Part shown: positions 1-64,000 of the stretch, piece by piece
Layout of the letters: the number at the start of each line of letters is the position of its first letter
How positions within the stretch are numbered: position 1 is the stretch's first letter
From: a bacterium
GTDB taxonomy: Bacteria; UBA10199; 2-02-FULL-44-16; JAAZCA01
DNA length: 64,000 nt
NCBI GenBank assembly: GCA_963674695.2
Contig: CAXXGI010000003.1
Span: 1,013,064 to 1,077,063 of the forward strand
Direction of reading: 5' to 3'
The notes under the pieces: model-generated
The model's database searches: none
The model's input: the letters and a program-made list of their open reading frames with translations, nothing else
What the model was told of the DNA's origin: nothing
Position numbers and translations under genes: made by a program

Positions 1-1128
1 CTGCACGGCCGCCACGACGGCATTGCCCAGATCGCCGCCGCCGGAGACGGTCAGATCATCGACGATCACATCGGACCCACCCGAGATGCCGACGCCCTGC
101 AAGAGACGCTCGGCACCGTCCGGGGCGAATGCGACGCGGCTCGCAGAGCCCACGGTGACGTTCGTGCTGCCCATAACGCCGACGGCCGCATAGCGCTCGC
201 ATCGGCCGCTGTTGGCAAACTGCGCACCGCGCACCGCAACATCCGCACTGTCCTCAACAATGAGATCCACACAGGAGGCACCGCTTCTCCCATCGGTCAC
301 AAACCGCACGTCCTCGATCACCACCGCATGAGCGTTCGACAAGCGAAGCCCACAGGGGGCATTGCCCACGTCTCCGCCCTCGAAGCGCATGCGCTGGAGC
401 GTCACGTTTGAAACGCTCTGCCCCTGCACGGCGCAGGCACTTCCCTCGGGAGCAGCGAGCGTTGTATCGATTTCGCCCAGGACCGGTTCGCCCGTATCGG
501 TAAAACTGTCCACACCGCCGACGAGCGTCAGTCCATCGGCGAGCGCCACCCCTTGGGCGTAGCGACCGTTCATTATATAGATCGTCGTAAATCCACGACC
601 GCCCGCAAGTGTGATCGCACGGGCTATCGAGGCCACCGGATCGAGCCAGGTGCCGCGCCGATCGACGGCATCGCTGCCTGCGGTAGAGACGACGACCGCT
701 TCGAAACCAGCGGTCGGATCGACCTCGGGAGGAGTAATGATGGAGAGCACCACGCCATTGACGATGAGGATCTCGACGCGTGCCGGAAGGCTCACGCGAT
801 CGTCATCATCGGTAACGGTGAGCGTGAAGACGAGTTCATCGGTCGTGTTGGGCACTTCGAAGCGAACGCGCATCTCGCTCTCGTAGGTGAGTTCCACCGC
901 CGTGCCACCAGTCTGCTCCCAGACAAAATTCGTGATGACCTCGCCATCGACCGGATGCGAAGCGCTCCCATCCATAATGATGCGCGCGGGGATAACGGTG
1001 TCGTCGACTTCCGTCTCGATCATGGCGACCGGCAACAGAACGGAGATGTCCGTCTCGATCTGGCCGCTGCCGCCGTGACAACCGAAGACAAACCAGGCCA
1101 TGCCGATCGCCCCCAGCAGAGAGGCCAT
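1..1128 (-). CDS. Lipoprotein with parallel beta-helix-like repeats (N-terminal part; gene runs off the left edge)
   Basis: Uninterrupted minus-strand frame from position 1 to ATG at 1128 (GGAG 7 nt upstream; in-frame alternative ATG at 1164). N-terminus MASLLGAIGMAWFVFGC gives a signal peptide plus lipobox Cys. Downstream there are repeated short beta-strand/Gly-Asn-Asp segments (VVIEDVRFV, VIVDDLTVSGGGDLGNA). Absent from the ORF track because there is no stop in the window. Confidence 0.6.
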   Translation of the reverse strand, partial: MASLLGAIGMAWFVFGCHGGSGQIETDISVLLPVAMIETEVDDTVIPARIIMDGSASHPVDGEVITNFVWEQTGGTAVELTYESEMRVRFEVPNTTDELVFTLTVTDDDDRVSLPARVEILIVNGVVLSIITPPEVDPTAGFEAVVVSTAGSDAVDRRGTWLDPVASIARAITLAGGRGFTTIYIMNGRYAQGVALADGLTLVGGVDSFTDTGEPVLGEIDTTLAAPEGSACAVQGQSVSNVTLQRMRFEGGDVGNAPCGLRLSNAHAVVIEDVRFVTDGRSGASCVDLIVEDSADVAVRGAQFANSGRCERYAAVGVMGSTNVTVGSASRVAFAPDGAERLLQGVGISGGSDVIVDDLTVSGGGDLGNAVVAAVQ

Positions 1129-1375
1129 CCTTACTCCCCATCGATGCACGCGATGATCCGTCATGAGACCAACTCCTTGCAGACGTTATGCGACGATTAC
1201 AGTCCGTCGCTCATGACATACTATCGTCACCGACACAATAAAGTTGCTCTGTTTTTATGAATAATATCACAGTGTTAGGCTAACATGGCGACCGTGACGA
1301 AATGTCACAACGCAATCATCACGGCACGCATTCCCATTGCAAAGTGAACGAGTTGCACATAGAGGACATCCCCTC

Positions 1376-4219
1376 ATGCGACACGATGCCATCGTCATCC
1401 GCGGCGCGCGGATGCATAACCTCAAAGATATCGACGTCACGATCCCGAAGAACAAACTCGTGGTCGTGACGGGGCTGTCCGGCTCGGGCAAATCCTCGCT
1501 CGCCTTCGACACGGTCTATGCGGAGGGACAGCGGCGCTATGTCGAATCGCTCTCGGCGTATGCGCGTCAATTCCTCATGCAGATGGACAAGCCCGACGTC
1601 GACTCGATCGAGGGTTTGAGCCCCGCCATCTCCATCGAGCAGCGAACCGCGAGCCGCAATCCGCGCTCGACGGTCGGCACCTCGACCGAAATTTGGGATT
1701 ACCTGCGCCTGCTCTTCGCACGCGCAGGACAGGTGCACTGCCCGGGCTGTGGACGGCTCATCGCCGGACAGAGCGCGTCACAGATCGTCGATCAGGTCAT
1801 GGGGGATATCCCCGAGGGCAGCCGCATCACCGTGCTGGCCCCGGTCATCTCGGGTCGCAAGGGCGAACACGTCAAGGAATTGAAACGCCTGACGCGCGAG
1901 GGCTTCGTGCGCGCACGTATCGACGGCGCCATCGTCGAACTGGCATCTCCTCCCGCGCTGGACAAGAAGCGCAAACACGACATCGACCTGATCGTCGACC
2001 GTCTCGTCGTCAAACCCAGCGCGCGCCAGCGACTGGCCGACTCAATCGAAACCGCCCTGAAATTCGGGGATGGAATGGTGAAGATCACCACGGGTCACGA
2101 CAACGAGTTGCTCTTCTCGGAGAAAAACGCCTGCGCCTATTGCCACATCAGCATGCCGGAGGTCACCCCGCAGCTCTTCAGCTTCAACTCGCCCAAGGGG
2201 GCCTGCCCCGACTGCGATGGCTTAGGCATGCGGCGCTACTTCGACGCAGACCTGATTATCCCCAATCATCACCTCTCGCTGCGCGAAGGCGCGATCGCGC
2301 CCTGGCAGAAGAAATCACCGACGGCGATGGTGGAGCTCTTTCAGGCGCTGGCCAAACACTATTCCTTCGACATCCGCACGCCATTTGGAGAACTGCCACA
2401 GCGCGCGCGCGAAGTCATCCTGCACGGATCCGGAAGCGAATCGATTCGATTCTCCTATGACAGCGGCGATGAACGGCGCCAGATCTATAAGCAAGCGTTC
2501 GAAGGAGTCATCCCTTTCCTCGAACGACGTCTTCGGGAGACGAGTTCCGATTACATCCGGTGGGATATCGAACGCTACATGAACATGCGTCCCTGCCCCA
2601 CCTGCATGGGCACGCGGCTGAAACCCGAGAGCCTCTGCGTCCTCGTGGGTGGCAAGACCATCGCTGAGATCGCCGCGCTGCCCATCTGCGATTGCGAGCG
2701 ATTCTTCGCAACCCTCAAGATGACCCGAAAGGAACGGGCGATCGCCAAGCGCCTGCTCAAGGAGATCCGCGAACGCCTCTCCTTTCTCGCCAAGGTGGGG
2801 CTCGACTACCTCACGCTCGATCGCGCCAGCGGCACGCTCGCCGGCGGCGAAGACCAACGCATACGGCTGGCCACCCAGATCGGTTCGGCACTCACCGGCG
2901 TGCTCTATGTCCTCGACGAGCCCTCCATCGGGCTGCACCAGCGCGACAACGATCGGCTGCTCGAAACGCTCATGCGCCTGCGCGACCTGGGCAATACGGT
3001 GCTCGTGGTCGAACACGACCGCGACACCATGCTCGCAGCCGACCATATCATCGACCTCGGTCCCGGCGCCGGTATTCACGGAGGCAAGATCGTCGCCTGC
3101 GGCACGCCGGATGAGATCATGGCGGATCCCAACTCCATCACGGGACAGCACCTCTCGGGAAAGCGTTCGATCGAAACGCCGACACATCGCCGCACGCTGG
3201 GAACCGAATGGCTCACCATCGAAGGCGCGACCGAACACAACCTGAAAAACATCGATGTCGCCTTTCCCCTCGGGTGTTTCATCGCCATCACGGGGGTATC
3301 CGGTTCCGGAAAATCGACGCTCGTGAGCGACACGCTGCTGGCCGGACTCAAGCAACGCCTGCTCAAATCGAAGATCCAGGCCGGCGCTATGCGCGACATG
3401 AAGGGGTTCGATCGCATCCGCAAGGTGATCGACATCGATCAGAACCCGATCGGGCGCACGCCGCGCTCGAACCCTGCCACCTATACGGGAATCTTCACGC
3501 CGATTCGCCAGCTCTTCGCCGAGCTTCCTGAATCGCGCGCGCGCGGCTACAAGCCGGGACGGTTCTCCTTCAACGTGAAAGGCGGTCGGTGTGAAGCCTG
3601 CGAAGGCGATGGCATCATCAAGATCGAGATGCACTTTCTGCCCGACGTCTACGTCGAGTGCGAAGTCTGTGAGGGAAAACGCTTCAACCGCGAGACCCTC
3701 GACATTCACTATAAAGGCGCCTCGATCTCCGATGTGCTCCACATGACGATCAATCAGGCACACCGCTTCTTCGAAAACGTCCCCGCCGTTGCCAACAAAC
3801 TCGAGACGCTCATTGAGGTGGGGCTGGGCTATATCGAGTTGGGACAGGCGGCCACCACCCTCTCGGGCGGTGAAGCGCAACGCATCAAGTTGTCACGCGA
3901 GCTCTCCCGCCGCCCGGCGATCCCCGTCGAAGAGGGGGGCAGCGGACGCACGCTCTATATCCTGGATGAACCGACCACGGGCCTGCACTTCGAGGATATT
4001 CAAAAACTGCTCGACGTCCTCGACCGCCTGGTCGACGCGGGCAACACCGTGATCGTCATCGAGCACAACCTCGATGTCATCAAACACGCCGACCACTGCA
4101 TCGACCTCGGTCCCGAGGGGGGCGCGGCCGGCGGCGAAATCGTCGCCATCGGAACGCCCGAGGAGCTGGCCCGGCACAAGACATCCTTCACCGGAAAATA
4201 TCTGAAGGATGTGTTGTAG
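1376..4219 (+). CDS. uvrA: Excinuclease ABC subunit A
   Basis: 947 aa. Two ABC ATPase modules ([41 protein letters not shown] signatures), Zn-finger Cys pairs, and the start [17 protein letters not shown] typical of UvrA. ATG 1376 with AGAGGA upstream is preferred over the TTG at 1337 in the ORF track. Confidence 0.97.
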
Positions 4220-4245
4220 ACTGATCTCCATCCATCATGAGCTGC

Positions 4246-4301
4246 CGCGAGGGGAAACCTTGTACGTCTGGAACAAGCTTCATCTCAGCGTGATGACAAG
4301 G
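4246..4301. repeat. Palindromic element, copy a of the CGTCTGGAACAAGCTTCATCT hairpin family
   Basis: The core CGTCTGGAACAAGCTTCATCT (4265-4285) is identical to the cores in the copies at 16850-16938 and 34276-34353. It is flanked here by the stem CCTTGT/ACAAGG. Confidence 0.7.
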
Positions 4302-4311
4302 CCTTGTTTTT

Positions 4312-4409
4312 TGTCATCCCCGTGAAAACGGGGATCTCGACCTCCTGTAACAAGCGAGATTCCCGCTGGAGCCTGCCCCCGAACGATTGAATCGGGGGCG
4401 GGAATGACA
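4312..4409. repeat. REP/MITE-like double-hairpin element (TGTCATCCCCG...CGGGGATCTCGA ... GAGATTCCCGC...GCGGGAATGACA), copy 1
   Basis: Shares both hairpin modules with the element at 30010-30164. The 60-aa ORF 4285-4467 (minus) is its translation artefact (..PVFTGMTKNK..). Confidence 0.75.
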
Positions 4410-4540
4410 AGCTCCAATTTTCGATAAAGCTCATCCGAAACTCACTTTTTGAAACACCAATCGCCATTTAACCGTTGGATTTTTTCCCTCGTTTCCCCTA
4501 TGCTGCCTCCCACACCATCATTATATGGGAGGATTTCATC

Positions 4541-5614
4541 ATGGCTCTGCGCCGCTTCTTCTTCGCCCTCTTGTCGCTGACCCTGCTCGTCCCCGCCATG
4601 GCCGTCTCTGCACCGACCGAAGCCCGGGATGAGTCAAGCCCTTCGACCTCGGCGCTGCAGCGCCGCCAATTCGATGCGCAGGCAACGCTCGCGACGAACC
4701 TGCCGATGTCGATCACGATCATCGCCACGACCGCAGGCGAGGGGCAGGCGCATGCGGCCATGTCCTCGGCGATCACGCGCGCGGCCGCCCTTGCGGGAGA
4801 ACTCATCGGGCCGGGGGGGTTGCAGGAGAAACTCAACCAGATCGGCGCGGGCAAGAGCATCGCGCTCTCGCCGGATGCCTTCGCCTTCTTTAAAAAAGCA
4901 AAACTGCTGGCGGCACAGACCAACGGCTGGTTCGACATCGCCGCCCCTTCCCCTCGCGGATGGTTTGTGCAGCGCGACTGGCGTCGCATCCATCTCAACC
5001 CAATCGATCGCACCGTGAGTCTCAAGAGCTCCGACATGCGCTTCGATCTCACGCGGTTTGCGGAAGGCTTCTTGACCGACATCGCCCTCGATGCGCTGCG
5101 TTCACACGGCATTACGAACGCGCAGGTCATGATCGGGTGGGCACAGCGCAACATCGGCAACGATATCTTCACGCCCTGGACGGTGCGCATCGACTTCGGC
5201 GCACAGGGCGAAGCGAAGTTCGCCTCACGAGCACTGAGCTATTCGCTGCCGAACGTGGCGACCGCGACGGTCACCCCCAGCGGTTTGGGGCGCGATCTCA
5301 TCGATGCCCATAATCGCAAACCGATCCTGAACAGCGATGTCCGAAGCGTGACCACCATCGCCGCCGATGCGGCATCCGCCGTTGCCAACGGCATCGCCGT
5401 CTATACCCTCGGAGCCAAGAACGGCGTCAAATACCTCATCTCCCATGCCTCGGTGAAGGGAATCGTCGTCGCGGGTGACGGCGCCCTCTATGCCTCCGCG
5501 GGACTCGACGCTGCTACGGCCAAACGAGCCTCATCGGAAAAGCCACGCATCAGCGGGGATGGAGGATCGAATGACCTCCGCCAGAAGGAGCGCGAAGAAT
5601 CGGAGGGGCTCTAA
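4541..5614 (+). CDS. Secreted ApbE-like (FAD:protein FMN transferase fold) protein with degenerate motifs
   Basis: ATG 4541 is preceded by GGGAGGA. The signal peptide is MALRRFFFALLSLTLLVPAMAVSA. ApbE-like blocks are present but altered: GWFDIAAP (canonical GAFDPT), DLTRFAEGFLTD (canonical DLGGIAKGY..D), DLIDAHNRKP (canonical HIIDPRTG). Confidence 0.6.
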   Translation: MALRRFFFALLSLTLLVPAMAVSAPTEARDESSPSTSALQRRQFDAQATLATNLPMSITIIATTAGEGQAHAAMSSAITRAAALAGELIGPGGLQEKLNQIGAGKSIALSPDAFAFFKKAKLLAAQTNGWFDIAAPSPRGWFVQRDWRRIHLNPIDRTVSLKSSDMRFDLTRFAEGFLTDIALDALRSHGITNAQVMIGWAQRNIGNDIFTPWTVRIDFGAQGEAKFASRALSYSLPNVATATVTPSGLGRDLIDAHNRKPILNSDVRSVTTIAADAASAVANGIAVYTLGAKNGVKYLISHASVKGIVVAGDGALYASAGLDAATAKRASSEKPRISGDGGSNDLRQKEREESEGL

Positions 5615-5618
5615 TCCC

Positions 5619-6491
5619 ATGCGCCTTCTTTCGATTGTCATTTGCATCATCACCCTCGCGCTGAGCGCACCCGCATTTGCGCAGGGCGTGCAGATCTTTC
5701 AACGCCAAACCACCATCGGTGGCCACCAAGCGGCCCTGCTCATCGTCGGCTGGCAGAAGGACGCTGCCGCCGTCCAGAAGCTCTTCGACCTGGTCGTGCA
5801 ACAGGGCGCCGCATCATATGCGCGCCTGGACTGGCGCAATCCCGCCAGCGAAGTGGCCCGCATCAACGCAGCCGCAGGCACGGATGCGATACGCGTTTCT
5901 AAGGACGTGCGCGCGGCGTTCGAAGCGGCGGAAAAAGTTTCAAGTTGGACCAAGGGCGCATTTGACATCGTCTCCGGCGGCAGTTGGAAAGACCTGAAGG
6001 TAGGCGGCAGCGTGAAGCTCAAGCGCGCCGGCGCACAGGTTCGATTCGATCCGATCATCGAAGGATTTTTGGCCGACCTGATGCTCACGCTCATCTACAA
6101 TTCCAACATGCAAAATGCGATGGTGAAGGTCGGAAACATCTTTCGCGGAACCGGGCAAAGCATTCGGGGCCCGTGGAAGATTCAGGTTCAGGACGATGAG
6201 GGAACTTTTGCGCGCCATGCCATCAACCTGATCGTGCGCAACACGGGGGTCGCCACCGTGAGCGCCAGCCAGTTTCGCGCCCAAGGGCTCATCGATCCCA
6301 GGTCGGGAAGACCCATCGCCCCGCCCTGCAAGGGCGTGGTCGTGGTCAGCACCAGCGCGGCGCTCGCCCAGGGTTTGGCCCGCGGCATCTTCGTCCTCGG
6401 GCCACAAAAAGGTATGGAGCTTCTCAAAAGCCACGCCCGCGGCATGATCGTCGATAACGCCGGCAAGTTCCTCCGCTCACCTGGGTTTTAA
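5619..6491 (+). CDS. Secreted ApbE-like protein, second divergent paralogue
   Basis: ATG 5619 lies 4 nt after the upstream stop. The signal peptide is MRLLSIVICIITLALSAPAFAQG. Blocks seen: GAFDIVSGG, FDPIIEGFLADL, GLIDPRSGRP. The 48-aa N-terminal extension in the ORF track overlaps the upstream gene and is not credible. Confidence 0.6.
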   Translation: MRLLSIVICIITLALSAPAFAQGVQIFQRQTTIGGHQAALLIVGWQKDAAAVQKLFDLVVQQGAASYARLDWRNPASEVARINAAAGTDAIRVSKDVRAAFEAAEKVSSWTKGAFDIVSGGSWKDLKVGGSVKLKRAGAQVRFDPIIEGFLADLMLTLIYNSNMQNAMVKVGNIFRGTGQSIRGPWKIQVQDDEGTFARHAINLIVRNTGVATVSASQFRAQGLIDPRSGRPIAPPCKGVVVVSTSAALAQGLARGIFVLGPQKGMELLKSHARGMIVDNAGKFLRSPGF

Positions 6492-6502
6492 TGCCGTACG
6501 TT

Positions 6503-6616
6503 GGTTCGTCGGTTCGATAGTTCGACGGTTCGTCGGTTACGGCAGTTCAACTACATGTTATAGCGATCAAGATCGATCGAACCATCGAACCATCGAACCA
6601 TCGAACCATCGAACCA
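6503..6616. repeat. Inverted 8-nt word arrays: (GGTTCGNN)x5 ... (CGAACCAT)x5
   Basis: 6503-6541 reads ggttcgtc ggttcgat agttcgac ggttcgtc. 6578-6616 carries 5 tandem cgaaccat units ending 2 nt before the ATG of the next gene. The two blocks are reverse complements. Confidence 0.9.
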
Positions 6617-6618
6617 AC

Positions 6619-7173
6619 ATGAACAATTACCACACGCTCTTGAATAAAGTAGACCACTTCGTCGCTGAGATCCGTGCACGGCATCCGGAATCGTTCGTGT
6701 GCGCACCCGGATGTGCCGAGTGTTGTGTAGCGGGCATCACCGTCTGGCGCATCGAGTTCGAGTCTGTGCGTCTCGCGTCTCGCGATGCGCGTCTGACGAA
6801 AGCCCCTCCTTCCCGCTGCCCCCTCCTCGACTCCGATGGTCGCTGCACCATCTATGACGCGCGTCCCATCGTCTGCCGCCTCTGGGGCGCGCCGCTCCTC
6901 TTCCCCTCCGACATCGACCGGAACGACAACACGTCGCTGCACCATGCAAACGAAACCCGCCTCGATTCGGATGATGCCACACTCACCTGCTGCCGCCTCA
7001 ACTTCACCGAACCGCCGACGCTCGCCCAACTGCTCCCCTCCGACCTCATCAACGTCGAGACGGTGCTCACGACACTGGCGGCGATCAACCACGTCTACTG
7101 TCGGAAAAAGGGATTCGATCCGAACGAACGCCTCGCGCTGAACGCCCTCGATGCAGCTCCATTCCCATCCTGA
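6619..7173 (+). CDS. YkgJ-family (UPF0153) cysteine-cluster protein
   Basis: CAPGCAECC...CPLLDSDGRCTIYDARPIVCRLW matches the CxxCxxCC / C-x-I-Y-x-x-RP-x-x-CR signature of the YkgJ Zn/Fe-chelating family. Confidence 0.8.
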   Translation: MNNYHTLLNKVDHFVAEIRARHPESFVCAPGCAECCVAGITVWRIEFESVRLASRDARLTKAPPSRCPLLDSDGRCTIYDARPIVCRLWGAPLLFPSDIDRNDNTSLHHANETRLDSDDATLTCCRLNFTEPPTLAQLLPSDLINVETVLTTLAAINHVYCRKKGFDPNERLALNALDAAPFPS

Positions 7174-7335
7174 TGCCAGCTTTTTGACGAAGACGGGTTT
7201 TTCTCCACCCTGGCGTCTTTTCTACCTGACAGCCAAGCAGAATTATACCAATAAAATCAATGGCGTATACCACACCCCACTTTGCATTTTCTGGCATGAT
7301 CCTTGCTCTCTCAAGGGGTGAAAGAGGGGGCATTC

Positions 7336-9303
7336 ATGCGCCGTCGCATCACCCAGATTGGAATTCCCATCGTCGCCGCCCTGGCGCTTTGCGCCTGTTC
7401 GGCTGGCATCGTCGCGCCGACGAGTTCGACGACGACCATCACCACGCTCCCGACGATCGCCTCGACGGGTCTGGTCTTCCCCGATGGCAGCACGAAGGCT
7501 ATGAGCACCACGCCGCTGCCGCGCATGACCGGTATCGCGCTGAACTTCGCCGATTGCATCGATATCGACGATGAGGCGCTGGCCGAGCGCATGGCGGGCG
7601 TGACCGTCGTCGATGTGGATGGCGCAGCGTTTCCGTTCACCTATGTCGTCGGCACATGCGACGAAGCCTCCGGGATCCTCACGGTAACCGCAACGCCAAT
7701 CGCCCCGCTCGATTATGACGGCACCTATTCGATCCTCGTCGACGGCGAAGCATTGGCCAGCGTCGCCAAGGCCGCGGGGGATATCGACGACAGCTTCTCC
7801 GTCCAGGCCGAATATGATCACGATGGCGACGGCAATCCCGACTTCGGTGCGTTCGCCCGCCTCGAAGGGGCCAACCCGATCGCCGCTGCCCAACACGACG
7901 AGCTCTTCGCCACCGACGGTGGTATGCCAATCGTCCAGATCTATAGCGGCGCAGATGAATCGGAACTAGCCACCTTTCGCGGACGGCTGCCCTGGTCGTC
8001 GACCAACAACAACGGCTTCGGACACAGCTATGTCCAGGCCGATTTCAATGCCGATGGCTATGATGATATCGCCATCTCCAATACCATCCTGGGTCGCATC
8101 TCGATCTTTTTCGGAACCGGAGTTGCCGAGGATCGCAACGAACTGGAAGCCGACATCAAGGTCGTCTACCACCCCGGCATCCCCTATGACCAGGTCCTGG
8201 AGGAGCAACTCACCCTCTATTTCGGCAAGATGATGGCAGCTGGCTTCATCGATCAAGATGGCTATGCGGATCTGGTCGTCGCCGCAACGGTGGATGGCGA
8301 TACCGACCGACTCTACTTTATCTCTGGAGCAACGCTCCTGCAGGAAGGCATCGAGCGACAGGCCGTCCCCGACTATGCCACCTCCGTCGACGTCGACACG
8401 CTCGTCGCCCTGGAGGTCGCCGACTGGTCGCTGGCCGCGAGCGCGGAGACATCGATCAACGCCATGATTGCCGTCGACGGCGAGATGCCTTCGGTGGCCC
8501 TGCAAGGCGCGGTGGCGGTCTCGGCAAGTTCCCTGGAGATCTTCGGCATCGACGGCACCCAGCGCGCCGTCCAAACGTTCGACACAACGCAGCGTGATGT
8601 CGTCGTCCTCAACATCGGACAGATGGGCGTCCTGGGCGAAGACGGCACCATCACCATATTCGACAGCAACCCGACGCTCCAACTGATCGACCAGTATGAA
8701 CAGCCGGGAGCACTCACTATCGAACGCGACAACGAGGACAACATCTTCGTCCTCACCGCGGAGGCGGAGAACAGCTTCGGCCTCGGCTATGTCTGCCGGT
8801 TGTTCACGACCGACCGAAACTGCCAGCGTATCGAAGGTGGATTCACCGGCGCCGACTTTCGCGCGCTGAACAAGAAGGGCGGAAAGAGAATCATCATCGC
8901 GATGAGCATGGAGGGTTCATCCATCTGGGAGGACGGCGAAACGACGGATCTCGACGGCATTTTCGGCGGCAACGGTTCACAGGGAAGGAAGATCGCGAAG
9001 GACTATGACGGCTGTTTCGATGCCGAGGGCAACCACGCCGACGACTACGACGCATGTGTCGCCGCCTGCGTGACGGATCGCACCACCTGTCTGGCCGTGG
9101 GCGTCAGCAGCGAGCGGATGTGTTATCTGAGCTACGGCGAGTGCATGCTGGGCAACACCTGCGCTAGCTGCATCTCACGAAACGGATCGACCATCGGCAC
9201 GCTCGATCAGTATCCCTACTTCAGCAATTGGGATGCCATCTGCGGCATCACGGCCGGATCGGAACACCAGGTCTGCCCGGCCTATGCCGAGGCGGTGGAA
9301 TAA
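7336..9303 (+). CDS. Lipoprotein with FG-GAP-like repeats and Cys-rich C-terminal domain
   Basis: ATG 7336 after AGAGGGGG. The lipobox is IVAALALCACSAG, followed by a Thr-rich linker. FG-GAP-like Ca-binding motifs are present (DFNADGYDDIAISN, GFIDQDGYADLVVAA, DHDGDGNPD). There are 10 Cys in the last ~100 aa. Confidence 0.8.
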   Translation: MRRRITQIGIPIVAALALCACSAGIVAPTSSTTTITTLPTIASTGLVFPDGSTKAMSTTPLPRMTGIALNFADCIDIDDEALAERMAGVTVVDVDGAAFPFTYVVGTCDEASGILTVTATPIAPLDYDGTYSILVDGEALASVAKAAGDIDDSFSVQAEYDHDGDGNPDFGAFARLEGANPIAAAQHDELFATDGGMPIVQIYSGADESELATFRGRLPWSSTNNNGFGHSYVQADFNADGYDDIAISNTILGRISIFFGTGVAEDRNELEADIKVVYHPGIPYDQVLEEQLTLYFGKMMAAGFIDQDGYADLVVAATVDGDTDRLYFISGATLLQEGIERQAVPDYATSVDVDTLVALEVADWSLAASAETSINAMIAVDGEMPSVALQGAVAVSASSLEIFGIDGTQRAVQTFDTTQRDVVVLNIGQMGVLGEDGTITIFDSNPTLQLIDQYEQPGALTIERDNEDNIFVLTAEAENSFGLGYVCRLFTTDRNCQRIEGGFTGADFRALNKKGGKRIIIAMSMEGSSIWEDGETTDLDGIFGGNGSQGRKIAKDYDGCFDAEGNHADDYDACVAACVTDRTTCLAVGVSSERMCYLSYGECMLGNTCASCISRNGSTIGTLDQYPYFSNWDAICGITAGSEHQVCPAYAEAVE

Positions 9304-9318
9304 ATCGGAGGGAGAAGG

Positions 9319-11442
9319 ATGAAGGGTTTGCGCACAACACGACTGATCGTCATCGCCCTGTTGGCCGTCTTTGCTGCCGCCTGCGGTGCGGGCACGGGTC
9401 TGCCGACCGAGGATGGCGCGGGCAGCTCGGGCGGCGGCAGCTCTGATGCCTGCGGCGCCACGCCGACGATCAGCGCCGTCTCGATTCTCACGGGTGACGG
9501 TACGGAGCTGGCCATCGATGCCACGCCGCTGCCGGCGATCCTGAGTGTGAAGGCGACCTTTCCCAACTGCAGCAATTGGGATGCAACCGCACTGGCAACG
9601 CGTTTGGCCGATATCAGCATCGTCGACGGCGGCGACACCGCCGTGGCTGCGACCGCATCGGTCGCTGCAGACTTGAGCTACGGACTCGTGACGCCGGATG
9701 CCTTCCTCGACTATGACTCGACCTATTCGATCCTCGACGGAGGGGGCCCCCTCTCCGCGAGCGTGGCCAAAGCCGACGGCGAGGCAACATCTGCCTTCAG
9801 CATCGGAACACGCAATGACATGAACGGCGACGGCGTGCCGGAGCTGGTGCGTTCATTCACCGAGGCCGCGGAGGAAGGCACCTCGTTCAGTTACATGCGT
9901 CCGAGCTTCGATGAACCGCGCGATGTGGACATCGCCTCCTACTCCGGCATCGTGGTCCTCGACGGTGCGACGTTCACGCCGATCATGAAGATCTATGATT
10001 CGATCCCCGACACGGATGATTTTGAACGCTATGTCTCCCCGGTGATGGCACACGAAGCGCTCCTCTTCGACGATGGCTCAGGAAACTTCGCCCTGCTCGT
10101 GCCCCAGCCAATCACCGCGAGCGTGCATCTCTTCTCAGCACCGGCGGCCGATGCAACGCTGCCCGTGGTCCTCACGACCCTCGAATCGGATGCACAGTTC
10201 GAACTCTTTCCGAACATGGCGGCGACCGACACGCTCCAGATTGCCATCAACTGGGAACTCGATTTTGGCAGCGCCATCGCCGCACACTTTGACGGACAAG
10301 CGCTGCATGTCGCCGCACAGGTCAGGGGAACCGGGAAACATGGAAGTGAACGAGAAGGCGCCATCGTCACCTTCTCGAGCGAGAACAATACCGTCTCGGC
10401 ATTTCCGCTCGCAAACACCGAGGGAAATACCTTCGTCTCGCTCGGGTTCGTCGGGCTCGAAAACCACATGGATGCGAGCGCCGCAACGAGCATGCCCGAC
10501 CTGATCGTCCTGGAATCCGGCGATGTCACCCAGGATACCAATGGACACATCTGGCGCATTCAACCGGATGCCGCAGGAACCGCTGGGACAGGAGACGACC
10601 TCAACTTCCGCACCTCACAGCAGGAAGACCTGGTCGAAGACTATCTCTTCACGCTCTCCATCGGAAAGCTCGTCGCCGCGGAGGAGATCGCTCTCTCGCG
10701 CTATGCAATCGATGCCAACATCGTCGACGGACGTCTGGCCGTCATCGCCGATGACGACGAAGTCGTGGTCTACGACGGCAGCCTCGATATTGAGGCTCAG
10801 CTCGCGGCACCGGCGGGCCGAAACCTACGCAAGGTGCAACTCGCTCCTGCCGGCGGCGATGCCTATGATCTGATCACGCTCGATCATCTGGGCGCACTCG
10901 GAATGAAGAGCGGCTCGGCCATCTCCACCATCAGCGGCGCTTCATCGCTGGGACAGGCTCGGGGCTTCATCGCTTCTCCGACGAATGGTCAGCTGCGCAT
11001 CGTCAGTCGCTTCACCGACGCCACGAACGTCTTCGCCCTGAGCCGCGACGGCACGCTGGGCACGGCGAGCAGTCCGACCGCGCTCAACGGCGATGATGAA
11101 CCCTTCGACACGGAACGAATCATTGTGCCCTCCGATCCTGCGCGCGAGAACGAGCCGGGCTGCTACGTCCAGCCCTCCTTCTATGGGGACTATACCAACG
11201 GAGACGATACCGATGAAGCCTCGTGTAAAACCGATATCTGCCAGAGCACCTTTTCGACCTGTGGCACAGAGACCTGTGGCTCCTCGGGAAAAACCAGCGA
11301 GGCCAACGTCGGCACCTGCATCGGAAGCTGCATCGAGCAGTATAATCGATGCCGCTATGGCACGACCTGCATGAGCTGCATCACCGGTTGCGGAGCTGAC
11401 CAGAACTGCCAGAGTGCCTGCGATTGCCCCTCCGAATACTGA
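9319..11442 (+). CDS. Lipoprotein, paralogue of 7336-9303, with Cys-rich C-terminal domain
   Basis: The lipobox is LLAVFAAACGAG. The N-terminal module aligns with the upstream gene (DYDSTYSIL..SASVAKADGEATSAFSI vs DYDGTYSILVDGEALASVAKAAGDIDDSFSV; NDMNGDGVPE vs DHDGDGNPD). There are 14 Cys in the last ~95 aa, including the shared T-C-x-S-C-I motif. Confidence 0.8.
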   Translation: MKGLRTTRLIVIALLAVFAAACGAGTGLPTEDGAGSSGGGSSDACGATPTISAVSILTGDGTELAIDATPLPAILSVKATFPNCSNWDATALATRLADISIVDGGDTAVAATASVAADLSYGLVTPDAFLDYDSTYSILDGGGPLSASVAKADGEATSAFSIGTRNDMNGDGVPELVRSFTEAAEEGTSFSYMRPSFDEPRDVDIASYSGIVVLDGATFTPIMKIYDSIPDTDDFERYVSPVMAHEALLFDDGSGNFALLVPQPITASVHLFSAPAADATLPVVLTTLESDAQFELFPNMAATDTLQIAINWELDFGSAIAAHFDGQALHVAAQVRGTGKHGSEREGAIVTFSSENNTVSAFPLANTEGNTFVSLGFVGLENHMDASAATSMPDLIVLESGDVTQDTNGHIWRIQPDAAGTAGTGDDLNFRTSQQEDLVEDYLFTLSIGKLVAAEEIALSRYAIDANIVDGRLAVIADDDEVVVYDGSLDIEAQLAAPAGRNLRKVQLAPAGGDAYDLITLDHLGALGMKSGSAISTISGASSLGQARGFIASPTNGQLRIVSRFTDATNVFALSRDGTLGTASSPTALNGDDEPFDTERIIVPSDPARENEPGCYVQPSFYGDYTNGDDTDEASCKTDICQSTFSTCGTETCGSSGKTSEANVGTCIGSCIEQYNRCRYGTTCMSCITGCGADQNCQSACDCPSEY

Positions 11443-11522
11443 TGAACCGACCATGCAACCCCCTGAAAACAAATTGACGCCCTTTTGCGCCTCCCCTATC
11501 GTGTCCCCCACCAGGAGGCTCT

Positions 11523-12479
11523 ATGAAGAAAAAAGGCGGCATCGTTATCGCACTGGGCGGAAACGCCATCTCCAAGCCGGGGCTGCGCGGAACCATCCAG
11601 GAGCAGTTCGCCTCCACGCGCGAGAGCATGGAACACGTCGCTGAGCTCTACCTCGAAGGATTTCCCAATATCCTCATCACCCACGGCAACGGCCCGCAGG
11701 TGGGAGCCGCTATCCTGCGCAGCGAGATCGCGGCCAAGACCGTCTATCCGCTCCCCATGGATATCTCGGTCGCCGACACGCAGGGCGGCATGGGCTATAT
11801 GATCCAACAGACGCTCACCAACGCGCTGCGCTCACGCGGAATAAAACTCCCGGTGGTCACCGCTATCACACGCGCCGTGGTCGATGTGCACGACCCGGCC
11901 TTCGATGCCCCCAACAAACCCGTTGGCATGTTCTACACGGAGCAGGAAGCACGCCAGCTGATGGCGGGCCGCGGTTGGAGCATGCGCGAGGACGCTGGCC
12001 GCGGCTGGCGTCGCGTGGTTCCCAGCCCCAAACCCGTGCGCGTCCTGGAGGCCGAAGCGATCAGGGCGATGTTCGACAAGGGCTATATCGTCATCGCCGG
12101 CGGCGGCGGCGGTGTGCCCGTGGGACTCAACCGCCACAATCATTTTTATGGAATGGAAGCGGTCGTCGACAAGGATCGCACCAGCGCGATCCTCGCCAGC
12201 GATATCGGTGCCGACACGCTCGTTATCATGACCGCTGTCGAATTCGCCTTCGTCGACTTCGGCGGACCCAACCAACGCGCGCTGACCGACATGACCGCCG
12301 AGGAGATGCAGCGACACCTCGAACACGGCGAATTCGCCGACGGCAGCATGCGCCCCAAGATCGAGGCAGCGCTCAATTTCATTGCGCGCGGAGGCCGGGA
12401 GGCCATCATCACCTCAATTCCGAACTGTCTCGCAGCGTTGCGCGGAAAGACCGGCACCCACATTCGATCGCAACCCTGA
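11523..12479 (+). CDS. arcC: Carbamate kinase
   Basis: GGAGG RBS. IVIALGGNAIS...ITHGNGPQVG...AGGGGGVPV are signature blocks of carbamate kinase (amino-acid kinase family). Length is 318 aa. Confidence 0.9.
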   Translation: MKKKGGIVIALGGNAISKPGLRGTIQEQFASTRESMEHVAELYLEGFPNILITHGNGPQVGAAILRSEIAAKTVYPLPMDISVADTQGGMGYMIQQTLTNALRSRGIKLPVVTAITRAVVDVHDPAFDAPNKPVGMFYTEQEARQLMAGRGWSMREDAGRGWRRVVPSPKPVRVLEAEAIRAMFDKGYIVIAGGGGGVPVGLNRHNHFYGMEAVVDKDRTSAILASDIGADTLVIMTAVEFAFVDFGGPNQRALTDMTAEEMQRHLEHGEFADGSMRPKIEAALNFIARGGREAIITSIPNCLAALRGKTGTHIRSQP

Positions 12480-12589
12480 CCAGCACCCCCTCTAACCCCA
12501 TGAATCCTATTGCATTATTTCGCATTGACAACGCTATCCGACGTCGATAGCAGAGCTGCGAAGAGCCTGCCCCTGCGGAGGATGCACTC

Positions 12590-12745
12590 ATGACCGATAT
12601 CGACACCCTGAACTTCGACAATCCCGAGACATGTCCCAACTGCGGGCAATTCGTCGATGGCGATTCCGGCTGCCCGAACTGTGGCGCCATCCTCTGCGAA
12701 GAAGACGGTCTGGACGTCTTCGACGATGACGGCGGCCTCGATTAA
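12590..12745 (+). CDS. Small zinc-ribbon protein (51 aa) with acidic tail
   Basis: Not in the ORF track (below 60 aa). GGAGG lies 8 nt upstream of ATG 12590. Sequence: MTDIDTLNFDNPETCPNCGQFVDGDSGCPNCGAILCEEDGLDVFDDDGGLD. It has two CPNCG knuckles, and codon usage looks like the neighbouring genes. Confidence 0.5.
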   Translation: MTDIDTLNFDNPETCPNCGQFVDGDSGCPNCGAILCEEDGLDVFDDDGGLD

Positions 12746-12852
12746 GGCTAGCAAAAAAGAAAGAATAATTCCGTTGAACCGCACGGGGCTCCATGATAGG
12801 AGCCCCCATCTTTTTGTTCATTTGAAACAAACGTTTGAGGATTTTTTCATCT

Positions 12853-12936
12853 GCGACCGTGGCGGAATTGGCAGACGCGCTAGCTTCAGGAGCTAGTGGG
12901 AGCAATCTCGTCCCGGTTCGAGTCCGGGCGGTCGCA
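12853..12936 (+). tRNA. tRNA-Leu (anticodon CAG)
   Basis: Cloverleaf by hand. Acceptor GCGACCG/CGGTCGC plus discriminator A; anticodon stem CTAGC/GCTAG with loop TTCAGGA (CAG); long variable arm; T arm CCCGG-TTCGAGT-CCGGG. No encoded CCA. Confidence 0.9.
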
Positions 12937-12995
12937 CAGGAAACCAGCTAAAGAGCATGATCGCTCAATAGCTACATGGCTTCATAGCTTCCCTT

Positions 12996-15671
12996 ATGAC
13001 GCATCCGCTCATCACTCACCTCCTCCTCATCTTCCGGGGTAGCGTGCGCCTGTTCAAATTCCTGTTCAGCATCACCGCTGGTATTATCCTCATCGCCACC
13101 GTAGCGGGACTCAGCATCTACTTTTATTTCGCGCGCGACCTGCCTGACATCCGAACGCTCGAGGATTATCGCCCTCCCGTCATCAGCGAGGCCTATTCTA
13201 ATGATGACACCAAGATCGGCGAATTCTGGACTGAATGCCGCATCTTCGTCCCCTTCGATAAGATCCCAAAGCGGGTCATGCAGGCCTTCATCGATTCTGA
13301 AGATGCGCGTTTCTTCGAGCACAAGGGCGTGGATATGCGCTCGATCTTTCGCGCTTTCGTCGCCAACTTGAAGGCCGGCGAAATCACGCAGGGGGGCTCC
13401 ACCATCACGCAGCAGATCACGCGCTCGCTCTTGCTCTCGCGCGAACGCACGGTCACCCGCAAGATTCGTGAAGCAATCCTCGCCACGCGCCTGGAGCGGC
13501 ACCTCAGCAAGGAACAGATCCTGACGCTCTACCTCAACCAGATCTACCTCGGAAACCGCTCCTACGGGGTCGCCTCCGCAGCGCGCAACTACTTCCATCT
13601 CGATGTCGATGAACTCTCGCTCGCCCAGATTGCGCTCATCGCCGGACTTCCCACCGCGCCCACAACCTTCTCGCCCATCAACAGTCCGATCGAGGCGAGA
13701 AAACGCCAGATGCATGTCTTGGGTCGCATGGTCGAGGAGGGGCACATCACGCCGGAAGAGGCTACAGCAGCAGCGGATGCACATTTTCCCATCTTCACCG
13801 CCGGCATCGATAAGACCTTCATCGACAAGGATGCCGCCTACTTCACCGAACACGTGCGCCGCATCGTGAAGGAGCGCTATGGCGACGAAGTGCTCTATCA
13901 CAAGGGGCTCAAGATCTACACGACCGTCGACCTGCCGATGCAACGCGCAGCAACGGCGGCCCTGCGCGCAGGCGTGGAAAAACTCGACCGGCGACATGGT
14001 TGGCGCGGGCCGATCGCCCACATCGAACGCGATCAGATCGCGGCGCGTGCGAAACAAATCGAAGCCGCTCTCATGAGCGAGCAGCTCGGCGGACGCCTCA
14101 TCAGCTGGCCTCCAAGCGCCACGCATCAGGCGACGTCCATCCAATTCAAACCCGGGCAGATCTACGAAGCGATCGTCACGGATTTCCAGGGCAAGGACAC
14201 CTTCATCCAGATCGGAAACGTCTCCGGCGTCATCAAGCATGCGGGGCTGAAATGGGCCCGTAAACATTCGACCGGATGGCTCGGCTATGAAGGCAATAGC
14301 TACGTCAGCGATCCCAAAAAACTGCTCAGCGTAGGCGACGTGGTTCTCGCGCGACGCCTCGAAGATGGCACCTTCCAGCTCGCACAGATTCCCGGCGTTC
14401 AGAGCGCGCTGATCGCCGCAACCCCTCAGACCGGCGCCATTCGCGCCATGGTCGGCGGCTATGACTTCGCTCAGTCGGAATTCAACCGTGCCACACAGGC
14501 GCTTCGTCAGCCCGGCTCCTCGTTCAAACCCTTCGTCTATGCCGCTGCCCTCGACAAGGGATATACCTTCGACACGACCATCGTCGACGAACCGGTGGTC
14601 TATCAGGTCGGCCGAAACTCATTTTGGAGTCCAAAGAACTACGGCGGGAAACACAAAGGGCCGACGCCGTTCCGAAATTGCCTCACCTTCTCGCGCAACG
14701 TTCCGACGGTGAAGATCACCTTCGACATCGGCACGCACTACCTCACCGCCTTCGAACGCAAGATGGGCATCACCTCTCAGGTCGATAAATATCTCTCGAT
14801 GGCACTTGGCGCCAACTCCGTCTACCTCCAAGAGATGGTTCAGGCCTATACCATCTTCGTCAACCACGGCCGATTCTCACCGCTCATCGCCATCACGAGG
14901 ATCGAAGATGCCCACGGAAACATCCTGGAATCGGCCGAGCTGCCGAAGGAGACGCCGATCGCTTCATCACTGCTCAAGGGAATTTCTGAAGCCGATCGTG
15001 CCAAACAACAGGAGATCCTCGCCCAGCAACTGGCCGAGCGGCAGAACGTCAATGCTGACGAACTCAACACCGAACTCTTTGAGCTCGGCGTGAAGCATAT
15101 CGCCGAGGACAGCCTCATCCTCACCGACCTGGAACTCAAGACGCTCTATGGCGCGCAGATTCCGGAAGGGCACGTCATGACTCCGCAGACGGCCTACCTC
15201 ATGGTCCAACTCCTCAAAGGCGTGGTGGAGGGCGGAACGGGCGCGCGGGTGCGCGCGCTCGGGAAACCAGCGGGGGGGAAGACCGGAACGACAAACGATG
15301 AAACCGACGTCTGGTTCATCGGCTTCGTGCCGGACCTGGTCGCTGGCGTCTGGGTCGGATTCGACGAACTCAAGAAGATCGGCCGCGGCATCGCCGGAGG
15401 CAACACCGCCGCCCCCATATTTCTCGACTTCATGAAGGTCGCCACCGAGGGGTGGGAGGCCAAAGACTTTCCCAAGCCAGACAGCTTTCCTCACGGTGCC
15501 ATCGCCTCGATGACCGGCGGTTCCGCCATCTTCGGCGCACGCCCCACTCAGTCCTTCGGACCACATGGGGGCACTGATCGCGCGGGCGAATTCTTCGAAG
15601 AGGACCTCGAATACTTCGATGAACCGCCGGCGGGCTATGATGAACCGGCCGCCATCCCCCTAATTCAGTAA
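12996..15671 (+). CDS. mrcA: Penicillin-binding protein 1A (bifunctional transglycosylase/transpeptidase)
   Basis: N-terminal TM helix; GT51 motifs EDARFFEHKGVD and GGSTITQQ; transpeptidase motifs SSFKP and KTGTTND. Length is 891 aa. Confidence 0.95.
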   Translation: MTHPLITHLLLIFRGSVRLFKFLFSITAGIILIATVAGLSIYFYFARDLPDIRTLEDYRPPVISEAYSNDDTKIGEFWTECRIFVPFDKIPKRVMQAFIDSEDARFFEHKGVDMRSIFRAFVANLKAGEITQGGSTITQQITRSLLLSRERTVTRKIREAILATRLERHLSKEQILTLYLNQIYLGNRSYGVASAARNYFHLDVDELSLAQIALIAGLPTAPTTFSPINSPIEARKRQMHVLGRMVEEGHITPEEATAAADAHFPIFTAGIDKTFIDKDAAYFTEHVRRIVKERYGDEVLYHKGLKIYTTVDLPMQRAATAALRAGVEKLDRRHGWRGPIAHIERDQIAARAKQIEAALMSEQLGGRLISWPPSATHQATSIQFKPGQIYEAIVTDFQGKDTFIQIGNVSGVIKHAGLKWARKHSTGWLGYEGNSYVSDPKKLLSVGDVVLARRLEDGTFQLAQIPGVQSALIAATPQTGAIRAMVGGYDFAQSEFNRATQALRQPGSSFKPFVYAAALDKGYTFDTTIVDEPVVYQVGRNSFWSPKNYGGKHKGPTPFRNCLTFSRNVPTVKITFDIGTHYLTAFERKMGITSQVDKYLSMALGANSVYLQEMVQAYTIFVNHGRFSPLIAITRIEDAHGNILESAELPKETPIASSLLKGISEADRAKQQEILAQQLAERQNVNADELNTELFELGVKHIAEDSLILTDLELKTLYGAQIPEGHVMTPQTAYLMVQLLKGVVEGGTGARVRALGKPAGGKTGTTNDETDVWFIGFVPDLVAGVWVGFDELKKIGRGIAGGNTAAPIFLDFMKVATEGWEAKDFPKPDSFPHGAIASMTGGSAIFGARPTQSFGPHGGTDRAGEFFEEDLEYFDEPPAGYDEPAAIPLIQ

Positions 15672-15844
15672 TTCCCCGTATTTTCTCATCTTTCAGGCTC
15701 CCCCCCACTTTCTCCCCCATCGGGAGCGGCTTCAGTGCTATAATTTCTGTGATGAGAAGAGACCTTCATTCGAAACGGATACGGTGGATCGCGATCGACA
15801 GGGTTTCGTGATTCACCGTTTTCCTTTGCCGCAAGGGAGGCATT

Positions 15845-16054
15845 ATGCGTTTCGCACGGTCGCTCCGGAGACAGAAGGAAAACACCCACAAACGGCATGC
15901 AGAATCTGAAGGGAAGGCGCACTCGCAGAAAGGATGGAGCGGCCCCGACGAGGAGAGCGTCAAGCGCAAGAGCGAGTCAACGATGGAACATCAACAACAC
16001 CTCTCGCGCGGCATCGGCCACCACCCGGCGAGGTCGATTAAGGGACACTCGTAA
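15845..16054 (+). CDS. Hypothetical small, highly basic protein (69 aa)
   Basis: GGGAGG lies 4 nt before the ATG, and a TATAAT box is at about 15740. The product is rich in K/R/H/E/S with no recognisable domain. It could instead be a non-coding leader. Confidence 0.3.
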   Translation: MRFARSLRRQKENTHKRHAESEGKAHSQKGWSGPDEESVKRKSESTMEHQQHLSRGIGHHPARSIKGHS

Positions 16055-16058
16055 CGCC

Positions 16059-16190
16059 CCGAAGGGTGAAGGGTGACCGCCACCTTCGGTGGCTCAGACG
16101 AAGGGTGAAACAACAAAAACCCCCGACAGCGGATGCTGTCGGGGGTTCGTTGTTTCGCCCTTCACCCTTCGGTTTATATCACCCTTCGGT
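16059..16190. terminator. Long palindrome / bidirectional terminator built from CGAAGGGTGA words
   Basis: The central hairpin is AAAAACCCCCGACAGC-GGAT-GCTGTCGGGGGTT (about 16116-16148). It is flanked by cgaagggtga x3 on the left and tcacccttcg copies on the right. It lies between convergent genes. Confidence 0.7.
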
Positions 16191-16193
16191 TTT

Positions 16194-16820
16194 TCACTCC
16201 GCCTTCACCTCGATCGTTTCGATCACATCGCCCTGGCGAATACTCTCGACGACATCCATCCCTTCGGTCACCTGGCCGAAGACGGTGTAGGCGTTATCGA
16301 GAAACGGGGTCGGCTCGAGCGTGATGTAGAACTGCGAGCCGCTGTTGCGCCGCTCGGGGTTGACCTCGTCGCCCGTGCGTGCCCAGGCCAGCGCTCCCTT
16401 TGGATGCGGACGCTTGATCTCGGCGGGCGTGGTGTAGCCGGGGCCACCGGAGCCGGTCGCGGTGGGGTCGCCCCCCTGAATCACAAACCCCGGGACGACG
16501 CGGTGAAAGCTGAGCCCTTTATAATACCCCCCATCAGCCAGCTGCTTGAAGTTGGTCACCGAGATCGGCGCATCCGTCGCATAGAGCTCGCAGACGACCT
16601 TGCCCTTGTTCGTCGTGATGACCGTCGTATACGTTTTGCCCGCCTCGACTGCGGCCTCCTTCGGCTCCGTAAATGTCTTCGTCTCTTTCTCCGCCATCAC
16701 TGCCTCCTCCTGTTGTTGGACCGTCGCCGCAGGTTTCGCCTCGGGCTCAGCCACTTTTTTCTCGCATCCGATCGCGACCACCATAGTCGACATCATGATC
16801 AGCATTAGCATTGTCTTCAT
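16194..16820 (-). CDS. Cyclophilin-type peptidyl-prolyl cis-trans isomerase, lipoprotein
   Basis: The lipobox is MSTMVVAIGC. Cyclophilin blocks are present: FHRVVPGFVIQGGDP, QFYITL, VFGQVTEGMDVV. Confidence 0.92.
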   Translation of the reverse strand: MKTMLMLIMMSTMVVAIGCEKKVAEPEAKPAATVQQQEEAVMAEKETKTFTEPKEAAVEAGKTYTTVITTNKGKVVCELYATDAPISVTNFKQLADGGYYKGLSFHRVVPGFVIQGGDPTATGSGGPGYTTPAEIKRPHPKGALAWARTGDEVNPERRNSGSQFYITLEPTPFLDNAYTVFGQVTEGMDVVESIRQGDVIETIEVKAE

Positions 16821-16849
16821 CGTTCCTCCTCCAAAGAAAAAACATTCAG

Positions 16850-16938
16850 GAATCTACCGCCGTGAGGGGAAATCATTTGCGTCTGGAACAAGCTTCATCT
16901 GTGAAGATGCAAATGATTTCCCCGGGAGGCGGTAGATT
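16850..16938. repeat. Palindromic element, copy b of the CGTCTGGAACAAGCTTCATCT hairpin family
   Basis: GAATCTACCGCC..GGGGAAATCATTTGC-[GTCTGGAACAAGCTTCATCTGTGAAGAT]-GCAAATGATTTCCCC..GGCGGTAGATTC. It fills the whole spacer between two minus-strand genes. Confidence 0.85.
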
Positions 16939-17883
16939 CTACATGGCACCCACCATCTCCTCGAGTTGAGCCTCCGCGCACTCGCGCGTGGCCCCGAGAT
17001 CATAGCCCCCTTCGAGCACCACGGCCAGGCGACCATCGCAGCACTCGCCCGCGAGTTGCACCAGATCGCGCATCATCAGGCGATAGCCCTTCGTCGTCAC
17101 GCGCATCCCGCCGATGGGATCTTCGACGTGAGAATCGAAACCCGCCGATGAGAGGATGAACTCCGGCTTATACTTCACGACTGAGGGAATGACCTGCTCC
17201 TCGAAGGCACGGCGATACTCCTCATCCCCCGCCCCCCCGCTGAAGGGGATGTTGAGCGTATACCCCTGCCCCTCGCCGAGGCCCACCTCTTCAGCCGCAC
17301 CCGTTCCGGGGAAGAAGGGATGGCGATGGATCGAAGCGAAGAAGACGTCGGGACGACGCTCAAAGGCGTGCTGCGTGCCGTTGCCGTGATGCACATCGAA
17401 GTCGACGATCGCCACGCGGGAGAGCCCCTTCTCGCGAATAAGCCACTCGGCCGCGATGGCGATGTTGTTGAAGAAGCAAAACCCCATGGCGTGATCACGT
17501 TCGGCGTGATGCCCGGGCGGGCGCACGAAGGCGAAGGCGTTCTTCGCCCTCCCCTCCAGGACCTCCTCGGTACAACGAAGCGTTCCGCCGGCGGCGAAGG
17601 CCGCTGCCTCCCAGGTGTGAGCATTGGCGCTGGTATCCGGATCGAGGATCGTGCGTTCGATCCCCGCGGTGGCCGCGATGCGCTCGATATAGCGCTCGTC
17701 GTGAATGAAGGCCAGTTCGTCGCGCGTCGCCTCGCGCGGATCGATCCGTTCGACCTCGCGCCCCACGCCGTCACCATCGAGAACCGTCTGAACGGCCCCG
17801 AGCCGACGCGGCGTCTCCGGATGCATGATGCCCATCTCGTGTCGGGTATAGCGCTCATCCAGAATAACAGCGGTGCGAGTCAT
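16939..17883 (-). CDS. Histone deacetylase-family (AcuC/arginase-deacetylase fold) protein
   Basis: RPPGHHAE, DFDVHHGNGTQ and the GGYD block are typical of class II HDAC / acetoin utilisation deacetylases. Length is 314 aa. Confidence 0.9.
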   Translation of the reverse strand: MTRTAVILDERYTRHEMGIMHPETPRRLGAVQTVLDGDGVGREVERIDPREATRDELAFIHDERYIERIAATAGIERTILDPDTSANAHTWEAAAFAAGGTLRCTEEVLEGRAKNAFAFVRPPGHHAERDHAMGFCFFNNIAIAAEWLIREKGLSRVAIVDFDVHHGNGTQHAFERRPDVFFASIHRHPFFPGTGAAEEVGLGEGQGYTLNIPFSGGAGDEEYRRAFEEQVIPSVVKYKPEFILSSAGFDSHVEDPIGGMRVTTKGYRLMMRDLVQLAGECCDGRLAVVLEGGYDLGATRECAEAQLEEMVGAM

Positions 17884-18094
17884 GAATCCTCCGAGTCCGA
17901 CCTCCTAATCGCCCCTCGAAAAAAAATCAACTCTTCCATTATTTTCATATAGCTCCGACCGCAAACCTGCGTTCAGAATAGATTTGCTGAGGATGAAAAT
18001 GCCTTGCATTGGTCCTCCGTTTGCATATGATGCGGCTCCTTTTCATCGGAACAACAATCATTTTTTTCCTGCACCGTCGACAAAAGGAGCAGCC

Positions 18095-19135
18095 ATGGCG
18101 GCAAAAACCCTCAGCAAGGAACAGTTTCAGACATTCACCGACAACCTCATCGCGGCCGGCCGTGTGGTCGGCGTAAAGCGCAAAGAGAACAAATTTGCCT
18201 TCGGCGATCTGACCTCTGCCAGCGAATTGACGCTCGACTACGACGTCACGCTGCGCAGCCCGCGGGTCTTCTTCCAGCCCCCGACCGAGGAGCTCATCTC
18301 CTTTACGACGGGCGATACGACCACAGCTGCGGCCACGATCCCGGCGACCGAGCCCTTCGTCCTGCTGGGCGTCCACACCTACGACCTGATCGCGCTCAAT
18401 CAGATGGATCGCATCTGGAACGAGGACAACGCCGACCAGAACTATGAAGCCCGTCGCAAGGCCGCCACCGTCATCGCGCTTGAGCCGATCAAGGCCTCGA
18501 AGTGGTCCTTCTGGGCCTCGATGGGTGCCACCAAGGTGGAAAAGGGCTTCGACCTCCTACTCACCGATATTGGCGGAAAATACGTCATCGAGATCGGCAC
18601 CGAAGCGGGCAAGAAGCTCATCAGCGCGCACGCCGCAGATGCAAAAGAAGCCTCCGCCGACGACCTGGCCGCGCGCGACCGTGTGCGCAAGGAACTGCCC
18701 TCCTACTGCAAGGCCGACCGCAAGGTGAACGCCTCGGTGGAAGAGCTTCCCACGCTCATCAAGTCAAACTACGAAAACCCCATCTGGGAAAAGAACGCTG
18801 AAAAGTGCTACAGCTGCGGCGCCTGCAATCTGGTCTGCCCCACCTGCTATTGCTTCGACGTCCACGACGACATCGAACTCGACCTCAAACACGGCACACG
18901 CACCCGCACGTGGGACGGCTGCCTGCTCGAGGCGTTCGCGCACGTCGGCTCGGGTGAAAACTTCCGTGAACACCGCGGCGACCGTTTCCGTCACCGCATC
19001 TTCCGCAAAACGGTCTATATGCCGGAGAAGATCAATGAGCTCGCCTGCGTCGGCTGCGGGCGCTGCTCGGAAGTCTGTCTCCCCGACATCACCGATCCCG
19101 TGAAGATCATCAACACGATCAAGGAGGGCAACTGA
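18095..19135 (+). CDS. hyhB: Group 3b [NiFe]-hydrogenase (sulfhydrogenase) beta subunit, 4Fe-4S protein
   Basis: ATG 18095 after AAAGGAG (the ORF-track start at 17984 has no RBS). Two ferredoxin-type clusters: CYSCGACNLVCPTCYC and CVGCGRCSEVC. It resembles AsrA, and its operon position is before the gamma, delta and alpha subunits. Confidence 0.8.
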   Translation: MAAKTLSKEQFQTFTDNLIAAGRVVGVKRKENKFAFGDLTSASELTLDYDVTLRSPRVFFQPPTEELISFTTGDTTTAAATIPATEPFVLLGVHTYDLIALNQMDRIWNEDNADQNYEARRKAATVIALEPIKASKWSFWASMGATKVEKGFDLLLTDIGGKYVIEIGTEAGKKLISAHAADAKEASADDLAARDRVRKELPSYCKADRKVNASVEELPTLIKSNYENPIWEKNAEKCYSCGACNLVCPTCYCFDVHDDIELDLKHGTRTRTWDGCLLEAFAHVGSGENFREHRGDRFRHRIFRKTVYMPEKINELACVGCGRCSEVCLPDITDPVKIINTIKEGN

Positions 19136-19971
19136 TGGCCACCGCATCGAATGAACAGTCCCTGTACCTGCCGGAGCTTGCCACCGTCACCGATGTCAAG
19201 ACGATGACCGAGACCGAGAAGTACTTCAAGATCAAGCTCAACAACGGCAAGGCCCTCGGACACAAGCCGGGCCAGTTCGTCGAGGTCTCGATCTTCGGCA
19301 TCGGCGAGGCACCGATCTCCGTCTCCAGCTCCCCGACACAGACCGATGGCTTCGAACTGGTCGTGCGCAAGGTGGGCAACGTCACGGGCGCCATGCACAC
19401 GCTGGAAGACGGCGCCACCGTCGGCATCCGTGGCCCCTTTGGCACCGATTTTCCGTATGAAGGAACCAAGGGACGCGACATCATGGTCGTGGCCGGCGGC
19501 ATCGGCCTGGTTCCCGCGCGTTCCTTCATCAACTATGTGCTCGCCAACCGGAAGGACTATGGGCGTCTCATCATCCTCTTCGGCGCGCGCTCACCTTCCG
19601 AGCGGCTCTTCACCGATGAGCTGGCCGATTGGGCCAAGCGCGACGACGTGGAATTCTTAGAGACGGTCGACAAAGGCGATGACACCTGGAAGGGCAATGT
19701 CGGCGTCATCACGACCCTCATGCCGAAGGTCAAAATCGATCCCGCAAAGACCACCTGTGTGGTGGTGGGCCCTCCGATCATGTATCGCTTCGTCATCATG
19801 GAAGCGAAGAAGATGGACCTGGCCGACAAGGATATCGTCGTCTCCTTGGAGCGCCGGATGAAGTGCGGCGTCGGCAAATGCGGTCACTGCCAGATCAACG
19901 ATAAGTATTGCTGCCAGGATGGCCCGGTCTTCACCTACGAAGAGATCAAACCGATGCCGGAAGCGTTATAA
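19135..19971 (+). CDS. hyhG: Group 3b [NiFe]-hydrogenase gamma subunit (FAD/NAD(P)-binding, 2Fe-2S)
   Basis: The start overlaps the upstream stop (TGATG). It has a ferredoxin-reductase-like fold (GIGEAPIS, VAGGIGLVP) and a C-terminal CGVGKCGHCQ 2Fe-2S motif, as in PyrK/AsrB-like proteins. Confidence 0.85.
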   Translation: MATASNEQSLYLPELATVTDVKTMTETEKYFKIKLNNGKALGHKPGQFVEVSIFGIGEAPISVSSSPTQTDGFELVVRKVGNVTGAMHTLEDGATVGIRGPFGTDFPYEGTKGRDIMVVAGGIGLVPARSFINYVLANRKDYGRLIILFGARSPSERLFTDELADWAKRDDVEFLETVDKGDDTWKGNVGVITTLMPKVKIDPAKTTCVVVGPPIMYRFVIMEAKKMDLADKDIVVSLERRMKCGVGKCGHCQINDKYCCQDGPVFTYEEIKPMPEAL

Positions 19972-19973
19972 AT

Positions 19974-20009
19974 TCGTTCGATGGTTCGTCGGTTCGATTG
20001 TTCGATGGT
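19974..20009. repeat. (GTTCGATG)-type 8-nt word array inside the hydrogenase operon spacer
   Basis: The sequence is ttcgttcgatggttcgtcggttcgattgttcgatgg, directly after the hyhG stop. Confidence 0.85.
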
Positions 20010-20043
20010 ATAAACGGATAAACGAGTCCCAAGGAGAGCACTG

Positions 20044-20784
20044 ATGTCAAAACCAAGAATCGCATTTTTTGATTTCGCCAGCTGTGAGGGCTGCCAGCTG
20101 ACCGTCGTCAACCTCGAAGAGGCATTACTCGACGTCCTCCAGCATGTCGAAATCGTCAGCTTCCGCGAAGCGATGAAGGAACACTCCGACGACTACGACA
20201 TCGCCTTCATCGAAGGTTCCTGCACGCGCGCATCGGACGAGGAACGCCTCAAGAAGATCCGCGGCAACGCCAAGATCGTCGTCGCCATCGGCGCCTGTGC
20301 CACCATGGGCGGCATCAATGCGCTCAAGAATACGCGGCCGCTCGAAACGGTGCGCAAAGAGGTCTACGGCGACAAGTGGGAGCTCTTCGACACCTATCGC
20401 GCCCGCGGCGTCGACGAGGTGATCACGGTCGACTATAAGGTGAATGGCTGCCCGATGACCCAGAGCGAATTCGTGAAGGTCGTCAAAGCGCTCCTCACCG
20501 CGACCACGCCCGACATCCCCACCTATCCGATCTGCGTCGAGTGCAAGCAGAACGGCAACGTCTGCGTCTTTGAAAAGGGCGAGACCTGTGTCGGCCCGAT
20601 CACACGCGCCGGCTGTGGTGCCTGCTGCGTCAATGAGGGCGCGGTCTGCTGGGGCTGCCGCGGACTCATCGATGATCCGAACGTCGACGCCCACAAGGAA
20701 GTCATGGAAAAATACGGCCTGACGGTCGATGAGCTGAAGAACAAACTGAACCTCTACTTCACAAATGCAAACCTGACGAAATGA
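20044..20784 (+). CDS. hyhS: Group 3b [NiFe]-hydrogenase small (delta) subunit
   Basis: MSKPRIAFFDFASCEGCQL..., GACATMGGI and a C-terminal Cys-rich FeS region. There is no Tat signal, which is consistent with a cytoplasmic group 3 enzyme. Confidence 0.9.
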   Translation: MSKPRIAFFDFASCEGCQLTVVNLEEALLDVLQHVEIVSFREAMKEHSDDYDIAFIEGSCTRASDEERLKKIRGNAKIVVAIGACATMGGINALKNTRPLETVRKEVYGDKWELFDTYRARGVDEVITVDYKVNGCPMTQSEFVKVVKALLTATTPDIPTYPICVECKQNGNVCVFEKGETCVGPITRAGCGACCVNEGAVCWGCRGLIDDPNVDAHKEVMEKYGLTVDELKNKLNLYFTNANLTK

Positions 20785-20796
20785 CATCGCTTCTGA

Positions 20797-20842
20797 TGTC
20801 ATCCTGAGCGAAACACCGAAGGTGTTTCTGTCGAAGGATCTC
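20797..20842. repeat. Short palindromic element TGTCATCCTGAGCGAAACACCGAAGGTGTTTC..CGAAGGATC
   Basis: The hairpin is GAAACACC-GAA-GGTGTTTC, framed by the GTCATCCTGAGCGAA / CGAAGGATC motif. It lies between hyhS and hyhL. Confidence 0.6.
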
Positions 20843-20855
20843 CGAGGAGGATGGA

Positions 20856-22160
20856 ATGGCGAACGCAAATCTCAATATCGATCTCCACTACGTGACCCGC
20901 GTCGAGGGTCATGGCAACATCGTGGTCAATGCCAAGGATGGCAAGTTGGAAAAGGTGCAGTGGCAGGTCCCTGAGGCACCCCGCTACTTCGAAGCCATGG
21001 TCATCGGCCAGAAGTGGGATGTTCTCCACCACATCACGAGTCGCATCTGCGGCATCTGTTCCATCGGGCACACGCTGGCCTCCTTAAAAACGACCGAAGC
21101 GGCGATGGGGATCACGATCTCCGAGCAGTCACAGCTCTTGCGCAGGCTCGCGATCAACGCCGAGAACCTGCAGAGCCACACGCTGCATGTCGGCTATCTG
21201 GCCCTTCCCGATCTCGTGGGCGCCGGTTCCGTGATTCCGCTGGCCAGCTCCCATCCGGATGAGGTGGCGCTCGTCATCCGTCTGCATCGCTTGTCAAACG
21301 AGATGAGCGACATGATCTGCGGCCGCACCACGCATCCGCAGCGCCTCATCCCCGGCGGCTTCACCAAGGTCCCGACGGCCGAAGAGCTCAAGACCCTGCG
21401 CACGCGCCTGGACGATGGCTTCGCCGACGTGGATGCTTTCGGCAACCTGCTCGTGGCTCTCGCACCGAATTTCCCGAACTTCACGCGCGAGACCGAATAC
21501 ATCTCGATCACCGACAAGAACGAATACGCCTTCTACGACGGCGAACTCTGTTCGAGCCTGGGCGACACCGCGCCGATCACCGATTACCTGGCCTGGACCA
21601 ACGAGTTCATCGTGCCGCAATCGACGGCCAAGTATACGAAGCGCAAACGCGACTCGCTCATGGTGGGTGCGCTGGCCCGCTTCAACAACAACCACACGCA
21701 GCTCCTGCCGAAGGCAGCCGCCTGGGCGAAGAAATTGGGGCTCATCGCTCCCTGTTACAACCCCTATTACAACAACGTCGCCCAGTTCGTCGAGGTCGTG
21801 CACAACATCGAGGATTCGATCATCCAGATCGACAAGCTCCTCGCGGCCGGCATCAAGGACGAGAAGCCAGATGTAACGCCGAAGGCAGGACACGGCATCG
21901 GCACGGTGGAGGTCCCGCGCGGCATCCTGCACCACGACTACACCTATGATGACAAGGGTGTCTGCACGAAGGCCAACTGCATCATCCCGACCAACCAGAA
22001 CCACAACAACATCCAGAAGGACATGGAAGCGCTCGTCCCGACGATCCTGGACAAGCCGCAGGCCGAGGTGGAGCTGATCCTCGAGATGCTCGTTCGCGCC
22101 TACGACCCCTGCATCTCCTGCTCGACACATTATCTGAAGGTGAATTTTAAGAACTCGTGA
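20856..22160 (+). CDS. hyhL: Group 3b [NiFe]-hydrogenase large (alpha) subunit
   Basis: N-terminal Ni-binding motif RICGICSIGH and C-terminal DPCISCSTH, followed by a short extension (YLKVNFKNS) for endopeptidase cleavage. Length is 434 aa. Confidence 0.93.
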   Translation: MANANLNIDLHYVTRVEGHGNIVVNAKDGKLEKVQWQVPEAPRYFEAMVIGQKWDVLHHITSRICGICSIGHTLASLKTTEAAMGITISEQSQLLRRLAINAENLQSHTLHVGYLALPDLVGAGSVIPLASSHPDEVALVIRLHRLSNEMSDMICGRTTHPQRLIPGGFTKVPTAEELKTLRTRLDDGFADVDAFGNLLVALAPNFPNFTRETEYISITDKNEYAFYDGELCSSLGDTAPITDYLAWTNEFIVPQSTAKYTKRKRDSLMVGALARFNNNHTQLLPKAAAWAKKLGLIAPCYNPYYNNVAQFVEVVHNIEDSIIQIDKLLAAGIKDEKPDVTPKAGHGIGTVEVPRGILHHDYTYDDKGVCTKANCIIPTNQNHNNIQKDMEALVPTILDKPQAEVELILEMLVRAYDPCISCSTHYLKVNFKNS

Positions 22161-22195
22161 TTCGTGAGATAGTGAGATAGCTGAATCGCAAGATG
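22158..22195. repeat. (GTGAGATAG/CTGAAT)-type word array at the hyhL stop
   Basis: The sequence is gtgattcgtgagatagtgagatagctgaatcgcaagatgg. The same words occur at 35027-35144 and 46664-46730. Confidence 0.8.
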
Positions 22196-22220
22196 GCTTA
22201 ACGACAACAAACACGTCAAG

Positions 22221-22252
22221 ACGGCGGGGCTTTTGGCCCCGCCGTTTTTTTT
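22221..22252 (+). terminator. Rho-independent terminator
   Basis: ACGGCGGGGC-TTTTG-GCCCCGCCGT followed by T8. The sequence is identical to the terminator at 24114-24146. Confidence 0.85.
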
Positions 22253-22407
22253 ATGGGGCGCACCGTACGGGATTACATTTATTCCATAATACCACAGCGT
22301 TGGACGTGCTCATTTGTGAACGGTATTTACCCTTCCAGCGCACCTTCTCCCCCTTCCCCGACCGATAATGGAATGAGACAACACACCACAACCGCGAGGA
22401 GAGCATC

Positions 22408-24090
22408 ATGAAACACATCATTATAACACTCATCGGCATCCTCTTTCTTGCCAGCGCAACTCCGGGATTGGCCCAGGTAGCATCTTCAGCACAACTCCAG
22501 GCGCCACCCTTGAACGAGGCACGCATGGACATTCCGAGCCTGATCGACGGTGGCTTCTTCGTCAGCGCGATTCCGGTCGATATCTGCGTCGTTTCGGCGA
22601 CCACGAGCATCGTCACGCCGGCAGCGCCTAAAGCGGCCATCGCTTCACAGAGACCAACCCCGCAGCGTGCCTGTCTCCACCGCTATGCAGCGGGCATCCC
22701 ACTAGGACTCCTCTTCGATGACAACAAGAGCTTTGCTTTTGTCACACCCGCCTCGCTCGACATCGGCATCTGGGGAGCGCCTCAATCCGGACGAGAAAGC
22801 GATGCGACGACTGGCGGGAGCTACGGCGCTGATGGCGACCTCGAACGCCTGCCTGATATCATGATAACGGACGGCGTCAGCCTCAGCGCTGATGATCCTG
22901 CCGACACGACGGAACACGACGAGGAGATCGCGCTGACCATCGAAGCGATCGATCGGGACAACATTCTCGTCAACGGACAGTACTTCATCCGGACGGATGC
23001 CAACATCGATGTGAGCGATGTCGCCCGCAGCGAACTGTATGAGACGCTTCTGGGAAACGCCGATCCCTTCAACGCTGACCTGGGAGGAATCTTCGAAGCC
23101 CTCGTCTCCGAAAGTGATATCGGCATCGTCTTCAGCGAGATCGCCTTCCGTGCCTTCGACCTCGATCGCCTCCTGCTCGACCAGTTCTTCACGCGCTGGG
23201 CGATGCACGCTCGCGACTTTGGCGAATTCACTGCGGGCGATTTCGAGGGAATGTTCGGTTCCTGGCGCGGCAACGGCGGCTGGGGCATGTGGAACAGCTT
23301 CGACGACATCTTCGGCGCCGGCGGTGAAGGATTTGGGAACAGCGGCGCGGGCATGGACGGCATCGGCCGCACGCACGGCGGCTTCGGCGGCATGGGCGGA
23401 AATGGAAACGGCATGGGCTGGATGGACGACTTTGGCGCCGGCGGGAGCGCCTTCGGCCAGGGTGGCGGCTTTGCCGGCAATGCCGGCTGGATGGGCGGCG
23501 GGATGCAAAATGGCCTCGGCAACATGGGCAACTTCGGCGGCGCGAGCTGGTTCAATCGCGGCAACCCGAATGGGGGCAGACCTGCGGGATATGGGCAAGA
23601 CATGAATCGAGGAGACATGAAGGGCAAGGGCAAGGGCACGGATATCGATCTCTGCTATATTGATGAGAATGGAAAGTTTCACTCTAATAACGGCAATGTG
23701 AAAAGCGTTCAGCCAACCAAATGGGACAATAAAGGTTACATGCCGAAGCCAAAAACCAAAACAAACGCAGACGATATTCAACTGCATGAAGCTGAAGACA
23801 ACAACGATCTGCCTAAACGTGTTACCCCGTACAATCCGGCAGGCATAGGCGATAAAGTCGATGATAGCGGTCCCGGCCTCCCCTTCGCGCGAACGGATGC
23901 GACGCCCTACGAGGATGGCGGTGAAGAAGGCCCCGGCCATATCTTCACAACGGACGAGGCGACACCGTATGAGGATGGCGGAGAGGAAGGCCCCGGCCAC
24001 GTCTTCACAACGGACGAGGCGACACCGTATGAGGATGGTGGAGAGGAAGGCCCTGGCCACGTCTTCATCACCGATGAAACAGCAAACTGA
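22408..24090 (+). CDS. Secreted hypothetical protein with Gly/Met/Asn/Phe-rich low-complexity core and C-terminal 20-aa repeats
   Basis: GAGGAG RBS. The signal peptide is MKHIIITLIGILFLASATPGLAQ. About 140 aa have G/M/N/F-rich composition (GGFGGMGGNGNGMGWMDDFGAGG...). The C-terminus has 3x TDEATPYEDGGEEGPGHVFT. Confidence 0.75.
   Translation: MKHIIITLIGILFLASATPGLAQVASSAQLQAPPLNEARMDIPSLIDGGFFVSAIPVDICVVSATTSIVTPAAPKAAIASQRPTPQRACLHRYAAGIPLGLLFDDNKSFAFVTPASLDIGIWGAPQSGRESDATTGGSYGADGDLERLPDIMITDGVSLSADDPADTTEHDEEIALTIEAIDRDNILVNGQYFIRTDANIDVSDVARSELYETLLGNADPFNADLGGIFEALVSESDIGIVFSEIAFRAFDLDRLLLDQFFTRWAMHARDFGEFTAGDFEGMFGSWRGNGGWGMWNSFDDIFGAGGEGFGNSGAGMDGIGRTHGGFGGMGGNGNGMGWMDDFGAGGSAFGQGGGFAGNAGWMGGGMQNGLGNMGNFGGASWFNRGNPNGGRPAGYGQDMNRGDMKGKGKGTDIDLCYIDENGKFHSNNGNVKSVQPTKWDNKGYMPKPKTKTNADDIQLHEAEDNNDLPKRVTPYNPAGIGDKVDDSGPGLPFARTDATPYEDGGEEGPGHIFTTDEATPYEDGGEEGPGHVFTTDEATPYEDGGEEGPGHVFITDETAN
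23893..24069 (+). repeat. Three tandem 57-60-nt coding repeats
   Basis: The units are 23893-23949, 23950-24009 and 24010-24069. They are nearly identical at the DNA level, and units 2 and 3 differ only at a few third positions. Confidence 0.9.
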
Positions 24091-24113
24091 TCGCCGAGCA
24101 GAGAGACAAGAGG

Positions 24114-24146
24114 ACGGCGGGGCTTTTGGCCCCGCCGTTTTTTTTG
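24114..24146 (+). terminator. Rho-independent terminator (second copy)
   Basis: Same stem-loop and T-tract as 22221-22252. It may act bidirectionally, because argR converges on it. Confidence 0.85.
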
Positions 24147-24153
24147 CGTACTG

Positions 24154-24606
24154 TCATCCCTGGATCGCGGTCTCGATCGCGGCTTTCGCCTGTGCGATGG
24201 TACGAATGGATTTTGGTACGACGAAGATCGTGTCGTCGCCAGCGATCGTGCCGAGGAGATCGGGCAAACGCGCGTGATCGAGGAACTCGGCGACGAAGGA
24301 GGCGGATCCCGGGACGGTGTGGATGACGATCGTCGATTCGTTCGCCTCGATGGAGCGAACCAAGGTATCGAGCGCCCCCGAATAGCGTGTGAACCCCGCC
24401 TGCTGGGGGAGGCGATAAACCACGCCCCCCTCCTCCAATGATTTGACCGCCCCGAGTTTGCGCAGTGTGCGCGAAACGGTCGACTGATTGACGACGAACC
24501 CCTGCCCTCCCAGTGCCTCACAGAGATCCTCCTGCGTCCCCGAAAAGCCATCCTCGAGAAGGGCGCGGATCGCCCGCCCCAAATCGCTTCGTCTTGCCCG
24601 CTCCAT
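24154..24606 (-). CDS. argR: Arginine repressor
   Basis: Winged-helix N-terminus (RALLEDGFSGTQEDLCEALGGQGFVVNQSTVSRTLRKLG) and C-terminal oligomerisation/Arg-binding domain (GTIAGDDTIFVV). ATG 24606 after GGAGGTGG is preferred to the ATG at 24636. Confidence 0.9.
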   Translation of the reverse strand: MERARRSDLGRAIRALLEDGFSGTQEDLCEALGGQGFVVNQSTVSRTLRKLGAVKSLEEGGVVYRLPQQAGFTRYSGALDTLVRSIEANESTIVIHTVPGSASFVAEFLDHARLPDLLGTIAGDDTIFVVPKSIRTIAQAKAAIETAIQG

Positions 24607-24618
24607 GACCACCTCCGA

Positions 24619-24700
24619 TAATGCATATTTATGCATGAAATGAAATATTTAGCAACTTTTTATTGAATATACCGAATAGTTATGCAATTGATCGCATATA
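24619..24700. promoter_or_regulatory. Putative ARG-box operators in the divergent argR / argG control region
   Basis: There is an AT-rich palindrome AATGCATATTTATGCAT (24620-24636), plus TTGAATATACCGAATA and ATGCAATTGATCGCAT. TGCAT/TGAAT half-sites separated by AT-rich spacers resemble ARG boxes. Confidence 0.4.
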
Positions 24701-24732
24701 CAGTCATCGCAACGCATATCTGAAGGAGGCTT

Positions 24733-25941
24733 ATGATGGACAAGAAAACGATTCTACTCGCCTACTCCGGCGGCCTCGACACCTCGGCGATTATCCCCTG
24801 GTTGATCGACACCTACGACGCCGAGGTCATCGCCTATTGCTCCGACCTGGGCAACGCGCCGGACGGGGAGTGGCTTGCGAAACGCGCCAAGGAGTTGGGG
24901 GCGAAGGAATTCATCTTCGAAGATCTCAAGGAAGCGTTGACGAAGGACTACGTCTTCCCCGCGATTCGTGCCGGCGCGATCTATCAGGATGACTACCTGC
25001 TCGGCACCGCGCTCGGCCGGCCGCTGATCGCCGAACGCATCGCCGCCCTCGCCAAGGAATACCATGCCTTCGCCATCGCGCACGGCGCCACCGGCAAGGG
25101 CAACGACCAGATTCGCTTCGAGCGGGCCTGGGCCTACCTCGTTCCGGAGATCGAGATCATCGCGCCGTGGAAGATCTGGGACTTCACGGGACGCAGCGAC
25201 CTGGTCGCCTATCTCAATGCAAAGGGGTTCGACGCCTACGACAACGAGACGCGCTACAGCGAAGACGTCAACCTCCTGCACCGCTCCTGCGAAGGCGGCA
25301 TCCTCGAAGAACTCGAAAAACCGTTCGACGCCGATGAGGTCTATAAGTGGACGAAGCCGCAGGATGCCTGCACCAACGATGCGCTGACGATCAGCGTGCA
25401 ATTTATCGAGGGCATCCCCACAGCCATCGATGGCAAGGCCCTCTCCCCTGCCACGCTGCTGGCCGCTCTCAACGCAATCGGGGGCGAGCACGGCATCGGC
25501 GTCGCCGACCTCGTGGAGGAGCGCACCAATGGGATCAAGAGCCGCGGCATCTACGAGACGCCGGGCGGAACGATTCTGCACAAATGTGGCAAGGTCCTCA
25601 AACACCTCTGTTGGGATCGGCCGACGCTCAAGATCGCCTCTCAGATCAGCACCGAATATGCCGACCTCGTCTATGACGGGCTCTGGCACTCCGACGCGCG
25701 CAAAGCGATGGATGCCTTCTTTGGCGAGGCCGCAAAAGTCCTGACCGGAACCATCTCGCTCCAGCTCCAGAATGGGCACATCGTCATCACCGGACGTGAA
25801 TCCCCCTTTTCGCTTTACGGAAAGGAGCTGGTGAGTTTTGAAGAGGACGAACATGGGCTCAACAAGGCCGCGCATGGATTCTGCCGGACCTTGAGCTTCC
25901 GGCAGAGCCAGTGTGGGAAGAGAAACAGCACGATGACATGA
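24733..25941 (+). CDS. argG: Argininosuccinate synthase
   Basis: AYSGGLDTS ATP-PPase motif, the GATGKGNDQ.RFE block, and a length of 402 aa. Confidence 0.96.
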   Translation: MMDKKTILLAYSGGLDTSAIIPWLIDTYDAEVIAYCSDLGNAPDGEWLAKRAKELGAKEFIFEDLKEALTKDYVFPAIRAGAIYQDDYLLGTALGRPLIAERIAALAKEYHAFAIAHGATGKGNDQIRFERAWAYLVPEIEIIAPWKIWDFTGRSDLVAYLNAKGFDAYDNETRYSEDVNLLHRSCEGGILEELEKPFDADEVYKWTKPQDACTNDALTISVQFIEGIPTAIDGKALSPATLLAALNAIGGEHGIGVADLVEERTNGIKSRGIYETPGGTILHKCGKVLKHLCWDRPTLKIASQISTEYADLVYDGLWHSDARKAMDAFFGEAAKVLTGTISLQLQNGHIVITGRESPFSLYGKELVSFEEDEHGLNKAAHGFCRTLSFRQSQCGKRNSTMT

Positions 25942-25954
25942 TGGAGCAGACGCC

Positions 25955-27346
25955 ATGAATGTCTTGAAGACAACGATCAACAAGAACACCGAATCAGCAC
26001 TCTTTGCCTTCACGGGCGGAATCGAATGGGACCAGAGACTCGCCCCTTTTGAAATCGCCGTGCAGAAGGCATGGGTGACAGCACTCACAGAAGCGAACTA
26101 TCTGAGTCCTGAAGAATGCACGACGGCGCTCACGCTCTTAGATACGGCGCGCTGCACCATGGCAGATGGCACCTTCGATTGGCGCATCGAGGACGAGGAC
26201 ATCCACATGAACATCGAGCGCTTCCTCACCGCTGAGGGGGGTGAGATCGGCCGAAAGATTCATGCGGGGCGTTCGCGAAACGATCTGATCGCCACGACGC
26301 TGCGACTCTTCGTCCATACCACGACCGAGGGCATCTCGAATCAGGTGGCGAATCTGGCCACGGCGCTCTGCGACCTAGCGACCTCTACTGTCGAAATTAT
26401 CGTGCCGGGCACCACGCATCTACAGCACGGGCAACCGGTCTCCTTCGGCCATATCGCCGCCGCTCATGCACAGAACCTCTCCGGCGATCTGCGCAGACTT
26501 ACCCGTGCGAGCACGCAGTGCCGAGAGCAGATGCCGATGGGTTCGGCGGCCCTTTCCGGCACCCCGCTCGAAATCGACCTCGACGCCCTGGCGGAAAACC
26601 TCGGCTTTGAGACGCCCGCTCCAAACAGCTATGCGGCCGTCGGCGATCGGGATTTCATGATCGAAGCGATGGATGCCTTTGCCTCCGTCGCCGTGCACAT
26701 CGGACGGCTCTGCACGGATATCATCCACTGGTCCTCCACCGCCGTCGGACTCGTGCACCTTCCGCACGATTGGTCGACGGGCAGCTCGATCATGCCGAAC
26801 AAGCGCAACCCGGACATCGCGGAGCTGGCCCGGGCACGGTCCGCGCGAGTCATCTCGCTTGCGCATGAAGCACATGCGATCCTCGCATCGGTCCCCACCA
26901 GCTATGGCAGCGACCTGCATGAGCTAAAAAAAACATTCATGATGGCAAGCGATGAGATCGAGGCGATCCTGAGCGCCTGCACTCCCTTCGTCGCCGGGCT
27001 CACCGTCGATGTCGTGCGGGCCAACGAACTGCTCGAGCGCGGACACATCCTCGCCACCGAGATCGCCGATGCACTGACCGCGCAGGGAACCTCCTTCCGC
27101 GAAGCCTATCGCATAACGGCCGCCCTCGTCGCGATGGCCGACGCACAGGGCGTGCAGGTGCATGCGCTCACGCCGGAGGCATTTCGCTCCCTGCTGCCGG
27201 AACACGATCTCGCCTTTCTCGATGATCTCTCCTTCGCGTCGGCGATCGCCAAACGCCATCAGCCCGGCGGCACCGCCATCGTCCAGGTTCAGACCCAGAT
27301 CGCTGGTCTGCGAAAGGCGATCCAGACCGCCCGCCTCCGACCGTGA
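25955..27346 (+). CDS. argH: Argininosuccinate lyase
   Basis: Fumarate-lyase superfamily signature GSSIMPNKRNPD; HAGRSRNDL; 463 aa; follows argG. Confidence 0.95.
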   Translation: MNVLKTTINKNTESALFAFTGGIEWDQRLAPFEIAVQKAWVTALTEANYLSPEECTTALTLLDTARCTMADGTFDWRIEDEDIHMNIERFLTAEGGEIGRKIHAGRSRNDLIATTLRLFVHTTTEGISNQVANLATALCDLATSTVEIIVPGTTHLQHGQPVSFGHIAAAHAQNLSGDLRRLTRASTQCREQMPMGSAALSGTPLEIDLDALAENLGFETPAPNSYAAVGDRDFMIEAMDAFASVAVHIGRLCTDIIHWSSTAVGLVHLPHDWSTGSSIMPNKRNPDIAELARARSARVISLAHEAHAILASVPTSYGSDLHELKKTFMMASDEIEAILSACTPFVAGLTVDVVRANELLERGHILATEIADALTAQGTSFREAYRITAALVAMADAQGVQVHALTPEAFRSLLPEHDLAFLDDLSFASAIAKRHQPGGTAIVQVQTQIAGLRKAIQTARLRP

Positions 27347-27450
27347 CGCCCTTTGGCGACCACCGTCATGCCGATCGCCCCATCCTTGCAACCGAGAGGC
27401 GCGAGCGGTATCCTCCGATCGTTCGAACAGGATAAGGAATTGATACCACC

Positions 27451-28269
27451 ATGAAAAAATCACTCAAATACCGGGAACTGATTCCCGAAGCCAGGCGGGT
27501 CGTGGTCAAGATCGGAAGCCGGGTCCTCGTTCAAAAGACAGGCCGGCCGGATGTGCGCCGCATACGCAGCCTCACCACGGAGCTCGCACAGCTCCGAAAA
27601 AACGGCTTTGAAATCGTCGTCGTCACCTCCGGGGCCATCGGCGCCGGCATGGAGGCGCTCGGCATGAAGGAGAAACCGAAGGGGCTCCCCGATCTGCAGA
27701 TGGCGGCCGCGGTCGGACAGACCCGGCTCATGTGCCGCTACTCGGACCTCTTCGCCCGAGCCGGATGCACGATCGGACAGGTCCTGCTCACGCACGACGA
27801 CTTTCATCACAAGATTCGGATGACCAACATCCGCCGCACGATGGAGAGCCTCCTCCGCAACGGAATCATTCCGGTCGTCAATGAGAACGACGTGGTGGCC
27901 GACGAAGAGATCCGCGCCGACCTCTCGCTCGGGGACAACGACAACCTCGCCTCGCTGCTGGTGAAACTCATTCGCGCCGACCTCCTCATCATGCTCACCA
28001 CGGTCGATGGCGTGCGGCAGAAGGAAACGAACGGACGGACGCGTCGCATGCGCTACATCGAGACCATCACGAAGGAGACCTTCTCGCACATCTCGCCGGG
28101 AAAGTCGGCGCTCTCCAAGGGGGGCATGGCCTCCAAGCTCAAGGCCGCGCAGTCGATCTCAAAATCGGGCTGTTCGACCGTCATCGCCGATGGACGCGAG
28201 CGGGGCACGCTGGATCGAATCATGAAGGGGAATGATGTGGGGACACTCATCCTGGCCATGGGCACTTAG
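27451..28269 (+). CDS. proB: Glutamate 5-kinase (short form without PUA domain)
   Basis: Amino-acid kinase fold: VVKIGSRVL, VVTSGAIGAG, VVNENDVV, DNDNLASL. At 272 aa it ends before where a PUA domain would be. Confidence 0.92.
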   Translation: MKKSLKYRELIPEARRVVVKIGSRVLVQKTGRPDVRRIRSLTTELAQLRKNGFEIVVVTSGAIGAGMEALGMKEKPKGLPDLQMAAAVGQTRLMCRYSDLFARAGCTIGQVLLTHDDFHHKIRMTNIRRTMESLLRNGIIPVVNENDVVADEEIRADLSLGDNDNLASLLVKLIRADLLIMLTTVDGVRQKETNGRTRRMRYIETITKETFSHISPGKSALSKGGMASKLKAAQSISKSGCSTVIADGRERGTLDRIMKGNDVGTLILAMGT

Positions 28270-28301
28270 ACGGTCGCCCAACGAATGCTGAGGAATTATT
28301 T

Positions 28302-29555
28302 ATGGGATTACATGAAGAGATGCTCGCGATCGGTCAGCAGGCGCTGGCGGCTTCGCGCGCGATCAACCTGCTCAGCACGGCGCAGAAAAATGCCATCCTC
28401 AATGGCATGGCCGACGGCATCATGGCCGATCGTGTGGCGATTCTTGAAGCGAATGCCGCCGATCTGAAGGCAGGAGAAGAGGCAGGGCTGTCGAGAGCCA
28501 TGCTCGATCGCCTCGCGCTCGACGAGGCCCGTATCGACGGTATTGCCAAAGGATTGAATGACGTCGCCGCCCTCCCCGATCCGGTGGGCGAGGAGATCGA
28601 GCGCAATGTTCGCCCCAACGGCCTCATCATCATGAAGCAGCGCGTGCCGATCGGCGTCATCGGCATGATCTATGAATCGCGTCCGAACGTCACCGCCGAC
28701 ACCGCGGGGCTCTGCCTCAAGTCTTCGAATGCGGTCATTCTCCGCGGCGGCAAGGAGGCGATGCGATCCAATGCCGCGATCTGCGATGCGCTCGTCGCGG
28801 GCGGCATGAAGGCCGGGATGCCAAAAAACGCGGTGCAGCTCATCCGCACGACCGATCGCGATGCCGTTCGAGAGCTCGTGCAGCTCGAGGGCCTCGTCGA
28901 TCTCGTCATTCCGCGCGGCGGCGAGTCGCTCGTCCGTGCCGTCACCGAACAGGCGCGCGTCCCCGTCATCAAGCACTACAAGGGCGTCTGCCACACCTAT
29001 GTCGATGCCTCCGCCGACATCGACATGGCGCTGGCCATCGCCAAAAACGCCAAGTGTCAGCGACCGGGCGTCTGCAACGCCATGGAGACGCTGCTCGTGC
29101 ATGTCGACATCGCCGACGCCTTCCTGCCGAAACTCGCCGACCTTCTCATCCCACAGGGTGTCGAATTGAGGGGGGATGCAGCAACGCGTGCGATCATCGC
29201 CCAGGCAGTAGAGGCCTCAGAACAGGATTGGTCTGCGGAATATCTCGACCTGATCCTGGCGATCCGAGTCGTCGGTTCGGTTACGGAGGCCGTGGAACAC
29301 ATCAATCGATACGGGTCGAGGCACTCCGATGCGATCATCGCAGCGGATACAGATTCCCAACGGATCTTCACCCAGAGGGTCGATTCCTCCTCCGTCTATG
29401 TCAATGCCTCGACCCGCTTCACCGACGGAGGGGAATTCGGCATGGGCGCGGAGATCGGCATCAGCACCGACAAACTCCATGCCCGCGGCCCGATGGGGCT
29501 CGAGGGACTGACCACCTACAAATATATCATTCTCGGCGAAGGACAGATCCGATGA
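28302..29555 (+). CDS. proA: Glutamate-5-semialdehyde dehydrogenase
   Basis: 417 aa aldehyde-dehydrogenase fold with the CNAMETLLVH catalytic Cys block typical of ProA. It follows proB. Confidence 0.95.
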   Translation: MGLHEEMLAIGQQALAASRAINLLSTAQKNAILNGMADGIMADRVAILEANAADLKAGEEAGLSRAMLDRLALDEARIDGIAKGLNDVAALPDPVGEEIERNVRPNGLIIMKQRVPIGVIGMIYESRPNVTADTAGLCLKSSNAVILRGGKEAMRSNAAICDALVAGGMKAGMPKNAVQLIRTTDRDAVRELVQLEGLVDLVIPRGGESLVRAVTEQARVPVIKHYKGVCHTYVDASADIDMALAIAKNAKCQRPGVCNAMETLLVHVDIADAFLPKLADLLIPQGVELRGDAATRAIIAQAVEASEQDWSAEYLDLILAIRVVGSVTEAVEHINRYGSRHSDAIIAADTDSQRIFTQRVDSSSVYVNASTRFTDGGEFGMGAEIGISTDKLHARGPMGLEGLTTYKYIILGEGQIR

Positions 29556-30013
29556 AAGAACCAAAACCGATCGTCATCATCGGCGTTGGAAACTTCCTGA
29601 TGGGGGATGAGGGCGCTGGCGTCCATGCGATCAAACGACTCGAGCAGGAGTCCTGGCCCGATACGGTGGAACTCATCGATGGCGGAACGCCGGGAATGAA
29701 CCTGATGTATATGATCGAAAACCGCCGACTCGCCGTTCTCATCGACTGCGCCGATTTCGGCGCCGAACCCGGTGCGATCGACGTCTTCGACCCCGACGAT
29801 CTTAAGCGCGACGAACGCAGCGAGATCAGCCTGCACGCCACGGATCTCCTCTCCGCGCTGGAACTGGCCCGCCGTCTGGGACATTACCCCGAGGCCGTGC
29901 GCATCGTCGGCATCCAGCCGAAAGCAATCGCCATGACGACGACGCTGAGCGATACGCTCACCGCAGCACTCGAAAAGCTCCCCGAAACGATTACTAAACT
30001 CATCACACTCTAG
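29552..30013 (+). CDS. [NiFe]-hydrogenase maturation endopeptidase (HycI/HoxW/HyaD family)
   Basis: 153 aa. IVIIGVGNFLMGDEGAGVHA..., DGGT..., and the ..H..D.. metal ligand pattern are typical of the family. The ATG overlaps the proA stop (ATGA). The upstream part of ORF 29054-30013 is an out-of-frame shadow of proA. Confidence 0.88.
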   Translation: MKEPKPIVIIGVGNFLMGDEGAGVHAIKRLEQESWPDTVELIDGGTPGMNLMYMIENRRLAVLIDCADFGAEPGAIDVFDPDDLKRDERSEISLHATDLLSALELARRLGHYPEAVRIVGIQPKAIAMTTTLSDTLTAALEKLPETITKLITL

Positions 30014-30164
30014 GGCGTGTCCTCATTTGACCATAACCCCTTATAACAAAAGGGGGTCTTTGTTTTTGTCATCCCCGCGCAAGCGGGGATCTCGATTGAC
30101 CCCTCATAAGCGAGATTCCCGCTTTCGCGGGAATGACACCTTACCAAATGAGGACGTGCCCTAG
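30010..30164. repeat. REP/MITE-like element, copy 2, with 20-bp terminal inverted repeats
   Basis: The outer arms are CTAGGGCGTGTCCTCATTTG (30010-30029) and CAAATGAGGACGTGCCCTAG (30145-30164), with 2 mismatches. Inside are the modules TGTCATCCCCGCGCAAGCGGGGATCTCGA and GAGATTCCCGCTTTCGCGGGAATGACA. It fills the spacer between convergent genes. Confidence 0.8.
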
Positions 30165-30169
30165 GATAA

Positions 30170-30793
30170 TCAGCTTTTCTGCTTGAGGGCGATCTTGAGA
30201 TCGGCCACGGCGGTGTTGACCGCATCGCAGACCGCGCGGGAGGAGATGGTGGCGCCGGTGATGGCGTCGATCGTGCCGCCGTCTTTCTGGACCTTCACCG
30301 GAGCCTTCTTGCCATCGAACTGCACCTGGAACCAGGGACGCAACCCCTGTTCATCCGGGCTCGTTCCGGTGAGGATCGTCCACCAGGTCTTCTTCGAGAG
30401 GATCTCATCGACCTTGTCACCGAGACCAGGCGTCTCCTTCTGATAGAGCACCTTGATCCCCTGAAGGTCGAATTGTTTGTTCACGCCGGCCATAACCTGC
30501 AAAACGCTCGAATAGCCGGTGGCGTGTCCTTCGGCGACATACCCAATGACCTCACTCCCCTTCTTCGCGATGCGATAGGTGAAGGGTTTGCCCTGTGCCG
30601 TCGCTTCTTTCACCTCGAAGTCAGTCGCCTCCGGCATCACGATTTTGAGCGCGGCCTGCGTCCGCTCGGCCTGAATCGCGAGCTTCTTCGGGAGGGTCAC
30701 CGCATAGAGCGCCGCGAGCGACGCCGCCGAGATGGCGGTGACGATCATGAGCACCAACGGAAAGCGAATCCAGTCAGGCAGTCCTTTTGCCAT
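30170..30793 (-). CDS. rnfG: Rnf electron transport complex subunit G (FMN-binding)
   Basis: N-terminal TM helix and the C-terminal FMN-attachment motif DAITGATISSRAV. ATG at 30793 (TTG at 30808 is possible). It overlaps the rnfD end. Confidence 0.9.
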   Translation of the reverse strand: MAKGLPDWIRFPLVLMIVTAISAASLAALYAVTLPKKLAIQAERTQAALKIVMPEATDFEVKEATAQGKPFTYRIAKKGSEVIGYVAEGHATGYSSVLQVMAGVNKQFDLQGIKVLYQKETPGLGDKVDEILSKKTWWTILTGTSPDEQGLRPWFQVQFDGKKAPVKVQKDGGTIDAITGATISSRAVCDAVNTAVADLKIALKQKS

Positions 30794-31838
30794 GAGAAAC
30801 AGCTCCAAAAAAGCGCGGTACGGTTATGCGATCGATCAACCAGACCGCGGTATTCATCAAGAGGATTGAATAGCAGACCCCCTCAGGGTATCCGCCGTAG
30901 AGACGAATGATCGCCACCAGCACGCCACAGCCAACTCCATAGAAGACCTGCCCCTTCGAAGTGAGGGGGCTCGTCACCATGTCGGTCGCCATGAAGAAGG
31001 CACCGAGCATCAGACCGCCGGCGAAGGCCTGCGCGACCGAACGCATGACGACCATCATCGGATCGGCCCAGAAACCGGCCTGCCAAAACCCAACGATCCG
31101 ACCGCCGTCCGATATCGGCAACAGCACGACGAGGACCATCACGGTAGCGATATAGGCAAACGGCAGGCGCCAGTTGATATAGCCCTTCCCGATGAGGTAG
31201 AGCGCACCGAGACCGAGGGCAACCACCGACGTCTCGCCGAGCGAACCCGGGACCCGCCCCAAGACCAATTCGGTGAGCGAATAGTGTTCGAAAAAGAGCG
31301 TCGGATTGGCCTTGAGCACCGCCAGCGGCGTGGCCTTCGTGACCGCATCGACGGTGAGAATATTTCCGATCCAGGGCATCTTGAGGATCGGCCACTTGGT
31401 CATGACGATCGCACCGGAATAGGCCGCGAGCAAAAAGGCGCGTCCGGCCAGCGCCGGGTTCCAGATGTTGCACCCCAGGCCACCGAAGGCATGCTTGGCA
31501 ATGCCGATCGCAAAGACCGAACCGATCACCGGAACGTACAGCGCAACGTTCGGGGGAAGACAGTAGGCCAAGAGCATCCCCGTCAGGACCGCGGAACCAT
31601 CGCCGACGGTGATGGGAACGCCGCGAAAACGTTGAATGGCCGCCTCGCTCAACACCGCTGCGAGCACGGAGACGAGCACCACGGCCAAAGCATAGAACCC
31701 GAAGTTGAGCACCGCGACGATGAGCTGCGGCACGAGCGCGATCACCACGCTCCACATGATGCGCGAAATGGAATCGGACGTGCCCAAATGCGGCGCCGGC
31801 CCGACGACCAGTTTATTTGGAAAAAGTGTCTCTGCCAT
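30774..31838 (-). CDS. rnfD: Rnf complex subunit D
   Basis: Polytopic membrane protein of the NqrB/RnfD family, with the FMN site context MATDMVTSP. ATG 31838 (MAETLFP). The 30-aa extension in the ORF track is read from the repeat array. Confidence 0.92.
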   Translation of the reverse strand: MAETLFPNKLVVGPAPHLGTSDSISRIMWSVVIALVPQLIVAVLNFGFYALAVVLVSVLAAVLSEAAIQRFRGVPITVGDGSAVLTGMLLAYCLPPNVALYVPVIGSVFAIGIAKHAFGGLGCNIWNPALAGRAFLLAAYSGAIVMTKWPILKMPWIGNILTVDAVTKATPLAVLKANPTLFFEHYSLTELVLGRVPGSLGETSVVALGLGALYLIGKGYINWRLPFAYIATVMVLVVLLPISDGGRIVGFWQAGFWADPMMVVMRSVAQAFAGGLMLGAFFMATDMVTSPLTSKGQVFYGVGCGVLVAIIRLYGGYPEGVCYSILLMNTAVWLIDRITVPRFFGAVSHGKRTA

Positions 31839-31844
31839 AAAAGT

Positions 31845-31944
31845 CCGTGACTCGTAATTCGTGACTCGTAACTGGCAACTCGAAAACCATAACCCGTGAC
31901 CCGGAAAACCTGAAATTGATTCCCTCATTACGAGTTACGAGTTA
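31845..31944. repeat. Inverted (GTGACTCG/GTAACTCG) word blocks in the rnfC-rnfD spacer
   Basis: The left block is ccgtgactcgtaattcgtgactcgtaactggcaactcg. The right block is ttacgagttacgagttacg, which is its reverse complement and includes the rnfC stop. Confidence 0.85.
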
Positions 31945-33273
31945 CGTCTTCTCTTTATGTTTCTGCTCCGCCTTCCAGGCCGCCAGTTCCGCCTTGGCGC
32001 GTTTGACATAGTGCACGATCGGCCGCTGCGACGGGCACGCAAAGGTACAGGTGCCGCACTCCATGCAGTCGAGCACGTGCAGGTGTTCATATTTTTCGAC
32101 CTCGCCCGCCTCGATCGCCGCGACCATCTCGGCGGCCATCCCGCGCAGCGGACAGACTTCGATGCATTTTCCGCAGCGCAGACAGGGCCCGGGCAGATAG
32201 CGTGGAATCTTCGTCAACGCCAGCACCCCGCTGGTCCCCTTCACCACCGGGATGTCGGGATCGGGGACGGCGATCCCCATCATCGGGCCACCGAGGATCA
32301 GCTTTTTGGTCTTCGGGCTCACGCCTTGACGCACGAGCAGATCCCGAATCGAGGTTCCCAGCGGGACGATCAGGTTGGCCGGGCGTTCGATCCCTTCGCC
32401 GGTCACCGTCACCGGACGCGCGATCAGCGGCATCGATTTCGACACCGCCTCGAAGATCGCATGCGCGGTGGCGACATTGTGAACGACAACGCCCACATCG
32501 AGCGGCAAACGCCCGGGCGGAACCTCGCGGCCGGCGAGCGCATCGATGAGCTGTTTCTCCGCGCCCTGCGGATATTTGACCGTGAGGAGCGAAACCGAAA
32601 TGCCCGCGTCATCCTTGGTCGCCGCAACCATCGCCTCATAGGCATCGGGCTTATTCGCCTCGATACCGATGATGGCGCGCTCGACCCCCAACGCCTTCAT
32701 GATGAGGCGCAGACCCGCGACGACATCGCCCGCGCGCTCGAGCATCAACCGGTGATCGCAGGTGAGATACGGCTCACACTCCACCCCATTGAGCAGGACC
32801 AGGTCGATCGGCCGATCATCAGGGGGAGAGAGTTTGACGTGCGTGGGAAAAGCCGCGCCGCCCATGCCGACGATCCCGGCATCGCGCACGATTGCCTTGA
32901 TCTGCTTCGGAGAGACATTCGTCACATCGCGCGCCTCGCCAACGCCCTCGGCCAGGCGATCCTCGCCATCGTTTTCGATGATGATGTGATCGCAGACCTT
33001 TCCGAGCGGCGTTGTGCGCTGCTCGATCGCCTTCACCTTCCCGGAGACGGAGGCATGCACCGGCACCGAGACGAAGCCATTGGCCTCGGCGATGACTTGT
33101 CCCTTGGCCACGACATCGCCGACCGCGACGATGGTCTTGGCCGGTGCCCCGATGTGCTGGGAGACGGGCAAGACCACCAGCTCCGGCGCCTCGACGCGCT
33201 CGAGCGCCATCTTCTCCGAGAGCTGCTTCATCTCGGGGGGATGCACACCACCTGTTCGAAATGTCTTCATCAT
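31942..33273 (-). CDS. rnfC: Rnf complex subunit C (NADH-binding, 2x 4Fe-4S)
   Basis: 443 aa. GMGGAAFPTHVK, CLRCGKCIEVCP and CMECGTCTFACP are typical RnfC blocks. Confidence 0.95.
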   Translation of the reverse strand: MMKTFRTGGVHPPEMKQLSEKMALERVEAPELVVLPVSQHIGAPAKTIVAVGDVVAKGQVIAEANGFVSVPVHASVSGKVKAIEQRTTPLGKVCDHIIIENDGEDRLAEGVGEARDVTNVSPKQIKAIVRDAGIVGMGGAAFPTHVKLSPPDDRPIDLVLLNGVECEPYLTCDHRLMLERAGDVVAGLRLIMKALGVERAIIGIEANKPDAYEAMVAATKDDAGISVSLLTVKYPQGAEKQLIDALAGREVPPGRLPLDVGVVVHNVATAHAIFEAVSKSMPLIARPVTVTGEGIERPANLIVPLGTSIRDLLVRQGVSPKTKKLILGGPMMGIAVPDPDIPVVKGTSGVLALTKIPRYLPGPCLRCGKCIEVCPLRGMAAEMVAAIEAGEVEKYEHLHVLDCMECGTCTFACPSQRPIVHYVKRAKAELAAWKAEQKHKEKT

Positions 33274-33283
33274 AAGACCACTA

Positions 33284-33366
33284 TTCGTGAACCGTAAACC
33301 GTGAACCGTGAACAGTAAGCAAAATCGTGTTAATCTTCACCGTTCACCGTTCACCGTTTTCACCGG
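33284..33366. repeat. Inverted (GTGAACCG)/(CACCGTTC) word blocks in the rnfB-rnfC spacer
   Basis: The sequence is ttcgtgaaccgtaaaccgtgaaccgtgaacagtaa ... cttcaccgttcaccgttcaccgttttcaccgg. The right block encodes the last residues of RnfB (PVKTVNGER). Confidence 0.85.
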
Positions 33367-34167
33367 CCATATTCCCAGCTTCTTTCGCATCGGCCGATAG
33401 TTGATAATGGTTCCGGTCGGGCACTCCTTCACACACTTCCCGCAGGAGGTGCACTTTTCATAGTCGAAGATCGCAATGTTATTCTCGATGCGCACCGCAT
33501 CAAATGGGCAGACCTTCTCGCACTTCTTGCAGCCGATGCACCCGACCGCACAGGCCTTGCGCGTGACCGCGCCCTTATCACGAGAGACGCAGCGCACATG
33601 GACGAGCTTGCCCAGGGGGATCAAGTCGAAGAGTCCCTTCGGGCACGCCTTCACACACTTCCCGCACGCGGTGCACTTGGCCTCATCGACGACCGGAAAC
33701 CCATCGACCATGTGCAAGGCATCGAAGGGACAGACATCCGCGCAATCGCCAAATCCGATACAGCCGTAGGTGCAGAGCTTCGGCCCGCCCTGAAGGAGGT
33801 TCGCGGCAAAGCAGGTGCGCACGCCCTCATAGATATAGCGATCCTCGACATCGCGCCCGTTGCAATGCAGCACGGCAACCTCTTTATCCGTCTGCGCCGC
33901 CTCCACGCCCATCACATCGGCGATGAGGTCTGCCACGCTCTGCCCACCCGGAATGCAGGCGGTCACCTCAGCCGAGCCGTGAACGATCGCCTTCGCGAGC
34001 GCCCCGCATCCGCCCAGACCACACGCGCCGCAGTTCGACCCGGGCAGCGCATGCTCGATGCGAGAGATGCGCGCGTCGATGTGCACGCGAAAGACGCGCG
34101 AAGCGACATAGAGCCCCAACCCAAAGAGGAGCCCCAAAAAACCCAGAATGAGAAGCGGTGGGAACAT
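33337..34167 (-). CDS. rnfB: Rnf complex subunit B (polyferredoxin)
   Basis: ATG 34167 (MFPPLLILGFLG.. TM helix). It has the CGACGLGGCGA cluster followed by several CxxCxxCxxxCP motifs. The ORF-track N-terminus (..SYESRVTSHELRVTSYELRVTSHELRVT..) is a translated repeat array. Confidence 0.92.
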   Translation of the reverse strand: MFPPLLILGFLGLLFGLGLYVASRVFRVHIDARISRIEHALPGSNCGACGLGGCGALAKAIVHGSAEVTACIPGGQSVADLIADVMGVEAAQTDKEVAVLHCNGRDVEDRYIYEGVRTCFAANLLQGGPKLCTYGCIGFGDCADVCPFDALHMVDGFPVVDEAKCTACGKCVKACPKGLFDLIPLGKLVHVRCVSRDKGAVTRKACAVGCIGCKKCEKVCPFDAVRIENNIAIFDYEKCTSCGKCVKECPTGTIINYRPMRKKLGIWPVKTVNGER

Positions 34168-34173
34168 AAAATC

Positions 34174-34261
34174 CGTAACTCGTAACTCGTGACTCGTAAC
34201 TCGTAACTCGTAACTCGTGACTCGTAACTCGTGACTCGTGACTCGTGACTCGTAACTCGTA
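34174..34261. repeat. 11 tandem 8-nt units (CGTAACTC / GTGACTC)
   Basis: 88 nt of alternating gtaactc/gtgactc words lie immediately upstream of the rnfB start. Confidence 0.92.
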
Positions 34262-34275
34262 AAACCGAAGATCGT

Positions 34276-34353
34276 GTCGCCGCGAGGGGGAATCATCTGC
34301 GTCTGGAACAAGCTTCATCTGTGAAGATGCAGATGATTCCCCCGGAAGGCGAC
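34276..34353. repeat. Palindromic element, copy c of the CGTCTGGAACAAGCTTCATCT hairpin family
   Basis: GTCGCC..GGGGGAATCATCTGC-[GTCTGGAACAAGCTTCATCTGTGAAGAT]-GCAGATGATTCCCCC..GGCGAC. The stem differences from copy b are compensated on both arms. Confidence 0.85.
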
Positions 34354-34364
34354 CTGGTCGCTTG

Positions 34365-35015
34365 TCATTCGTGTCCCAGGCCGGCAAAGCCCATGAAGGC
34401 CAGCGCCATGAGCGCCGCACAGATAAAGGCAATCGGTGCTCCCTTGAGCGCCGGCGGAACATCCGTTCGGTCGAGCCGCTCACGGATGCCGCTCATGAGG
34501 AGAATCACCAGCATAAAGCCAGCGCCCCCGCCGAACCCCTGCAACACGGTCTTGGCAAAGCTCTCGCCCGGATCGTGCAGCATGCCGAAATCTTTAATAT
34601 TCAAAAGCGCCACGCCCATCACGGCGCAGTTGGTCGTAATCAGCGGCAAGTAAATCCCAAGCGCATCGTAGAGCGGCGGGACAACCTTCATGAGAAACAT
34701 TTCGACGAGCTGCACGAGCGTCGCAATCACCAGGATGAAGACGACGGTCGTCAGGAACGTATAGTCGTGTGAGGCGACGTCGCCGCCGAACCAACGAAAG
34801 AAGAGGTTCGACTCGGTCGGGGCGAGCAACCAGTGGTTGACCACCCACGTCACGGCGGAAGCCATGGTCATCACGAAGATGACCGCGGCGCCCATACCGA
34901 TCGACTGGCTGATCCGCTTCGAGACACCGATGAACGGGCACAAGCCCAAAAACTTCGCGAGGACGAAGTTATTGACCAGGACGATCGAGATAAAGAGAAG
35001 GATGTAGTCGCTCAT
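34365..35015 (-). CDS. rnfA: Rnf complex subunit A
   Basis: MSDYILLFISIVLVNNFVLAKFLGLCPFIGVSK is almost the canonical RnfA/NqrE N-terminus. It is 216 aa and polytopic. Confidence 0.95.
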   Translation of the reverse strand: MSDYILLFISIVLVNNFVLAKFLGLCPFIGVSKRISQSIGMGAAVIFVMTMASAVTWVVNHWLLAPTESNLFFRWFGGDVASHDYTFLTTVVFILVIATLVQLVEMFLMKVVPPLYDALGIYLPLITTNCAVMGVALLNIKDFGMLHDPGESFAKTVLQGFGGGAGFMLVILLMSGIRERLDRTDVPPALKGAPIAFICAALMALAFMGFAGLGHE

Positions 35016-35026
35016 ATGTTCGTTAG

Positions 35027-35144
35027 ATCGTGAGATAGCTAAATAGCTTGATCGCTTAATCGTTCGTGAGATCGTGAGATCGCTAAATGGTGAGATGGCT
35101 AAAACCTATTTATGATCGAGCTATCTCACGATTGAGCCATTCAG
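35027..35144. repeat. Inverted (GTGAGATAGCT / GCTAAATGG) word blocks in the rnfE-rnfA spacer
   Basis: The sequence is cgtgagatagctaaatagc..cgtgagatcgtgagatcgctaaatggtgagatggctaaa ... gagctatctcacgattgagccattcagctattcagc. The right part is the reverse complement of the left words. Confidence 0.85.
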
Positions 35145-35786
35145 CTATTCAGCCAGCAGTGCCAATGACTTGACGCGCTGCGCCTCCTGCTTGCGTGTGC
35201 GCCACCAGTTGATGAATCCGATGATCAGCCCGATCACGACGAACGCGCCCGGTGCCATCACCATGACCGCCGCGGGTTCAATGGTTCCGCCTGGGGAATA
35301 GAAGCTCCCGATCGTAATACCCCAAATCCGCCCGGAGCCGGTCACCTCTCGAATGAACGAGATGATGAGCAGCGCTATCGTAAATCCCGCGCCCATGCCG
35401 AGGGCATCGAGAATCGATGGCAAAAACCGATTGCGCGAAGCGAATGCCTCGGCGCGCCCCAAAATGATGCAGTTGACGACGATGAGCGGGATGAAGATGC
35501 CCAGCGAATCACCCAGCGCGGGGAGATAGGCCGCCATCACCATCTCGACGATCGAAACAAATGTCGCAATCACGACGATAAAACAGGGGATGCGAATCTT
35601 CGAGGGGATGAAGCGATTGGTGAGCGAAATGATGCTGTTCGATCCCAACAGGACGAAGGTCGCCGCGACCCCCATGCCGACGGCATTTTGCAGCGAGACC
35701 GAAACGGCCAAAAAGGGACAGAGCCCCAGCATCAGGACGAAGATGGGATTTTCCCGGAAGAGGCCTTTTGCAAATTCACGCAGCAT
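35145..35786 (-). CDS. rnfE: Rnf complex subunit E
   Basis: ATG 35786 (MLREFAKGLFRENPIFVLMLGLCPFLAVS). It belongs to the RnfE/NqrD family and is polytopic. Confidence 0.92.
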   Translation of the reverse strand: MLREFAKGLFRENPIFVLMLGLCPFLAVSVSLQNAVGMGVAATFVLLGSNSIISLTNRFIPSKIRIPCFIVVIATFVSIVEMVMAAYLPALGDSLGIFIPLIVVNCIILGRAEAFASRNRFLPSILDALGMGAGFTIALLIISFIREVTGSGRIWGITIGSFYSPGGTIEPAAVMVMAPGAFVVIGLIIGFINWWRTRKQEAQRVKSLALLAE

Positions 35787-35870
35787 CGTTGTCCTGCTTC
35801 TTCTGTTCGAGGAGATGGACTGAAATTCCCCTGAATGAGGCATGCGGTATTACAGGAATGACGATGGATA

Positions 35871-36938
35871 TCAAGTACTTTCCGGGATTTTCGGGCCGGA
35901 ACCAAACAGGTGCACGCGATCGGCCCAGTCCTTTGTGAACGTGAGCTTGGGCATGAGGTCAGGCGAAACCCAGACTTCCATGCCTGTTTCCGTCTGCTCG
36001 ATGAGGACCGCCTCAAACCCCGAAAGCCGCTGCACGATTTCAACTCCCTTGTGCAACCCCAGGACCATCACCGCCGTGGCCAGCGCATCGGCATCGGCGC
36101 CGTTGCCGCCCACGATCGTGGCGCTGAGCAGATGATTCGACACCGGCCGCCCCGTTCGCGGATCGATGATATGCGGATAGCGTTTCCCCTCGATCTCGGA
36201 ATAGCGACGATAGGTTCCAGAGGTGACCACCGCCCCCCCATCGATCGTGACCCGCGCGACGAGCGCATTCCCCTCCTGTGTCGGGTCCTGAATGCCGAAG
36301 GCAAACGACTCGCTGCCGAAGGCATAGGCATCGCCGCCAGCCTCGATCAACCCCCCCGCAACGCCGCGATCCTTGAGGACGGCTATCGCCGCATCGACGA
36401 TAAACCCCTTGGCGATCGCGCCGAAATCGAGCGACATCCCCTTGTGGGGCAAGAGGATCTTACCGCTGTTGCTCACAAGCACGTGTTTCATCCCGACGAG
36501 CTCTCGCGCCTGCGCAATGGCCACATCGGAGGGAAGCACCTGGGTCTTGGCCGCTTCTTTCCAGAGTTCGACGAGCGGTCCAATTGTCGGATCGAACGCC
36601 CCATCGCTCTCCGACGACCAGTGCCTCGAGAGCACGACCATGCGCTCCATCGTGGCACTCATGGCCATCGGCGCCCCGCCCGCATCGGCGTTGATGCGGC
36701 TGATCTCACTCGTCTCGCGATGCCGATCGAAGACCTTCTCCAACTCGGCCACGCGCGCCTCGACCGCGCTCACATCCTCGTCGAACTCGAAGAGATTGCG
36801 CCCATAGACCACGATCTTCGTGGGAATGCCCCCCATGGGATAGATCGTCGCATCATACCGCCGCGGCCGCAAAACGATGATCGCCGCCGCAATGACAACG
36901 ACCACCACGAGAATGATGAAGGTCTTGAGATGTTTCAT
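35871..36938 (-). CDS. apbE: FAD:protein FMN transferase (canonical ApbE)
   Basis: N-terminal TM anchor. Canonical motifs are present: YPMGG, GAFDPTIGPLVELW, LDFGAIAKGFIVD, TSGTYRRY, HIIDPRTGRP. It is the first gene of the rnf operon. Confidence 0.93.
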   Translation of the reverse strand: MKHLKTFIILVVVVVIAAAIIVLRPRRYDATIYPMGGIPTKIVVYGRNLFEFDEDVSAVEARVAELEKVFDRHRETSEISRINADAGGAPMAMSATMERMVVLSRHWSSESDGAFDPTIGPLVELWKEAAKTQVLPSDVAIAQARELVGMKHVLVSNSGKILLPHKGMSLDFGAIAKGFIVDAAIAVLKDRGVAGGLIEAGGDAYAFGSESFAFGIQDPTQEGNALVARVTIDGGAVVTSGTYRRYSEIEGKRYPHIIDPRTGRPVSNHLLSATIVGGNGADADALATAVMVLGLHKGVEIVQRLSGFEAVLIEQTETGMEVWVSPDLMPKLTFTKDWADRVHLFGSGPKIPEST

Positions 36939-36953
36939 GATTCCTCCGAAAAT

Positions 36954-36987
36954 CCGTGACTCGTGACTCGTGACTCGTGACTCGTAA
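36954..36987. repeat. (GTGACTCG)x4 word array upstream of apbE
   Basis: The sequence is ccgtgactcgtgactcgtgactcgtgactcgtaag, starting 16 nt upstream of the apbE ATG. Confidence 0.9.
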
Positions 36988-37102
36988 GAACGTTTTCCCC
37001 GGGAGGCGGCCTTGAAATCGGTGACCCGTAAATCTCTCCTTGATCGATGATTGTCAACACACTATAGGGCGAGCCTCATTCAAACACAACGCGGGAGTAC
37101 AT

Positions 37103-37492
37103 ATGCATGAGATGGCCATCGGAGAGACGATCCTCAAGGTAATCGACGAACAGGCACAGAAGAACCACTTCACGGTCGTGCGCAGCGCCACGCTCCGGCT
37201 CGGCCGGATGAACGCCTTCGAGCGCAAGAACCTCGAGCTCTGCCTGAAGACCTACAAGGAGGGCGTCTTCGCCCAGACCCGCTTCGACATCGAAGCCGTT
37301 CCGGTCGGCCTTGAGTGCCCTTCCTGCGCCCATCAGTATGAAGATGAACGCTTCGACGATTTCGACTTCGCCCACCGCACCGCCCACGCCCCGGGGCTCT
37401 ATGTCCCCCCCGCCTGCCCCAAGTGCGGCACCAAAGGCGCCACGATCGTCTCCGGCCAGGAAATGGAACTGGTCTCGATCGAAGGGGAATAG
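37103..37492 (+). CDS. hypA: Hydrogenase nickel incorporation protein HypA
   Basis: MHEMAIGETIL start with GGGAG RBS, and the Zn motif CPSC...CPKCG. Length is 129 aa. Confidence 0.9.
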   Translation: MHEMAIGETILKVIDEQAQKNHFTVVRSATLRLGRMNAFERKNLELCLKTYKEGVFAQTRFDIEAVPVGLECPSCAHQYEDERFDDFDFAHRTAHAPGLYVPPACPKCGTKGATIVSGQEMELVSIEGE

Positions 37493-37496
37493 TGCT

Positions 37497-37531
37497 GTTC
37501 GATGGTTCGATAGTTCGTCGGTTCGATGGTT
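37497..37531. repeat. (GTTCGATG)-type word array after hypA
   Basis: The sequence is gttcgatggttcgatagttcgtcggttcgatggtt, beginning 5 nt after the hypA stop. Confidence 0.85.
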
Positions 37532-37541
37532 TTCGTACCGT

Positions 37542-37741
37542 ATCGCTGCGCACGGGGAGGGGGTGTGTGCATGGCGACGTTATGACCGGAGCCGTATGAC
37601 GAACAAAAAGAGCGACTGGGTTCGCGAATTGCGAGCCGAAAACGAAGGATCCGCAATTCGCGTTTTTGAACCCAGCGCTCTTTTCGTGAGGAATAGGCGG
37701 AGGGAAGGCGCAGCACACACCCCCTCCCCGTGCGCAGCGAT
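37542..37741. mobile_element. 200-bp MITE-like / structured element with perfect 29-bp terminal inverted repeats
   Basis: ATCGCTGCGCACGGGGAGGGGGTGTGTGC (37542-37570) pairs with GCACACACCCCCTCCCCGTGCGCAGCGAT (37713-37741). An inner imperfect palindrome is AAAAGAGCGACTGGGTTCGCGAATTGCG / CGCAATTCGCGTTTTTGAACCCAGCGCTCTTTT. CCGT is found on both outer flanks. There is no coding capacity. Confidence 0.6.
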
Positions 37742-37891
37742 GCCGTGCAGGGCGTGCAAGCGGAGCGGACGCGCACAGATGAGGCCTGCCAACCGCTTGA
37801 ATCTCTTGCTGATCTCCAACTCTTCCGCGGTAATTCACCAGCCGAGGAACACCTTGACAGATGCCGTGTTCGGCCCGTAGAGTCGCGCCCC

Positions 37892-40267
37892 ATGAGCATT
37901 TGCGGCCGAAACCAGATTGTTGTCACGGGCACCGTCCAGGGGGTCGGGTTTCGTCCGTTTATCGCGCGGACCGCAACGACACTTGGGCTCGCAGGCTTTG
38001 TGACCAACACCCCTGAGGGCGTGCAGATCGAGGTTCAGGGGCCACCTGAACGGCTGGAGGCATTCCTCGAAGCGCTGCGCCAATCGCCGCCGCCGCTGGC
38101 GCGCATCCAATCGATCGAGAGCAAATCGATTGCGATCCTCGACGAAGCGAGTTTCGTCATCGCCCCCAGCCGATCCGGAGCGGGGACCACCACGATGATC
38201 TCGCCCGACATTGCCCCGTGCGCCGCCTGTGCCGCCGAACTGCTCGACCCGCAGGATCGACGCCATCGCTACCCCTTCATCAACTGCACCGATTGCGGCC
38301 CGCGCTATTCCATCATCCAGGGCCTGCCCTATGACCGCCCGCAGACGACCATGAAGCCCTTTGCGATGTGCGAGGCCTGCGCGACCGAATATGCCGACCC
38401 GACCGATCGTCGGTTTCACGCGCAGCCGGATGCGTGTGAGACGTGTGGACCGAAGATCTCCTTCGTGGTCTCGCAAGATCGTGGTCTCGTGGTCTCGCAC
38501 GACCCCCTTCATGATACCATCGCAGCGCTCGACGAAGGAGCGATCGTTGCGATCAAGGGGGTGGGCGGTTTTCACCTGGCCTGTGATGCACAGAGCGATG
38601 CGGCTGTATGCGAACTGCGTCGCCGCAAACGGCGGGATGAGAAGCCCTTCGCCCTGATGGTGAAAGACCTCGATGCCGCACGCGCCATTTGTCACGTCGA
38701 TGAAACCGAGGCGCAACTGCTGACATCGCCCGAGCGACCGATTGTCCTGCTGCGCAAACGCGACGCCATCCCGGTCGCGCAATCGGTCGCGCCCGGCAAC
38801 CAGAGACTCGGCGTCATGCTTCCCTCCTCCCCCCTGCATCACCTGCTTTTTCACGGGTCACGAGTTACGAGTTACGAGTCACGGATTTTCGTCATGACCA
38901 GCGCCAACATCTCCGATGAGCCGATCGTTCACACCAACGATGAGGCGTGCAGCAAACTGGCCGACATCGCCGATGCGTTTCTCATGCACGACCGCGACAT
39001 CCACGTCCGCATCGACGATTCGATCGCGCGCACGATGAATGGCCGTGCCCTCCTGATGCGTCGCGCACGCGGGTTCGTCCCCGCGCCCATACGGATGAAA
39101 CGCCCGATGCCGCCGATCCTCGCCACCGGCGCCGATCTCAAGGGGGCCATCTGCGTCACGCGCGGCCACAACGCGATCCTCTCGCAACACCTGGGCGACC
39201 TACAAAACGCCGAGGCCCATCGCGGATTCGAAGAAACGGTGGAGCACCTCACCACGCTCTTCGCGGTCCGTCCGGAGATCATCGCCTGCGACCTGCACCC
39301 CGATTATTTCAGCACCCGCTTCGCTGAAACGATCTCACGCTCTCTCGATCTTACGAAACCACGAGACCACGAGACCACGATCTCACGAGTACAACACCAC
39401 CACGCCCATATCGCCAGCTGCATGGCGGAGAACGATCTGCCCAACGAACCGGTCATCGGAATCGCGCTCGATGGCACCGGTTTTGGCACCGATGGCACCA
39501 TCTGGGGGGGCGAGCTGCTCATCGCCGACTACGAGGGGTTCACCCGCGCAGCGCGTTTCAAACCCGTGCCGATGCCGGGCGGCGATGCCGCTGCACGCGA
39601 ACCCTGGCGCATGGCGCTGGCGTACCTTCGGACCACGGACCATGGACCATGGACCAAAAACCAAAACCTCTTCCCATCGGTTCCGCGGGAGAAGATCGAC
39701 CTCGTTCGACAGGTGCTCGAGAAACGCATCAACTGCCCGATGACGTCGAGCTGCGGACGACTTTTCGATGCGATAGCCGCGCTCATCGGCCTGCGCACCG
39801 TGAACACGTTCGAGGGACAGGCCGCCATGGAGCTGGAACAAATTGCCGCGGATCATTGTGATGAAGCATACCCGTATACGATTGAGACACGAGACTCGAG
39901 ACACGAGACTCGAGACCACCCCCCTCTTCAGATAGGCTTTGAGAGAATGATCGAGCAGATCGTCAATGACGCGGTCGCAGGCATATCGCCATCGATCATC
40001 AGCGCCCGCTTCCACAACACCCTCATCGAGACCATCTCCGACGCTTGTCGCCGTATCCGTTCACGGTTCACGGTTCACGGTTCACGAGTGTGCCTCTCCG
40101 GCGGCTGTTTTCAAAACGCGTGCCTTGCGGAGGGACTCAAGAAAAAGCTTGTGGATCAAGGATTTACCGTCTATACGCATGCGCTCGTTCCGCCCAATGA
40201 CGGCGGCATCGCCCTGGGCCAGACCATCGTCGCGGCCCACCGGGCAGAGAGGCAGCAACGACCATGA
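37892..40267 (+). CDS. hypF: Carbamoyltransferase HypF
   Basis: Acylphosphatase domain (VTGTVQGVGFRPF), four CxxC Zn-finger pairs, YrdC-like block (IVAIKGVGGFHLACDA), and Kae1-like block (VQHHHAH, LSGGCFQN). ATG at 37892. It contains six repeat-word insertions (see findings). Confidence 0.95.
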   Translation: MSICGRNQIVVTGTVQGVGFRPFIARTATTLGLAGFVTNTPEGVQIEVQGPPERLEAFLEALRQSPPPLARIQSIESKSIAILDEASFVIAPSRSGAGTTTMISPDIAPCAACAAELLDPQDRRHRYPFINCTDCGPRYSIIQGLPYDRPQTTMKPFAMCEACATEYADPTDRRFHAQPDACETCGPKISFVVSQDRGLVVSHDPLHDTIAALDEGAIVAIKGVGGFHLACDAQSDAAVCELRRRKRRDEKPFALMVKDLDAARAICHVDETEAQLLTSPERPIVLLRKRDAIPVAQSVAPGNQRLGVMLPSSPLHHLLFHGSRVTSYESRIFVMTSANISDEPIVHTNDEACSKLADIADAFLMHDRDIHVRIDDSIARTMNGRALLMRRARGFVPAPIRMKRPMPPILATGADLKGAICVTRGHNAILSQHLGDLQNAEAHRGFEETVEHLTTLFAVRPEIIACDLHPDYFSTRFAETISRSLDLTKPRDHETTISRVQHHHAHIASCMAENDLPNEPVIGIALDGTGFGTDGTIWGGELLIADYEGFTRAARFKPVPMPGGDAAAREPWRMALAYLRTTDHGPWTKNQNLFPSVPREKIDLVRQVLEKRINCPMTSSCGRLFDAIAALIGLRTVNTFEGQAAMELEQIAADHCDEAYPYTIETRDSRHETRDHPPLQIGFERMIEQIVNDAVAGISPSIISARFHNTLIETISDACRRIRSRFTVHGSRVCLSGGCFQNACLAEGLKKKLVDQGFTVYTHALVPPNDGGIALGQTIVAAHRAERQQRP

Positions 40268-40737
40268 TACATCCCGGATTGATCATGCTGCTCATCATCG
40301 CCATCACCCTCATCATTGCCCCCTACGCCATGGCCTGGCGATTGGGTCGGCTGGGAAGGGCGATGCAGAAGAACACACCGGTGGCGACCACTCCGGTTCG
40401 ATTTCAGTCCTGGGTGACGGTGAAGGGAAACCGGGCGCTCACGCGGCAGAGCATCATCTGTCACATGATGCTTGTTGGAGAGACGCTTTCGTTCCGCCTC
40501 TTGTGGGGACCGCCCCGCACGCTACCACTGACCGCGTGCGTGCGCGCCGAAATCCTGACACGCGGCAAACGAGCGACGACCCTGCGCCTCGTCCCGCGCC
40601 ATCCCGATGATCTCGACACGCTCACCATCTCCGGCATCATCGATCTCCCGAAACTGGGCGAAATACTTCAGGCGGCGAACATCGACGTACAGCAGATGGC
40701 CGACGACCGCGGCGCACTGGACCTCATTCGAAACTGA
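40264..40737 (+). CDS. Hypothetical membrane-anchored protein encoded between hypF and hypC
   Basis: The ATG overlaps the hypF stop (ATGA). It has an N-terminal TM helix (GLIMLLIIAITLIIAPYAMAW) followed by a ~120-aa soluble domain with no motif I recognise. GC and codon usage look native. Confidence 0.6.
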   Translation: MIHPGLIMLLIIAITLIIAPYAMAWRLGRLGRAMQKNTPVATTPVRFQSWVTVKGNRALTRQSIICHMMLVGETLSFRLLWGPPRTLPLTACVRAEILTRGKRATTLRLVPRHPDDLDTLTISGIIDLPKLGEILQAANIDVQQMADDRGALDLIRN

Positions 40738-40752
40738 AATTAGGAGTGAATT

Positions 40753-40983
40753 ATGTGCCTGGCCGTACCCATGCAGATCACTGAAATCTCCGGCGACACG
40801 GCAACCGTGAACGTCTCGGGACTGAGCCAGTCGGCAAACGTCTCGCTCATCGACACCCCTGCCATCGGCGATTACGTCCTCATCCATGCGGGATTTGCCA
40901 TCCAACGCATCGATGAAGACGAGGCGTTCAAGACGGCCGAGTTGCTCAATAAGATGGCCTCATTCGTAAACGGTGAACAGTAA
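40753..40983 (+). CDS. hypC: Hydrogenase assembly chaperone HypC
   Basis: MCLAVPMQI N-terminus (essential Cys2). Length is 76 aa. Confidence 0.93.
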   Translation: MCLAVPMQITEISGDTATVNVSGLSQSANVSLIDTPAIGDYVLIHAGFAIQRIDEDEAFKTAELLNKMASFVNGEQ

Positions 40984-40987
40984 ACAG

Positions 40988-41048
40988 TTCACGGTTCACA
41001 GTTCACGGTTCACGGTTCACAGTTCACGGTTCACAGTTCACGGTTCAC
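40988..41048. repeat. (TTCACGGT/TTCACAGT) 8-nt word array, about 7.5 units, in the hypC-hypD spacer
   Basis: The sequence is ttcacggttcacagttcacggttcacggttcacagttcacggttcacagttcacggttcac, ending 2 nt before the hypD ATG. The ORF-track N-terminus of hypD (FTVHSSRFTVHSSRFTVHGS) is its translation. Confidence 0.9.
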
Positions 41049-41050
41049 AT

Positions 41051-42136
41051 ATGAAATACATCACCGAATATCGCGACCGCAATCACGCCAAGGCCCTGGT
41101 CGAAGCGATTGCGCGCGCGGCGAATGATCGTCCCATGACCTTCATGGAGGTCTGCGGCACGCACACGATGTCGCTCGGGCGCTTCGGCATCCGCGAATTG
41201 CTTCCGGAAAACATCCGGCTGATCTCGGGGCCGGGCTGCCCCGTATGCGTCACCCCCAACGCCTATCTCGACCATGCCATCGCGCTGGCGCGCCAGCCAA
41301 AGACGACCATCTGCACCTTCGGCGACATGATGCGCGTGCCCGGCTCCACCTCGAGCCTCGAAAAGGAGCGAAGCCAAGGGGCGGACATCCGTATCGTCTT
41401 CTCGACGCTCGATGCGCTGGCCATTGCGCGCGAACATCCCGATCGACAGATCGTCTTCCTCGGCGTCGGATTCGAAACGACCGCCCCCACGGTCGCCACG
41501 GCGATCAAGACGGCCGCCAACGAGAGGATCCCCAACTTCTCCGTCCTGTGCGCGCACAAGCTGGTCATGCCGGCACTCGAAGCGCTGCTGGCCGGAGAGG
41601 TTCAGCTCGACGGTTTTCTCCTTCCGGGACATGTGAGCGCCATCATCGGCGCGAAGGCCTACCGTCCACTTCTCTCACGCCACCGTATCGCCGGCGCCAT
41701 CGCCGGTTTTGAACCGACCGACATCCTCGAAGCCCTCTTCGAGCTGATTGGGCAGATCACCCATGACGATCCGAAGCTGACGACCGCATACGTGCGCGCC
41801 GTCACCGAGGAGGGCAACCAGCGCGCACGTGCCCTGATGGAGGAGATCTTCGAACCAACCGATGCCGAATGGCGCGGCCTGGGAACGATTCCCGCAAGTG
41901 GCCTAAACATCCGAAAACGTTATTCATCCTTCGATGCGGCAGAGCGTTTCACGATCGAAGTCGAACCGATGCGCGAACCGAAGGGGTGCCGCTGCGGCGA
42001 GATCCTGCAGGGCCGAATTGCGCCAACAGACTGCCCCCTCTTTGGAAAGAATTGCACGCCGACGCATCCGGTGGGTGCCTGCATGGTCTCCAGCGAAGGA
42101 ACGTGTGCGGCGTATTATAAATACCGTGACGCGTAA
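41051..42136 (+). CDS. hypD: Hydrogenase maturation protein HypD
   Basis: MKYITEYRD start. It has the CGTH, GPGCPVCV and GFETT motifs and a C-terminal Cys-rich FeS region. Length is 361 aa. Confidence 0.95.
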   Translation: MKYITEYRDRNHAKALVEAIARAANDRPMTFMEVCGTHTMSLGRFGIRELLPENIRLISGPGCPVCVTPNAYLDHAIALARQPKTTICTFGDMMRVPGSTSSLEKERSQGADIRIVFSTLDALAIAREHPDRQIVFLGVGFETTAPTVATAIKTAANERIPNFSVLCAHKLVMPALEALLAGEVQLDGFLLPGHVSAIIGAKAYRPLLSRHRIAGAIAGFEPTDILEALFELIGQITHDDPKLTTAYVRAVTEEGNQRARALMEEIFEPTDAEWRGLGTIPASGLNIRKRYSSFDAAERFTIEVEPMREPKGCRCGEILQGRIAPTDCPLFGKNCTPTHPVGACMVSSEGTCAAYYKYRDA

Positions 42137-42158
42137 CTCGTGACTCGTGACTCGTGAC
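42125..42158. repeat. (GTGACTCG) word array at the hypD stop
   Basis: The sequence is cgtgacgcgtaactcgtgactcgtgactcgtgac and includes the hypD TAA. Confidence 0.85.
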
Positions 42159-42211
42159 ATGAAAGGACGTAAATCACACGGGCGACAATCGAAACATCAA
42201 CCCTGCCATTT

Positions 42212-42371
42212 TACCGCCATAGCAGTAATTATAGCCATTCCCATCGACACATTCCCACTTTCCATCGAAAAATAGAAATATTTACTGCTGTAGCAGTATT
42301 TTATGTTGAACACCTCATACATAAGGCGTAGACTTACGATATACACAGATATTTTTACTGCTATCGCGGCA
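42212..42371. promoter_or_regulatory. Putative HipB operators (three TACTGCT-N2-AGCAGTA-like palindromes) in an AT-rich promoter region
   Basis: The three sites are TACCGCCATAGCAGTA (42212-42227), TACTGCTGTAGCAGTA (42283-42298, 7-bp perfect arms) and TACTGCTATCGCGGCA (42356-42371). They sit upstream of the HTH gene. Confidence 0.45.
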
Positions 42372-42379
42372 AAAAAGGA

Positions 42380-42613
42380 ATGATTATGGGTAGATCTCTC
42401 GCACATCTCATACGGTCTCATCGGAAAAAGAGCGGTCTCACACAAGCCCAACTCGCAACGATGGCCGGGGTCGGCAAGACCGTCGTCTTTGATGTCGAAC
42501 ATGGCAAGAAGACGATCATATTCGCGACGATTCAGAAGATGCTCAAGGTCCTCAACATTCACCTCATCGCCCAGAGCCCGCTCGAGGGAAACGTCACCAT
42601 TGAGGAGATCTGA
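42380..42613 (+). CDS. hipB: XRE-family HTH protein, HipB-like
   Basis: LRSHRKKSGLTQAQLATMAGVGKTVVFDVEHGK is a Cro/C1-type HTH. It is 77 aa and the first gene of a three-gene module. Confidence 0.85.
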   Translation: MIMGRSLAHLIRSHRKKSGLTQAQLATMAGVGKTVVFDVEHGKKTIIFATIQKMLKVLNIHLIAQSPLEGNVTIEEI

Positions 42614-42614
42614 C

Positions 42615-42923
42615 ATGAAAAAGGCTGCCATTTTCTTTCAGGCAATCAGAGCGGGGACGTTGGAGCAACGCGACGACGGTTCATGTCGCTTCTCCTACGA
42701 ACCGTCGTATGAAGGCCAACCGATCTCACTGACGATGCCAACAGCACAGGCCCACTACGACTTCGACGCCTTCCCCCCCTTCTTCGAAGGCCTCCTCCCC
42801 GAGGGAATACAACTCGAGGCCCTGCTCAAACAACGGAAGATCGATCGCAACGACCCCTTCTCCCAGCTCGTCGCGGTAGGCGCAGATCTCGTGGGAGCTG
42901 TCACGGTCGAGGAGATCGCATGA
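42615..42923 (+). CDS. hipS: HipS-like protein (stand-alone HipA N-terminal subdomain)
   Basis: GAGGAG RBS, 102 aa. It aligns with the first ~105 aa of E. coli HipA (..FFEGLLPEG.., ..LVAVGADLVGAVTV.. vs ..FFDNLLPDS.., ..LSEIGRDSVGAVTL..). Confidence 0.8.
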   Translation: MKKAAIFFQAIRAGTLEQRDDGSCRFSYEPSYEGQPISLTMPTAQAHYDFDAFPPFFEGLLPEGIQLEALLKQRKIDRNDPFSQLVAVGADLVGAVTVEEIA

Positions 42924-43849
42924 GACGCTGTCCGATCACCTATGAACAGATTGCGGAAGACGAGCGCTACTCGAGCGCAGGGCTGAAGCAGCTCTCGCGC
43001 ACCCTCACCGACATCGCCCCCCTCCCCTTTACCGAAGCGGAACAGATTCACGAAGCGATGGCGCGCGCCGACAAGATGTCGATCCAGGGCGTGCAGCCGA
43101 AGCTCAGCGCCGTCCTTCGCGTCAAGGAGGGTCGTTTCGACATCGTCGACCGTGGCGGAACCTACATCCTCAAGCCACAGATTCGATATCCCGAAGTTCC
43201 GGAGAACGAAGCGATAACGATGACGCTCGCGGCATCGCTCGGCATTGACGTCCCTGTGCACGGCCTCGTCGAAGGTCGTGACAAGCATTGGACCTACTTC
43301 ATCAAACGCTTCGATCGTCTGGGGAAGGGACGCAAGCTCCCCGTCGAAGATTTCGCACAGCTGGCCGGAGCGACGCGCGAAACGAAATATCGCAGCTCGA
43401 TGGAACAGGTCGCCAGGATCGTCGAAACCCATTGCACCTTCCCCATGATCGAGCTCCGCAAGCTCTTTGTACGCACGCTCTTCAATTTCCTCACCGGCAA
43501 CGAGGATATGCACCTCAAGAACTTCTCCCTCATCACGCGCGATGGAAAGGTGGAACTCACCCCCGCCTACGACTTCCTCAATTCGACAATCGCGCTTCCG
43601 AATCCGATGGAAGAGCTCGCACTTCCCCTCAAAGGAAAAAAGGCGAGGCTCACGCGTAAGTACCTCATCGCATACTACGGTGAAGAACGACTGGAGTTGA
43701 ACAAGAAGGTCATCGGTGATGTCCTGGGGAACATACAGCGAGTCATTCCATTCTGGAGAGAACTCATCGACAGGAGCTTTCTCTCGGCGAAAATGAAGGA
43801 GCGGTATACGATGGTATTGGACAGGCGTCTCAAAACACTTGGGCTGTGA
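42920..43849 (+). CDS. hipT: HipT-like Ser/Thr kinase toxin (HipA core kinase lacking the N-terminal subdomain)
   Basis: The start overlaps the hipS stop. It has the Gly-rich loop MSIQGVQPKLS, the FIKRFDR block, and the catalytic motif GNEDMHLKNFS (HipA: GATDGHAKNFS), followed by LTPAYDF. Length is 309 aa. Confidence 0.85.
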   Translation: MRRCPITYEQIAEDERYSSAGLKQLSRTLTDIAPLPFTEAEQIHEAMARADKMSIQGVQPKLSAVLRVKEGRFDIVDRGGTYILKPQIRYPEVPENEAITMTLAASLGIDVPVHGLVEGRDKHWTYFIKRFDRLGKGRKLPVEDFAQLAGATRETKYRSSMEQVARIVETHCTFPMIELRKLFVRTLFNFLTGNEDMHLKNFSLITRDGKVELTPAYDFLNSTIALPNPMEELALPLKGKKARLTRKYLIAYYGEERLELNKKVIGDVLGNIQRVIPFWRELIDRSFLSAKMKERYTMVLDRRLKTLGL

Positions 43850-43852
43850 TTA

Positions 43853-45544
43853 TCACTCGATATCCGACGGCGGTTTCACGCCGGTGCAGGCCTCGGCGCT
43901 CCCCCCCTCCAGGAAGCACTTCACGACACCTCTCAACTCAGGTCCGGCGTAGCTCCACAAACCCGGCTTCTCGAAAAGCTGCGCAAACCACTCGATGGGA
44001 GTTTCTCCGACATCCGAAAAATCGGTCCAGAGAGGATATCTGACCCATTGCAGGGAACCTTCGACACAAGCATTCATTCGATGCGCGCGCTCACCATTCA
44101 AGGTAAATCTCCAAAAAGCTCCCTTGATCGGGTTTTGACACATCTCTGACAGCAATCCAATTCTGAAAGACGTCAGGCTATTTCGATCCCCATGGACAAG
44201 GAAGTCGTCGATGCTATGGCCGAGTTCATGCCGCGCAACCTTATACTGAAGCTCCAGCGTAGGAAGCACTCCTGTGCCAAAGCGATTCGCAAAGGGATTA
44301 TAGACCGCCGCTGCCTTGCACGGATAGCCAAAAAGGGATTCCATAAGAGAGGCGATATCATCCGAAGCAAGCGTCGGAGGACGCTCGGTTTCTGGATCGA
44401 TGCCGATAAATGTAAGTCCTCGTTCATCACCCTCGCCCTGGGCCCAGCGACGGACCATATGCGGCCCGAACGAGCGCATCGCCTCGCCGATCGCGAAGAG
44501 GCGTTTGGCGAAAGCATTCGGACCACCCTGGAGAATCACCGCTTCTTCGCCGAGCTCCGCCGGGAGCGCAATCTCGAAGAGATGTCCGTTCACCGAGATA
44601 CGTCCGTTTTTCGGATCAACTTTCGTCAATTGATCGATCACCGGCTTCAGCTGACGCCGTTCATCCTCCGTCAGCGCACCGGAGCGGTGAAAGAGCGCAA
44701 AGGCATGCCATGCCTCTTCGACCGAGGAGAGACGATCATCGTCCTCAACATCGAGACGCGCTCGCAAATCGGGCGACATCGGCTGCGGAAACGCGACACT
44801 CCGATAAAAGGGAAGAGGTGCCTCCGGATACTCGGAGATGGGATCGAATTCGACCCGAACCAACGCGTTTCGAGTAGAGTCAATAACGTTCTCGGCATTG
44901 ATTTTCAGCAACGTCGAGAACCTTTCCGGCGATTGACGAAAGAGTTCAATCGCACTTGTTTCTATGATAAACTCTCGTTGGTCGAAGTTGATCTCCACAG
45001 TACTCGTCGACCAAAGCAGCTGCAAGCCGTACCGGCGAATAAGATCCTCCATCATCCACCGCACCTCCGGCGTCTCGAACGTCAGATGGTCGGCCATGTC
45101 TGATTGCACCTTCATTCGCTCGCAGACATCGAGACTCGAACACTCCATCTCCAGATGTGCAATGTCACCTTCCATTTCGCGAATATCGAAATCGACATTC
45201 CACTTTCCATTCCGTGCCCAACGAATAACATGAATGGACTCCACCGGTTGATGCAAGAGCAACTCAAGGCGTTCCTCTATCGATGCGCGATAGGTGTCGA
45301 CGAGCTCTTCATCGTTGCCACAGGCGCGCCGTTCAAGCTTCGCGCCCGCCTCGGTGACCACCCCTGAACAATGCGCGGGACCGGCCTCGCCGCGATCGAA
45401 ACTCACGTCGATCTGCCGCTCACCGCTCTCGTCTTGCCGTTCGGAATAGCGATAGATATCCTCACAGACGAGATTCTCCGGAGGCGAAGCACTGCCCTTC
45501 TGTTTTTCCAGAACGGTCCCCATCGCACACTCCTTCTCCTTCAT
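43853..45544 (-). CDS. Orphan cytoplasmic protein with C-terminal HExxH (HELGH) motif
   Basis: 563 aa from ATG 45544 (GGAG 6 nt upstream). An ATG at 45523 and a TTG at 45604 are also possible. It has no signal peptide or TM helix. The only recognisable motif is VARHELGHSIDDF. GC looks lower than in flanking genes. The overlapping plus-strand ORF 44192-45103 is Arg-rich shadow. Confidence 0.7.
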   Translation of the reverse strand: MKEKECAMGTVLEKQKGSASPPENLVCEDIYRYSERQDESGERQIDVSFDRGEAGPAHCSGVVTEAGAKLERRACGNDEELVDTYRASIEERLELLLHQPVESIHVIRWARNGKWNVDFDIREMEGDIAHLEMECSSLDVCERMKVQSDMADHLTFETPEVRWMMEDLIRRYGLQLLWSTSTVEINFDQREFIIETSAIELFRQSPERFSTLLKINAENVIDSTRNALVRVEFDPISEYPEAPLPFYRSVAFPQPMSPDLRARLDVEDDDRLSSVEEAWHAFALFHRSGALTEDERRQLKPVIDQLTKVDPKNGRISVNGHLFEIALPAELGEEAVILQGGPNAFAKRLFAIGEAMRSFGPHMVRRWAQGEGDERGLTFIGIDPETERPPTLASDDIASLMESLFGYPCKAAAVYNPFANRFGTGVLPTLELQYKVARHELGHSIDDFLVHGDRNSLTSFRIGLLSEMCQNPIKGAFWRFTLNGERAHRMNACVEGSLQWVRYPLWTDFSDVGETPIEWFAQLFEKPGLWSYAGPELRGVVKCFLEGGSAEACTGVKPPSDIE

Positions 45545-45647
45545 TATCGTCTCCACGATGGGGAGAAGTTGCCGACATATGTAGATTGTCGCTGCCAAGG
45601 GCAATTTTTCAGTGCGAACAGGGCGTCATTCTGATAGGGCAACCGCC

Positions 45648-46664
45648 ATGTCTCCTCCATCCGAACACATCCTGATGGCCCACGGCGCTGGCGGCACGCA
45701 GAGTCGTGAGCTGGTCGCTGAGCTCTTCGCCCGACATTTTTCCAACCCCACATTGGAGGCGATGAACGATGCCGCCATTATCGACGCGCCAACGGGAAAG
45801 ATCGCGCTGACCACCGACGCCTATGTCGTCCGTCCGCTCTTCTTTCCGGGGGGCAACATCGGAAAACTCTCGATCTGCGGAACGGTGAACGACCTGGCCG
45901 TATCGGGCGCAGCCCCCGTGGCGCTGACCGCCTCGTTTGTCATTCAGGAGGGTTTTTCGATCGAAGAACTCGAACGGATTGTCATCTCGATGGCCCAAAC
46001 CGCACGCGATGCGGGCGTCGCTATCGTCGCGGGTGATACGAAGGTGGTCGAACACGCCGGTATCGACGGACTCACGATCACGACCGCGGGTCTGGGACGA
46101 CTGGTGACCGAAGAGCCGCTGATGAGTTCGCGCATCGAGGCAGGCGATGTCGTCCTGATCAATGGGAACATCGCCGATCACGGCATGGCCATCATGGCGC
46201 AGCGCGAAGGGCTCTCCTTTACGACGACGATCGAGAGCGACTGCGCCTGCCTCTGGCCTCTCGTTGAATCACTCCTGACCACCGTACCGAACGTGCGCTT
46301 CATGCGCGATGCCACCCGCGGGGGCTTGGCCGCGGTCCTCAACGAATGTTGTGAACACAATCCCTTTGGCCTCGATATCGATGAAACCGCCATTCCGCTG
46401 AATGAAACGACGGCCGCCGCTTGCGAAATCGTCGGTCTCGACCCGCTGGCGGTCGCCAACGAGGGAAAGCTCATAGCGGTCGTTCCGGCATCCGACGCCC
46501 AGCGAGCCCTCGACGTCATGCGCGGACACCCCCTCGGCACGGATGCCGCCATCATCGGGCAGGCCACCGCCGAGGATGCCGGGCGTGTTCGCCTGCGCAC
46601 AGCCGTGGGAAGCACGCGCCTGGTCGCCATGCCCTCAGGCGAGCTGCTGCCGAGGATATGTTGA
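45648..46664 (+). CDS. hypE: Hydrogenase maturation protein HypE
   Basis: AIR-synthase-like fold (MAHGAGG, DDAA, GDTKV) and the diagnostic C-terminal ..LPRIC. ATG at 45648. Confidence 0.93.
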   Translation: MSPPSEHILMAHGAGGTQSRELVAELFARHFSNPTLEAMNDAAIIDAPTGKIALTTDAYVVRPLFFPGGNIGKLSICGTVNDLAVSGAAPVALTASFVIQEGFSIEELERIVISMAQTARDAGVAIVAGDTKVVEHAGIDGLTITTAGLGRLVTEEPLMSSRIEAGDVVLINGNIADHGMAIMAQREGLSFTTTIESDCACLWPLVESLLTTVPNVRFMRDATRGGLAAVLNECCEHNPFGLDIDETAIPLNETTAAACEIVGLDPLAVANEGKLIAVVPASDAQRALDVMRGHPLGTDAAIIGQATAEDAGRVRLRTAVGSTRLVAMPSGELLPRIC

Positions 46665-46730
46665 CTCGTGAGATGGTGAGATGGCTGAATGGTGAGATGG
46701 CGAAATCGGGAGATCGCGTGATCGCTCAAT
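46664..46730. repeat. (GTGAGATGG/CTGAATGG) word array after hypE
   Basis: The sequence is tgactcgtgagatggtgagatggctgaatggtgagatggcgaaatcgggagatcgcgtgatcgctcaatcg and includes the hypE stop. Confidence 0.85.
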
Positions 46731-46779
46731 CGAAAGAACGTATTTGTCTCGTCTGCCTCGCTCTGGTATAGGCCCCTCT

Positions 46780-47550
46780 ATGCTGAAGAGATCCCTCATT
46801 ATCGTGCTTTTACTCGTCGCCGTTCCCGTTGCGGCATGGGCGGCGTTTCCGAAACCGACCGGGTTTGTGAACGATTTTGCAAAGGTCCTGCCGGTCCCGA
46901 TGAAGGCAAAGCTGAATACGCTCCTGGGTAACTTCGAACGACAAACGGGCATCGAGGTGGCCGTGGCCACCCTGCCGACGCTGAATGACGAACCGATCGA
47001 GAACGTCGCGGTGACTCTCTTCGCCCAATGGGGCATCGGAAAGAAGGGGAAGGATAACGGCGTCCTCTTCCTCGTCGTGCCGAGCGAGAAACGCATGCGC
47101 ATCGAGGTGGGCTACGACCTCGAAGGGGCGATCAATGATGCCCTCGCCGGCCGCATCCTCGACGAGGTCGTCATCCCGCGTTTTCGCGCCGGCAACATCC
47201 CGAACGGCATCGCTGCAGGGACACTGGCCATCGTCGACACGATCAATCGCAAAGAGAATCTGGGCTTCGATGTAAAGGCAGCGGCCAGCGCCCTTCCGAT
47301 CTCACGTGCGCCCGTGCGCAAAAAGAGCGGGCCGTTGCAAACGGCCGGAAAAGTCCTGGTACTGTTGGTCCTAGCCTTTCTCTTCATCCGACATCCTCGG
47401 CTCCTGCTCCTGTTGATGCTCTTCGGCGGCGGCAGAGGTTCAGGACGCGGTTTTGGTGGCGGGGGATCCGGCGGCTTCGGCGGTGGTGGTGGTTTCGGCG
47501 GCTTTGGCGGCGGGCTCTCCGGCGGCGGCGGCGCGTCGAGGGGATGGTAG
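46780..47550 (+). CDS. TPM-domain (YgcG-like) membrane protein with Gly-rich tail
   Basis: Signal/TM segment, then FVNDFAKVL..., GIEVAVATLPTL and GVLFLVVPSEKRMRIEVGYDLEG, which are typical TPM blocks. The C-terminus has a TM helix and a (GGGF)n tail. Confidence 0.85.
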   Translation: MLKRSLIIVLLLVAVPVAAWAAFPKPTGFVNDFAKVLPVPMKAKLNTLLGNFERQTGIEVAVATLPTLNDEPIENVAVTLFAQWGIGKKGKDNGVLFLVVPSEKRMRIEVGYDLEGAINDALAGRILDEVVIPRFRAGNIPNGIAAGTLAIVDTINRKENLGFDVKAAASALPISRAPVRKKSGPLQTAGKVLVLLVLAFLFIRHPRLLLLLMLFGGGRGSGRGFGGGGSGGFGGGGGFGGFGGGLSGGGGASRGW

Positions 47551-48281
47551 AAAGGGGAATGACGATGACTCCGTATGATCTTACACATGAACTCGAACGC
47601 CTCTACGGCGATGACCTCCGGGCGGTGGTCCTCTATGGCGCCGATACCGGCAGCACCGCCAAGAAGAAAACCCGTTTTTCCGACAGCAATATCTTCTGCG
47701 TGCTCTCCGACCCCTCCCCCGCCATGCTCGCGCGCGCGAATCCGGTGCTCAAAAAATGGGCCCGCAAGGGCAACCGCCTGCCGCACTTCTTCGGGCCTAC
47801 GCACATCGAGACCTCGCTCGATATCTTCCCGCTCGACTTCCTCGAGATCCAGGATCGGCACGAGGTCCTGCTGGGGCAGGATCCGTTGGCAGCGATCGAA
47901 GTCGACGCCCAGAACCTGCGGCATCAGTGCGAGAGCGAGCTGAAGGGAAAGCTCATCCATCTGCGCGCCTTCTATGCCGGCAACTACCATAAACCAAAGC
48001 GCGTTGCCGAGCTGATGGCCCAATCCTTCTCCGACTTCATCGCCGCCTTTCGGGGCATACTGCGCCTGCTGCAGGAGACGCCGCCGAAGGACGACCGCGC
48101 CGTCATCGACCGTCTCTCCCAGCAACTTGACTTCAACCCCGAGATCTTTTTTGATGTCCTGGCCCTGCGTGACGGCGAAACGCCGCTGCCACGCGGAGAT
48201 GATGCCCTCTCAGCATTTGAACGCTACATCACCGAAATCGAAGCGATCACGACGTATGTGGATCAATTGACCGTTCGATAG
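47544..48281 (+). CDS. Hypothetical protein, possibly degenerate Pol-beta-type nucleotidyltransferase fold
   Basis: LRAVVLYGADTG...SDSNIFCVL loosely resembles the GS-x(n)-D-x-D NTase motif, but the acidic residues are not conserved. A start at 47565 (RBS GGGGA) is equally possible. The last codons and the stop lie in a repeat array. Confidence 0.55.
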   Translation: MVERGMTMTPYDLTHELERLYGDDLRAVVLYGADTGSTAKKKTRFSDSNIFCVLSDPSPAMLARANPVLKKWARKGNRLPHFFGPTHIETSLDIFPLDFLEIQDRHEVLLGQDPLAAIEVDAQNLRHQCESELKGKLIHLRAFYAGNYHKPKRVAELMAQSFSDFIAAFRGILRLLQETPPKDDRAVIDRLSQQLDFNPEIFFDVLALRDGETPLPRGDDALSAFERYITEIEAITTYVDQLTVR

Positions 48282-48307
48282 TTCGATGGTTCGTCAGTTC
48301 GATGGTT
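48273..48307. repeat. (GTTCGATG)x4 word block
   Basis: The sequence is gttcgatagttcgatggttcgtcagttcgatggtt. It is the reverse complement of the array at 48349-48472. Confidence 0.9.
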
Positions 48308-48348
48308 TTATGGAACTTGACTTTTGTCGTGCAGAGTTGATCCTTCGT

Positions 48349-48472
48349 AACCATCGAACCATCGAACCATCGAACCATCGAACCATCGAACCATCGAACC
48401 ATCGAACCATCGAACCATCGAACCATCGAACCATCGAACCATCGAACCATCGAACCATCGAACCATCGAACC
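48349..48472. repeat. Perfect tandem array, 15.5 x AACCATCG (8-nt unit)
   Basis: 124 nt with no interruption. It ends directly at the GGAGG RBS of lemA (ATG 48483). Confidence 0.97.
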
Positions 48473-48482
48473 GGAGGAACAC

Positions 48483-49121
48483 ATGAAAAAAACACTCATC
48501 GTCATCGGTATCATCGTCTTTATCATCCTGGCCATCGGCTCGAGCTTCGCGGGCAAATACAACGGGCTCGTCTCGCTGCGCGAAAACGTCACCACCTCCT
48601 GGGCACAGGTCGAGAACGTCCTGCAGCGGCGTAACGACCTGATCCCGAACCTCGTGAACACCGTCAAGGGGTATGCGGCGCACGAGCAGAAGGTCTTCAT
48701 CGACGTCACCAAGGCGCGTGCGCGCGTTGGCGGAGCCACCACGATCCCGGAGAAGGTCGCGGCGAACAACCAGCTCACCGCTGCCCTGGGGCGACTGCTC
48801 GTCGTCTCGGAGCGCTATCCGGAGCTCAAGGCCAATCAGAACTTCCTGGCCCTGCAGGACGAACTGGCCGGGACGGAGAACCGCATCGCGGTGGAGCGCC
48901 GCCGCTATAACGAAGCGGTGCGCGCCTACAACACCTCGGTGCAGGTCTTCCCCACCAACGTCATCGCCGGCATCTTTGGGTTTGAGCGCCAGAGCGTCTA
49001 CTTCAAGGCGGATGAAGCGGCAAAGACCGCACCCAAGGTCGATTTCAACACGGCACCGCCTCCGACCCAGCCCGCCCCCGAACAGCCGGCCGCGGCACCG
49101 GCCGCACCACCTGCGGAATAA
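48483..49121 (+). CDS. lemA: LemA family protein
   Basis: N-terminal TM helix, then YNGLVSLRENVTTSWAQVENVLQRRNDLIPNLV and ELKANQNF..LQDEL, which are canonical LemA blocks. Confidence 0.92.
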   Translation: MKKTLIVIGIIVFIILAIGSSFAGKYNGLVSLRENVTTSWAQVENVLQRRNDLIPNLVNTVKGYAAHEQKVFIDVTKARARVGGATTIPEKVAANNQLTAALGRLLVVSERYPELKANQNFLALQDELAGTENRIAVERRRYNEAVRAYNTSVQVFPTNVIAGIFGFERQSVYFKADEAAKTAPKVDFNTAPPPTQPAPEQPAAAPAAPPAE

Positions 49122-49125
49122 ATAC

Positions 49126-49156
49126 AAAAGCCGGGGCGCATCGCCCCGGCTTTTTC
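49126..49156. terminator. Bidirectional rho-independent terminator
   Basis: AAAAGCCGGGGCG-CAT-CGCCCCGGCTTTTT, between convergent genes. Confidence 0.85.
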
Positions 49157-49175
49157 GCATTCATCTCTTCATCCC

Positions 49176-50747
49176 CTACAGATCATCGCGCTCATATCCG
49201 CGTTTGAAGAACAACTGACAGTTATCGGCCGCCGTATAATCCAGCGGATCTTCAACTTCCGCCGTATTATCACAGCGAATGGTCAGCAGCGTACTCTTCC
49301 CGCCATTGATGGTCGCGATGCAGGTGTTCTGGCCCGAAACACCGTTAAATGATCCCGAGAGCGTCGAGGTCAAATTGTACATCGGAACGATCCCCGGTTC
49401 CGCCATGTAAGGGAGGCAGGGGTCCTCGAAGACCTTCTCCCCGTCTTCATCATAGAAACAGACATCGTTCTCGCGCACGACCAACGAGATATACTCCGGA
49501 ATCGTATCGTAGGTCATGCCGTTGATCGAAACACCCCTCAAGGCCTCCGGCTGATCCAATGCAATGCAGAACGGCGGCCCATTCTCGAATTCCTCGTCGC
49601 CCCACTCCTCATAGTACATGTTGTCCTCATCATAGACGCCGTAGTCGCTGAAGTAGTGAAGCTTTTCCGTATCTCCCCACTCCGCCGGGAACGGCCCGCT
49701 GAGACGGCCGTACTGTTCCTCTTCAAAGTATTCCTCGGGCGTCGGATAGGCCTCGTCACAGCCATAGGCCTCCTGCTTCCAGACCAGATTTCCGCTCACC
49801 TCGACATCCCCTTCACCCATATTGATCGTTCCGCTGCAGGCAACCGTGATCGTCTCGTCGGCAAGTCCTGTAAGCGCCCCTTCCTGCGGCGTGCACGAGA
49901 GTTCAAAGGACTCGTCATCGACATAGACGTTCAGATCATCCATCCGCGAGAGCTCATGATTGCGCGCATCGAAGTAGAGGACCGTCGTCAGCGTCAACGT
50001 GGATGTATAGCTGAGCGGCTGGGACATCTCATAGACCACGCGCAGCTCAAGCGAACCATCATCCCCCTCGACCCAGGTCATGTCGTCCTCAATATCGAGA
50101 CAGATATCATGCGTATCGTCGATATCCGAATCGGAGACCGACGGCATCACCGCCGTCGAACCCAGAAGACCGGAAAACACGCTCGAAAGATTCGCGCGCA
50201 TGGTGATAGCCGGGCGAATGGAAAGCACATCGCTGCAATCGGAGTCGACCTCCATGACGAGCGAGCAGCTCGCATCCCCCTCGGCGAGTGCAAAGGTCAC
50301 CTGATCCCCATCCTCGACCGCCTCCTTCGCCAGCAGCTCGTCGGTCCAGCTCAGCACCGCGCTCTCGAACGAGGCCGTATCCGACGGCCCCAGCGTGAAC
50401 GTCGGCGAATCCATGGAGACCGTCTGACCGCTCACGTTGAGCAGACCCGAATGCACATTGCCCCAGGTGATGGAGTAGCTCGCATCATCGACGGCCGCAA
50501 CGGTGGCACACTGCTGCGCGGGTGCCACGGTGAGCCCCGAACAGGTGCTGCTCACATAGCGCACCACGCCGCTGATGCTCGGGATGGAGCTGGGATCGGT
50601 CGTCCCGCCGGTCGTTCCCCCCGAGGTGGTCGTTCCGGCTCCAACGATTCCCGCACTACAGCCGGAGAAGAGAAATCCCACCAACAGCATCAGCACCCAT
50701 GCCGATTTCATCCATCGCTGTCTCATAGACATCCTCCTCTTTTTCAT
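49176..50747 (-). CDS. Acidic Cys-containing lipoprotein, family member 1
   Basis: The lipobox is LLVGFLFSGCSAG, followed by a Thr/Gly linker. I recognise no known domain. The likely true start is ATG 50726 (GAGGAGG 6 nt upstream). It is a paralogue of the next gene. Confidence 0.75.
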   Translation of the reverse strand: MKKRRMSMRQRWMKSAWVLMLLVGFLFSGCSAGIVGAGTTTSGGTTGGTTDPSSIPSISGVVRYVSSTCSGLTVAPAQQCATVAAVDDASYSITWGNVHSGLLNVSGQTVSMDSPTFTLGPSDTASFESAVLSWTDELLAKEAVEDGDQVTFALAEGDASCSLVMEVDSDCSDVLSIRPAITMRANLSSVFSGLLGSTAVMPSVSDSDIDDTHDICLDIEDDMTWVEGDDGSLELRVVYEMSQPLSYTSTLTLTTVLYFDARNHELSRMDDLNVYVDDESFELSCTPQEGALTGLADETITVACSGTINMGEGDVEVSGNLVWKQEAYGCDEAYPTPEEYFEEEQYGRLSGPFPAEWGDTEKLHYFSDYGVYDEDNMYYEEWGDEEFENGPPFCIALDQPEALRGVSINGMTYDTIPEYISLVVRENDVCFYDEDGEKVFEDPCLPYMAEPGIVPMYNLTSTLSGSFNGVSGQNTCIATINGGKSTLLTIRCDNTAEVEDPLDYTAADNCQLFFKRGYERDDL

Positions 50748-50761
50748 GCCCCACTCATCCC

Positions 50762-52363
50762 CTACAGATCGCTGCGATCGTAGCCGCGCTTGTAATGCAG
50801 GACACAGTTGCTCGCCCGCGCCTTATCCGTTGCGTCCTCCGCATCGTCATCGTTATTGTCACAGTAGATTTTCAACAGCGTATTCGCTCCCCCATCGATG
50901 ACGAGCAGACAGGTATTCTCCCCCGTGATCCCGACCGCGGCGAACGTCCCCGCGAGTTCCGTCTGCATCGTGTACATCGGAACGACCTCGGGCACGACGA
51001 CGAAGTCGATACAGGCGTCGGTGAAGATTTTTTCGCCATTCTCATCATAGACACAGACGTCACTCTCACGGACAGTGAAGGAGATGAATTCCGGAATCGT
51101 AGCGTAGCCCATTCCCGCAACGACACTGGACCTGAGATGTTCTTCTTCTTCACCCTCGACATCGGGGGGCTGATCCTCCGGGATACAGAACGTCATTCCA
51201 CGCTCATCCGCGAAATCCTCTTCGAAGAACTCGGAATAGTACATATTATCCTGATCCGGTATGCCGTAGCTCTCGTAATACTCATATTTGGCGTCATTGT
51301 ACGCGACATCATCCCATCCCTCCGGAAACGGCCCGCCGAGGCGACCATACATCTCCGCCTCGAAGTATTCCTCGGGAGATGGATAGGTTTCCGCACAGGA
51401 ATAGGCTTCCTGTTCCCAGACCATCGTCCCGCTCACCTCTATAGGGCCCTCTTCTTCGTCGAGAAGAAATTCCCCCGCGCACATGACGGTGATCTGCTCA
51501 TCGGCGAGTCCGGAAAGGAGCCCCTCCTGCGGCGTGCACTGCATATCGAATGTCTGCTCCCCCGTCTCGACATGGAGATCATCCATCCGCGAGAGCTGAT
51601 GATTTCGGGCATCGAAATAGAGGACGGTGGTGATGTGCAGATACTCCGTATCGTGGAGCGGTGCAGAGATTTCATACACCACACGCAGCTCAAGCGAACC
51701 ATCGTCCCCCTCGACCCAGGTCATCTCGTCCTCGATATCGAGACAGACGTCATGCGTGTCATCGATGTCCGTATCGGAGATCGAAGGCATCACCGCTACC
51801 GAACTCTCGAGAAACGCCGCCATGATGGTCGAGAGATTCGCGCGCATCGTAATGGCCGGGCGAATGGAGAGCACATCGCTGCAATCGGAGTCGACCTCCA
51901 TGACGAGCGAACAGCTCTCGCCCTCTTGGCTGAGTGCGAAGGTCACCTGATCCCCATCCTCGACCGCCTCCTTGGCGAGCAGCTCGTCGGTCCAGCTCAG
52001 CACCGCGCTCTCGAACGAGGCCGTATCCGACGGCCCCAGCGTGAACGTCGGTGAATCCATGGAGACCGTCTGGCCGCTCACGTTGAGCAGACCCGAATGC
52101 ACATTGCCCCAGGTGATGGAGTAGCTCGAGTCATCGACGGCCGCGACGGTGGCACACTGCTGTGCGGGCGCCACGGTGAGCCCCGAACAGGTGCTGCTCA
52201 CATAGCGCACCACGCCGCTGATGCTCGGGATGGAGGTGGGATCGGTCGCGCCCCCCGAACTCGTCGTCGTCCCGGCTCCAACGATTCCCGCACTACAGCC
52301 GGAGAAGAGAAACCCCGCCAACAGCATCAGCACCCATGCCGATTTCATCGATCTCCGTTTCAT
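50762..52363 (-). CDS. Acidic Cys-containing lipoprotein, family member 2
   Basis: ATG 52363 after GGGAGAG. The lipobox is LLAGFLFSGCSAG. The N-terminal ~150 mature residues are almost identical to member 1, and the C-terminal two thirds are divergent. Confidence 0.75.
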   Translation of the reverse strand: MKRRSMKSAWVLMLLAGFLFSGCSAGIVGAGTTTSSGGATDPTSIPSISGVVRYVSSTCSGLTVAPAQQCATVAAVDDSSYSITWGNVHSGLLNVSGQTVSMDSPTFTLGPSDTASFESAVLSWTDELLAKEAVEDGDQVTFALSQEGESCSLVMEVDSDCSDVLSIRPAITMRANLSTIMAAFLESSVAVMPSISDTDIDDTHDVCLDIEDEMTWVEGDDGSLELRVVYEISAPLHDTEYLHITTVLYFDARNHQLSRMDDLHVETGEQTFDMQCTPQEGLLSGLADEQITVMCAGEFLLDEEEGPIEVSGTMVWEQEAYSCAETYPSPEEYFEAEMYGRLGGPFPEGWDDVAYNDAKYEYYESYGIPDQDNMYYSEFFEEDFADERGMTFCIPEDQPPDVEGEEEEHLRSSVVAGMGYATIPEFISFTVRESDVCVYDENGEKIFTDACIDFVVVPEVVPMYTMQTELAGTFAAVGITGENTCLLVIDGGANTLLKIYCDNNDDDAEDATDKARASNCVLHYKRGYDRSDL

Positions 52364-52656
52364 AGGCTCTCTCCCTTTCTGACTTCCTCTCCCGATAGAA
52401 ATGCAATCCACATGCCATCACGATGGATACATAACCCACTGTTTCCTTTAGATCTTTTTTGGAACGCCCGCAGGGGGGAGGTTCGAATTGACCCATATCA
52501 ATCCGATAGCGGAGGGGGGACGAACAACTTTTCCTTAAAATACAGGGAGTTACCGGCGCAATCCTGTTCACCCGTTCTCTACCCGGTTGAGAAATGCGTC
52601 AATGAATTGACAAGAAAAAGACAAGGAAAGTCAATGGGATATGAAATGCGTCCCAA

Positions 52657-53268
52657 TCAGAGGTGTTTTGAAATCGCGCTCAAGAGGTCCTGCCGATGGA
52701 TGAAGTCCTCGAGGTAATCGACGCGCTCCGTCGAGATCTCCAGGATCGGCGAGCGTATATAGCGGGCGATCCATCGACGATACGAGCGCTCGAGTCGCTT
52801 CAGGTATGCATCCGGAATGTTTCGCTCGATCGAGCGACCGCGACCGGCGATGCGTTTTTTGAGGGTACGCAGAGGGCAGTGCAGAAAGAGGAGCAGATCG
52901 GGCGGACGAATGACCTCGACCATCGCCTCGTAGAGGTCGCGATAGGTGCGATATTCCTCGCGGGTCATGTACTTCTGGCGATACAGATTGTGGGCAAAGA
53001 TCTCGGCATCCTCATAGAGGGAACGATCCTGAACGACCGTTCCGGGGAAACGATCGAGCTCCTGATGGATACGAAACTTCTGCGTAAGAAAATGCATCTG
53101 CGAATGAAAGGCCCAACGCTTCATGTCTTTATAGAAGAGCGAGAGAAAGGGATTGATGTCGTTCGGTTCGAAGAAGGGCTTGAGATCGAAATGTCGACAG
53201 AGAAAATCGACCAGCGAGGATTTCCCCGAACCCATATTTCCCGCGATGGCGATATATTTCGTGGCCAT
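52657..53268 (-). CDS. Deoxynucleoside kinase (dAK/dGK/dCK family)
   Basis: P-loop IAIAGNMGSGKSS, the FFEP and DRS..ED motifs, and the arginine-rich lid (RIAGRGRSIER). Length is 203 aa. Confidence 0.88.
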   Translation of the reverse strand: MATKYIAIAGNMGSGKSSLVDFLCRHFDLKPFFEPNDINPFLSLFYKDMKRWAFHSQMHFLTQKFRIHQELDRFPGTVVQDRSLYEDAEIFAHNLYRQKYMTREEYRTYRDLYEAMVEVIRPPDLLLFLHCPLRTLKKRIAGRGRSIERNIPDAYLKRLERSYRRWIARYIRSPILEISTERVDYLEDFIHRQDLLSAISKHL

Positions 53269-53286
53269 GGTATGGCTCGTTGTTCG

Positions 53287-54261
53287 TTATTCGTTATTCG
53301 TTGATCGTTGTTCGAGGATCGAAACCAGTGCCGGCACGACGGCGAAGAGATCGCCCACGATGCCGAAGTCGGCCTTCGAAAAGATCGGCGCCTCCGGATC
53401 GCTGTTGATGGCGACGACGGTCTTGGCCGAACGAATGCCCGCGATATGCTGAATGGAACCGGAGATGCCGCAGGCGATGTAGAGCTTGGGCGCGACGACA
53501 CGCCCGGTCTGGCCGACCTGATGGTCGTGTGAAATCGAACCCGCGTCGACCGCCGCCCGCGAAGCACCGACCTGTGCGCCGATGGCCTCGGCCAAACCTG
53601 CCAGGAGACCAAACCCCTCCACGCTCCCGACCGGCCGCCCGCCGGCGACGATGCGATCGGCCTCCGCCAGATCCTGAAGCCCCGCCTCGGTTTCGATCAC
53701 CTCGGCGACGCTCGCACGCGTTTCCCGGGGTGCCGTCTCGATGCGATCCACCGTACACAGGCTCCCGGTCGTCTCGGGCACGGGAAAGGCATTCGGGCGA
53801 AATGTCGCCACGATCGGCGTGCCGGTGAGCGCAAACGACACGACGACGTTTCCGCCATACTGCGACCTCCGACCGGAAAACCCCTCCTCGGTGAACGCTC
53901 CATCGAGACAGGCGGTCGCCATCCCCGTATCGAGACAGGCGGCCAGGCGCGCCAAGGCATCGTGTCCCAACGGCGTCTCGGTGGCGACGATCGCATCTAC
54001 GGACAATCGACCGACGAGTTCGGCGACGAAGGGTGCGGCCGTCTCGCCCGTGAGGCGATCGGGATCGGCAGCAACCGCAACGAAGGCACGATCCACGCCA
54101 ACCCCGCCCAGCTGCGCCGCACACCCCTCGGCATCGCCGAAGAGGAGGGCTGTCACCTCACCGTCGACTCCCGCAAACGCCCGCGCCTTCCCCGCCAACT
54201 CCAACGAGGCACGCTTGAGCGTTCCCCCTTCATGCTCTGCGATGAGAAGAATTTTTTTCAT
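53287..54261 (-). CDS. etfA: Electron transfer flavoprotein subunit alpha
   Basis: ATG 54261 (MKKILLIAEH). The C-terminal FAD-binding block is LYIACGISGSIQHIAGI..AINSDPEAPIF. The last residues (EQRSTNNE) are encoded by a ttcgttat-type repeat. Confidence 0.93.
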   Translation of the reverse strand: MKKILLIAEHEGGTLKRASLELAGKARAFAGVDGEVTALLFGDAEGCAAQLGGVGVDRAFVAVAADPDRLTGETAAPFVAELVGRLSVDAIVATETPLGHDALARLAACLDTGMATACLDGAFTEEGFSGRRSQYGGNVVVSFALTGTPIVATFRPNAFPVPETTGSLCTVDRIETAPRETRASVAEVIETEAGLQDLAEADRIVAGGRPVGSVEGFGLLAGLAEAIGAQVGASRAAVDAGSISHDHQVGQTGRVVAPKLYIACGISGSIQHIAGIRSAKTVVAINSDPEAPIFSKADFGIVGDLFAVVPALVSILEQRSTNNE

Positions 54262-54392
54262 ACCTTCCTTCAGGAGGCGCCTCGAGCACATGCGCCGCGA
54301 GGGGACAAACGGAGCTATTTTTACAGGTTCACGTGAAAAATGGTTTCGTTTTTCCCCGGGAGGCGCCCTGGCACTTGCGCCATCAGGGGGAC

Positions 54393-55175
54393 CTACAGCA
54401 GATCCTCATCTCGAAGCATGCGCACAAGTTCGGCAGCCGCCTCGGCGGGCTCCCCCGCGATCATCCGACAGGGGTCACGCTCGGGCGGCGCCTCAAAACG
54501 CGTGGGGCGAAAAGATGCAACCATCTCATCTGACAGCTCCGCACCGGGACGAACATCGAGCGGCTTGCGCTTGGCCTTCATCATCCCAGGGAGCGAAACA
54601 AACCGCGGCTCATTGAGCCCCTTCTCACACGCGATGAGGATCGGCAGGGTCGATTCGATGCGCTGTTTGGTACTGCCCGCCGTCGGACGGGTGAGACGAA
54701 CCGTCCTGCCCTCATCATCGATGGAAAATTCCTCCACGGGGGAAACATGCGGCCATCTCAAACGTTCGGCCACACCGGCGGGCACCGCCGCCTGTTCGTC
54801 ATCGACGGCCATCTTTCCGGCAAAGAGGATGTCGAAGGATTCCGGAACAGAAACAGCCGCGAGAAGACGCGCCGTCAAAGCGGCATCGAGCACATTCGCC
54901 TCGACATCGATCCGAATGGCGCGATCGGCACCCATCGCCATCGCCTTGCGCAGGGCATCGTCGGCGCGCACAGGACCCGCCGTGATGACCACGACCTCGC
55001 CGCCGAGCTTCTCCTTCAGGCGCAGGGCTTCCTCGATGGCATATTCATCATACGGATTGATCGCCCAGGAGACACAGGACTCCTCGATGCCGGAGCCATC
55101 CGACCTGACGTGAACCGGCACCTCGGTGTCGGGAACTTGTTTGATGAGCACACCGATTTTCACACGAAACCCCAA
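54393..55175 (-). CDS. etfB: Electron transfer flavoprotein subunit beta
   Basis: The IGVLIKQVPD start block and AGKMAVDDEQAAVP are typical of EtfB. Length is 260 aa. Confidence 0.92.
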   Translation of the reverse strand: MGFRVKIGVLIKQVPDTEVPVHVRSDGSGIEESCVSWAINPYDEYAIEEALRLKEKLGGEVVVITAGPVRADDALRKAMAMGADRAIRIDVEANVLDAALTARLLAAVSVPESFDILFAGKMAVDDEQAAVPAGVAERLRWPHVSPVEEFSIDDEGRTVRLTRPTAGSTKQRIESTLPILIACEKGLNEPRFVSLPGMMKAKRKPLDVRPGAELSDEMVASFRPTRFEAPPERDPCRMIAGEPAEAAAELVRMLRDEDLL

Positions 55176-55179
55176 GAAC

Positions 55180-55365
55180 GCCAGTCAAGCCAGTCAAGCT
55201 AGTCAAGCTAGTCAAGCTAGTCAAGCTAGACAGGTTAAAACATGCCTGACTGACCTGACTAGCCTGACTGGCTTGATTCGCCTGACTGGCCTGACTGGCC
55301 TGACTGGCTTGTCTCGCCTGACTGGCCTGACCGCCTGACCGCCTGACTGGCCGTGACTGGCCTGC
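55180..55365. repeat. Two opposed 9-nt tandem arrays: (C[CT]AGTCAAG)x5-6 and (GCCTGACTG)x~13
   Basis: The left array is 55180-55231 and the right array is 55244-55365. The units are imperfect reverse complements (AGTCAAG vs CTTGACT/CCTGACT). Together they fill the whole ahcY-etfB spacer. Confidence 0.92.
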
Positions 55366-55369
55366 TTCA

Positions 55370-56773
55370 CTAGTATCGATAATGTTCCGGCTTGTACGGC
55401 CCTTCCGTCGGCACGCCGATATAGTCGGCCTGTTCAGCAGAGAGCTTCGTCAGCTTTGCGCCCAGCTTCTCCACGTGGAGACGAGCGACCTCCTCGTCGA
55501 GTTTCTTGGAGAGACAGAAGACGCCCACGTCATGCTGGTTTTGCCAGAGGTCCATCTGGGCGAGCACCTGGTTGGTGAAGGAGTTCGACATCACGAAACT
55601 CGGATGTCCCGTGGCACAACCGAGGTTGACCAGCCGCCCTTCGGCCAGCAGGTAGATCGCATTGCCATTGGAAAAGGTGTATTTGTCGACCTGCGGTTTG
55701 ACCGTGAGCTTATGCACGCCCGGCCAGGCATTGAGCTTGGAGACCTGGATCTCGTTATCGAAGTGCCCGATGTTGCAGACGATGGCCTGATCCTTCATCT
55801 TCGACATGTGCTCGGCGGTGATGACGTCGCGATTGCCGGTGGTCGTCACGAAGATATCGCCATGCTCGAGCGCCTCTTCGATCGTCATGACCTGATAGCC
55901 GGCCATGAGCGCCTGCAATGCACAGATCGGGTCGATCTCGGTGACGATCACGCGCGCATTGAGTGCCGCGAGCGACTGCGCGGAGCCCTTGCCCACATCG
56001 CCGTAGCCGCAGATTATGGCGGTCTTTCCGGCGATCATCACGTCGGTGGCGCGCTTGATGCCGTCCACGAGCGATTCGCGGCAGCCATAGACGTTGTCGA
56101 ACTTCGACTTGGTCACGGAATCGTTCACGTTGATGGCGGGCACGAGGAGATTCCCGTCGCGGGCCATTTGATAGAGGCGATGCACACCGGTGGTCGTCTC
56201 TTCGGAGACGCCCTTCCACTCCTTGGCCACCGCGTGCCAAAATTTCGGCTCGGCGGCGAGCGTCTCTTTGAGCATCGCATTGATGCACTGCACTTCATGG
56301 TTGTCGGTCGGCTCGTCGAGGATCGCCGCATTCGTCTCGGCCTCATACCCGCGATGAATGAGCAGCGTCGCATCGCCCCCATCGTCGACGATGAGATTCG
56401 GGCCCTCGCCCGTCGGCCAGGTCAGCGCCTGCTTCGTGCACCACCAATATTCTTCGAGCGACTCGCCCTTCCAGGCGAAGACGGGAACGCCACTGGCGGC
56501 GATGGCTGCCGCGGCATGATCCTGTGTGGAGAAGATGTTGCAGGAAGCCCAGCGCACATCTGCCCCGAGCTCCACGAGCGTCTCGATGAGAACCGCCGTC
56601 TGGATCGTCATGTGGAGACTGCCCGAAACGCGCGCGCCCATAAGCGGCTTCTCTTTCCCATACTTCTCGCGAATCGCCATGAGCCCCGGCATCTCCTTCT
56701 CGGCGATATCCATCTCGCGACGGCCCCAATCGGCAAGTGCGATGTCCGCCACTTTATAATCGGTTTGTGTCAT
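55370..56773 (-). CDS. ahcY: Adenosylhomocysteinase
   Basis: ATG 56773 (GGAGG 8 nt upstream) gives [35 protein letters not shown]-binding block [10 protein letters not shown]. Length is 467 aa. Confidence 0.96.
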
Positions 56774-56932
56774 GTTCTGACCTCCACAGCAGCAAGGCGC
56801 CTTCGCTTTCGCGCGCACCTCCGGTTGCGTTGACATAGAATACCCCTTCCGTTTGAGTGAGCGGCAGCTATACCGCATTGGATCGCTATTTCAAGCCTTT
56901 TCCTTCGTCTCTGGTCCATGGTCCATGGTCTA

Positions 56933-58351
56933 TCACAGGGGCTGACCATCGAGGTAAGCAGGGAGCGGTTCACCCAGGAGCGAAAGGATCGTCGGGAAAA
57001 GATCGACGGTGCGCATCGGCTCCTCGGCAAAGCGCCGATTCGTGAGAATGGGCACGCGCATATGGCTCTCATGCAACGATCCATGTGAACCATGGTGTTC
57101 GGGGTGCTCATACTTGAGACGCAGATCGAATCCGGGCGTGGCCGAGAGGAGTAGATCCCCCGATCGCGCCGCAGTGAGCAGATGCGCAATCTGAAAGGGG
57201 GCGTCGGGATAGGCCGAATTCCACGTCTGTTTGAGACAATCGCGCGAAGTCAACGCTGTCGGCATCGGCCCATATCCGAAGGGGTCCGTGCTGAGCACTT
57301 CATAGTGCAGGCGATCGCCATCGAGTCGCACGCAGGCCTCGCCCCGCCGACTGAGTACATCGGCCCCTCCCTCTTCATTCCGACAGATGACGAGATCGAT
57401 CGCGTCCTCTTGCTGCAGGGCCTCGACAAAACCGGGGCTCATCCGCTCGAGTTCACCGCGCGTCGTTCGACGCGACCAGCCATCGCTGTTTTTAAAATAC
57501 AGATGCGTCATGCCGTTGCCCGACACCATGTTCGCCGAGCGCTTGCCCTTCTTATCGAAGATGCACGGATAGAAAAATGCGGGCATGCCGCGGCCCTCGA
57601 GAAAGGTGTTCACGCAGAAATGCGCATCGGTCTTGGACAGACCGTGATCGGAGACGATGAAGAGCGAGGTGCACTCCCAGGCGCCGTCGCGTTTGAGATC
57701 CGCGACGATCTCGCCGACCGCATGGTCCAGCCACCGATAGCGTTCGATCGTCTTCGGATCGCGGGGATGGATCAGGTGTGAATATTCGTCGATGCCGGGA
57801 AAGACGGCGAAGAGAAAGCGCGGCCGACGGCGCGCAAGCACGCGGCGTATCTTGGCCAGCCCCGCCTCATCGGCAAATGCCCAGCGATCGGTGAGATGGG
57901 CATAGTACCAATACCAGATGCGACTGATGCGCGTGGCGTTGCGTCGCCCTGCCCCGCGCGCGATCGGGTTGAAGACATTCCAGGAATCGGGAACGAGTTC
58001 AAAGATCGTGCGGATCTGCTTCTGCATGTCGCCCGCCATACAGAAGCTCTCGAGCCCCACGTAAGAACGATAGCGGTCGAAGGAACGACCGGACGCGTAG
58101 AGGGTTTTATCGAACCACCGAATGCCGGGCACATTGCACGTGCCGGGAAGACAGCCGGTCAGGTAGGGCAGATAGGCCGGACCCGTCGTCGAGGGAAAGC
58201 TCGTCACCGCATCGAGGATCGACCCTGGCTCGACGAGATAACGCGCGATGTTCGGCAGATCGCCGGATGCAAGCAGCTCGCGCATCACATCGGCGCGCGC
58301 GCCGTCGGCGAGAATGGTGATAACGCGTTGAGAATGGAGATGATCCGTCAT
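56933..58351 (-). CDS. Alkaline-phosphatase superfamily protein (nucleotide pyrophosphatase/phosphodiesterase-like)
   Basis: The metal and nucleophile blocks ILADGARAD, FPSTTGPAY, VSDHG and HGSHGS are typical of type I phosphodiesterase/NPP family members. Length is 472 aa. Confidence 0.8.
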   Translation of the reverse strand: MTDHLHSQRVITILADGARADVMRELLASGDLPNIARYLVEPGSILDAVTSFPSTTGPAYLPYLTGCLPGTCNVPGIRWFDKTLYASGRSFDRYRSYVGLESFCMAGDMQKQIRTIFELVPDSWNVFNPIARGAGRRNATRISRIWYWYYAHLTDRWAFADEAGLAKIRRVLARRRPRFLFAVFPGIDEYSHLIHPRDPKTIERYRWLDHAVGEIVADLKRDGAWECTSLFIVSDHGLSKTDAHFCVNTFLEGRGMPAFFYPCIFDKKGKRSANMVSGNGMTHLYFKNSDGWSRRTTRGELERMSPGFVEALQQEDAIDLVICRNEEGGADVLSRRGEACVRLDGDRLHYEVLSTDPFGYGPMPTALTSRDCLKQTWNSAYPDAPFQIAHLLTAARSGDLLLSATPGFDLRLKYEHPEHHGSHGSLHESHMRVPILTNRRFAEEPMRTVDLFPTILSLLGEPLPAYLDGQPL

Positions 58352-58365
58352 GGTGGCTCGCGCGC

Positions 58366-59079
58366 TCAGTGTGCAGACGCGGAAGCGGCATCACCGCTCG
58401 CGTCCTTCGGCCCGCGCTTGTTCCGAATGCTGTCGAGCTTGTTGCTCATCCGGCTGACCAACTCCGGATAGCCGTGTTTCTTGATGATGCTGTTGAATTG
58501 ATAGCGATAGTTATCGACGAGGCTCGCTTCATCCACGATGACATCGTAGATCACCCAGCCATCGCCCGCCTTCTTCATGCGATAATTGAGCGTAATCGTG
58601 ATCTTCTCCGAAGGGACCGACACGCGCGTCTTCACAAACGCACGGGTCTTTTCCGCATTGAGAAAGGTATGACCGCTGTAGCTCACGGAGTACTTTCCGC
58701 CGGAGTGCTTGCTCTTCTGAATCGACTGCTCCTTGGAGAAGAGGGCCTTCTCTTCGAGGAGATCCGAGAGCAGCTTCGGAAATGCCTCGCGCTCTTGCGG
58801 TGTGCGCTCCTTCCAGTGCCTTCCGAGCGAGAGCCGTGAGAGTTCTTTTACGTCGAAGGTCCCGCTGATCACTTCGCGTTTGAGGTTCTGGTTGAAAGCC
58901 TCATCCTCCGGCGAGAGAGGCTTGCCCCCTTCGCGCACCTTGAACTGTTCGAGCTTGGTGTCGAGCGCCTTGATGGACGCGGTTGGCGTTATCGCCGCCA
59001 CACTCACAGCGGAGAGCAGCATGACCAACATCGGCAACGTCCAGACCAAGATCCTGCAGATCGCATTCCGTTTCATCAT
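58366..59079 (-). CDS. MlaC/Ttg2D-family periplasmic lipid-binding protein
   Basis: Signal peptide; FDVKELSRLSLGRHW...; WVIYDVIVDEASLVDNYRYQFNSII is the characteristic MlaC/toluene-tolerance block. Confidence 0.8.
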   Translation of the reverse strand: MMKRNAICRILVWTLPMLVMLLSAVSVAAITPTASIKALDTKLEQFKVREGGKPLSPEDEAFNQNLKREVISGTFDVKELSRLSLGRHWKERTPQEREAFPKLLSDLLEEKALFSKEQSIQKSKHSGGKYSVSYSGHTFLNAEKTRAFVKTRVSVPSEKITITLNYRMKKAGDGWVIYDVIVDEASLVDNYRYQFNSIIKKHGYPELVSRMSNKLDSIRNKRGPKDASGDAASASAH

Positions 59080-59081
59080 AT

Positions 59082-60779
59082 CTATTGTCCCCCCATCGCT
59101 CCGACTGGCTCCCCGCCTGCTCCGACGGAACCGGGCGTATCCATGTCCATGAATTGACGTCCCTCTCCCTGAATCGCGCTGCCCGCTTCTTGCTCGATGC
59201 CCGCCTCGGAGAAAACACCATTTCGTCCCGACGCCGACAGCTCATCGTGTTTGGCCTCGCCGACACGCTTGGCCAGCTCCGCCAGGGCCACATTATAACT
59301 GAATATCGCTTTATAATACTGTCCACGCGTCAGGAGCACGATCTTGAGCGCATCGGCATACTTCTGTTGATCCTCCTCCAGACCCATATCGTAATTGATC
59401 TTGGAGAGAAACATCATCTGCTGCGCCATCGACTTGGCATCCGCGGCACGATCGAGATCCTTGCGCGCGCGCTTCACATTGAGATAGGCCTTGCGCAGAT
59501 CGAGCCCCGCCGCGCGCCGCGCCAGAAGCCGTTCCACGCTCGCCTTGTAGTACTCCGCGCGCGACTTCCGGATGCGCCCAAGCGAACCATGGACATCGAT
59601 GCTCCCCTTCACCTCGATGCCAACGCCGGCGCGCGTATAGTTGAATGGGTTGTTATAGTCGTCAGTGGAAGTGATTCCACTGATCGGGCCAACAGCACGA
59701 CCAACATCGACGAAGAATCCGACACCCATGCGCGGTGCAAGCTTGAAACGTTCCAGGCGATACTGCTGGCGCTTCACCTCGACGCCGACGTCCACGAGCT
59801 TGAGCTCCGGCATGGTGTCGAGCCCCGTATCGAAATAGCGCTCGTAGGCGGCAAGATCCACATCCTCCGCCTTGAGCGATTTCATCTCGAGCTCAAGCGG
59901 TTCGTCCGGCATCAGCCCCATCTGGATGCGCAGACCCTCCCGCGCCAACTCAATGTTCTCGCGGGTCTCCGCCAGCCGGCGCTGCAAATCCGTGTGAAAG
60001 AGTTTGAGCTGCAGGTTATCATAGGGATCCATGATCTCCTCTTCCGGCAGTTCCTCACCCGCAATCTCCGCCTCGTCAAAGCGCGCCTTTTTCTCCGCCT
60101 CCCCCTTGATCTTGTTGTGCAACCGATCAGCGGCATCCGCCAAGAGCCCCTCCACCTCGCGCGCGAGCAAAATACCGTAGTAGAGTTTTTTGACCTCAGA
60201 GATCGTCTGCTCGCGCGTCTGCGCCTCACGAATACGCGCGGCCTGAACGCCCCCCGTCGCCATATTCTTCACCGCCAGCAACTGTCCGAAGGTCATGATC
60301 GGCATACCGATGCCGACGCGAATGCTCTGGAAGAGCGTCACCTCGCCATCGAAGAAGGAATTGAAGGCATTGCTCGCATCGGTGGGAACCGGCGCGACGC
60401 GGTACTTATATTCGAGGACCGGCCAGAATTGAGCATTCGCTTCCGTGAGCTGACCACGCGCGGCCTGCACCTCATAGCCCGACGCCCGAATGCGGATATT
60501 GCGATCGAGTGCGACGCGGATACAATCGTCGAGAGAAAAACTTTTCCCGGAAAAGGGATCGCTGCGCTTGGCCAGATCGCGCTCGAGAATGACGGGATCG
60601 ATCGCAAACGTAGGCGCGCTCGACTGGGCCGCTGCCGCCAACTCCGGCGAGGCCTGTACGGCCACCTCGCCGTGAACGAGGGGAGTCGACTGGGCCGACA
60701 CTCCCAAGGGCAGGGCCGCCGACAGCATTCCCGCCAGGAGCATCCACCCGCGCAAACGATGTCTCGATACATCGATCAT
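59082..60779 (-). CDS. TolC-family outer membrane efflux protein
   Basis: Signal peptide. LDDCIRVALDRNIRIRASGYEVQAARGQLTEANAQFWP is the typical OEP repeat start. There is a second repeat, and the length is 565 aa. Confidence 0.85.
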   Translation of the reverse strand: MIDVSRHRLRGWMLLAGMLSAALPLGVSAQSTPLVHGEVAVQASPELAAAAQSSAPTFAIDPVILERDLAKRSDPFSGKSFSLDDCIRVALDRNIRIRASGYEVQAARGQLTEANAQFWPVLEYKYRVAPVPTDASNAFNSFFDGEVTLFQSIRVGIGMPIMTFGQLLAVKNMATGGVQAARIREAQTREQTISEVKKLYYGILLAREVEGLLADAADRLHNKIKGEAEKKARFDEAEIAGEELPEEEIMDPYDNLQLKLFHTDLQRRLAETRENIELAREGLRIQMGLMPDEPLELEMKSLKAEDVDLAAYERYFDTGLDTMPELKLVDVGVEVKRQQYRLERFKLAPRMGVGFFVDVGRAVGPISGITSTDDYNNPFNYTRAGVGIEVKGSIDVHGSLGRIRKSRAEYYKASVERLLARRAAGLDLRKAYLNVKRARKDLDRAADAKSMAQQMMFLSKINYDMGLEEDQQKYADALKIVLLTRGQYYKAIFSYNVALAELAKRVGEAKHDELSASGRNGVFSEAGIEQEAGSAIQGEGRQFMDMDTPGSVGAGGEPVGAMGGQ

Positions 60780-60896
60780 AAAACGAAAATCATCCCGTTA
60801 TTTGATGGGTTACAGTGAGCGTGGGCTCTATCAGATGAGGTGGGTGAAAGCAAATATTTCAGCGAAGGCAACCGAATGAAGGGAATGGCAATATCA

Positions 60897-62345
60897 TCAA
60901 TTGTTTCGGGAAGTTACGGTAGTTGTCAGGGCAGGACGGCGTTCCAGGCGACGGGCGCGCTCCGTCTGGCTGAAAACAGCCGCGGGCTTGAGCGGCAACG
61001 TGAACTGAAATTCACTGCCACGCCCCTCTTTGCTCGTCAGCCACATACGCCCGCCGTGCAGTTCGACAAGCTTCTTGGAAATGGTCAGCCCTAGCCCCAT
61101 GCCCTCGTGCTCGCGCGTGATCGATCCGTCGGCCTGGCAGAACCCTTCGAAGATCATCTTCTGTTTGTTCTTGGCGATCCCCACACCCGTATCCTTGACC
61201 CGCACCTTGAGCATCTCGCCGCACTTCTCCGCATCGACCGTAATGCGTCCCTGCTTGGTGAACTTGGCCGCATTGCCCAGCAGGTGCCGCATGACCTGCG
61301 TCAGGTATTTCTCATCGCCGTAGACGCGGGGCATGTTGTCCGGCAGGTTGAGCTCCAAGCGTGTATGTTTGGTCAACGGCAGGTTGTCGGCAGCGCGCGC
61401 AGCAAGCCGCTCCATATTGATGCGCTGCACATTGAGCATGAGACAGTTCGACTCGATCTTGGAGATATCGACGAGCGCGGAGACCGTGGACAAGAGCCGC
61501 ACGCCGGAGCGATGGATCATCTCGGCATGCCGAACCTGTTCCTCCGAAACCGTTCCGTCCGCCCCCTCGAGCATGAGCTCGGAGATACCGATGATGCCGG
61601 TCAGCGGCGTGCGCAGTTCGTGCGAAACGTTGGCGAGCATCTCGGTCTTGAAGCGCGAGACCTGCTGCAGTTCGAGATTCTGCCGAACCATCGCCTGATA
61701 GAGATTGGCATTGTGAATGGCCGTTGCAAACTGCACCGCCATGAGCTTGAGCAAATCACGCGTGGCGGAATCGTAGGAACCACTCTCGCGCGAACCGATG
61801 TTGATCACGCCATAGAGCTTATCGCTGACAAAGAGCGGAATGCAGGCCTCCGCATTAAAGCGTACAAAATAGGACAGCCCCTCCGACTTCATGGCCTTGT
61901 GCCCCTTGGTCTGCACCAATTCGCGGCGAGAGATCACCTCGCGATGATTCTCAATCCAGTCCAGGAAGGGACGCACCTCATCGACATTGAAGCTGAAGGG
62001 CTTGAGCCCCTGCGTCGCCTTGATCTGGAAGGTCCCCTTCGCATCGCGAATGATAAGCGAGGCCCCGGAGGCGCCGACGACGCGACAGACCGCCCGCAGG
62101 ATGGCCGGGTAGAGCTCGCGCCGATCCTCGATCGATCCGATCCGCTCCAGATACTTCTGGAAGACGCGCCGATAATCATAGGGGGGTTGGCGGAGCAGAT
62201 ACTGCCGCAGGAGGGGGGCCAGCGTCTGCCACCGCAGGGCGATGCCGCTGGCCAACAGCAGAAAACCGACGATGCCGGCGCTGAGCATCAGCGTCGGCAT
62301 GGCTGCGGCCACAAATTGAGATGAAAGTTGCCCGAGATTCACCAT
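60897..62345 (-). CDS. Membrane-bound GAF-domain sensor histidine kinase
   Basis: TM segments, a GAF-like region, the H-box SHELRTPLTGIIG, and HATPase N/G boxes (LGNAAKFT, DTGVGI, GMGLGLTISK). There is no adjacent response regulator. Confidence 0.9.
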   Translation of the reverse strand: MVNLGQLSSQFVAAAMPTLMLSAGIVGFLLLASGIALRWQTLAPLLRQYLLRQPPYDYRRVFQKYLERIGSIEDRRELYPAILRAVCRVVGASGASLIIRDAKGTFQIKATQGLKPFSFNVDEVRPFLDWIENHREVISRRELVQTKGHKAMKSEGLSYFVRFNAEACIPLFVSDKLYGVINIGSRESGSYDSATRDLLKLMAVQFATAIHNANLYQAMVRQNLELQQVSRFKTEMLANVSHELRTPLTGIIGISELMLEGADGTVSEEQVRHAEMIHRSGVRLLSTVSALVDISKIESNCLMLNVQRINMERLAARAADNLPLTKHTRLELNLPDNMPRVYGDEKYLTQVMRHLLGNAAKFTKQGRITVDAEKCGEMLKVRVKDTGVGIAKNKQKMIFEGFCQADGSITREHEGMGLGLTISKKLVELHGGRMWLTSKEGRGSEFQFTLPLKPAAVFSQTERARRLERRPALTTTVTSRNN

Positions 62346-62576
62346 TCCCCCCGTCGAACGATAGATCTATTCCGGTATTATATGTATATTTCAAGGGGTT
62401 GGCAATCATTTGTTCACGAACACTTCATGTTTTTTCATGAAATACCTGTTCTGTAGGGAATTCTCACTTGACTCAAAAAAGCGACACACGCATCATGTCA
62501 GCCGAAAAAGCGCCATTGTGAAAGAATATCGAAGGCCTGGCGCTTGTCACCTCTCTCTGATCGAGGACCACCGACC

Positions 62577-64000
62577 ATGATCCGTCTTCGCCCTCTGCGA
62601 CCCCTCATCCGAACCAGCCGAACACACGCAGGATGGGCGCCAAAACGCGTCCTTCTCGCACTCGCGGCGACAACGATCGTAGCCCTCCTGCTGTTGGCGA
62701 GCGGACCCGCCCGCAGCGAGGCGAACCTGCAAAGCCTTACGCTCATCGATCGCACCCTGCGGGCGATCGACCGCCACTATCTCGATCCCGATCGCGTCCA
62801 ACCGGCCAAGATGCTCTCCTCTGCAATCGAGGAGATCGAACAGATGGTGCCGGAAATACTCGTCACCGACAAAGATCAACCACACTTCACCCTGACCGTC
62901 GGACTGGCGTCGAAACGCATCGCGCAGCGCCCGATGCGCACGGTGAGCGATCTCGATCGCGTGCTGCGCGAAACACTCACCTTTATCGGCAAGCAGTATC
63001 ACGGCGATGTTGAATTTGACGACATCGTCTATGCCGGCATCGACGGCATGTTGCGCATGCTTGATCCGCATTCCAATTTCCTCTCCCCCAAGGTGTACAA
63101 AGAATTTCAGGTCGGTACGCGCGGAAAATTTGGCGGTCTCGGCATTGTCGTCACGATCAAAGACGGATGGCTCACCGTCATCGCGCCGCTCGAAAATACA
63201 CCCGCGGAAAACGCGGGCATCAAGGCCGGCGATCGCATCATCCAGATCGGCGATGAATCGACGATCAATATGTCGCTCACCGATGCCGTCAACCGTCTGC
63301 GCGGTGACGTCGATACGAAGATCACCATCACCATCGAACGCGAAGGAAAATCTCCACGGGAGGTGACGCTCACGCGCGCCGTGATCAACATCGAGAGCGT
63401 GCAGCATGCCATCCTTATGCACGAAGACAAACGCATCGGGTACCTCCGGGTGAAGAGCTTTCAGGCCAACACCATCGCCGATGTGCGTACGGCGTTGGCG
63501 GCCTTCCATGCAGAAGGCAAGGCGCTCGACGGAATGGTCCTCGACATGCGCAACAATCCGGGAGGACTGCTCGGCGTCGCGGTGGAGTTGACCAACCACT
63601 TCCTGCGCAAGGGGACGATCGTCAGCACCGTCGGCGCGCACGACCGGCTGCTCGACCGGGACGTCGCCACGGCGCCGGGAACGGAACCGGACTATCCGAT
63701 CGTCGTCCTCATCAATGAAGGGAGCGCCTCAGCCTCCGAGATCGTCGCCGGCGCGCTGCAGGCTGATGATCGCGCCATCATCATGGGAGGGCGCTCCTTC
63801 GGTAAGGGCTCGGTGCAGACGATCTTCGAACTCGGACTCGATGCAGCGCTCAAGCTCACGATCGCTCAATACAAGGCGGCCGGAACCGAGTCGATCCAAC
63901 TCGTCGGCGTAACCCCCGACGTGGAGATCCTGCCCGTCGTCGTCGATGCCAAGAGCATGAACCTCAAACGCGATGTACTGACGAACGAGAGCGACCTCGA
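62577..64000 (+). CDS. ctpA: S41 carboxy-terminal processing peptidase with PDZ domain (3' end beyond window)
   Basis: Hand translation from ATG 62577. It has a TM/signal segment, a PDZ domain (GGLGIVVTIKDGWLTVIAPLENTPAENAGIKAGDRIIQIG) and catalytic blocks RNNPGGLL and GSASASEIVAGALQ..GKGSVQ. It is absent from the ORF track because no stop occurs in the window. The antisense ORF 62547-63641 is shadow. Confidence 0.9.
   Translation, partial: MIRLRPLRPLIRTSRTHAGWAPKRVLLALAATTIVALLLLASGPARSEANLQSLTLIDRTLRAIDRHYLDPDRVQPAKMLSSAIEEIEQMVPEILVTDKDQPHFTLTVGLASKRIAQRPMRTVSDLDRVLRETLTFIGKQYHGDVEFDDIVYAGIDGMLRMLDPHSNFLSPKVYKEFQVGTRGKFGGLGIVVTIKDGWLTVIAPLENTPAENAGIKAGDRIIQIGDESTINMSLTDAVNRLRGDVDTKITITIEREGKSPREVTLTRAVINIESVQHAILMHEDKRIGYLRVKSFQANTIADVRTALAAFHAEGKALDGMVLDMRNNPGGLLGVAVELTNHFLRKGTIVSTVGAHDRLLDRDVATAPGTEPDYPIVVLINEGSASASEIVAGALQADDRAIIMGGRSFGKGSVQTIFELGLDAALKLTIAQYKAAGTESIQLVGVTPDVEILPVVVDAKSMNLKRDVLTNESDL

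Follow-up and report, generated by a model that had tools for sequence, protein, structure and literature searches.

The window that we analyzed, a 64,000-nucleotide stretch of bacterial DNA, contains a hyp gene cluster in the order hypA, hypF, orfX, hypC, hypD, followed by hipB, hipS, hipT, a minus-strand open reading frame with a HExxH motif, and finally hypE. The DNA between hypD and hypE (here called the islet) measures 3511 bp, and its features are listed in Table 1. A sequence-only reading that preceded this work had described hypD and hypE as split by 3.5 kb carrying a plus-strand hipB-hipS-hipT and a convergent minus-strand gene of 563 aa, and the gene calls agree with it. HypD is 65-69% identical to its counterparts in the relatives G006 and G008, and HypE, which retains the C-terminal PRIC motif, is 60-62% identical to that of relatives. 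A NiFe hydrogenase large subunit gene is located about 15 kb upstream in the same window. Given this gene and the full-length hypE, the hyp genes are still needed and intact. They do not form the housekeeping operon that the earlier reading had assumed, as hypD is present in only 6 of 41 related genomes.

Table 1. Features of the hypD-hypE interval and its flanks, with window positions
Feature	Position	Strand	Description
hypD	41051..42136	+	intact upstream flank; Pfam HypD E=1e-152, profile positions 3-351 of 351
Heptamer array	42125..42158	+	(CGTGACT)x4.9, GTGACTCG array (tandem repeat finder); overlaps hypD stop; native, outside the inserted DNA
hipBST promoter/operator region	42159..42379	+	39.4% GC; three HipB-box palindromes, the third degenerate
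HipB-box palindrome 1	42212-42227		TACCGCCATAGCAGTA
HipB-box palindrome 2	42283-42298		TACTGCTGTAGCAGTA
Candidate promoter	42306-42334		TTGAAC-N17-TAGACT; putative hexamers read from the sequence
HipB-box palindrome 3, degenerate	42356-42371		TACTGCTATCGCGGCA
hipB	42380..42613	+	77-aa predicted HTH repressor; Pfam HTH_3 E=1.5e-10
hipS	42615..42923	+	102-aa predicted antitoxin, HipA N-terminal subdomain; Pfam Couple_hipA E=1.6e-25
hipT	42920..43849	+	309-aa predicted HipA-type Ser/Thr kinase toxin; Pfam HipA_C E=4e-47
Orphan HExxH gene	43853..45544	-	563 aa; convergent with hipT, stop codons 3 bp apart
Divergent spacer between the 563-aa gene and hypE	45545..45647	.	103 bp, 52.4% GC; single copy in genome
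hypE	45648..46664	+	intact downstream flank; TIGR02124 hypE 442 bits, profile positions 1-332 of 332

The two parts of the islet

The HipB protein matched TIGR03070 (couple_hipB) with 66.6 bits, just below the curated cut-off of 71.65, and HipS matched TIGR03071 with 95.6 bits (cut-off 27.8). HipS aligned with HipS(Lp) (PDB 7vkb_B, E=1.8e-35), and HipT aligned over its full length with HipT(Lp) (PDB 8ezr/7vkb, E=8e-115, about 59-62% identity). HipT holds the P-loop Ser54 (SIQ), Asp196 and Asp218; the counterparts in HipT(Lp) are the kinase residues S54, D197 and D219 (doi 10.1101/2022.11.26.518041). The junctions between the genes are coupled: a single nucleotide separates the hipB TGA from the hipS ATG, and the hipS TGA overlaps the hipT ATG (ATGA).

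The stretch of about 220 bp upstream of hipB had been described as markedly AT-rich, which its GC content confirms. It is not the anonymous border that it had seemed to be; rather, the cassette has its conserved promoter region here, with three operators. The operators follow the pattern TACYG-N6-CRGTA, with two strict copies and one degenerate copy 71-73 bp apart. In the 300 nt preceding hipB, 130 copies of this pattern were counted, spread over 62 of 74 loci from many phyla, against a background of 3 occurrences in 735 kb of flanking DNA. The HipB of Legionella binds its own 200-bp upstream region (doi 10.1101/2022.11.26.518041). From its predicted products and operators, the cassette reads as a complete Legionella-type hipBST, a self-contained unit with its own regulatory region.

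The trio is unbroken at 79 of the 80 loci compared, which represent more than 10 phyla, and neither hyp genes nor a homologue of the 563-aa gene was found near hipBST in any of the 80. The HipT tree does not follow taxonomy, and the HipT of the window is placed on a long branch of its own. Three other genomes of the 22 in the order, one of them without hyp genes, carry this type of HipT, with an identity of about 60-62%; HipT relatives within the order are no nearer than those from other phyla. When a donor of hipBST was sought, no HipT exceeded 62% identity and the tree offered no sister group. The branch to which this HipBST module belongs is widespread and already described, and the module is an ordinary representative of it.

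The 563-aa protein encoded by the convergent gene matched no Pfam, NCBIfam or PADLOC family. Its own family is tiny (12 matches among 1.84 billion representatives), and no member of the 12 had a Pfam match at E<=10 or a match in NCBIfam. Residues H439, E440, H443, D446 and D447 are nearly invariant, with H439, E440 and H443 at least 90% conserved among the 12 members, and an EF-hand-like DxDGDG loop is conserved in the family. The protein probably binds zinc, and no signal peptide is evident in it. Its structure was predicted with AF2 from a 12-sequence alignment (pLDDT 78.7, pTM 0.80), which was used instead of a 3-sequence alignment that gave a poor model (pLDDT 48.9). The protein is flagged as belonging to a very rare HExxH family for which the structure prediction is confident, with no significant fold match by Foldseek in PDB or BFVD (best E 0.046, TM below 0.22). 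Lethal-factor structures were considered as fold relatives and rejected; their weak whole-length rows (E 0.2-0.7, TM at most 0.22) are not evidence. The HExxH and DD residues are common to zincin metallopeptidases such as M13 (ECE-1, PDB 3dwb), and the family profile gave a weak match to M13 over the motif region (E=0.07). In the predicted model, a short beta-hairpin precedes HExxH and helices with a conserved Glu (EWFA) follow it, an order that is compatible with a zincin. Unlike the M13 zincins, the 563-aa protein has an extra N-terminal beta-rich domain and the EF-hand-like loop.

Of the 93 genomes of the phylum, only 2 encode a member of the 563-aa family. Its homologues sit at other loci, one of them in a relative where the neighboring genes are syntenic with contig C1 of the present genome. 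One homologue adjoins, convergently, a VapBC pair, and one has an RHH antitoxin-like gene upstream of it and belongs to an integrase island; in four other contexts no toxin-antitoxin gene was found beside the homologue. None of the seven contexts examined had hipBST beside it. The islet had been read as one compact unit, but hipBST and the 563-aa gene occur apart everywhere else examined, and the islet consists of two unrelated parts.

Composition, borders and expression of hypE

The GC content of the islet is 54.5%, compared with 61% in the flanks and 58.5% (sd 4.0) in the genome, which places it at the 11th percentile of equal-sized genome windows. The drop in GC that had been seen by eye is therefore present, albeit modest. 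The tetranucleotide distance is unremarkable, being equalled or exceeded by 18% of windows. GC3 lies at the 36th-52nd percentile for hipB, hipS and hipT and at the 17th for the 563-aa gene, with values of 0.68-0.72 in the hipBST genes versus 0.61 in the latter, and the synonymous codon usage of all four genes, assessed by likelihood, is typical (percentiles 0.32-0.59). The sequence-only reading had proposed windowed GC and codon usage as a check of compositional foreignness; GC, GC3, tetranucleotide and codon measures all fell within the range of the genome, and composition was therefore rejected as a sign of foreign origin. The host-like codon usage points to a long residence or to a donor of like composition.

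As had been observed at first reading, nothing at the borders recalls a mobile element. No integrase or transposase domain was found in a Pfam search of the segment, no tRNA within 29 kb of the islet (the nearest is at 12853), no direct repeats flanking the borders, and nothing relevant at the locus in an Rfam scan. Thus, the islet carries none of the classical signs of a genomic island (integrase or transposase, tRNA or att site, direct repeats). The heptamer array at the hypD stop had been regarded as a border feature. However, the CGTGACT unit also occurs at 31846, 34174, 36955 and 38856 in the window, where its dimer has 25 matches against 0.47 expected and where 64 tandem-repeat rows were recorded, and CGTGACT arrays are present at dozens of sites on all three contigs of the genome. 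Since the array recurs genome-wide, it is not a border signature; it belongs to an STRR-like family of spacer arrays with 7-8-nt units that is spread over the whole genome. In relatives, the spacer between hypD and hypE is likewise made of heptamer arrays, often as inverted blocks, whereas a single block is present in the spacer studied here. No heptamer arrays were found around hipBST in the relatives G005 and G013.

Apart from the array, the genome has one copy of the islet, and BLAST of both borders against the genome returned the array only. An inverted pair of 16 nt, 81% complementary, is located near the borders, one arm 46 nt past the stop of hypD and the other 56 nt ahead of the start of hypE, and contains a perfect inverted core of 9 nt (GCGACAATC at 42182 and GATTGTCGC at about 45584). 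Between two borders of about 100 nt, a 9-nt match has a chance probability of roughly 5%. This inverted match could mean that the islet is one bounded element instead of the product of two events.

The divergent spacer in front of hypE folds into no stable structure (z=0.10), and no sigma-70-like site in it rose above background, the best being 8/12, a score reached by 36% of random genomic segments. The new hypE promoter that the sequence-only reading had placed in 45545-45647 thus finds no backing in the sequence. A terminator scan and the folding of three junctions revealed no terminator that would block read-through from upstream toward hypE. With neither a promoter-like site nor a terminator, read-through is as possible as a promoter of hypE itself, and hypE is presumably still expressed by read-through or from an unrecognised promoter.

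Origin of the islet

Three of five related hyp clusters showed an empty site, with hypD-hypE gaps of about 32 bp in G006, about 100 bp in G008 and 23 bp in G036, and the wider order apbE-hypA...hypE-TPM-orf245-lemA is kept in relatives. Among metagenomic hypE loci, hypD was directly upstream in 65 of the 68 that could be assessed; the gap was below 160 bp in 55 of these 65 and 1.7 kb at the largest. The comparison of synteny that the sequence-only reading had suggested therefore did reveal relatives with an empty site, and these family-level relatives, together with the near-universal adjacency, bear out its claim that accessory DNA was inserted between hypD and hypE. The nearest comparators share 60-69% protein identity and none is of the same genus, so the age of the insertion and its exact junctions are not fixed; a search of metagenomes for an empty site in the same genus gave none, the best hypE match being 53% identical. 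Other hyp clusters of the phylum also house extra genes, different ones. Four of the six clusters examined carry differing lineage-specific genes in repeat-filled spacers. The present genome has hipBST and the HExxH gene there, G011 encodes a 4Fe-4S protein and an 847-aa orphan, G026 has a PD-(D/E)XK gene between inverted heptamer blocks, and G006 has two orphan genes.

It is likely that the 3.5 kb is lineage-specific accessory DNA, composed of hipBST and an unrelated HExxH gene, that entered a short and repeat-filled hypD-hypE spacer. The spacer would have received this DNA in an ancestor of the present genus; the part outside the cassette is one convergent gene, whose rare product probably binds zinc. 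Because no recombinase accompanies either part, the most likely mode of entry is illegitimate recombination, or homologous recombination via the flanks.

A single event is an unlikely alternative. The islet would then be a 3.4-kb composite element (about 42182-45592), non-autonomous and with short TIRs at its ends, that was mobilised in trans, or it would have come as a block from a donor that already had the two units side by side. The inverted pair near both borders and the lack of spare DNA between the units, with the stops of hipT and the 563-aa gene only 3 bp apart, speak for such an event. Nevertheless, its ends are single copy in the genome, the 9-nt border match is within the reach of chance, the GC3 of the two units differs, and the units are strangers elsewhere: the 563-aa homologue was found at 0 of 80 hipBST loci and hipBST in 0 of 7 contexts of the 563-aa family. 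The same separation makes it very unlikely that the 563-aa protein is tied to the toxin-antitoxin module as a protease of HipS or HipB or as a second effector, making up a four-gene system. The tight convergence with hipT and the homologues next to VapBC and the RHH antitoxin-like gene speak for such a tie, but the four contexts free of toxin-antitoxin genes and the absence of a PADLOC match speak against it, and protease activity is only predicted.

We find it hardly credible that the four genes are ancestral at this site and were deleted by relatives. Two observations speak for this idea, namely their host-like codon usage and the presence of additional genes within hyp clusters elsewhere in the phylum; it would, however, demand independent and precise losses in G006, G008, G011, G036 and G026 and in 65 metagenomic lineages. 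Moreover, the extra genes elsewhere differ from those of the islet, the distribution is patchy for both HipT and the 563-aa family, and HipT shows no closer kinship within the order. Still less conceivable is a chimeric join at repeat arrays during assembly of this metagenome-assembled genome. The left junction does abut a genome-wide heptamer array, but this array is only 34 bp long, no repeat is present at the right junction, hypD and hypE are intact and in register with conserved synteny on each side, and the locus is on a 1.09 Mb contig of a 3-contig genome rated 100% complete.

The insertion into the repeat-filled spacer, which we prefer, is real but unremarkable. It has placed a toxin-antitoxin cassette with its own operators inside a gene cluster that is nearly always unbroken, without mobility genes and without leaving a trace in composition, and synteny, rather than GC, is the reliable test for such islets. 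For annotation, the transcription of hypE may differ here from the usual arrangement. One might also suppose, as a quite doubtful idea, that the repeat-filled hyp spacers of the phylum serve as recombinase-free capture sites for small accessory genes. If heptamer arrays favoured such capture, through replication slippage, hairpins or microhomology, it would be a general route for the colonisation of operons without mobile-element machinery.

Relation to known HipBST systems

By analogy with characterized systems, HipB would repress the operon at the three phased palindromes, HipS would hold the HipT kinase inactive, and free HipT would phosphorylate a target and cause growth arrest. The HipBST of E. 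coli O127:H6 (PDB 7ab3-7ab5) has the same tripartite build, with HipS as antitoxin and HipT as kinase. However, its HipT is far more distant from the present one (E=7e-33); it has a double-serine SxS P-loop and targets TrpS (doi 10.1101/2022.11.26.518041). The target of HipT(Lp) is neither TrpS nor GltX (doi 10.1101/2022.11.26.518041).

The system of Legionella pneumophila (Lpg2368-Lpg2370; PDB 7vkb, 7wcf, 8ezr, 8ezs) differs from the present one in several respects. The bacterium studied here is uncultured and belongs to a small phylum (93 species genomes), a Dot/Icm context is absent, the cassette lies inside a hyp cluster, the third operator is degenerate, and HipT activity is predicted from sequence. 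At a hypD-hypE site that is almost universally contiguous, the cassette is joined by an unrelated rare gene, without an integrase. On the other hand, gene order and coupled junctions are alike in the two systems, the single-serine SIQ P-loop and the catalytic and Mg-binding Asp residues of the Legionella branch are present in this HipT, and both cassettes are preceded by an AT-rich upstream region with repressor sites.

The interval between hypD and hypE

The window spans C3:1013064-1077063 of a genome of 3.03 Mb in three contigs. The gene map of the sequence-only reading was borne out by the ORF list and the profile searches (Table). HypE retains its C-terminal PRIC motif, and downstream of its gene come a TPM-domain gene, a 245-aa gene and lemA. 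Between the stop codons of hipT and of the 563-aa gene lie 3 bp. The 157-aa gene (orfX) occupies the same position in G006, a genome of the same family, with 36% identity, and on account of this conserved position it seems to be a genuine hyp-cluster gene of restricted lineage distribution. The spacer between hypC and hypD consists of a heptamer array whose in-frame translation (FTVHSSRFTVH...) lengthens the hypD ORF artificially at its N-terminus; hypD really begins with the ATG at 41051.

Features in the window
Feature	Position	Strand	Basis or detail
NiFe hydrogenase large subunit	~20982-22130
hypA	37100-37492		ORF list, profile searches
hypF	end at 40267		ORF list, profile searches
orfX (157 aa), coupled between hypF and hypC	40264-40737		ORF list
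hypC	40753-40983		ORF list, profile searches
Heptamer array	40987-41048		(GTTCACG)x8.9
hypD	41051-42136		ORF list, profile searches
Heptamer array at hypD stop	42125-42158		(CGTGACT)x4.9
16-nt inverted pair	42182-42197 / 45577-45592		9-nt core GCGACAATC (42182) / GATTGTCGC (about 45584)
Palindrome 1	42212		TACCGCCATAGCAGTA
Palindrome 2	42283		TACTGCTGTAGCAGTA
Palindrome 3, degenerate	42356		TACTGCTATCGCGGCA
hipB, HTH gene	42380-42613	plus	ORF list, profile searches
hipS	42615-42923	plus	ORF list, profile searches
hipT	42920-43849	plus	ORF list, profile searches
563-aa ORF	43853-45544	minus	ORF list
hypE	45648-46664		TIGR02124, 442 bits, whole profile covered

Synteny proves that the islet between hypD and hypE is a genuine insertion; it consists of an ordinary HipBST cassette and an unrelated rare gene. 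Hyp clusters from five related genomes, together with metagenomic loci, upheld the claim of an insertion at this place. In G006 the full order apbE-hypA-hypF-orfX-hypC-hypD-hypE-TPM-orf245-lemA is kept, and hypD and hypE are about 32 bp apart; this spacing is about 100 bp in G008 (same family), 23 bp in G036 (same class), about 490 bp in G026 and about 810 bp in G011. Upstream DNA was sufficient for judgement in 68 of 80 metagenomic hypE loci, and hypD lay directly upstream on the same strand in 65 of these. The gap, approximate as it was taken from tblastn match ends, was estimated at less than 160 bp in 55 of the 65 and reached 1.7 kb at most. Therefore, the four-gene gap of 3.5 kb is derived and rare. 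The collections searched held no genome of the same genus, and the closest metagenomic hypE was 53% identical; the insertion therefore cannot be dated, nor its junctions fixed to the base.

The hyp genes had been regarded as a housekeeping operon, a description at odds with the fact that, of 41 related genomes, only 6 carry hypD. Elsewhere in the phylum, hyp clusters contain extra genes of their own. In G011, the hypD-hypE interval contains a 4Fe-4S membrane protein gene, and an orphan lipoprotein of 847 aa with an HExxH (HEMLH) motif is encoded in opposite orientation between hypE and the TPM gene (L010, 2605-5148); no Pfam family matches this lipoprotein, and no similarity to the 563-aa gene of the window was detected. 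G026 carries a PD-(D/E)XK_3 (GxxExxY-type) gene between hypD and hypE (L012, 9446-9932), with GCTGATT-type heptamers at one end of it and their reverse complement at the opposite end. The hypD of G026, a single 429-aa ORF, also has an internal insertion, as its match is split into two separate parts. Between hypA and hypF, G006 carries two orphan ORFs (246 and 192 aa; L008, 13851-15340) without Pfam match, whereas the window has only a non-coding gap of about 400 bp there. The hyp cluster in these genomes is thus neither housekeeping nor exceptional.

Composition, borders and expression of hypE

Base composition did not single out the islet, contrary to the impression gained by eye. Its GC content is 54.5% (flanks, 61%; genome, 58.5%, sd 4.0), the 11th percentile of equal-sized windows, and 18% of windows have a larger tetranucleotide distance. 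GC3 is 0.68-0.72 in hipB, hipS and hipT (genome mean 0.70) and 0.61 in the 563-aa gene (17th percentile), and the synonymous-codon likelihood of all four genes falls at percentiles of 0.32-0.59. The apparent GC drop has two sources, the 221-bp hipBST regulatory region (39.4% GC) and an amino-acid composition that makes codon positions 1 and 2 poorer in GC. The median GC3 of hipT homologues elsewhere is 0.35, and the host-like value in the window points either to long residence or to a donor of high GC.

The heptamer array at the hypD stop had been taken as the only border feature. Its CGTGACT unit recurs at four further places in the window and at dozens of sites across all three contigs of the genome, and the hypD-hypE spacers of relatives are likewise made of 7-8-nt arrays, frequently in inverted blocks; the array at the hypD stop thus belongs to the native spacer and is not the end of an element. 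Apart from this array, the islet is single copy in the genome. The reported lack of tRNA and direct repeats at the borders was confirmed, as the closest tRNA is 29 kb away and no direct repeats flank the islet; an Rfam search gave no match. Symmetry at the borders is limited to a 16-nt inverted pair whose perfect core is 9 nt long, and this pair is close to chance expectation.

No sigma-70-like site in 45545-45647, the region upstream of hypE, passed the scan, and the best relaxed match (8/12) has a score attained by 36% of random genomic segments. Terminator-like hairpins or stable folds were found neither after hypD, nor at the convergent hipT junction, nor before hypE, with z-scores all positive. 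With no recognisable promoter and no terminator, hypE could as plausibly be transcribed by read-through, starting at the hyp or hipB promoters and crossing the antisense strand of the 563-aa gene, as from a new promoter. The hyp genes are probably still in use; the NiFe hydrogenase large subunit is encoded about 15 kb upstream. The genome has hypA, C, D, E, F and this large subunit, but no match to hypB (TIGR00073) was found anywhere in it.

The 563-aa HExxH gene

The 563-aa gene is a unit separate from hipBST: none of 80 hipBST loci had a homologue. The family is small, with 3 proteins in a word-indexed set of 5.8 billion, 12 matches among 1.84 billion representatives, and presence in 2 of 93 genomes of the phylum. 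The closest homologue (43-46% identical) belongs to a relative, in which its neighbour genes are syntenic with C1:286-298 kb of the window genome (44-76% identical), i.e. a different locus. One homologue adjoins a convergent VapBC pair, and another (P0005; L178, 765-7237) is located in an integrase/AlpA/HTH_17 island, where a 54-aa RHH (CopG-like) gene immediately precedes it, which hints that the family may ride on integrative elements. The remaining contexts examined held unrelated genes. Two homologues (L013, 2894-6335; L187, 1469-4185) are each convergent with a radical-SAM gene, 8-12 bp between the ends, which could be a recurring partner or a coincidence.

Conserved features of the family are an EF-hand-like DxDGDGxIS loop, the block RLFAIGEAMRSFGP and RHELGHSxDD, in which H439, E440, H443, D446 and D447 are at least 90% conserved. 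The structure model from the 12-sequence alignment was confident (pLDDT 78.7, pTM 0.80), and Foldseek returned no significant structural neighbour in PDB or BFVD. The family profile matched M13 peptidases weakly over the HExxH region (E=0.07), and EF-hand loops weakly also. The protein is probably a zinc-dependent hydrolase of an undescribed family.

The HipBST cassette and its relatives

The AT-rich stretch noted at the start of the islet is indeed present, but it is not border DNA. It holds three palindromes spaced 71-73 bp apart, of a type common at hipBST loci across phyla: in the 300 nt upstream of hipB, 62 of 74 hipBST loci of many phyla contain TACYG-N6-CRGTA, with up to three copies per locus and 130 in all, compared with only 3 occurrences in 735 kb of DNA surrounding these loci. 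The stretch is the cassette's own control region. Legionella HipB binds the 200-bp region upstream of its own operon, and the words "operator" and "palindrome" are absent from the paper that describes it (doi 10.1101/2022.11.26.518041).

The HipBST cassette is promiscuous. Relatives, the best 55-62% identical, were confirmed in genome contigs in 584 cases, from Legionellales, Verrucomicrobiota, Bacteroidota, Ignavibacteriota, Thermodesulfobacteriota, Deferribacterota and others. The tree of HipT does not follow taxonomy, and the window HipT forms its own branch (length 0.52) without a supported sister. Within the window's order (22 genomes), this HipT type was found in only three others (60-62% identity), one of which lacks hyp genes.

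The window HipT matches that of Legionella pneumophila over its full length (E=8e-115; PDB 8ezr, 7vkb), and the two HipS proteins also match (E=1.8e-35). By analogy, HipB should be a transcriptional repressor and HipS should inhibit HipT by P-loop ejection. Neither TrpS nor GltX rescues cells from HipT of the Legionella branch (doi 10.1101/2022.11.26.518041). The window HipT has a single-serine P-loop (KMS54IQGVQ) together with Asp196 and Asp218, and the equivalents of S54 and these two residues in the Legionella protein are S54, D197 and D219 (doi 10.1101/2022.11.26.518041).

Follow-up and report, generated by a model that had tools for sequence, protein, structure and literature searches.

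Zincin metallopeptidases of several families can be set beside the protein described here. In zincins, the edge strand of the sheet preceding the active-site helix binds the substrate. Lethal factor (LF, family M34), a gluzincin, carries HExxH on one helix and a glutamate ligand on a later one; in its own arrangement it includes a degenerate copy of the catalytic domain. The M78 (ImmA/IrrE) proteins, which are often found in mobile elements, possess a minimal zincin core and include zincins acting on helix-turn-helix (HTH) regulators. The M13 enzymes (neprilysin, ECE and PepO) are two-lobed ectoenzymes of about 700 aa with an ExxxD third-ligand motif. The M90 protein MtfA is cytoplasmic and acts as a stand-alone protein; the title of its structure paper (Xu et al. 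2012, cited in PMC13482132) indicates kinship with lethal factor. In the Mlc:MtfA structure paper of 2026, the zinc ligands of MtfA are the HEXXH histidines and the glutamate of an EXXA motif; all catalytic residues are kept, yet the protein works mainly by binding a repressor, wedging as an anti-repressor into the DNA-binding domains of Mlc, and its physiological substrate is unknown (PMC13482132). For the zincin-like metallopeptidases (MPTases) of phage and plasmid polyvalent proteins, the core described has a three-stranded sheet followed by the HExxH helix and the Glu helix; the segment inserted between these two helices varies, and one clade has an Asp three residues after HExxH (Iyer et al. 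2017, PMC5512222).

The cytoplasmic relatives in the LF/MtfA group are poorly understood, even MtfA being without a known substrate, so a new branch equipped with clear accessory domains could help to reveal the targets of these proteases. The gene described here is located in a 64,000-nt stretch of DNA (the window) from an uncultured environmental bacterium. We consider it probable that its product is a soluble, cytoplasmic, zinc-dependent endopeptidase, the founder of a very rare and hitherto undescribed gluzincin family, and that the gene is a stand-alone cargo of a genomic islet and not a component of the neighbouring HipBST system. None of the named families shows its three-part architecture, in which a beta domain at the N-terminus and an EF-hand-like module precede a core bearing an active-site signature of the LF/MtfA type.

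A low-GC islet within the hyp operon

The gene belongs to an islet that splits a hydrogenase-maturation operon:

42137–45647, no strand: low-GC islet of 3.5 kb between hypD and hypE, with hipB, hipS, hipT and then the convergent zincin gene
43853–45544, minus strand: whole ORF of the zincin gene, 563 aa plus stop, with P0002–P0004 as full-length homologues (46–32% identity)

The Hip genes were assigned through profile matches as HipB (HTH_3, couple_hipB), HipS (Couple_hipA) and HipT (HipA_C). The zincin gene is antisense relative to both hipBST and the hyp operon. Its stop lies 3 nt from that of hipT, as the initial annotation stated (hipT TGA at 43847–43849, zincin gene stop, tca on the plus strand, at 43853–43855, spacer tta), and on the other side only about 100 nt separate it from hypE. 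The lower GC content claimed for the gene and its surroundings was borne out, with values of 0.552 for the ORF and 0.545 for the islet versus 0.612 for hypFCD and 0.628 for hypE; positions 42001–45500 form the 3.5-kb bin of lowest GC in the window. The GC3 of the zincin gene is 0.61 versus 0.72 for hipT, and hipT together with the hyp genes ranges from 0.72 to 0.74.

In two related genera hypD and hypE are directly adjacent, with a spacing of 14 nt in one genome (G006) and of about 95 nt, with no intervening gene, in the other (G008), and the islet is thereby recognised as an insertion. The proposed co-acquisition with the Hip kinase toxin holds, as the zincin gene and HipBST were inserted together between hypD and hypE. 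Neither target-site duplications nor clear terminal repeats were detected for the islet; the search gave only a 16-nt inverted repeat (81%) near both ends. Since the zincin gene is convergent, it forms a separate transcription unit and is not co-transcribed with hipBST; a promoter scan found no sigma-70-like promoter upstream of it.

The zincin gene and its product

The ORF, described earlier as well-formed, translates intact on the minus strand into 563 codons without an internal stop. If translation began at M8 (45523) instead, the product would have 556 aa; the Shine-Dalgarno sequence of this second start (GGAG at 6 nt) is equal to or better than that of the first, and two homologues begin with 'MG' at the corresponding position. 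Full-length homologues of 46–22% identity keep both the frame and the motifs, so the ORF is more than a chance one and, judged from the sequence, is a real gene.

The absence of a signal peptide or transmembrane segment, noted from the outset, agrees with a maximal Kyte-Doolittle mean of 0.90 (19-residue span) and with the lack of any signal-like stretch. The HELGH string is present within KVARHELGHSIDDFLVHGD, and H439–H443 is the sole HExxH of the protein; its measured distance from the C-terminus is 124 residues and not about 110 as first given. In the N-terminal region of about 400 aa no repeats or nucleotide-binding motifs had been noticed. Its N-terminal domain has indeed no internal repeat, but the region is not without features: the zincin core starts already at about residue 344 and an EF-hand-like loop occupies residues 265–276; the separate, less conserved domain before HELGH comprises residues 1–235 only.

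Domain architecture

Structure models built on 11 sequences were combined with alignments, and the following parts were distinguished:

44870–45487, minus strand: N-terminal beta-rich domain, residues 20–225 (alignment A2; model pLDDT ~80–90)
44525–44827, minus strand: conserved middle module, residues 240–340, with a PLPxY motif, a helix-loop-helix and a small beta sheet (alignments A2 and A3; pLDDT >90 in both models)
44717–44752, minus strand: EF-hand-like 12-residue loop D265–E276, DVEDDDRLSSVE (alignment; modelled as helix, loop with a short strand, helix)
43856–44515, minus strand: gluzincin catalytic core, residues 344–563 (alignment, both models, Foldseek, hhalign against M90 and M78)

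The conserved part of the family is the C-terminal ~325 aa. The N-terminal domain is clear in P0002–P0004 only, divergent in P0005, P0006 and P0008, and lacking in P0009 and in the paralogue of genome G019, which are short forms. It gave no significant fold match, and it resembles none of the profiles for the C-domain, M90 and M78. Its LolA/RseB-like matches were too weak for use, and the idea of a degenerate catalytic-domain copy was rejected in view of the missing internal repeat and M90/M78 profile similarity. This lineage-restricted domain probably serves either substrate recognition and selection or autoinhibition, by masking the active site.

An EF-hand calcium-binding loop spans 12 residues between two helices and follows the pattern D-x-[DNS]-x-[DNS]-G-x-[ILV]-x-x-x-[ED]; the EF-hand-like loop of the middle module has the family consensus DxDGDGxISxVxE. 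The motif DxDGDGx[IV] was found in 8 of the 9 distinct sequences covering the segment (P0001–P0009 of alignment A2, where P0008 is the L005 ORF; P0010 lacks the segment), and P0009 has T at position 3. The window copy is degenerate: positions 1, 5 and 12 are kept, E stands at position 3, and D replaces G at positions 4 and 6. All profile matches of the loop are sub-threshold and concern polcalcins, Ca-binding proteins and, in one member, the Pfam EF-hand. In most members the loop, which precedes the core, would probably hold a structural or regulatory divalent cation.

The catalytic core consists, in this order, of (i) a helix with the invariant GEAMRSFG; (ii) three beta strands; (iii) the HExxH helix; (iv) a variable insert at residues 451–516, where pLDDT is <50; (v) the Glu helix; and (vi) C-terminal helices, which contain the Cys pair of CFLEGGSAEAC. 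The model of the C-domain reached a pTM of 0.80 and shows elements (i) to (v) in the succession that is canonical for zincins, in agreement with the core described for zincin-like MPTases (PMC5512222).

Active site and proposed mechanism

Two segments of the core carry the predicted zinc ligands:

44204–44230, minus strand: HELGHSIDD active-site helix motif (H439, E440, H443, D446, D447), preceded by the invariant R438; invariant in 11 of 11 sequences
43982–43993, minus strand: EWFA, with the invariant E518 as predicted third zinc ligand, paired by hhalign with the EFFA Glu of M90/MtfA

The residues R438, H439, E440, H443, D446, D447 and E518 are invariant in the 11 aligned sequences, down to 22% identity, and R-H-E-x-x-H-x-x-D-D is the invariant signature of the family. 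Conservation of HExxH among homologues had been set beforehand as a test, and the motif proved to be an invariant zincin active-site motif. It lies inside predicted helix 430–448 of the full-length model, equivalent to 195–213 of the C-domain model, and is preceded by strands 378–381, 413–416 and 421–424, while E518 is located at the start of predicted helix 519–525.

From these residues and models we infer metal binding and proteolysis, as well as the accessory-domain roles given above. A single Zn2+ would be held by H439 and H443 of the active-site helix together with E518 of the next conserved helix, and a water molecule would be activated by E440. The pocket may be shaped by R438 and by D446, three residues past the second His, and the substrate would dock by extending, as an added strand, the three-stranded sheet that immediately precedes the HExxH helix. 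The gene itself would be a separately transcribed cargo of the 3.5-kb islet that carries HipBST between hypD and hypE. MtfA, which is among the nearest relatives, works mainly by binding a repressor; a zincin fold is no guarantee of proteolytic output.

Comparison with known zincin families

Foldseek with the full-length model gave noise (SHP2, paraoxonase, LolA and MucB at E 0.007–0.7, TM ~0.1), and for this reason the C-domain was modelled alone. With the C-domain model, ranks 1–28 of the PDB matches were all lethal factor (E 0.058–1.3, probability ≤0.89), with ~190–250 aligned columns, a TMq of ~0.3 and 11–16% identity; further matches were other zincins, namely selecase, IrrE (E 7.5), EryP and ACE. 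Queries of the PDB sequences, made with the protein as well as with profiles, yielded sub-threshold matches only, which for the strand-HExxH region of the profile were ECE-1 (0.021), lethal factor (0.19) and Zmp1, along with EF-hand matches. For hhalign, M90, M78 and M13 genes from related environmental genomes served as yardsticks, and 16 column-shuffled and 2 reversed profiles as controls (best control 20.7). The score against M90 was 37.9 (P 1.6e-4, probability ~50%) over EWFA...PELR, i.e., the Glu helix, with HExxH collinear only on extension (mact 0.01), and the score against M78 was 35.3 (P 1.7e-4, 49%) over the strands and HExxH only. By conventional criteria none of the similarities in fold or profile is significant (Foldseek E at least 0.058, hhalign probability ~50%). 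The protein reaches the threshold of no named family and is therefore, on sequence and model, placed in a new zincin (gluzincin) family.

Lethal factor, whose likeness was named from the fold-search output only, is likewise a gluzincin, but the protein is not an M34 member: none of the 11 family members matches Pfam ATLF at E ≤10. In contrast to lethal factor, the protein is cytoplasmic and environmental in origin, has neither a secretion signal nor a protective-antigen-binding domain, and possesses another N-domain and an added EF-hand-like module.

With MtfA/M90 the protein shares the cytoplasmic, stand-alone character and the arrangement of HExxHxxD followed, after ~60–75 residues, by E-[FW]-F-A...P-E-L-[YR]. 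However, it does not match PF06167 (26.2 bits), whereas the true MtfA encoded elsewhere in the same genome scores 284 bits, and it has twice the length, including N-terminal and EF-hand-like modules that are unrelated.

Specific membership of M78, which the initial annotation named beside other minimal zincins, was not upheld. The protein resembles M78 in its minimal zincin core and in the aligned two strands and HExxH helix, but there is no PF06114 match (22 bits), the E value for IrrE is 7.5 versus 0.06 for lethal factor, and the active-site signature, HExxHxxD with E-[WF]-F-A, is of the LF/MtfA type. The Glu ligand is located ~75 residues after HExxH, compared with 25–30 in M78, and M78 sequences lack the Asp three residues after the second His that the protein has as D446. 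An adjacent co-transcribed XRE partner is also missing; hipB, the only HTH gene nearby, lies at a distance of 1.2 kb and belongs to the convergent HipBST operon, and no XRE gene adjoins any homologue whose context could be read.

The MPTases of polyvalent proteins show a matching core topology and the Asp three residues after HExxH. In the viral fold library BFVD, weak matches (E 0.1 or worse) were obtained to MuF/minor-capsid fusions, phage proteins annotated as 'lethal factor' and PolyVal metallopeptidases. In contrast to the polyvalent-protein MPTases, the protein does not belong to a giant multidomain polypeptide, and it has no Pfam or PHROG match and no relative in IMG/VR. A resemblance to M13 consists of the strand A-x-Y-x-x-x-x-N-x-[IL]-V and HELxHxxDD, which recall NAYY...HExxHxFDD; this affiliation was rejected, as hhalign against the M13 fragment of a relative gave 4.8% probability over the HExxH helix only and the ECE-1 match, although the best of the profile among PDB sequences, is sub-threshold.

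Rarity and distribution

The protein had been called an orphan, and this description stands. Searches of Pfam, NCBIfam, PADLOC and PHROGs, in which matches up to E ≤10 were admitted, assigned neither the protein nor any one of the 11 members to a family, and no PADLOC-DB defence-protein model matched at E ≤1. Among 1.84 billion proteins, 12 cluster representatives match; on these searches the family is very rare, unnamed and undescribed, with about a dozen sequence clusters worldwide. A strong match occurs in 2 of the 93 genomes of the class. The contigs of GTDB genomes added the G019 locus as the sole additional context. No further homologue came from a word-indexed search with the C-domain profile or from two metagenome scans, no relative was found among the 2.9 million viral contigs of IMG/VR, and a bridging search from a distant 643-aa protein (G050) matched that protein alone.

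Genomic neighbourhoods and alternative readings

The neighbourhoods of the family are not conserved and are often mobile or rich in toxin-antitoxin (TA) genes. Such surroundings were found in 4 of ~10 contexts: HipBST in the window, VapBC by P0003, an integrase/AlpA island with an upstream RHH gene at P0005, and the G019 paralogue, which adjoins a gene for an AbiEii-like nucleotidyltransferase. These contexts, together with the extremely patchy spread, would suit a conflict-system effector, that is, a single-gene toxin- or defence-like protease of the accessory gene pool, acting either on host or phage proteins in abortive infection or after non-classical export. The best fold matches point the same way, being to a toxin protease and, in the viral library, to phage MuF, 'lethal factor'-annotated and PolyVal proteins, as do the EF-hand loops and the conserved Cys pair, more typical of high-Ca2+ or oxidising settings, and the deviating GC3 of the gene. 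We nevertheless regard this reading as unlikely. Every structural similarity is weak, PADLOC and the viral contigs provided no match, and the members of the family lack signal peptides, secretion systems among their neighbours and any conserved gene for immunity or an antitoxin; the short interval to hypE leaves no space for a partner gene, and TA genes are so common in such genomes that the adjacency may be due to chance. A narrower version, slightly less likely again, is that of a new single-gene, cation-gated, LF-like conflict protease, a mobile cargo landing beside TA modules; if true, the target of the family would be a protein of the host or of an invader, cleaved when phages attack or when bacteria compete with one another.

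A functional link with the Hip module, which the initial annotation raised as speculation while asking for a survey of neighbourhoods for HipBST, TA or defence genes, is not supported. An accessory of HipBST might act on HipB or HipS, by cleavage or titration, or might sense stress and thereby set HipT free, and the shared islet, the closely spaced stops and the similarly low total GC are compatible with such a role, as are the M78 and MtfA precedents for zincins acting on regulators (PMC13482132) and the hhalign similarity to M78 over the strand-HExxH half. The survey of ~10 readable contexts revealed no conserved partner, however, and none of the ~10 other family contexts has Hip genes. Conversely, HipT homologues of 54–62% identity are present in six related genomes without a match to the zincin family; in the two of these whose flanks were read (G005 and G013) the neighbours are unrelated genes, and in G019 the HipT-like gene and the zincin homologue are on different contigs. 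The convergent gene is not co-transcribed with hipBST, its GC3 hints at a history separate from that of hipT, and HipBST is already complete as a three-part system, all of which renders the accessory role improbable. HipBST is here to be read as an ordinary three-gene system, and the idea of a protease within it was not borne out.

It is more improbable still that the protein is an MtfA-like anti-repressor or titration factor, in which the zincin fold would sequester a partner instead of cleaving it. The Glu-helix segment aligns best with M90/MtfA, and MtfA itself combines intact catalytic residues with anti-repressor action (PMC13482132), but the missing Pfam M90 match, in a genome whose true MtfA is readily recognised, and the differing architecture with its extra modules speak against this function. 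The strict invariance of seven active-site residues in very divergent members argues for selection on catalysis.

That the ORF is non-functional, either a decaying remnant or a chance frame antisense to hyp read-through, as its orphan status and antisense position might suggest, is effectively refuted by conservation and hardly credible, given 563 open codons with a Shine-Dalgarno sequence, confidently predicted domains, and full-length homologues in unrelated contexts with invariant catalytic motifs. The separation of hypD from hypE by an antisense gene is of local interest for the expression of hypE.

The gene and its islet

The HELGH protein is probably a stand-alone cytoplasmic zinc endopeptidase, which has a cation loop and a recognition or regulatory domain of its own and acts independently of HipBST. 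The features reported in the initial annotation were all confirmed: a long open reading frame, a lone HELGH, no transmembrane segment or signal peptide, a stop codon 3 nt from that of hipT, and low GC. The protein contains KVARHELGHSIDDFLVHGD, and its sole HExxH is HELGH at residues 439-443. The Kyte-Doolittle mean of 19-residue windows reaches at most 0.90, indicating that there is neither a transmembrane helix nor a signal peptide. The gene is convergent with hipT (the hipT TGA ends at 43849; its own stop occupies 43853-43855) and has two in-frame start codons (ATG at 45544 and at 45523), each with GGAG 6 nt ahead; the latter agrees with the ‘MG’ start of two homologues. The adjacent Hip module, also recognized in that annotation, matches the expected profiles.

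Genes of the islet
42380-42613: hipB (HTH_3/couple_hipB profile match)
42615-42923: hipS (Couple_hipA profile match)
42920-43849: hipT (HipA_C profile match)
43853-45544, minus strand: HELGH protein, open frame of 563 codons

The islet is preceded by hypF, a small membrane ORF, hypC and hypD, and followed by hypE. Two genera from the same family (G006 and G008) have hypD, 65-69% identical, directly adjoining hypE; the segment 42137-45647 is therefore a lineage-specific 3.5-kb insertion. Its GC content (0.547) is the minimum among the 3.5-kb bins of the window (elsewhere 0.58-0.61). The total GC of the HELGH-protein ORF (0.552) is close to that of hipBST (0.561); in GC3 (0.613) it falls well short of both hipT (0.723) and the hyp genes (0.72-0.74). 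The GC3 gap hints that the two islet halves may differ in history and were perhaps acquired at different times. No convincing target-site duplication was found at the islet ends. A 16-nt imperfect inverted repeat (42182-42197 / 45577-45592; core GCGACAATC; 81% complementary) lies some 45 nt inward from both termini of the islet; it may delimit the insertion or have arisen by chance.

Ahead of hipB, an AT-rich spacer of 240 nt carries three palindromic TACTGC-N4-6-GCAGTA-like motifs (42212-42230, 42281-42301, 42351-42373), probably HipB operator sites, with a promoter-like hexamer pair among them (42244-42273). Heptamer tandem repeats (CGTGACT type, 42125-42160) adjoin the stop codon of hypD, and a related one (40973-41050) codes for FTVHSSRFTVHSSRFTVHGS before the conserved MKYITEYR start of HypD. 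The hypE gene now lies 3.5 kb from hypD, with an opposite-strand gene between them; its transcription must start from a promoter of its own within the ~100 nt of 45545-45647 or rely on read-through antisense to the HELGH-protein gene.

Gene neighbourhoods

Neighbours of homologues (P0002-P0006, P0008, P0009) and of a paralogue in G019, a genome of the same order
P0002: DUF5684, B12-radical-SAM gene, large uncharacterised protein
P0003: convergent VapBC pair
P0004: He_PIG/PLAT protein, M3 peptidase (684-kb contig)
P0005: integrase/AlpA/HTH_17/NYN island, RHH gene just upstream
P0006: methyltransferase, radical-SAM genes
P0008 (G019): inositol-1-phosphate synthase-like gene (identified by eye)
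P0009: mfd
G019 paralogue: FolE2, AbiEii-like nucleotidyltransferase

Hip genes are absent near all of these copies, and no neighbour recurs. About 4/10 of the family's contexts are mobile or rich in toxin-antitoxin genes, which assigns the family to the accessory gene pool; no system is thereby defined. A defence- or toxin-like conflict effector would suit such contexts and would have to act with no conserved partner; we consider this role rather unlikely.

Six related genomes that lack any match to the HELGH family encode HipT homologues (54-62% identity), and in the two whose flanks were read (G005, G013) the HipBST trio is bordered by unrelated genes. As HipBST is found elsewhere without the HELGH gene, and family members without Hip genes, HipBST is a self-contained mobile module. 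The HELGH-protein gene is a separate cargo gene and its sharing of the islet with HipBST is fortuitous. The functional link to the Hip module proposed initially is thus not sustained, and a role as an accessory of HipBST is improbable. Of the homologue comparison suggested there, conservation of HExxH was found (in 11 sequences), a conserved HipBST neighbour was not. A literature search on HipBST and metalloproteases yielded only work on AAA proteases, unrelated to judge by title and abstract.

Distribution of the family

The orphan status of the protein is borne out. Profile searches of Pfam, NCBIfam, PADLOC and PHROGs gave no match, a PDB sequence search nothing significant, and exhaustive phmmer against 1.84 billion cluster representatives 12 proteins at E <= 0.001, four of them at E <= 1e-30. 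Three matches were found in a word-indexed set of 5.8 billion proteins, and no relatives in 2.9 million viral contigs or two metagenome scans. Among 93 genomes of the class, strong matches are confined to the window's own genome (G000) and G019, a ‘Deltaproteobacteria’ MAG from groundwater that has two copies.

L045 (G019:C119): long paralogue, 569 aa
L050 1414-2355 (G019:C120): short, divergent paralogue, 313 aa, with RHEFGHYV and DLNGDGVI

The short copy and an AbiEii/DUF6036-like nucleotidyltransferase gene converge. More remotely related (hhalign 94.5%) is the unannotated 643-aa ‘hypothetical protein K1X76_06590’ of G050 (L046 166-2097, G050:C40), a singleton in the 5.8-billion-protein set; its zincin half is N-terminal (AHAYYSPQENTIHLP...HELNHAIDDF), followed by an unassigned extension of ~450 aa. 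Five homologues (L003, L009, L010, L011, L012) come from Logan assemblies whose run numbers are neighbouring (SRR22387872 to SRR22388280). Their probable origin is a single study or environment, and the family's ecological range may thus be very narrow. P0011 (L054 1023-2226; 267 aa) stops just past HELGHAVDDF, with the next same-strand ORF 37 nt on, and may be a family copy that was split or frameshifted.

Conserved residues and domain organization

The 11-sequence alignment has the following invariant residues: W279, F350, G353-E354-A355, R357-S358, G360, W367, G370, E374, N420, Y434, R438-H439-E440, H443, D446-D447, E518 and L537. Conservation begins at about residue 240, and the short members, P0009 (319 aa) and the 313-aa paralogue, represent the conserved C-terminal part alone; hence the C-terminal ~325 residues form the family module. 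The preceding stretch, residues 1-235, forms an accessory domain, clearly common to P0002-P0004 only, which would serve recognition or regulation.

AlphaFold2 models, built from this shallow alignment, reached pLDDT 69.5 for the full length and pLDDT 73.8 (pTM 0.80) for the C-domain alone; both are confident at 20-220 and 245-380 and moderate at the HExxH helix and C-terminal helices. Three parts are distinguished. (a) The N-domain is rich in beta structure, has no significant Foldseek match, is unrelated to the C-domain and lacks internal repeats. (b) A helix-loop-helix encloses the family motif I-D-x-D-G-D-G-x-I-S-x-V-x-E-A-W, whose pattern is that of a textbook EF-hand loop. (c) The core opens with the RLFxxGEAMRSFG helix, followed by three strands and the HExxH helix; after a variable insert modelled at low confidence (451-516) come a helix from E518 (EWFAxLFE) and the terminal helices, which carry a conserved pair of Cys (CFLEGGSAEAC). 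Sub-threshold matches of the loop region are polcalcins and other Ca-binding proteins. The loop would bind a cation; the window's copy, DVEDDDRLSSVE, keeps positions 1, 5 and 12 and has lost the glycines. The topology of the core is that of zincin-like metallopeptidases (PMC5512222), and it would act as a zinc endopeptidase.

Relationship to known zincins

In Foldseek searches of the PDB with the C-domain model, ranks 1-28 are all structures of anthrax lethal factor (LF; best E 0.058, probability 0.85-0.89, TMq ~0.3), with selecase, IrrE, EryP and ACE far below. As no match is better than E 0.001, the likeness to LF is a consistent lead, not proof. Equally weak matches in BFVD are phage MuF/minor-capsid fusions, ‘lethal factor’-annotated phage proteins and PolyVal metallopeptidases.

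The profile yardsticks were alignments of M90 (MtfA type, 9 genes) and M78 (ImmA/IrrE type, 7 genes) from related genomes. By hhalign the family profile scored 37.9 against M90 (P 1.6e-4, probability 50%) and 35.3 against M78 (P 1.7e-4, probability 49%, spanning two strands and HExxH), while reversed and column-shuffled controls never exceeded 20.7. In the M90 alignment ETPIEWFA...PELRGVVKCFL of the family stands opposite TNEAEFFA...PELYELLRGYY, and the HExxH helices are collinear at low mact. The top profile match among PDB sequences was ECE-1 (E 0.021); membership of M13, its neprilysin/ECE type, was rejected, with hhalign giving only 4.8% against an M13 fragment.

In MtfA, zinc is coordinated by the histidines of HEXXH and the glutamate of EXXA (PMC13482132), which supports H439, H443 and E518 as predicted zinc ligands here. 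The HELGH protein is a gluzincin whose signature (HExxHxxD + E-[WF]-F-A) is of the LF/MtfA style. It falls below the threshold of every zincin family compared, and the family is a new, very rare one inside a well-known superfamily. Of the initial comparison with M78 or other minimal zincins, the zincin, with its invariant HExxH, stands; the M78 assignment, whose threshold is not reached, does not.

An MtfA-like binder in which proteolysis is not relevant would fit the M90 resemblance; we consider it quite improbable. A non-functional ORF is hardly credible for an intact frame of 563 codons whose motif is invariant among homologues. Besides the putative independent endopeptidase, the same genome encodes recognized zincins.

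G000:C2:432296-433018: bona fide MtfA-type M90 peptidase (284 bits)
G000:C2:167418-167675: M78 (ImmA/IrrE) protein, the one found

The M90 gene is conserved in 9/41 genomes searched (G000 included), 8/13 of those in the family to which G000 belongs.

What the first reader, a model, noticed from the sequence alone, without database searches (positions are those of the whole stretch)
48273..48472. Perfect 15.5-copy 8-nt tandem array abutting the lemA ribosome-binding site, with an opposed 4-copy block upstream
(AACCATCG)x15.5 runs for 124 nt with no mismatch and stops exactly at the GGAGG of lemA. Forty nucleotides upstream, (GTTCGATG)x4 in the opposite orientation overlaps the stop codon of the preceding gene. 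Perfect identity across 15 units argues for recent or ongoing expansion or homogenisation. An 8-nt unit is not a multiple of 3, and the array sits in a 5' leader. Slipped-strand gain or loss would therefore change leader length and the register or extent of a hairpin near the RBS, which is a plausible contingency (phase-variation-like) switch. The array has no spacers and so is not a CRISPR.
Basis: partly seen in the sequence, partly recalled or inferred. Interest (0 to 1): 0.6.

Follow-up and report, generated by a model that had tools for sequence, protein, structure and literature searches.

The report
Genome-wide octamer repeat, not lemA switch
The perfect 15.5-unit, 8-base repeat in front of lemA is real, but it is one arm of a small palindromic repeat element that, with about 200 similar 7- to 9-base arrays, fills the gaps between genes all over this uncultured bacterium's genome, so it is an ordinary member of a known repeat class and not a switch built for lemA.

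Summary
(AACCATCG)x15.5 at 48349-48472 is perfect and ends at the GGAGG of a true LemA gene. An imperfect opposed block, 48273-48307, covers the upstream stop codon.

The array is not specific to lemA. The 3.03-Mb genome has 191 period-7 and 65 period-8 arrays of at least 3 copies, against 10 and 5 in a Markov control. They are enriched in co-directional spacers and depleted from divergent ones.

Six loci, including gatA-gatB and kamA-kamD, share the design imperfect arm, ~40-nt core, arm, downstream gene; five carry a long or perfect arm.

Ninety of 219 arrays end within 25 nt of a start codon. The arm next to the start lacks start and stop codons, while the stop-side arm carries them; 55 of 67 opposed pairs have this polarity and 5 the reverse.

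Predicted RBS accessibility is flat from 1 to 25 units. Arms show no locus-specific compensation. Sister genus G001 has another unit at the same spacer, consistent with chance co-occupancy.

Closest known are the Xanthomonas and Nostoc heptamer SSRs, cyanobacterial STRR and Beggiatoaceae TAACTGA repeats.

Verdict: a new member of a known kind, of low to moderate interest.

The parts
47559..48281 (+). Upstream gene of 240 aa (245 aa from the alternative ATG at 47544), conserved but with no Pfam family. Its TAG stop (48279-48281) lies inside the first repeat unit of the 5' arm.
   Evidence: The same gene directly precedes lemA in most relatives.
48273..48307 (+). 5' arm: 4.4 imperfect units GTTCGATA GTTCGATG GTTCGTCA GTTCGATG GTT. 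This is the G/T-rich orientation that carries ATG and stop codons.
   Evidence: (TRF 74% matches).
48313..48352 (-). Diverged copy of a ~40-nt core (consensus GGTTACAGCGTTTCnATTCnATGnTAGAGCGTCAAG) shared by six octamer elements in the genome. Here it is inverted relative to transcription, and its last 4 nt overlap the first unit of the array.
   Evidence: nhmmer E 4e-4 for this copy, which was part of the model; E 6e-9 to 3e-7 for the other five.
48349..48472 (+). 3' arm: (AACCATCG)x15.5, perfect. This is the C/A-rich orientation with no start or stop codon in any frame.
48473..48477 (+). Shine-Dalgarno GGAGG of lemA, 5 nt before the ATG at 48483.
   Evidence: Relatives also have GGAGG or GGAG at this position.
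48483..49121 (+). lemA (212 aa, PF04011).
49126..49154 (.). GC-rich palindromic hairpin flanked by an A-run and a T-run. It is a terminator-like site usable from both strands and ends the co-directional cluster hypE-TPM-orf240-lemA.
6499..6616 (+). Sister element in the same window: imperfect arm 6499-6538, core 6535-6574 and perfect (ATCGAACC)x5.1 at 6576-6616, ending 2 nt before the next ATG.

Best explanation
The array is the expanded 3' arm of a small palindromic short-tandem-repeat element, made of an imperfect (GTTCGNNG)n arm, a ~40-nt core and a (CATCGAAC)n arm. The element lies in the spacer between a conserved 240-aa gene and lemA.

It belongs to a genome-wide, lineage-typical population of about 200 intergenic 7-9 nt tandem arrays. 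These are long simple-sequence repeats of the STRR kind.

The arrays arise and grow in place by replication slippage, which is inferred. They persist where they do little harm, mainly in spacers between co-directional genes.

Selection filters their orientation. The arm next to a start codon is the strand version without ATG, GTG, TTG or stop codons. The arm next to the upstream stop is the version that contains them.

Because ancestral spacers were short, 10-50 nt in most relatives, an array that grows in one ends up touching both the stop codon and the RBS. That is why this array 'stops exactly at GGAGG'.

For lemA the practical effect is a longer leader or intercistronic spacer that can fold into a sliding-register stem-loop. 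Unit number is probably variable but close to neutral for lemA expression.
For: Shown:
- There are 191 period-7 and 65 period-8 arrays of at least 3 copies, against 10 and 5 in a Markov control whose longest arrays are 4.3 and 3.8 copies.
- 71-74% of them are intergenic, against 17.6% of the genome.
- 172 of 218 lie in co-directional spacers (p 1e-12) and only 19 in divergent ones (p 6e-10).
- 80 of 219 have at least 2 reverse-complement units within 200 nt, against 4 of 219 for a control word.
- Six loci share the core and the arm design, and they lie between unrelated genes including gatA-gatB and kamA-kamD.
- 90 of 219 arrays end within 25 nt of a start codon.
- Orientation rule: start-proximal units carry start codons in 12 of 90 cases, against 52 of 90 for their reverse complements (p 9e-8). 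Stop-proximal units carry stops in 53 of 81 cases, against 10 (p 2e-8).
- Annotation-free polarity: 55 pairs against 5 (p 1e-11), and the longer arm lies downstream in 39 against 19 (p 0.012).
- The unit is absent from 40 relatives.
- Sister genus G001 has 170 arrays per Mb with other units, and (ACGTACTA)x7.5 abuts GGAGG at its lemA.
- Array occupancy of 51 orthologous spacers is statistically independent between the two genera: 8 shared against 6.7 expected, p 0.55.
- Most relatives have a 10-50 nt repeat-free spacer at this position.
- RBS accessibility is flat with unit number.
- There is no locus-specific arm compensation.

Published parallels: PMC4692102 and PMC4679880.
Against: - No reads or strains could be examined, so slippage and near-neutrality are inferred and not observed.
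- The strong positional and polarity rules, and arrays that replace a Shine-Dalgarno before real start codons (52 of 90, including gatB), could instead mean the arrays have a positive role in translation initiation.
- The conserved ~40-nt core in five loci is not explained by slippage alone. It implies either dispersal of an element or a constrained site.
- Gene calls come from my own simple caller. The polarity test does not depend on them.
- The folding model is equilibrium-only.
Confidence: 0.75

Rival explanations
1. Contingency or 'rheostat' locus. Slippage changes the unit number in the lemA 5' leader, and this tunes or switches LemA synthesis, as the AGAT repeat does in the Moraxella catarrhalis uspA2 5' UTR.
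For: A perfect 15.5-unit array is mechanistically slippage-prone (established knowledge). It lies directly before the RBS. The upstream arm can pair with the RBS-proximal units, and the flanks can pair across the AUG in the minimum-energy fold. The precedent is cited in PMC4679880.
Against: The same design occurs at about 90 start-proximal sites, including housekeeping operons. Predicted GGAGG accessibility is 0.32-0.43 for 1-25 units. The minimum-energy structure has an ensemble frequency of 0.0002. No promoter spacer or reading frame is involved. LemA is not a typical phase-variable surface antigen (own knowledge). Relatives mostly lack any repeat here.
Confidence: 0.07
2. Functional post-transcriptional elements used genome-wide. 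The opposed arms would form intercistronic stem-loops that stabilise, process or insulate segments of polycistronic mRNA. In addition or instead, the codon-free C/A-rich 3' arm would act as an unstructured standby or binding platform that supports translation initiation, sometimes without a Shine-Dalgarno. This is MacGregor's hypothesis for TAACTGA repeats.
For: Enrichment in co-directional, transcribed spacers. 37% of arrays have an opposed partner. The fold z-score is -5.1. Polarity is strict. The longer arm lies downstream in 39 cases against 19. Only 38 of 90 start-proximal arrays keep an SD-like motif, against 60% of all genes, and verified starts such as gatB have none. Relatives carry other hairpin elements in the same lemA spacer.
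Against: Many different units coexist and turn over between genera, which does not fit one sequence-specific binding partner. Arm complementarity within a locus is no better than between loci. Occupancy of orthologous spacers is independent between genera. The polarity rule is equally explained by purifying selection against upstream start and stop codons. No expression data exist.
Confidence: 0.15
3. Miniature mobile element. The core plus inverted arms would be a MITE- or REPIN-like unit that was copied to six sites, and the lemA copy would be one insertion whose arm later expanded.
For: Five cores are about 75-90% alike and always flanked by the same arm family, in either orientation relative to transcription.
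Against: There are only six copies. No target-site duplication or transposase partner was identified, though this was not searched exhaustively. The lemA core is strongly diverged (E 4e-4 although it was in the model). Most of the other ~200 arrays have no such core. The core ends resemble degenerate repeat units.
Confidence: 0.1
4. Assembly artefact: the unit number or the perfection of the array would be produced by the assembler.
For: Tandem arrays are hard to assemble, and no reads could be checked.
Against: The array is only 124 nt long and lies inside a 1.09-Mb contig of a 3-contig, 100%-complete genome. Dozens of comparable arrays exist, with consistent flanks.
Confidence: 0.02

Closest known systems
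Heptameric intergenic SSRs of Xanthomonas (GGGAATC) and Nostoc (GGGGAYT), Rehm et al. 2015, PMC4692102
   Same: Hundreds of 7-nt-class tandem arrays, about 90% intergenic and mostly between co-directional ORFs, with only 7-8% between divergent ORFs (8.7% here). There are many convergent inverted pairs able to form stem-loops, 70-75 cases. Strand choice depends on position relative to the ORFs. Length differs between close species, and most arrays are transcribed.
   Different: Here many unrelated units of 7, 8 and 9 nt coexist instead of one G-rich unit. The units are not G-quadruplex formers. Six octamer loci share a ~40-nt core. Occupancy is not conserved between genera, whereas 83% is conserved between Xcc and Xac.
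TAACTGA direct repeats of marine Beggiatoaceae, MacGregor 2015, PMC4679880
   Same: Heptamer-class arrays concentrated in 'forward' orientation within a few nucleotides of start codons, often in place of a canonical RBS. Some overlap the end of the upstream ORF. There is no functional theme among the downstream genes, which include essential ones.
   Different: BOGUAY has a single unit, 2-6 copies per set and only one inverted repeat. Here there are many units, up to 30 copies, and 37% have opposed partners. The lemA copy keeps a canonical GGAGG.
Cyanobacterial STRR (short tandemly repeated repetitive heptamers; Mazel et al. 1990) and long SSRs of 5-11 nt (Mrazek et al. 2007)
   Same: Genome-wide tandem heptamer-class repeats, sporadic across phyla, attributed to polymerase slippage. 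This is taken from one search, which summarises Mrazek 2007, and from my own knowledge for Mazel 1990.
   Different: A different lineage (uncultured 'Deltaproteobacteria'-labelled MAG group), different units, and octamers as well as heptamers.
uspA2 5'-UTR AGAT repeat of Moraxella catarrhalis (Attia and Hansen 2006, as cited in PMC4679880)
   Same: A tandem repeat between promoter and start codon whose copy number could modulate expression.
   Different: That repeat is a single-locus tetranucleotide before a surface protein of a host-adapted pathogen, with strain-dependent copy number shown. Here the repeat belongs to a genome-wide family, has no predicted dependence on copy number, and no polymorphism data exist.
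REP/BIME and REPIN-type extragenic palindromes
   Same: Dispersed intergenic imperfect palindromes, frequent inside operons, able to form mRNA stem-loops. PMC3116915 was listed but not read; the comparison rests on my own knowledge.
   Different: The arms here are tandem arrays of a 7-9 nt unit and not a fixed palindrome. No RAYT-type partner was sought.

Membership tests
Long simple-sequence repeats / STRR-like intergenic tandem repeats | Head-to-tail repeats of a 5-11 nt unit, longer than expected by chance | tested here: met
   15.5 perfect units. The Markov control reaches at most 3.8 copies for period 8.
Long simple-sequence repeats / STRR-like intergenic tandem repeats | Many arrays of recurring units dispersed over the genome, mainly intergenic | tested here: met
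   256 period-7 or period-8 arrays of at least 3 copies, 71-74% intergenic. There are 21 TRF rows for the AACCATCG unit itself.
Long simple-sequence repeats / STRR-like intergenic tandem repeats | Unit number differs between strains or species (slippage) | not testable with these tools
No same-species contigs were found. Between genera the units themselves differ.
Inverted-pair heptamer SSRs (Xanthomonas type) | Two arrays of the same unit in convergent orientation close together | tested here: met
   The 5' arm 48273-48307 faces the 3' arm 48349-48472. Genome-wide, 80 of 219 arrays have a partner, against 4 of 219 for the control.
Start-codon-proximal heptamer repeats (Beggiatoaceae TAACTGA type) | Forward-oriented array ending within a few nt of a start codon or RBS | tested here: met
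   The array ends 10 nt before the ATG, directly at GGAGG. 90 of 219 arrays end within 25 nt of a start codon.
Start-codon-proximal heptamer repeats (Beggiatoaceae TAACTGA type) | The unit is TAACTGA | tested here: not met
   The unit is AACCATCG. It resembles the class only and is not a member.
Phase-variable contingency locus (SSR-mediated) | Repeat lies in a coding frame or between the -35 and -10 boxes, so that unit changes switch expression | tested here: not met
   The array is outside any gene and no promoter-like site spans it.
Phase-variable contingency locus (SSR-mediated) | Unit-number heterogeneity within populations | not testable with these tools
Phase-variable contingency locus (SSR-mediated) | Expression depends on unit number | tested here: inconclusive
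   In silico only: P(unpaired GGAGG) is 0.32-0.43 for 1-25 units. No experiment was done.
CRISPR array | Repeats of about 24-48 nt separated by unique spacers | tested here: not met
   The 8-nt units are contiguous, with no spacers.
Known RNA families (Rfam 15) | Match to a curated covariance model | tested here: not met
   No hit at E up to 10 in 48150-48560.
MITE/REPIN-like mobile palindrome | Dispersed copies with a conserved internal sequence and inverted ends | tested here: inconclusive
   Six copies of a ~40-nt core with inverted octamer arms. Target-site duplications and a mobilising enzyme were not examined.

The most novel reading that the evidence does not exclude
In this uncultured lineage the codon-free 3' arms of the repeat elements would be working translation-initiation leaders, acting as standby or enhancer platforms that can replace a Shine-Dalgarno, as before gatB and the BcrAD-type ATPase. 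The 5' arm and core would form an intercistronic insulator hairpin. The strict polarity (55 pairs against 5) and the downstream bias of the long arm would then be the footprint of a genome-wide, repeat-based system for setting translation of distal operon genes, with unit number as a slowly drifting tuning knob.
Probability: 0.12. Interest if true: 0.65.

Novelty: new member of a known kind. Interest (0 to 1): 0.3.

Why it matters
The result removes a tempting false lead. A perfect repeat touching an RBS looks like a phase-variation switch, but here it is the local face of a genome-wide repeat population.

The broader pattern has modest value. It extends the heptamer/octamer SSR phenomenon, known from Xanthomonas, cyanobacteria and giant sulfur bacteria, to an uncultured 'Deltaproteobacteria'-labelled group.

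It also gives a clean, annotation-free polarity rule and examples of arrays that abut verified start codons without a Shine-Dalgarno. Those examples could serve to test whether such repeats are neutral passengers or translation leaders.

For annotation, it warns that ORFs read through these arrays are artefacts, and that spacer length in this lineage is repeat-driven.

Tried and rejected
Exact-protein look-ups for LemA and the upstream protein found nothing. An exact scan of metagenome contigs for the array-RBS-lemA junction found nothing. A scan for three units found 73 contigs, none of them a close relative.
- Single-protein search for related loci found no relative. The alignment-based scan gave named but only distant MAGs.
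- Rfam found no family.
- The sigma-70 promoter and intrinsic-terminator scan found nothing in the spacer. My hand-reading of TTGACT (48318-48323) as a -35 box has no acceptable -10 partner, so I rejected it.
- Positional conservation as a sign of function. The lemA spacer is occupied in both G000 and G001, but across 51 orthologous spacers co-occupancy is at chance. Rejected.
- Hairpin maintained by compensatory change. Within-locus complementarity is not better than cross-locus. Rejected as evidence for a selected hairpin.
- Coding potential of the array. The ORFs 48286-48486(+) and 48247-48495(-) consist of repeat-encoded peptides and overlap real genes. I treated them as artefacts.
- CRISPR was rejected because there are no spacers.
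- Homology of the G000 and G001 units. ACCATCGA and ACCAACGT match at 6 of 8 positions in the best of 16 registers. My estimate is p about 0.07, which is not convincing.

Full report
**Observation.** The window sequence and Tandem Repeats Finder confirm (AACCATCG)x15.5 at 48349-48472. It is 124 nt long, with 100% matches and no indels. GGAGG (48473-48477) follows immediately, and then the ATG at 48483 of a 212-aa ORF. That ORF is a bona fide LemA (PF04011, E 1e-62) and aligns from Met1 with relatives. The opposed block at 48273-48307 exists and covers the TAG stop (48279-48281) of the preceding gene. It is imperfect: GTTCGATA GTTCGATG GTTCGTCA GTTCGATG GTT (74% matches). A 3rd-order Markov copy of the genome yields no period-8 array above 3.8 copies, so the array is not a chance feature.

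**The array is one of many.** One search already shows dozens of 7-9 nt arrays in the window, several with the same unit. In the whole 3.03-Mb, 58.6% GC, 3-contig genome TRF finds 348 period-7 and 176 period-8 rows. After de-duplication, 191 period-7 and 65 period-8 arrays have at least 3 copies, against 10 and 5 in the Markov control. A few units recur: ACGAGTC in 42 arrays, AACGGTG in 25, AACTCGT in 23 and AACCATCG in 21. Using my own codon-usage gene caller, 71% of period-7 and 74% of period-8 arrays are intergenic, against 17.6% of the genome. Of 218 non-coding arrays with both neighbours called, 172 lie between co-directional genes (56% of intergenic bases, p 1e-12) and only 19 between divergent genes (25% of bases, p 6e-10). 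The lemA array ranks 6th by copy number and is the 5th longest perfect array.

**Anatomy: a composite palindromic element.** Eighty of the 219 arrays have at least two reverse-complement units within 200 nt; a reversed-word control gives 4. Lining up all AACCATCG-family loci showed that six of them share a ~40-nt core between the arms, GGTTACAGCGTTTCnATTCnATGnTAGAGCGTCAAG. An nhmmer search finds exactly these six copies and nothing else. The lemA copy (window 48313-48352, minus strand) is the most diverged. Each of the six has an imperfect mixed arm (GTTCGTCG, GTTCGATG, GTCCGATG) on one side. In five the other arm is long or perfect: x10, x9, x5, (CGAACTAT)x23 and x15.5 at lemA. At C1:857479 both arms are short. 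At lemA the expanded arm is on the GGTTAC side of the core; in the other loci it is on the TCAAG side. So the expansions happened independently and in place after the elements were established. The six elements lie between unrelated genes: gatA-gatB; lysine 2,3-aminomutase and lysine 5,6-aminomutase alpha; a transporter fusion and a BcrAD/BadFG ATPase; an amidohydrolase and a PLP enzyme; an ApbE-like gene and a CxxC protein (window 6499-6616); and orf240-lemA.

**Position and polarity rules.** Ninety of the 219 arrays end within 25 nt of a start codon. In co-directional spacers, 72 of 172 end 0-19 nt before the start and 60 of 172 begin within -20 to +9 nt of the upstream stop. Only 38 of the 90 keep an SD-like motif, against 60% of all genes, and many run to within 0-7 nt of the ATG. 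Pfam N-terminal alignments confirm three such starts: GatB_N profile position 2 at residue 7, BcrAD_BadFG position 1 at residue 4, and Lys-AminoMut_A position 1 at residue 6.

Orientation is strongly non-random. Start-proximal units carry a start codon on the sense strand in 12 of 90 cases, whereas their reverse complements would in 52 of 90 (sign test 9e-8). The same holds for stop codons (18 against 53, p 5e-6). Stop-proximal units carry stops in 53 of 81 cases against 10 (p 2e-8).

Polarity of an opposed pair reads the same from either strand, so it can be scored without any annotation. In 55 of 67 pairs the codon-bearing, G/T-rich arm is the 5' arm. In 5 it is the 3' arm, and 7 are equal (p 1e-11). 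The longer arm lies downstream in 39 co-directional cases against 19 (p 0.012). Only 14 arrays touch a called start codon, so start-calling does not create the bias. The lemA element, with its stop- and ATG-bearing short arm, core, long codon-free arm and RBS, is a textbook instance.

**Relatives.** Forty related genomes were searched. Most keep the order orf240, then lemA, with a 10-50 nt spacer without repeats. Some carry other hairpin-type elements there (L006, L010, L011, L013). G001, from the same family but another genus, carries (ACGTACTA)x7.5 abutting GGAGG, with an opposed GTACGTTG block. The unit AACCATCG (3 units, at most 1 mismatch) occurs 35 times in this genome and never in the 40 relatives. 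A 300-kb sample of G001 has 170 period-7 or period-8 arrays per Mb, against 115 here. Its units are different, and its octamer loci show the same opposed-arm design. G013, in the same order, has 40 per Mb, all short.

Among 51 co-directional spacers conserved between G000 and G001, 19 hold an array in G000, 18 in G001 and 8 in both. The expectation for both is 6.7 (Fisher p 0.55). The repeat habit is therefore lineage-wide, but units and occupied sites turn over fast, and the shared occupancy of the lemA spacer is compatible with chance. Named relatives are only uncultured MAGs labelled 'bacterium' or 'Deltaproteobacteria bacterium'. Three exact units of AACCATCG occur in 73 metagenome contigs of 36-68% GC, with arrays up to 43 units. 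None is a close relative.

**Testing the proposed switch.** The spacer folds better than shuffles (-82.5 kcal/mol, z -5.1), with the 5' arm paired to array units. The minimum-energy structure has an ensemble frequency of 0.0002, because the 4-unit arm can pair in many registers. In partition-function models with 0-25 units, the mean unpaired probability of GGAGG is 0.32-0.43 for every n from 1 to 25. For SD through AUG it is 0.32-0.42, and 0.40-0.42 from n = 2. So no periodic or threshold behaviour appears.

No sigma-70-like promoter or intrinsic terminator lies in the spacer, and Rfam has no match. The array is neither in a frame nor in a promoter spacer. Arm complementarity within a locus is not better than between loci of the same family (-1.21 against -1.30 kcal/mol/nt, n = 36, Wilcoxon 0.02 in the opposite direction). 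There is thus no sign that individual hairpins are maintained by compensatory change.

**Mechanism, with steps marked.**
- Shown: membership in a genome-wide array population; the composite-element anatomy; the positional and polarity rules; the fast turnover; and the flat predicted RBS accessibility.
- Inferred: arrays grow by replication slippage. Support comes from the many perfect long arrays (12 of the 27 with at least 8 copies), the independent expansion of different arms, and published views summarised.
- Inferred: arrays persist in transcribed spacers where they are tolerated.
- Inferred: purifying selection against upstream start codons and misplaced stops sets the orientation.
- Inferred: because the ancestral spacer was short, an array growing in it necessarily abuts both the stop codon and the RBS.
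- Inferred: the effect on lemA is a longer, sliding-register structured leader with little dependence on unit number.

**Comparison with known systems.** The closest system is the Xanthomonas/Nostoc heptamer SSR class (PMC4692102). It shows about 90% intergenic location, a co-directional bias, 7-8% between divergent ORFs, 70-75 inverted pairs, length differences between close species, and mostly transcribed arrays. The Beggiatoaceae TAACTGA repeats (PMC4679880) share the concentration just upstream of start codons, often without an RBS, and the lack of a functional theme among downstream genes. A Nostoc preprint reports heptamer repeats near start codons with modest regulatory effects (10.1101/2022.06.06.494920).

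What differs here is the coexistence of many 7-, 8- and 9-nt units, the six-copy core-bearing octamer element, and non-conserved occupancy between genera. The uspA2 AGAT repeat is the one tested precedent for a 5'-UTR repeat rheostat (cited), but none of its defining evidence is available here.

**Verdict.** The slippage inference is reasonable. The lemA-specific contingency switch is not supported. This is a new member of a known kind, already recognised in this genome by earlier notes, which my tests agree with and extend. Interest is low to moderate. The residual novelty lies in the polarity rule and in arrays that stand in for Shine-Dalgarno sites before verified start codons.

Noticed in passing
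L007, L008, L009, L011, L015, L019, L020 (last ~45 nt of the gene upstream of lemA); window 48228-48256 for the equivalent site: Relatives of very different GC content keep TTGACA-N17-TAGnTT inside the codons for ..YLTEL..IT.FVD. Leu-Thr is always TTG ACA. This looks like a conserved lemA promoter embedded in the upstream gene. This genome has ATCACC-N17-GACGTA there, so the site appears lost, and lemA may depend on read-through from hypE-TPM-orf240.
   Followed up: partly
genome C1:822697-822734, C1:984869-984907, C1:857479-857517, C2:761970-762007, window 6535-6574 and 48313-48352: A ~40-nt core (GGTTACAGCGTTTCnATTCnATGnTAGAGCGTCAAG) occurs exactly six times, always between opposed octamer arms. 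It contains two AGCGT half-sites about 21 nt apart. It is not explained by slippage, so it may be a binding site or the remnant of a small mobile element.
   Followed up: partly
genome C1:822736-822816 (gatB), C1:984909-984992 (BcrAD/BadFG ATPase), window 6576-6621: Perfect octamer arrays run to within 1-6 nt of verified start codons with no Shine-Dalgarno motif, including before the essential gatB. Genome-wide, 52 of 90 start-proximal arrays lack an SD-like motif.
   Followed up: partly
L133-L205 (metagenome contigs): The same octamer AACCATCG/GGTTCGAT forms arrays of up to 43 units in 73 unrelated contigs of 36-68% GC. Contigs from Ga0213839 and the OWNT01 seawater assembly carry 7-9 further 7-9 nt arrays each. 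GGTTCGA is also the tRNA T-arm consensus (own knowledge, untested), which could seed such arrays repeatedly.
   Followed up: no
L007 about 1285-1350 (G001, stop region of the gene upstream of lemA): A ~33-nt direct duplication (gaccatgtgaatattcaagtggtacgttggt x2) includes the upstream gene's stop codon and the first repeat units. It shows larger-scale duplication acting on these spacers as well.
   Followed up: no
window 49126-49154: A perfect GC-rich palindrome flanked by AAAA and TTTT lies between the convergent lemA and the lipoprotein gene. It looks like a bidirectional intrinsic terminator.
   Followed up: no
window 47559-48278: The 240-aa gene between the TPM-domain gene and lemA has no Pfam family but is syntenic with lemA across the order. 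It may be an uncharacterised partner of the LemA/TPM module.
   Followed up: no
window 46668-46725: The hypE-TPM spacer is likewise filled by octamer arrays (GTGAGATG and GAGATCGC types) that start 4 nt after the hypE stop. Every spacer of the hypE-TPM-orf240-lemA cluster except the overlapping TPM/orf240 junction is therefore repeat-filled.
   Followed up: no
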